In this document: positions 1 through 9,748 of the stretch, piece by piece
Position numbering within the stretch: position 1 is the stretch's first letter
Layout of the letters: every line of letters begins with the position of its first letter
Virus record (IMG/VR): IMGVR_UViG_2850756110_000010
Coordinates: 1-9,748 of that record
Length of the DNA stretch: 9,748 nt
Origin: a virus
Taxonomy: Duplodnaviria; Heunggongvirae; Uroviricota; Caudoviricetes
Reading direction: 5' to 3' (one strand)
Position numbers and translations under genes: made by a program
The notes under the pieces: generated by a model
Seen by the model: only the letters and a program-made list of their open reading frames with translations
Databases searched by the model: none
What the model was told of the DNA's origin: nothing

Positions 1-624
1 CTAGCGTGCGCCTGTGCTTAAGCATATCTTAACTACCAGTGCCAGAATTGGGTCCTGACGTTTGCAATCAGCCAGCAATTCAACAATCTGCTCATGGGTA
101 AGCCATGCCATCTCTTTTTCTGCGATGGTGAATTTTCGCATGTTCTCCAGTGGGTTCGGATACGACCATTCGCCCAGACGGGATAGTTCGCTAAAAACAC
201 TACTTAGATAGCTTTGCTCCAGGTTAATGGTGACCGGGCTTGCTCCTTTCTTCCATTTCTCGCTGAAGTAGATCTCGCCTGTCAGGCGTTTATCTCGATA
301 GTGGGCAAACATTTTAGAGGTGAGATCGGTTGCAAGAGGATTGCCCAGAGCGTCAACCATCAACAGCAATTTGTCATAGACATGCTGCCCAGCTGTCAGA
401 GATTTACCATGTAGTTTGAACCATAGCTCAACCACGTCTTTCAGTGTTCGACGATCCACTGATTCACCCAGCCAGGGCTTTGCTTCGGTTTCTTCCATCG
501 TGTGGCGCTCAAAAGCCAGTGCTTCGCCTTTGGTGGCGAATTGTTTACGCACACGACGCCCACTTCGTCCGGCAGGGTAACATTCGCAAAGCCATTTCCC
601 AGTGGTGAGTTTTCGTACTGCCAT
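1..624 (-). CDS. int: P2/186-family tyrosine integrase, N-terminal ~207 aa only; ORF ends in TAG at nt 1-3 before the catalytic domain (likely truncated or pseudogene)
   Basis: Minus-strand ORF starting at ATG 622-624, preceded by GGAGGG about 10 nt upstream. Translation MAVRKLTTGKWLCECYPAGRSGRRVRKQFATKGEALAFE...MAWLTHEQIVELLADCKRQDPILALVVKICLSTGAR resembles the arm-binding and core-binding parts of 186/P2-type integrases (from memory). The 52 codons upstream of M53 in the six-frame ORF do not look integrase-like. Stop codon is at window nt 1-3. Confidence 0.8.
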   Translation of the reverse strand: MAVRKLTTGKWLCECYPAGRSGRRVRKQFATKGEALAFERHTMEETEAKPWLGESVDRRTLKDVVELWFKLHGKSLTAGQHVYDKLLLMVDALGNPLATDLTSKMFAHYRDKRLTGEIYFSEKWKKGASPVTINLEQSYLSSVFSELSRLGEWSYPNPLENMRKFTIAEKEMAWLTHEQIVELLADCKRQDPILALVVKICLSTGAR

Positions 625-897
625 AAAAAATGCCCTCCAGTAGAGAGTATTTTTACTGTATGTATAACCAGTGTCAATGTATGAAATCCTACGACCATAC
701 ATCTCACTGAAGCCATAATGAAGTTGGCTATTCTTTTTGCTATGTGAGCATGTAACTTTTGCGGTTAACCTGCGGCTCATTTTTATTTTAGACGCAGATA
801 TAAAAGCAAAAGTTATCGTGAGTTTTTAGTACAGATTTTTTTGGATTTACTAATAGTTCCATCATTGCAAACAAATTTTCCATCGGAGGTACAGTGA

Positions 898-902
898 GAG
901 AC
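898..902. repeat. IS2 target-site duplication, left copy (GAGAC)
   Basis: GAGAC immediately left of the IS2 terminus at 903; identical 5-mer at 2234-2238. Confidence 0.85.
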
Positions 903-993
903 TAGACTGGCCCCCTGAATCTCCAGACAACCAGTATCACTTAAATAAGTGATAGTCTTAATACTAGTTTTTAGACTAGTCATTGGAGTACAG

Positions 994-1359
994 ATGATTG
1001 ATGTCTTAGGGCCGGAGAAACGCAGACGGCGTACCACACAGGAAAAGATCGCAATTGTTCAGCAGAGCTTTGAACCGGGGATGACGGTCTCCCTCGTTGC
1101 CCGGCAACATGGTGTAGCAGCCAGGCAGTTATTTCTCTGGCGTAAGCAATACCAGGAAGGAAGTCTTACTGCTGTGGCCGCCGGAGAACAGGTTGTTCCT
1201 GCCTCTGAACTTGCTGCCGCCATGAAGCAGATTAAAGAACTCCAGCGCCTGCTCGGCAAGAAAACGATGGAAAATGAACTCCTCAAAGAAGCCGTTGAAT
1301 ATGGACGGGCAAAAAAGTGGATAGCGCACGCGCCCTTATTGCCCGGGGATGGGGAGTAA
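994..1359 (+). CDS. insC: IS2 transposase OrfA (InsC), 121 aa
   Basis: ATG at 994 with GGAG upstream. Translation [40 protein letters not shown]... is the IS2 InsC HTH protein. Confidence 0.93.
1311..1317 (+). other. IS2 programmed -1 ribosomal frameshift heptamer A-AAA-AAG (produces InsCD fusion)
   Basis: AAAAAAG at 1311-1317 lies in the insC frame within the insC/insD overlap; insD is in the -1 frame. Confidence 0.8.
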
Positions 1360-2222
1360 GCTTAGTCAGCCGTTGTCTCCGGGTGTCGCGTGCGCAGTTG
1401 CACGTCATTCTCAGACGAACCGATGACTGGATGGATGGCCGCCGCAGTCGTCACACTGATGATACGGATGTGCTTCTCCGTATACACCATGTTATCGGAG
1501 AGCTGCCCACGTATGGTTATCGTCGGGTATGGGCGCTGCTTCGCAGACAGGCAGAACTTGATGGTATGCCTGCGATCAATGCCAAACGTGTTTACCGGAT
1601 CATGCGCCAGAATGCGCTGTTGCTTGAGCGAAAACCTGCTGTACCGCCATCGAAACGGGCACATACAGGCAGAGTGGCCGTGAAAGAAAGCAATCAGCGA
1701 TGGTGCTCTGACGGGTTCGAGTTCTGCTGTGATAACGGAGAGAGACTGCGTGTCACGTTCGCGCTGGACTGCTGTGATCGTGAGGCACTGCACTGGGCGG
1801 TGACTACCGGCGGCTTCAACAGTGAAACAGTACAGGACGTCATGCTGGGAGCGGTGGAACGCCGCTTCGGCAACGATCTTCCGTCGTCTCCAGTGGAGTG
1901 GCTGACGGATAATGGTTCATGCTACCGGGCTAATGAAACACGCCAGTTCGCCCGGATGTTGGGACTTGAACCGAAGAACACGGCGGTGCGGAGTCCGGAG
2001 AGTAACGGAATAGCAGAGAGCTTCGTGAAAACGATAAAGCGTGACTACATCAGTATCATGCCCAAACCAGACGGGTTAACGGCAGCAAAGAACCTTGCAG
2101 AGGCGTTCGAGCATTATAACGAATGGCATCCGCATAGTGCGCTGGGTTATCGCTCGCCACGGGAATATCTGCGGCAGCGGGCTTGTAATGGGTTAAGTGA
2201 TAACAGATGTCTGGAAATATAG
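1317..2222 (+). CDS. insD: IS2 transposase OrfB (InsD), DDE catalytic domain, 301 codons in the six-frame track
   Basis: ORF in the -1 frame relative to insC. Translation ...[41 protein letters not shown]...DNGSCYRA...[11 protein letters not shown]... is typical of an IS3-family integrase-like DDE transposase. Confidence 0.93.
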
Positions 2223-2233
2223 GGGCAAATCCA

Positions 2234-2238
2234 GAGAC
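2234..2238. repeat. IS2 target-site duplication, right copy (GAGAC)
   Basis: Identical to 898-902, immediately right of the IS2 right terminus at 2233. Confidence 0.85.
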
Positions 2239-2367
2239 ACCTCCCTTTTTCCCAGAACAAGGATAATTTTTAGCATAGGTAGTTAGTGGGCTTAATAACA
2301 AAGAGCATGATAAAGAGCATGATAAAACCACAAAAAATACTTTACCAAGCATAGTTTCCTCCCGGTA

Positions 2368-2937
2368 TTATCTAACATATTTAACTGTTAAACTTATAAT
2401 TTTACCAATTATTTCAATGTCTTCTATCTTACAGTCGAAGGCTCTGTTTCCACCCTCGACGAAGATTCTTCCACCGGGTAAACGAGTAATGTCACGGATC
2501 GTTACTTCGCCATCAATACTTATTACCCATTTACCATCACGTATGTCATCAAATTCTTTATCACAAATAAATTCAGAATTGTTATCTGTGATGACAAAAG
2601 GTTTTTTAAACGTAGAGGGTAGAAATCCCTTATCAAAAATATAAAAACCGTCTTCACGCAAGGCACCATCAGATAATACATATTTAGCAACTTCCATAGT
2701 ATTTGTATTACCTGAAGTTTGCTTTGAACCATGTCCGGTTGTGAGCCAATTAAGCGAGGTGCCCGTTTCAAGGGCGCACTGGATTACCCATTCTGCTGGG
2801 AATGAGTCACGCATGTAGCGTGTGGCGAGTGTACTTTTAGAGATTCCTAAATGATCGCACAACGCCTGTCGAGTCTTGAATCCATAAGCTTCTACCATGC
2901 GCTCTATGGCGCCTCGTCCGCCTTTCTCCAAATTCAT
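2368..2937 (-). CDS. cI: Phage 186-type CI immunity repressor (N-terminal HTH, C-terminal oligomerisation domain), apparently intact
   Basis: ATG at 2935-2937 (minus) with GGAG 5 nt upstream; the six-frame ORF extends 2 codons further to a GTG at 2943. The N-terminus ...AIERMVEAYGFKTRQALCDHLGISKSTLATRYMRDSFPAEWVIQCALETGTSLNWLTTG... resembles the 186 CI HTH domain (from memory). Length about 189 aa, similar to 186 CI. Divergent from the apl/cII genes. Confidence 0.8.
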   Translation of the reverse strand: MNLEKGGRGAIERMVEAYGFKTRQALCDHLGISKSTLATRYMRDSFPAEWVIQCALETGTSLNWLTTGHGSKQTSGNTNTMEVAKYVLSDGALREDGFYIFDKGFLPSTFKKPFVITDNNSEFICDKEFDDIRDGKWVISIDGEVTIRDITRLPGGRIFVEGGNRAFDCKIEDIEIIGKIISLTVKYVR

Positions 2938-3062
2938 GGTCACTCCAAGTGAACTTTTATCTTGGCGATTTCACTGTGCGATCGTATGCTTATGGTGTTC
3001 ACAAAATACAAACGATCCGTATTCGTCCTGATTAATCATCATTAAACGAGGAATGTTGCATC
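2938..3062. promoter_or_regulatory. cI/apl intergenic switch region (putative pR/pL operators)
   Basis: 125-bp AT-rich spacer between divergent cI and apl-like genes. Short inverted repeats: AGTGAAC (2948-2954) with TTCACT (2970-2975) and GTTCAC (2997-3002). No promoter elements were mapped. Confidence 0.4.
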
Positions 3063-3284
3063 ATGAGACCTAACATTTCAATCACTCTTACCACGCCTCA
3101 TGTGACTATTGAACGCTATAGCGAGCTGACAGGGCTATCCATCGATACCATCAATGACATGTTGGCTGATGGACGCCTTATCCGTCACCGTCTGCGCAAA
3201 GATAAAAAACGCGAAAAAGTGATGATCAACATAGCAGCAATGACCGTTGATGCGCTTTCAGAATGCAATCTAAACCTTAATTAG
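3063..3284 (+). CDS. apl: Apl/Cox-like small HTH protein (excisionase and lytic-promoter regulator), 73 aa
   Basis: ATG at 3063 with GAGGAA upstream. First rightward gene opposite cI and immediately upstream of cII, the position of apl in 186. Small basic protein (...[36 protein letters not shown]...). Confidence 0.6.
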
Positions 3285-3316
3285 TTCGATTCTGAAATAC
3301 ATCAGAGGCATTGACC

Positions 3317-3496
3317 ATGTTTGATTACCAAGTTTCCAAACATCCATATTTTGATGAAGCCTGTCGTGCATTTGCACTGCGCCACAATCTGGTGCAACTG
3401 GCAGAACGTGCAGGCATGAATGTGCAGATTCTGCGGAACAAGCTGAACCCAGCTCAGCCTCATTTATTAACCGCACCAGAAATCTGGCTGCTTTGA
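3317..3496 (+). pseudogene. cII: cII (186-type lysogeny establishment activator) truncated after about 59 codons by IS911
   Basis: ATG at 3317 with AGAGG upstream. [59 protein letters not shown] resembles the 186 CII N-terminus (full length about 169 aa, from memory). The stop codon TGA at 3494-3496 is the first three bases of the IS911 left end. Confidence 0.75.
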
Positions 3497-3565
3497 AGTG
3501 GCACACTGAATTTGGCCACCTGAACAGAGGTGATATGCTCACCTCAGAACAACACAGGTGCTCCA

Positions 3566-4734
<1,169 letters not shown>

Positions 4735-4743
4735 CCACTTCAC

Positions 4744-5382
4744 GCCAGAGTTTTATTTGAGATCGCAAACAGGGAGGTGGCTTATTACAACATAAGGCAG
4801 GAGTTTAATTACTCAACTGAAATTACTGATTTCATGAAAGCGGTATATTTCCTGTATCTCAATCGTCACGGTTACCGTGGTTTATGTCGCTATAACAAGA
4901 GCGGGCATTTCAACATTCCCTACGGCAATTATAAAAATCCGTATTTCCCTGAAAAAGAAATTCGCGCATTTGCAGAAAAAGCCCAGCGAGCAACGTTTAT
5001 CTGCGCCAGCTTTGATGAAACGCTGGCGATGTTGAAGGCGGGGGATGTGGTGTATTGCGATCCACCGTATGACGGTACGTTTTCCGGCTATCACACTGAT
5101 GGTTTCACTGAAGATGACCAGTATCACCTAGCATCCGTTCTTGAACATCGGTCATCAGAAGGACATCCGGTCATTGTTTCTAACAGTGACACATCCCTGA
5201 TCCGTTCGCTGTATTGCAATTTTACTCACCACTATATCAAGGTAAAACGCAGCATCGGTGTGGCAGCTGGCGAGGGTAAATCAGCAACAGAAATCATTGC
5301 TGTTTCCGGGCCGCGCTGCTGGGTGGGATTTGATTATTCGCGTGGCGTGGATAGTTCTGCCGTGTACGGAGTACGTGCATGA
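4744..5382 (+). pseudogene. dam: Dam-family N6-adenine DNA methyltransferase, 5'-truncated by IS911 (AdoMet-binding motif I missing, DPPY motif present)
   Basis: Open frame runs from the IS911 right end to TGA at 5380-5382. ...[48 protein letters not shown]...[10 protein letters not shown]...VIVSNSDT... resembles E. coli Dam from about residue 75 onward (from memory). No N-terminal FxGxG region and no native start codon. Confidence 0.85.
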
Positions 5383-5487
5383 GCCATGCCGATATGAACA
5401 ACTGCTGCGGCTTTAACGAGGCTGCCGCAGCGTTCTCATGGAACAGCCCGAAAAAGGCCATTAACCCTTATCTGGACCCGGCGGAAG

Positions 5488-6855
5488 TTGCGCCGCGAGG
5501 CACTGAGTGATCAGGTCTGGGAGCGTTATTTTTTTTATGAATCACGTGATCCTGTCCAGCACGAAATGGAGCAGGATAAGCTCATTAGCCGGGCAAAGCT
5601 GGCGCATGAGCAGCAGCGTTTTAATCCGGATATGGTCATTCTGGCGGACGTCAACGCCCAGCCTTCCCATATCAGCAAGCCGCTGATGCAACGTATTGAA
5701 TACTTCAGCAGCCTGGGCAGGCCAAAGGCTTATTCCCGCTATTTACGTGAGACGATTAAGCCATGTCTGGAACGACTGGAGCATGTACGCGACAGCCAGC
5801 TATCTGCATCTTTTCGTTTTATGGCAAGCCATGTAGGGCTGGACGGCCTGCTGATTCTGCCTGAAATGAGTCAGGATCAGGTGAAACGCCTGTCTACCCT
5901 TGTCGCTGCGCATATGAGCATGTGCCTTGATGCAGCTTGTGGTGATTTGTATGCCACCGATGACGTTAAGCCAGAAGAAATCCGCAAGACATGGGAAAAG
6001 GTGGCAGCGGAAACCCTGCGTCTGGATGTCATCCCGCCTGCGTTTGAGCAACTCCGTCGGAAAAGAAACCGCCGTAAACCCGTGCCCTATGAACTCATTC
6101 CGGGTTCGCTGGCGCGTATGTTGTGCGCCGACTGGTGGTACCGGAAATTATGGAAAATGCGTTGCGAATGGCGGGAAGAGCAGTTGCGTGCTGTCTGCCT
6201 GGTCAGCAAAAAAGCATCTCCCTATGTCAGCTATGAAGCCGTGATGCATAAACGTGAGCAGCGCCGCAAGTCATTGGAGTTTTTCCGTTCTCATGAACTG
6301 GTGAACGAAGAGGGCGACACGCTGGATATGGAAGACGTGGTAAACGCCAGCAGCAGCAACCCGGCGCACCGCCGCAATGAGATGATGGCCTGTGTTAAAG
6401 GTCTGGAGCTTATCGCGGAAATGCGCGGTGACTGCGCCGTTTTCTACACCATTACCTGTCCGTCACGTTTCCATTCCACGCTCAATAACGGCAGACCAAA
6501 CCCAACCTGGACAAATGCGACGGTAAGACAAAGCAGCGATTATCTGGTCGGCATGTTTGCTGCATTTCGTAAGGCGATGCACAAAGCCGGGTTGCGCTGG
6601 TATGGCGTGCGGGTGGCTGAGCCGCATCATGACGGTACAGTTCACTGGCACCTGTTGTGTTTTATGCGCAAAAAAGACCGCCGCGCCATTACTGCATTGT
6701 TGCGTAAGTTTGCCATCCGTGAAGACCGCGAGGAACTGGGTAATAACACTGGTCCACGCTTTAAATATGAGCTGATAAACCCGCGCAAAGGAACGCCGAC
6801 AAGCTACATCGCGAAATACATCAGTAAGAACATTGACGGTAAGCGTACAGCCTGA
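5488..6855 (+). pseudogene. P2/186 gpA-like rolling-circle replication initiator, C-terminally truncated by the IS66-family element; N-terminal start uncertain (possible frameshift)
   Basis: Translation contains ...[15 protein letters not shown]... (HUH-type metal motif) and ...[12 protein letters not shown]... (catalytic tyrosine region) typical of P2 gpA. The last 4 codons and the stop are IS terminus sequence beginning GTAAGCG at 6839. Only a TTG start at 5488; an ATG ORF at 5394-5507 lies in a neighbouring frame. Confidence 0.75.
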
Positions 6856-6930
6856 ACCGTCTGGTCAGAATCTGACGAATTAGACAAAGTGGTGTCCACC
6901 AAATAAGTAGTGGGAACCAAAGTGTCAGAT

Positions 6931-7311
6931 ATGCAGAAAAATGTGAATCCCGGCAGGCGAAAAGGCTGCCCTAATTATCCTCCCGAATTTAAACAGCAGC
7001 TCGTTGCTGCCTCCTGTGAACCCGGGATATCCATCTCAAAACTTGCTCTTGAAAATGGCATTAACGCCAATCTGTTGTTCAAATGGCGACAACAATGGCG
7101 CGAGGGAAAGCTGCTATTACCTTCTTCAGAGAGCCCCCAGCTACTTCCTGTGACTCTCGATGCAGCTGCCGAACAGCCAGAATCGCTCGCAGAGGATCCG
7201 GAAACCCTCAGTATCAGCTGTGAGGTAACGTTCCGGCACGGGACGCTCCGCTTCAATGGCAATGTCAGCGAAAAGCTCCTGACTCTGCTGATACAGGAAC
7301 TGAAGCGATGA
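6931..7311 (+). CDS. IS66-family accessory protein Orf1 (TnpA-like)
   Basis: ATG at 6931; the six-frame ORF extends to a GTG at 6910. ...PEFKQQLVAASCEPGISISKLALENGINANLLFKWRQQW... is an HTH protein typical of IS66 orf1. Confidence 0.8.
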   Translation: MQKNVNPGRRKGCPNYPPEFKQQLVAASCEPGISISKLALENGINANLLFKWRQQWREGKLLLPSSESPQLLPVTLDAAAEQPESLAEDPETLSISCEVTFRHGTLRFNGNVSEKLLTLLIQELKR

Positions 7312-7655
7312 TCCCGTTACCTTCCGGGACCAAAATTTGGCTGGTTGCCGGTATCACCGATATGAGAAATGGCTTCAACGGCCTGGCGGCAAAGGTGCAG
7401 ACGACGCTGAAAGACGATCCGATGTCAGGTCACGTTTTTATCTTCCGTGGGCGTAATGGCAGTCAGGTAAAGCTCCTCTGGTCTACCGGCGATGGACTGT
7501 GTCTGCTGACCAAACGGCTGGAGCGCGGCCGCTTCGCCTGGCCGTCAGCCCGGGATGGCAAAGTGTTCCTCACACCGGCACAGCTGGCGATGCTCCTTGA
7601 AGGTATCGACTGGCGGCAGCCTAAAAGACTGCTTACGTCCCTGACTATGTTGTAA
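7308..7655 (+). CDS. IS66-family Orf2 (the IS66 accessory TnpB, not the IS200/IS605 TnpB)
   Basis: ATG overlaps the orf1 stop (ATGA). MIPLPSGTKIWLVAGITDMRNGFNGLAAKVQ...HVFIFRGRNGSQVKLLWSTGDGLCLLTKRLERGRFAWP is a hallmark IS66 Orf2 sequence. Confidence 0.88.
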   Translation: MIPLPSGTKIWLVAGITDMRNGFNGLAAKVQTTLKDDPMSGHVFIFRGRNGSQVKLLWSTGDGLCLLTKRLERGRFAWPSARDGKVFLTPAQLAMLLEGIDWRQPKRLLTSLTML

Positions 7656-7703
7656 GCCTCTTTATCCTGGTCGACGCTGAATGAGCCTGGTAATATACCC
7701 GGT

Positions 7704-9242
7704 ATGAGCAGCTCACTTCCTGACGATATCAATGCACTGAAACGTCTCCTTGCCGAACAGGAGGCGCTGAACCGTGCCCTGCTGGAAAAGCTGAACGAGC
7801 GTGAACGCGAAATAGACCATCTGCAGGCACAGCTGGATAAGCTGCGCCGGATGAACTTCGGCAGCCGCTCCGAAAAAGTCTCCCGTCGTATCGCACAGAT
7901 GGAAGCTGACCTGAAGGCACTTCAGAAAGAAAGTGATACCCTTACCGGTCGGGTTGACGACCCGGCCGTGCAGCGCCCGCTGCGTCAAACCCGCACCCGC
8001 AAACCGTTCCCCGAATCACTCCCCCGCGATGAAAAACGGCTGCTGCCGGCAGCGTCATGCTGCCCGGAATGTGGAGGCTCACTGAGCTATCCGGGTGAGG
8101 ATGCCGCCGAACAGCTGGAGTTGATGCGCAGCGTCTTCCGGGTTATCCGGACTGTACGTGAAAAGCATGCCTGTACTCAGTGCGATGCCATCGTGCAGGC
8201 CCCCGCGCCTTCACGGCCCATCGAGCGGGGTATCGCAGGACCGGGGCTGCTGGCCCGCGTGCTGATCTCAAAGTATGCAGAGCACACCCCGCTGTACCGC
8301 CAGTCTGAAATGTACGGCCGCCAGGGCGTGGAGCTGAGTCGTTCACTGCTGTCGGGCTGGGTGGATGCATGCTGCCGGCTACTGTCACCGCTGGAAGAAG
8401 CGCTTCAGGACTATGTGCTGACTGACGGTAAGCTCCATGCTGATGACACGCCTGTCCCGGTGCTGTTGCCAGGCAATAAGAAAACGAAGACCGGGCGGTT
8501 ATGGACCTACGTTCGTGACGACCGTAACGCCGGGTCAACGCTGGCGCCGGCGGTGTGGTTCGCTTACAGCCCGGACAGAAAAGGCATCCATCCGCAGACC
8601 CATCTTGCGGGGTTCAGTGGTGTACTGCAGGCGGATGCATACGCCGGGTTCAACGAGCTGTACCGGGATGGCCGGATAACGGAAGCCGCCTGTTGGGCTC
8701 ACGCCCGCCGTAAAATCCACGATGTGCACGTTCGCACCCCGTCAGCCCTGACGGAGGAAGCGCTGAAACGGATCGGCGAACTGTACGCCATCGAGGCAGA
8801 GATAAGGGGAATGACGGCGGAGCAGCGCCTTGCCGAACGTCAGTTGAAAACGAAACCGCTGCTGAAATCCCTGGAAAGCTGGCTGCGTGAAAAGATGAAA
8901 ACCCTGTCGCGACACTCAGAACTGGCGAAAGCGTTCGCATACGCCCTGAACCAGTGGCCGGCGCTGACGTACTATGCAGATGATGGCTGGGCTGAGGCGG
9001 ACAATAACATCGCTGAAAATGCGTTGCGGATGGTCAGTCTGGGCCGCAAAAACTACCTGTTCTTCGGTTCGGATCATGGAGGAGAGCGGGGAGCGCTGCT
9101 GTACAGCCTGATCGGGACGTGCAAACTGAACGGAGTGGAGCCAGAAAGCTACCTCCGCTATGTACTTGACGTCATAGCCGACTGGCCGATAAACCGGGTC
9201 GGCGAACTGCTCCCCTGGCGCGTAGCACTGCCGACTGAATAA
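7704..9242 (+). CDS. IS66-family transposase Orf3 (TnpC), 512 aa
   Basis: N-terminal coiled-coil/leucine zipper, zinc-finger-like CCPECGG...CTQCD, and a large DDE-type catalytic region. Ends 37 bp before the right inverted repeat. Confidence 0.88.
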
Positions 9243-9309
9243 CACATCCCCGTCAATACGGTTCTTGCTGCACGCTTACACTTAACTTTATGACATCATA
9301 CTGCTTTTA

Positions 9310-9346
9310 GAAGTGAAAAATTAAAAGGGAGAGACTCCGCTCTCCC
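9310..9346 (-). terminator. Rho-independent terminator for the 9368-9748 minus-strand gene
   Basis: Hairpin GGGAGAG-actccg-CTCTCCC (9327-9346), followed on the minus strand by TTTTAATTTTTCAC, about 20 nt downstream of the stop codon. Confidence 0.65.
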
Positions 9347-9367
9347 ATTATTGGCTATTTTGCAGGG

Positions 9368-9748
9368 TTACTGCGTGGTACCGTCGGTTTTGGTATCGAC
9401 ATCATTATTGATGCCATCACCGGTTTGTACCTTTTTATTGATATCCGGACATCGACCATCTTTGCACATGGTGTTCTTGTGCTCTTCATCTTTGGTCATT
9501 CCGTCATTGTTCATTGAAGAACCATCCGAATGCAGCATTGTGCCGCCAGAACCGGTATTTACCCCGTTATTGTCGACGTTATTTGGCGCGACATTTTCAC
9601 GGGCGTCAGGGGCTACCTGGCCCGCATCAGTTGCGGCGTTTGCCTGGCCGTTATTAGTTTGCGCTCCGCTATCGGCAGCCAGTGCGGCACCGCTGGCAAG
9701 GCTTAGAGTGGCAGTCAGAAATAATGTGGCCAGTTTTGTCATTTTCAT
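9368..9748 (-). CDS. Secreted or periplasmic low-complexity Gly/Asn/Asp-rich protein with Sec signal peptide (126 aa), function unknown; probably host chromosomal
   Basis: ATG at 9746-9748 at the window edge. [24 protein letters not shown]|ADSG is a classic signal peptide with an AxA site. The mature part is rich in N/G/D/T with one Cys pair (CKDGRC). Confidence 0.7.

Follow-up and report, generated by a model that had tools for sequence, protein, structure and literature searches.

The window analysed here, a 9,748-nucleotide stretch of tailed-phage (Caudoviricetes) DNA, carries a cI repressor gene and the beginning of an integrase (int) gene on the same strand, and between them a short open reading frame (ORF) of the YdcA family that is split by the insertion sequence IS2. 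The features of the locus, with the grounds for each, are listed below.

1 to 624, minus strand: integrase gene, of which the window includes only the 5' part, downstream in the same predicted operon; start at 624 set by homology to the annotated gene.
625 to 812, minus strand: non-coding spacer of 188 nt from the ydcA stop to the int start, without a terminator-like site on the coding strand.
813 to 902, minus strand: ydcA-family ORF, 3' part (codons 39-67 and the stop), with Cys 2-4, the Lys-rich tail and an A7 run (sequence join and RefSeq alignment).
898 to 902, no strand: left target-site duplication, GAGAC (sequence).
903 to 2233, plus strand: IS2, 1331 bp, its tnpA/tnpB (insC/insD) genes opposite to cI-ydcA-int transcription (length, ends, NF006928/NF006918).
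2234 to 2238, no strand: right target-site duplication, GAGAC (sequence).
2239 to 2352, minus strand: 5' part of the ydcA-family ORF, codons 1-38, encoding the signal peptide and Cys 1 of the mature part (alignment to WP_000900884.1).
2301 to 2324, no strand: 12-nt tandem duplication that lengthens the signal peptide's hydrophobic core by LSCS (absent from 80 IMG/VR copies).
2353 to 2367, minus strand: cI-ydcA spacer of 15 nt with the Shine-Dalgarno sequence GGGAGG (sequence; IMG/VR upstream variants).
2368 to 2943, minus strand: cI repressor (Pfam Phage_CI_repr, 2.8e-33; Phage_CI_C, 2.7e-29).

The int annotation is supported by a 99.7% match of window positions 3-902 to positions 7050-6151 of L001, the locus that holds the intact RefSeq gene. 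The inserted element has the 1331-bp length, the 5-bp target duplication and the two overlapping ORFs (TnpA/TnpB) of IS2, a member of the IS3 family, with imperfect terminal inverted repeats; its first ORF scores 273.5 bits against the IS2 TnpA model NF006928 (cut-off 229) and its second 727.6 bits against the IS2 TnpB model NF006918 (cut-off 597). The GAGAC duplication on its two sides is exact, and the simple insertion put forward in the original prediction is supported. Excision of IS2 with one GAGAC retained connects in frame minus-strand positions 2352..2239 to 902..813 and yields 67 codons plus a stop. The predicted ORF thus exists, with a product of 67 rather than 68 aa, as the earlier figure counted the stop codon. 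Its ATG (2352-2350) follows the cI stop codon (TAA, last base at 2368) after a 15-nt spacer, TACCGGGAGGAAACT, within which the strong Shine-Dalgarno sequence GGGAGG was found where it had been anticipated (2363-2358).

The window copy is dead, a pseudogene in a decayed prophage. IS2 breaks the reading frame after codon 38, within codons 39-40, so that the first Cys is parted from Cys 2-4, and the 5' fragment now runs on into IS2 as a 98-aa ORF; the element also stands across the transcript meant to reach int. The exact IS2/ORF junction occurs in no complete E. coli genome and has no exact match in a collection holding one genome per species. The native gene encodes 63 aa. The extra length of the window copy comes from AAGAGCATGATA standing twice in tandem (2301-2324), a 12-nt duplication that inserts LSCS into the signal peptide. 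Except for this duplication, which is present in none of 80 IMG/VR copies, is missing also from the best E. coli matches (521 nt against a query of 533 nt) and is therefore private to the window, the joined gene is 100% identical to the intact RefSeq gene WP_000900884.1 (L001 6049-6240). The surrounding prophage remnant is interrupted by two further IS elements.

The original prediction did not recognise this peptide from any described family, a statement that has to be withdrawn. The restored protein scores 103.8 bits against NCBIfam NF007463 (cut-off 93, residues 6-67 covered) and matches PHROG 6000 with an E-value of 9.7e-31, its homologs carry precomputed assignments to Pfam PF27300 (YdcA), and RefSeq names the protein sited between CI and the integrase 'YdcA family protein' (WP_000900884.1). 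The family, which includes E. coli K-12 YdcA (b1419), is catalogued under PF27300, NF007462, NF007463, NF007464 and PHROG 6000. Against NF007462, which its model length leads us to read as that of K-12 YdcA, the window protein reaches only 61.9 bits (cut-off 118), and it differs from K-12 YdcA in being a prophage-borne paralogue, split here by IS2. What it shares with the family, by feature inspection, is a Sec signal peptide ahead of a single four-Cys domain of 33-45 aa; it also carries the motif PCSGxKGGxxHC...FxCxDGxxSxSKxxC and every residue of the columns invariant in a 72-sequence alignment (P, C, S, G, G, C, C, G, S, S, C). A local Pfam search of the window protein returned no match, which is not a sign of novelty because the PF27300 model is absent from that Pfam copy. 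The UniRef cluster name 'Conjugal transfer protein' is backed by no genomic context and was set aside, as was most of the literature under 'ydcA', which concerns genes of Bacillus, the F plasmid or gonococci that share only the name. The feature is an IS2-inactivated member of the YdcA family, already catalogued and uncharacterised, and we regard both the family identity and the reality of the gene as close to certain.

Of 5426 complete E. coli genomes, at least 586 carry an uninterrupted copy between cI and int, counted as a place covering at least 80% of the joined query. Within IMG/VR 505 contigs encode a relative, and an intact 63-aa ORF between cI and int is present in all 80 sampled; the three commonest upstream variants among these 80 (74 copies) retain GGGAGG in the 15 nt, and two rarer variants listed (2 copies each) read GGGAGT or GGGAGA. 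Relatives fall into 450 representative clusters at 50% identity, and the best 150 of these, which are the ones listed, keep the same frame and motif throughout; no loss of frame was seen across homologous prophages. Over the mature region most pairs differ by 17-25 synonymous versus 2.5-14 non-synonymous changes, with a dN of 0.03-0.3 and a saturated synonymous distance, and over the signal-peptide region dN is 0.4-1.6. Judged from these substitution patterns, strong purifying selection acts on the mature peptide, and together with the intact frame in hundreds of prophages this bears out the original view of the ORF as a real gene and not a chance frame.

The position of the gene is equally consistent. 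Intact homologs, which the original prediction had proposed to look for, sit exactly at the cI-int junction in 186-like prophages of Escherichia, Enterobacter and Yersinia and in HP1-like prophages of Pasteurellaceae, and the gene order cI, ydcA, int is found again in Enterobacter, Yersinia, a second E. coli lineage and Pasteurellaceae. In phage 186 this place is empty: cI abuts int within an annotated lysogenic operon whose predicted terminator is annotated beyond int and Orf69. Because phage 186 lacks the gene, a ydcA-family gene here is a moron inside the lysogenic operon, in agreement with its earlier designation as a lysogenic-operon moron candidate. From cI to int no terminator-like site was found on the coding strand, and co-transcription of ydcA with the repressor, also proposed originally, is likely. 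A tblastn search of the deposited phage collection matched only phages of Moraxella, Acinetobacter, Haemophilus and Pseudomonas and no enterobacterial phage, and for this reason the evidence for the 186-like arrangement comes from prophages. In the deposited genomes of HP2, S2 and several Mcat phages the ORF carries no annotation; in HP2 its ATG overlaps the cI stop as TAATG. Many family members reside outside lysogeny modules: in tail-gene regions, in a lambdoid nin region, on small plasmids and at a chromosomal site. No universal partner gene emerged, as the downstream genes in HP2, Chromobacterium and Moraxella all encode exported or anchored products of which only the Moraxellaceae ones are mutually homologous, and the 186-like context has no partner gene.

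The cI-int interval is a published hotspot for accessory and defence genes in P2-related phages, noted at cI-int in K139-like phages, with a minor integrase-to-primase hotspot in P2 (passages of PMC9122126 and PMC13586616). As in these P2-like hotspots (Rousset et al. 2022 and the 2026 NAR follow-up), the interval is variable here too: it is empty in 186, holds ydcA in the window prophage, and holds ydcA with a KAP NTPase (a PADLOC PDC-S20 match, 1.3e-171) in sister prophages. YdcA differs in not being a recognised defence gene; no family of PADLOC-DB 2.0 matches the YdcA protein at an E-value of 0.01 or below, and the passages searched in PMC9122126 and PMC13586616 do not mention it.

The N-terminus of the window protein combines an n-region Lys with a hydrophobic core and a cleavage motif, T-Y-A, and Sec signal-peptide features were present in 72 of the 72 family members examined, so that the signal-like N-terminus described earlier is a family-wide property. 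The predicted mature part has four Cys, as stated originally, a net charge of +7 and a length of 40 aa, one fewer than first given; across the 72 members the medians are 37 aa and +6. Export of the product to the periplasm is very likely.

The only relative with a solved structure is Dis2 (Lpg0823) of the Legionella Dot/Icm secretion system, which has been described as Legionella-specific and without structural relatives (PMC8486379, PMC12716638). The YdcA profile matches both lobes of Dis2 in PDB 7MUC_AN (E 2.3e-6), a single-sequence search gave an E-value of 3.2e-5, hhalign gave 82%, Dis2 was the top structural match in Foldseek (probability 0.95), and a Dis2-like protein bears PF27300; sequence and fold thus both relate the lobes to YdcA. 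Exported, disulfide-stabilised mini-domains are common to the two. However, Dis2 has two lobes and five disulfides (PMC8486379), whereas the phage protein has one domain with four Cys; most conserved lysines are missing in Dis2, whereas the phage protein is very basic; and Dis2 is built into a secretion machine as a stoichiometric component, whereas no type IV secretion genes adjoin ydcA in the window or at any related prophage, plasmid or chromosomal locus. Dis2 adjoins the outer membrane and touches DotK, DotC and DotD of the outer membrane cap (PMC8486379, PMC12716638), its lobes are described as held by disulfides, for which the cryo-EM map shows strong density (PMC8486379), and it lies at the periphery of the machine with no DNA contact described and only subtle effects on deletion (PMC12716638). 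Among the best 150 of the 450 clusters, fusions of the YdcA domain to secreted nucleases with three different folds also occur (Endonuclease_NS twice, SNase twice, a Nuc-type PLD once), and in related thermonucleases the equivalent N-terminal slot is filled by an Excalibur domain (Pfam PF05901). Matches in the PDB to plant Pin-II proteinase inhibitors and lectins (E 0.2-1.8) were discarded as Cys-rich compositional noise, and the PilE_C, DUF2484 and DUF4124 matches of the 2134-aa protein P0141, none with an individually significant stretch, as repeat artefacts.

The Dis2 relation and the nuclease fusions suggest DNA binding or docking on an envelope machine, and exclusion of incoming DNA. Our best explanation, for which as a whole we see roughly even prospects, is that the gene is an accessory moron of a phage-186-like prophage, placed in the lysogenic (pL/pE) operon between cI and int, where an intact ydcA would be transcribed along with the repressor in every lysogen and translated from its own strong Shine-Dalgarno sequence. 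The product would be exported via the Sec pathway and cleaved after TYA, giving a strongly basic periplasmic mini-protein of 36-40 aa with a net charge of +7 and two disulfides. This mini-domain may be a binding module, either for extracytoplasmic nucleic acid or for Dis2-like docking on an outer-membrane-proximal machine, and the prophage may use it against incoming foreign DNA, as a form of superinfection exclusion like that of the unrelated Glo protein. Nucleic-acid binding by the mature peptide is quite possible, if somewhat short of an even chance, and DNA-entry exclusion as the selected function is rather unlikely. Although speculative and clearly improbable, a wider reading would have YdcA mini-proteins as widespread, unrecognised extracytoplasmic nucleic-acid-binding modules that intercept incoming DNA, with Dis2 as a duplicated, domesticated copy in a DNA/protein translocation machine; it would take in temperate phages of many Proteobacteria and some plasmids, and DNA arriving from superinfecting phages, by transformation or by conjugation.

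The precedent for exclusion is Glo of Vibrio phage K139, annotated as periplasmic and involved in phage exclusion, whose gene likewise lies between cI and int in the lysogenic operon of a P2-related phage and whose product likewise carries a signal peptide (PMC4870250). Glo has 137 aa and is not Cys-rich, and its resemblance to YdcA is one of position and compartment only; homology was rejected, hhalign giving a probability of 1.3% with only the signal peptides aligned. The tail-gene, nin, plasmid and chromosomal contexts of ydcA count against an exclusion role. The periplasm normally has no access to injected phage DNA, which counts against interception of DNA in particular. The nuclease fusions, for their part, could equally mean a tethering or metal-binding accessory role.

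A rival explanation is a contribution to envelope fitness. Here the basic mini-protein would bind the inner face of the outer membrane, a lipoprotein or a peptidoglycan complex, as the Dis2 lobes do, and would raise the robustness of the lysogen, for example its tolerance of acid or organic acids, which is lysogenic conversion and not defence. The outer-membrane contacts of Dis2 fit such a role, as do the small-plasmid and chromosomal sites without phage context and the membrane-anchored partner protein with which ydcA travels in Moraxellaceae. So does the one phenotype that the literature yielded: deletion of chromosomal E. coli ydcA causes 3-hydroxypropionate sensitivity, and the gene is reported to be induced at acid pH (PMC7642389), pointing to envelope or stress physiology rather than defence. 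Yet this is one study of a paralogue, without a mechanism, the Dis2 deletion effects are only subtle, and nuclease fusions of three folds are not predicted unless the domain is a generic tether; we consider this explanation rather improbable.

Were the four invariant Cys and the His found in at least 90% of members to hold Zn or Cu, or to act as a thiol buffer, instead of forming disulfides, the peptide would serve in metal binding or redox chemistry. The Excalibur domain in the equivalent thermonuclease slot and a weak, non-significant match to the Cys-rich lpg1681 family (E 0.076) lean this way, but that match, at 13 bits, is far under the cut-off of 95 and was rejected, and the homologous Dis2 lobes are disulfide-pinned. 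The periplasm is moreover oxidising, and DsbA is expected to form disulfides there, so that this role is very unlikely. A chance ORF in the cI-int spacer, or a lineage-specific lipoprotein or small toxin, is virtually out of the question. The ORF is short and, as noted, unannotated in several phage genomes, and in the E. coli lineage the signal peptide contains VLSC, which resembles a lipobox; but a chance origin is refuted by the excess of synonymous over non-synonymous changes, the conserved Shine-Dalgarno sequence and the frame and motif retained across the clusters, and curated HMMs for the family exist. A lipoprotein is unlikely because family members do not conserve the Cys that lies in the signal peptide, and a toxin would sit in the 186-like context with no immunity or antitoxin partner.

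For the window, then, the result is mainly corrective: a peptide thought unrecognised belongs to a catalogued family, and this copy of it is a pseudogene. What is new lies with the family, namely Dis2 as the only solved relative and a domain fused to three unrelated kinds of secreted nuclease. The analysis places YdcA in the lysogeny operon of many P2/186/HP1-type prophages, where its expression is predicted, and a mini-protein of about 37 aa whose residues are nearly all conserved from Escherichia through Haemophilus and Moraxella to Chromobacterium, with synonymous sites saturated, makes the family a reasonable target for experiment.

In the window, the ydcA gene that lies between cI and int is inactivated by an IS2 element, in line with the original prediction; IS2 separates the first Cys codon from the remaining three (Cys2-4), and the 5' ydcA fragment runs into it as a 98-aa ORF. 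The features concerned are the following:

Features of the window
625-812, non-coding spacer of 188 nt from the ydcA stop to the int start
898-902 and 2234-2238, GAGAC target duplication flanking IS2
903-2233, IS2 (1331 bp), imperfect terminal inverted repeats, genes opposite to the cI-ydcA-int direction
2301-2324, 12-nt tandem duplication (AAGAGCATGATA twice) in the signal-peptide coding region, adding LSCS and private to the window copy
between the cI stop (ending 2368) and the ATG at 2352, 15-nt cI-ydcA spacer, TACCGGGAGGAAACT
3494-4739, IS3-family element, which we take to be IS911-like, in place of ~1.8 kb that ran from the 3' part of cII into the 5' part of dam
near 6840 to about 9300, IS66-family element (TnpA/B/C), truncating replication gene A
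9368-9748, chromosomal ybgS, directly after the IS66-family element

The IS2 ORFs match TnpA (NF006928) and TnpB (NF006918), both over curated cut-offs, and the element sits between the GAGAC copies as first described. Removal in silico of IS2 and one GAGAC fuses minus-strand 2352-2239 in frame to 902-813; although this join stands, the length of 68 aa does not, the restored ORF being 67 codons plus a stop and the native protein 63 aa, with a predicted mature part of 40 rather than 41 aa. Apart from the 12-nt duplication the window gene is 100% identical to the intact RefSeq gene, and the restored-junction query exceeds its best E. coli matches in length by 12 nt. The duplication occurs in 0 of 80 viral-contig copies of ydcA, and may be older or younger than the IS2 insertion; IS2 at this site was absent among the complete E. 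coli genomes in the collection searched. Transcription from pL to int would also have to cross IS2, whose genes are on the opposite strand. Judged against an intact relative (L001), the whole prophage is a remnant, predicted to be non-inducible.

The peptide had not been recognised as a member of any described family, but it is a catalogued YdcA member (NF007463, PF27300, PHROG 6000) already in RefSeq. The restored protein scores 103.8 bits against NCBIfam NF007463 (PRK10040.1-2; cut-off 93) and 9.7e-31 against PHROG 6000 (labelled unknown function), and an identical protein is named 'YdcA family protein' in the newer PGAP annotation. PF27300, named 'YdcA' by another tool, is precomputed on nearly all of 120 listed homologs; our local Pfam search of the restored protein gave no match because that copy has no PF27300 model. 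An exhaustive profile search (E <=1e-3) yielded 450 representative clusters at 50% identity, sharing the motif PCSGxKGGxxHC-x(2-3)-GKFxCxDGxxSxSKxxC with four invariant Cys and a variable Sec signal peptide upstream. The signal-like N-terminus originally proposed is borne out by a hydrophobic core and AxA-like site in 72 of the 72 members examined, whose mature parts have a median length of 37 aa and a median net charge of +6.

Intact homologs at cI-int junctions, which the original prediction had suggested looking for, are plentiful. Of 5426 complete E. coli genomes, at least 586 contain a match covering at least 80% of the restored-junction query, annotated in order as 'phage repressor protein CI', 'hypothetical protein' or 'YdcA family protein', and 'phage integrase'; a YdcA relative is encoded by 505 IMG/VR viral contigs, and the 63-aa ORF is intact in 80 of the 80 contigs read. 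Upstream of the gene, the three most frequent sequence variants, which make up 74 of the 80 IMG/VR copies, carry GGGAGG within 15 nt after the cI stop, and translation of ydcA from its own Shine-Dalgarno sequence can be considered practically established. Nine homologs were compared for selection, from Escherichia (two lineages), Enterobacter, Yersinia, Citrobacter, Actinobacillus, phage HP2, Chromobacterium and Moraxella. Most pairs show 17-25 synonymous versus 2.5-14 non-synonymous differences in the mature region (dN 0.03-0.3, synonymous distance saturated), whereas dN in the signal-peptide region is 0.4-1.6. This constraint, together with the variable signal peptide, leaves little doubt that YdcA is an exported protein with a tightly constrained mature part. 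A chance ORF is excluded by the synonymous excess in the mature region, where the frame is conserved.

Three alleles of the E. coli gene (P0002, P0003 and P0123) are frameshifted at an A7 run near the 3' end, within window 813-902, and lose the fourth Cys; one of these is present on 14 contigs. They could reflect slippage-prone sequence or sequencing error.

In phage 186, cI abuts int within the annotated pL/pE-driven lysogenic operon, for which a predicted terminator is annotated beyond int and Orf69. As cI adjoins int there and the slot is empty, ydcA is an insertion into the lysogenic operon, which supports the suggested moron; that intact ydcA belongs to this operon as an accessory gene is close to demonstrated. 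In the intact locus, the coding strand shows no terminator-like site from cI to int. Further 186-like prophages, in a second E. coli lineage, Enterobacter and Yersinia, have the same gene order cI, ydcA, int, and so do HP1-like Pasteurellaceae prophages, where ydcA starts 4 nt after cI. The model Haemophilus phage HP2 (L002, NC_003315) has an unannotated 60-aa YdcA ORF directly after cI (complement, L002 3420-3602, about 2486-2668 of the record), whose ATG shares bases with the cI stop (TAATG), suggesting translational coupling of the two; the YdcA ORF likewise lacks annotation in the records of several Moraxella Mcat and Acinetobacter phages. The ydcA-int spacing is 188 nt in the window lineage and only 2 nt in Enterobacter prophages. 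Within the window spacer the int frame is open upstream as far as an ATG at 780, and a weak terminator-like hairpin (~757-790) lies on the strand opposite to the coding strand.

A sister E. coli 186-like lineage has a 443-aa KAP-family NTPase between ydcA and int (5198-6529 in loci L004-L008), matching the PADLOC candidate defence system PDC-S20 at 1.3e-171; the interval from cI to int is therefore a place where accessory and defence genes collect. In published work, K139-like phages have a hotspot between cI and int, and P2-like prophages a minor one from integrase to primase (PMC9122126, PMC13586616). Outside this slot, YdcA genes were found in tail-gene regions of Moraxella phages and a Chromobacterium myovirus, in the nin region of a Citrobacter lambdoid prophage, at a non-phage chromosomal site in Moraxella bovoculi, and on plasmids of Acinetobacter and Psychrobacter (4-5 kb) and of Rhizobium. 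In Moraxellaceae, the gene after ydcA always encodes a homologous 212-319 aa protein with an N-terminal membrane anchor (L003 4126-4764, L024 4186-4884, L111 966-1697, L112 3132-4091), in contexts comprising a Moraxella phage, the M. bovoculi chromosome and small Acinetobacter and Psychrobacter plasmids. This partner had no significant Pfam match and was not found in the 186-like context; the pair may constitute a two-gene cassette in Moraxellaceae.

The YdcA profile matched one solved protein in the PDB, over both of its halves: Dis2 (Lpg0823), a subunit of the Legionella Dot/Icm T4SS (chain AN of 7MUC/7MUD; E 2.3e-6, or 3.2e-5 with a single YdcA sequence). An hhalign comparison gave 82% probability, and a Dis2-like database protein carries PF27300. 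Dis2 has two lobes that resemble each other and are held by five disulfides (PMC8486379), adjoins the outer membrane, where it contacts DotK, DotC and DotD (PMC8486379, PMC12716638), and has only subtle effects when deleted (PMC12716638). On these matches Dis2 probably consists of the YdcA domain duplicated in tandem. It has been called Legionella-specific and without structural relatives (PMC8486379, PMC12716638), yet the YdcA domain is widespread in Proteobacteria and their phages.

The best 150 of the 450 representatives are mostly solo YdcA domains with a few tandem repeats, and among them the enzymes repeatedly fused to the domain are secreted nucleases, with three unrelated folds and all in metagenomic proteins: Endonuclease_NS (P0248, P0230), staphylococcal-type nuclease (SNase; P0177 and P0313, only 41% identical) and a PLD-family nuclease (P0249; best PDB match Nuc, 1BYR, 3.9e-19). 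Every fusion has a signal peptide and then a YdcA domain that keeps its Lys-rich motif, while related thermonucleases carry an Excalibur domain in that position. Indirectly, the fusions suggest that extracytoplasmic nucleic acid is what the YdcA domain works with; otherwise the domain may serve secreted nucleases as a generic tether or accessory module. Another metagenomic protein, P0141 (2134 aa), has 22 matched YdcA stretches, and its other Pfam matches look like repeat artefacts.

In our preferred reading, two disulfides would form in the periplasm, as the comparison with Dis2 suggests, and mature YdcA would be a small basic module binding nucleic acid or an outer-membrane-proximal machine. 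The benefit to the prophage would be hindered entry of foreign DNA, functionally like Glo of Vibrio phage K139, which occupies the same cI-int slot and is annotated 'periplasmic protein; involved in phage exclusion' (PMC4870250), although the two sequences are unrelated. Nucleic-acid binding is a serious but tentative candidate activity, and exclusion of entering DNA a rather unlikely candidate function. The main rival, that YdcA is an envelope-associated fitness factor, agrees with the location of Dis2 and with the stress phenotype of chromosomal E. coli ydcA, whose deletion causes 3-hydroxypropionate sensitivity and which is reported to be acid-induced (PMC7642389), the only phenotype we found in the literature for the family; we consider this rival doubtful as well. 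We regard a metal or redox role as conceivable yet very improbable.

The finding in the window is thus ordinary, namely a dead copy of a catalogued and RefSeq-annotated YdcA member. The relationship to Dis2 and the nuclease fusions, on the other hand, are leads on the function of the YdcA family that merit work at the bench.

Follow-up and report, generated by a model that had tools for sequence, protein, structure and literature searches.

An ISEc22 copy of probable recombinant origin within a split P2/186-like prophage

Insertion of an IS66-family element usually creates an 8-bp target duplication, and the terminal inverted repeats of the family reportedly start with 5'-GTAAGCG. Two lines of earlier work bear on elements whose flanks do not match. 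The 8-bp flanks of an IS66 copy in Agrobacterium pAt15955 differ, each being the same as an outer flank of one of two parental copies, and homologous recombination was inferred from this (PMC6778807). Inversions associated with IS elements occur very frequently in Shigella (PMC8072062). Here we describe a copy of ISEc22 with mismatched flanks, which interrupts the replication gene gpA of a P2/186-like prophage in a stretch of 9,748 nucleotides (the window).

The ISEc22 element and its flanks in the window

Positions 6839–9279 (+) hold a full-length ISEc22 of 2441 bp, which opens with GTAAGCG at 6839 and closes with CGCTTAC at 9279. In a megablast search of 5,426 E. coli genomes, independent copies annotated as "IS66-like element ISEc22" matched the query from 139/140 to 2580/2581. 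This span equals window positions 6839–9279/80, at 99.5–99.8% identity to the RefSeq-annotated copies. Five other ISEc22 copies with perfect 8-bp duplications, from related genomes, are each exactly 2441 bp long. The terminal inverted repeats (left, 6839–6860, +; right, 9258–9279, +) agree at 19 of 22 positions, comparing GTAAGCGTACAGCCTGAACCGT with the reverse complement of the right end, GTAAGCGTGCAGCAAGAACCGT.

The element encodes three proteins on the (+) strand, equal in length to those of a RefSeq ISEc22 copy. The accessory HTH protein TnpA (6910–7311; Pfam HTH_Tnp_1) has 133 aa when read from a GTG start; an alternative call from the ATG at 6931 gives 126 aa. Its gene overlaps by ATGA, in the same arrangement as the RefSeq copy, with that of the IS66 Orf2-like accessory protein TnpB (7308–7655; 115 aa; Pfam TnpB_IS66, E = 1.6e-38). 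The DDE transposase TnpC (7704–9242; 512 aa; Pfam DDE_Tnp_IS66, E = 7e-107) also contains zf-IS66, leucine-zipper LZ_Tnp_IS66 and DDE_Tnp_IS66_C domains, and the identical protein is encoded at no fewer than six places on one 2.19-Mb contig. The features of IS66/ISEc22 membership, namely a DDE TnpC, tnpA and tnpB, GTAAGCG ends and near-identity to ISEc22, are all present. An initial annotation of the window, which had recognized an intact IS66-family element from its open reading frames and ends, was therefore right on both counts.

To the left, the element cuts gpA after ...YISKNIDG. The truncated gene, gpA' (5488–6855, +; Pfam Phage_GPA, E = 5e-128), encodes part of the replication endonuclease of the prophage and runs across the junction as AAC ATT GAC G/GT AAG CGT ACA GCC TGA, such that its tail, KRTA and the stop, consists of four codons and a stop wholly derived from the IS, as had been proposed. 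The native ATG lies at 5379, and a 65-bp deletion at ~5495, situated between GTTGCGCCG repeats, shifts the frame. A UPEC prophage integrated beside rcdA has an intact gpA gene (804 aa), to which gpA' is 99.8% identical (aligned at L002 20809–22162). The window prophage also encodes a CI-type repressor, CII, dam and int, and the order leading up to the junction is mdfA-ybjH-ybjI-ybjJ-rcdA-int...gpA', in the K-12 forward orientation.

The 8 bp on the left of the element (6831–6838) are CATTGACG, half of a target-site duplication that we call a and that is found on both sides of the element in sister genomes. The 8 bp on the right (9280–9287) are ACTTAACT, half of a duplication b from the chromosomal zitB-ybgS spacer. 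The uninterrupted b site (...TTATTCTCACTTAACTTTATGAC...), present in E. coli and Shigella genomes, carries a single ACTTAACT 25 bp upstream of the zitB start. Thus, the window copy lacks an 8-bp target duplication, in agreement with the initial annotation, which had also seen a terminator and a non-phage gene to the right. These belong to ybgS. A spacer of 88 bp separates the element from this gene and contains its intrinsic terminator (9327–9346, −; GGGAGAG-loop-CTCTCCC followed by a T run). The gene itself (9368–9748, −; 126 aa; Pfam YbgS, E = 3e-61) is a core chromosomal gene, found beside zitB and aroG in 5426/5426 E. coli genomes. From here the order is ybgS-aroG-gpmA-galMKTE-modF, again in the K-12 forward orientation.

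Simple insertions in sister genomes and a closed cycle of half-duplications

The same IS occupies the same gpA site with a perfect CATTGACG duplication at eight loci in six sister genomes (L004, L006, L007, L033, L034, L036, L038 and L039), where the gpA 3' part and the late genes run on contiguously after the element. This single-IS a/a state was observed in all other lineages examined. Some of these do not carry the 65-bp gpA deletion, and are thus outgroups to the window and its closest sisters. Since the gpA insertion in the sisters and the five other copies mentioned above have 8-bp duplications, the mismatch in the window is secondary and family membership is unaffected. The corresponding simple states b/b, c/c and d/d (c and d being the duplications introduced below) were seen in none of the genomes examined. 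The gpA-IS junction had no exact match among GTDB species representatives, a set that evidently does not include these genomes, and neither junction of the window copy was found by megablast in the 5,426 E. coli RefSeq complete genomes.

Loci in GCA_900618175.1 and CP026834.1 match the window at 100% identity, and the partner half-duplications were located at other ISEc22 copies: a at L035 and b at L015, with c (at L015 and L017) and d (at L017 and L035) closing the chain. The four copies form a closed cycle. The window copy (a/b; CATTGACG on the left, ACTTAACT on the right) joins gpA' to ybgS, L015 (b/c; ACTTAACT, GATTTTGC) joins zitB to a tail-fibre region, L017 (c/d; GATTTTGC, TCTGAGAC) joins ipaH/DUF4376 to IS1, and L035 (d/a; TCTGAGAC, CATTGACG) joins IS1 to the gpA 3' part. 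The a/b junction is present in both assemblies, while b/c and c/d were taken from GCA_900618175.1 and d/a from CP026834.1; this last junction was foretold from the chain of half-duplications and then found. All four rejoined empty sites exist uninterrupted in other genomes: a in the intact gpA (L002), b in zitB-ybgS spacers (L001, L024–L032), c in a DUF4376 gene that is in one piece in eight E. coli genomes (99.3–99.7% identity, 100% coverage), and d in five IS1 copies. The crossover point among the ISEc22 copies is not mappable, given only 17 differing alignment columns with a mosaic of SNPs.

Comparison with the sister genome CP026823.1 suggests an earlier arrangement. This genome carries the a/a copy in gpA (L006) and a second copy between ipaH/DUF4376 and ybgS (GATTTTGC on the left, ACTTAACT on the right; L030), the two being in inverted orientation and ~104 kb apart. 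In the window lineage the a/b and c/d copies are 108 kb apart, a spacing that is as expected if the interval had been inverted.

Location of the missing gpA part and origin of the junction

The window contains neither distal gpA nor the late genes, and the initial annotation had taken the element to be the point at which a deletion ended the prophage on the right. The absence does not extend to the genome as a whole, and the boundary reading is not supported. In CP026834.1 a second ISEc22 (L035, TCTGAGAC on its left and CATTGACG on its right) occurs on the same strand at a distance of 24,870 bp to the right, and the gpA 3' part and the late region are retained immediately after it. The two bracketing copies, at 4305833–4308273 and 4333144–4335584, lie on one strand, and the gpA 3' part starts at 4335585, followed by genes for DinI, AAA/HNH, portal, terminase, capsid and lysis proteins. 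The chromosomal neighbours zitB, pnuC and nadA are likewise kept, beside L015. The relocated 24.9-kb segment begins with ybgS and comprises ybgS-aroG-gpmA-galMKTE-modF together with phage and IS debris, as read over all but ~9 kb in its middle. The prophage is split, not truncated, and nothing was lost at the junction. gpA is inactivated in several ways, by the frameshifting 65-bp deletion, by the IS after codon ~520 of 804, and by separation of its halves by 29.75 kb.

We propose that the junction is a hybrid IS formed by homologous recombination between ISEc22 copies, and that the prophage was split by a relocated segment. We hold this to be highly likely, on the basis of the a/a ancestor in relatives, the four-member cycle, the intact empty sites and the presence of the gpA 3' part in the same genome. 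A complete, recently active ISEc22 would first have inserted into gpA of the prophage beside rcdA, producing the CATTGACG duplication. Recombination with other near-identical copies would then have swapped the sequence to the right of the IS in the window lineage, the window copy keeping gpA' as its left flank and gaining its right flank from a copy in the zitB-ybgS spacer that had made the ACTTAACT duplication. The net effect would be a 24.9-kb chromosomal segment that separates the gpA halves and has a direct ISEc22 copy at each end. Three or more flank exchanges took place in all, two of which postdate the sister arrangement, and the recombination was presumably homologous (RecA-type) rather than transposase-driven. 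From the sister arrangement, the present state may have been reached by two inversions in succession, each between inverted copies, or by way of a circle, with the IS-flanked segment excised and then re-integrated at the gpA copy. The end states of the inversion path and the circle path are identical. The oldest exchange, of b with c, could also have been a one-step intramolecular replicative transposition, which gives the same signature.

Other explanations are possible for a junction of this kind. Within the window, with gpA ending at the IS, no duplication, and non-phage DNA beyond, the arrangement resembles an IS-mediated deletion, in which ISEc22 itself, or recombination between direct copies, took out distal gpA together with the late region and the chromosome up to ybgS. 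The initial annotation had offered deletion or inter-element recombination as the cause, and only the latter is supported, by the duplication cycle. Deletion we regard as practically refuted, because the gpA 3' part and late genes persist 24.9 kb away and zitB, pnuC and nadA remain beside L015. Moreover, ybgS (b0753) precedes rcdA (b0846) on the K-12 map while both window flanks are in the forward orientation, and a simple deletion cannot join them so. An assembly or scaffolding error, in which a 2.4-kb repeat led to a false join of gpA' and ybgS, would find some encouragement in short-read contigs that end at the IS edge (L009–L012) and in an extra 10-kb contig of the NCTC assembly (L008), which has a different join at IS2. 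However, two assemblies that were deposited separately contain the same 9748 bp without a difference, in contigs that measure 2.19 and 4.68 Mb. The cycle of four hybrid junctions is closed and free of contradiction, the 104–108 kb spacing fits the sister genome, and long reads easily span a repeat of this length; an artefact is thus extremely improbable. The gpA 3' part does lie beyond an ISEc22 copy elsewhere, an outcome that the initial annotation had associated with an artefact. Since GCA_900618175.1 and GCA_002950095.1 are separate assemblies with the identical junction on megabase contigs, we attribute it to conservative recombination instead.

The segment lies between direct ISEc22 copies that are spaced by 24,870 bp and have CATTGACG as both outer 8-mers. 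Such bracketing would also be produced by a composite transposon, ISEc22-(ybgS...modF...)-ISEc22, of 29.75 kb that transposed whole into gpA and made the CATTGACG duplication, with relatives returning to a single IS by later recombination between the copies. The sister arrangement is in keeping with this, as direct ISEc22 copies appear to bracket the segment at its other location too (L030, L017, L035). We nevertheless consider it very unlikely. All other lineages examined, outgroups included, have the single-IS a/a state, and a 25-kb duplicate would have to persist and then resolve independently several times. The donor site holds exactly one IS, c/d (L017), which conservative recombination predicts and cut-and-paste transposition does not, and the total IS count is conserved. 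With a target that already held a single IS and the same duplication in relatives, and a donor with one IS, recombination is favoured over transposition. We give little credence to the CATTGACG-flanked 29.75-kb unit being a functional composite transposon that carried core metabolic genes into the prophage by transposing and would be able to move again or ride a phage or plasmid. A tandem duplication of the ~100-kb ybgS...gpA' interval, whose junction topology fits, was also considered and rejected, as the full chain shows each flank exactly once.

Comparison with known systems

Recombination between ISEc22 copies, as proposed here, is an event of a kind already known: IS-driven inversion and relocation are well documented in Shigella, and the prophage was already defective. 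The locus shows that a missing duplication beside a truncated prophage gene need not mean deletion, the other half being 25 kb away in this case. It also provides a clean worked example of 8-bp duplications used as barcodes that replay IS-IS recombination base by base, an approach useful for reconstructing Shigella rearrangements and for judging assemblies.

As an element, the window copy is like other ISEc22 copies in identity (99.5–99.8% over 2441 bp), genes and GTAAGCG ends, and its sister copies have 8-bp duplications. It differs in its mismatched flanks only, as a recombinant of two insertions whose element structure is unchanged. The gene that it interrupts shares the Phage_GPA domain with gene A of phage 186 and P2-like phages, and the prophage shares with them the CI-type repressor, CII, dam and int; relative to the intact UPEC gpA, the window gene has the 65-bp deletion, the IS insertion and separated halves.

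The diagnostic is the same as in Agrobacterium pAt15955 (PMC6778807), namely that the two 8-bp ends of one IS66-family copy match different parental copies. However, the recombination in pAt15955 was between direct repeats and gave a 270-kb deletion, whereas the window reflects conservative exchanges in a closed cycle of four copies, with no loss at the junction. The host of the window is of Shigella type, with ipaH and many IS1, IS2, IS911 and IS66-family copies, and one sister record, CP026832, is S. dysenteriae 14. Its breakpoints lie at IS elements, as for the inversions described in Shigella (PMC8072062). Whereas that work was carried out at the level of synteny blocks, the events at this locus are resolved to the base through their duplication barcodes.

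ISEc22 and its two flanks

The window holds the left arm of a decayed P2/186-like prophage, followed by an IS66-family element and chromosomal ybgS. The arm consists of the 5′ part of int (1-780, minus strand), IS2, a CI-type repressor gene (2368-2943, minus strand), an apl/cox-like ORF, truncated cII, IS911, 5′-truncated dam and gpA′, the truncated replication gene A. The IS66-family element runs from 6839 (GTAAGCG...) to 9279 (...CGCTTAC), 2441 bp, and independent E. coli copies annotated as "IS66-like element ISEc22" show 99.5-99.8% identity over exactly this interval. Its inverted repeats are identical at 19 of 22 positions, and its three ORFs (133, 115 and 512 aa) contain the expected Pfam domains and have the lengths of those in a RefSeq copy. 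The gpA′ frame reads ...YISKNIDG and then the IS-derived KRTA and a stop, while an 88 bp spacer with the minus-strand ybgS terminator leads from the right end into ybgS. The flanking 8-mers differ, CATTGACG on the left (6831-6838) versus ACTTAACT on the right (9280-9287). The element is ISEc22, with every defining feature of an IS66-family member except the 8-bp duplication, which is absent at the window copy only and is accounted for below. The factual points of the initial annotation were all correct.

The sequence from 9280 rightward is core chromosome, present in 5,426 of 5,426 E. coli genomes, and the empty site reads ...TTATTCTC ACTTAACT TTATGAC..., 25 bp upstream of the zitB start codon. 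The left arm has 99.8% identity to an intact UPEC prophage integrated beside rcdA (ybjK, b0846), in which gpA encodes 804 aa and is followed by the complete late region. Protein look-up of the gpA′-IS fusion ORF located sequence 100% identical to the window in two assemblies, GCA_900618175.1 (UYIT01000003.1, 2.19 Mb) and GCA_002950095.1 (CP026834.1, 4.68 Mb). In both, mdfA-ybjH-ybjI-ybjJ-rcdA-int lies left of the junction and ybgS-aroG-gpmA-galMKTE-modF lies right of it, each in the K-12 forward orientation. The junction cannot be a simple deletion, because deletions join a lower to a higher coordinate, yet K-12 ybgS (b0753) precedes rcdA (b0846) by ~100 kb.

Other lesions in the prophage and its relatives

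IS2 (903-2233) is a simple insertion that separates int from the CI repressor gene and is flanked by a 5-bp duplication, GAGAC (898-902, 2234-2238). The closest sister genomes, which carry the same ISEc22 at the same gpA site, lack IS2 and have a small YdcA-like ORF in that place; they also carry an IS1 inside IS911 that is absent from the window. IS911 (3494-4742, 1249 bp) is without a 3-bp duplication (CTT left, CGC right) and stands in place of ~1.84 kb of the intact UPEC prophage, with loss of the 3′ two-thirds of cII, fil, DUF5347, DUF2732, a traR-like gene and ~218 bp at the start of dam. This site is a genuine IS-associated deletion within the same prophage. The integrase, 350 aa when intact, is in two ORFs, a 207 aa Int_N and an 84-103 aa catalytic fragment (window 1-780; 4085-5137 of the related locus L003). 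The remnant could not excise even prior to the IS events.

An extra contig of GCA_900618175.1 (UYIT01000008.1, 10,146 bp) passes from virulence-plasmid sequence (ospB, phoN2; 99.5% to pINV-type plasmids) through IS2 into CI...gpA′-ISEc22, with 0 mismatches and 7 indels relative to the window. This contig is a low-coverage chimera, or else it comes from a subpopulation whose chromosome has taken up the invasion plasmid by recombination at IS2. In the sister record CP026832.1, S. dysenteriae 14 ATCC 49346 (PMC10132075), dam′, gpA′ and the left of ISEc22 (tnpA, tnpB) are missing, and IS911 directly abuts the rest of tnpC, beyond which lies the gpA 3′ part (L037, 6780-9705); in this other lineage a real deletion has occurred at the same ISEc22.

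Four insertions and a closed cycle of flanks

The sisters CP026807.1, CP026823.1 and CP026825.1 have the IS911 junction and a 65-bp gpA deletion in common with the window; PSSQ01000001.1, CP026840.1 and CP026828.1 are more distant and lack the 65-bp deletion, so the deletion is useful for marking lineages. In all six genomes ISEc22 sits at the same gpA nucleotide as in the window, with perfect CATTGACG on both sides, and the remaining gpA and late genes follow directly. ISEc22 therefore entered gpA by an ordinary transposition, and the unequal flanks in the window arose secondarily. The 65-bp deletion (window ~5486-5495) lies between two GTTGCGCCG copies (microhomology) and shifts the gpA frame, the native ATG at 5379 yielding a 43-aa ORF only.

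We denote the target duplications of four ISEc22 insertions a (CATTGACG), b (ACTTAACT), c (GATTTTGC) and d (TCTGAGAC), and each copy by its left|right flanks, the window copy being a|b. Look-up of the window TnpC found other copies in UYIT01000003.1. L015 (b|c) reads nadA-pnuC-zitB ...ACTTAACT / IS / GATTTTGC... and then phage tail-fibre genes, and L017 (c|d) reads pgl-ipaH-DUF4376′ ...GATTTTGC / IS / TCTGAGAC... This chain foretold, before retrieval, a further copy preceded by TCTGAGAC and followed by CATTGACG and the gpA 3′ part, and such a copy was then found in CP026834.1 through the gpA 3′ ORF P0061 (L035, d|a: ...TCTGAGAC / IS / CATTGACG GGCGTGG...). DinI, AAA/HNH, portal, terminase, scaffold, capsid and lysis genes lie downstream. 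On the CP026834.1 forward strand the window IS occupies 4305833-4308273 and the second IS 4333144-4335584, with 24,870 bp between. The four copies thus close a cycle, a|b, b|c, c|d and d|a, and at 4/4 sites the paired half-sites, once joined, match uninterrupted sequence found elsewhere: intact gpA (a), the zitB-ybgS spacer (b), a DUF4376 tail-fibre-assembly gene in 8 E. coli genomes (c) and IS1 insB (d).

The initial annotation had headlined the element as the right-hand boundary of a deletion that removed distal gpA and the late region, a reading ruled out by L035 and by map geometry; recombination between elements, which it offered as an alternative, is upheld by the closed cycle. An assembly artefact is unlikely, since two separately deposited assemblies agree, the half-duplications fit together in one consistent cycle, and the repeat measures only 2.4 kb. 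Insertion of a composite transposon into gpA would account for CATTGACG on both outer sides; it would, however, need a 25-kb duplicate kept across several lineages and resolved independently in each, and the donor site still has exactly one IS (c|d), the number expected from conservative recombination. We regard it as very improbable.

Insertion d landed in insB of an IS1 copy, and the rearrangement now lies between the two halves of this nested IS (L035 7075-7264, L017 7577-8133). In the region upstream of zitB (L015 5103-5135), the ISEc22 copy that kept the zitB side begins 25 bp from the start codon, and zitB, without its native upstream region, abuts the left end of the element. In the relocated late region the portal gene is broken into two ORFs of 133 and 198 aa in every genome seen (L033-L035, 14104-15135); the late region, too, is decaying.

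Probable order of exchanges and known precedents

With every homologous exchange between two IS copies their right flanks trade places, and a four-member cycle takes three such swaps. In the sister CP026823.1, gpA contains an a|a copy (L006) and ybgS adjoins a c|b copy (L030, pgl-ipaH-DUF4376′ GATTTTGC / IS / ACTTAACT ybgS), the two being mutually inverted and ~104 kb apart. The first swap, of b with c, would thus have inverted the ybgS...phage interval before the two arrangements diverged; for this exchange alone, intramolecular replicative transposition in a single step would be an equally good explanation. Two further exchanges would then lead from the sister arrangement to that of the window. 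Either the ~104-kb interval between c|b and a|a inverted and the c|a copy so formed then recombined with d|d in a second inversion, or the IS-bracketed ybgS...IS1′ segment was excised as a circle and re-integrated at the gpA copy. Both paths, worked through, give the same final order, Z-IS-T-IS-R-IS-G-IS-L, in agreement with that observed; in UYIT01000003.1, 108 kb separate the a|b copy from c|d, and the phage tail region is followed by zitB. Which path was taken we infer rather than observe, and the exchanges were probably of RecA type, not transposase-mediated.

Crossover points could not be placed, the SNPs among the ISEc22 copies being too few and too mosaic. The copies in L003-L039 have 17 variable alignment columns only (SNPs and some single-base indels), for example 7417 A/C (TnpB residue 37 D vs A), 8300/8411 T and 9008 C/T. 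The mosaic variants suggest gene conversion among copies, and sequencing errors may account for single-base deletions in some PacBio records.

Unequal IS66 flanks have been used before as a signature of IS-IS homologous recombination (PMC6778807), and mismatched IS66 flanks are common to that case and the window. Shigella genomes undergo IS-associated inversions at very high rates (PMC8072062), and ipaH lies near the other ISEc22 copies. The kind of event and the element are already known; the closed duplication cycle is a tidy reconstruction of such an event and no surprise.
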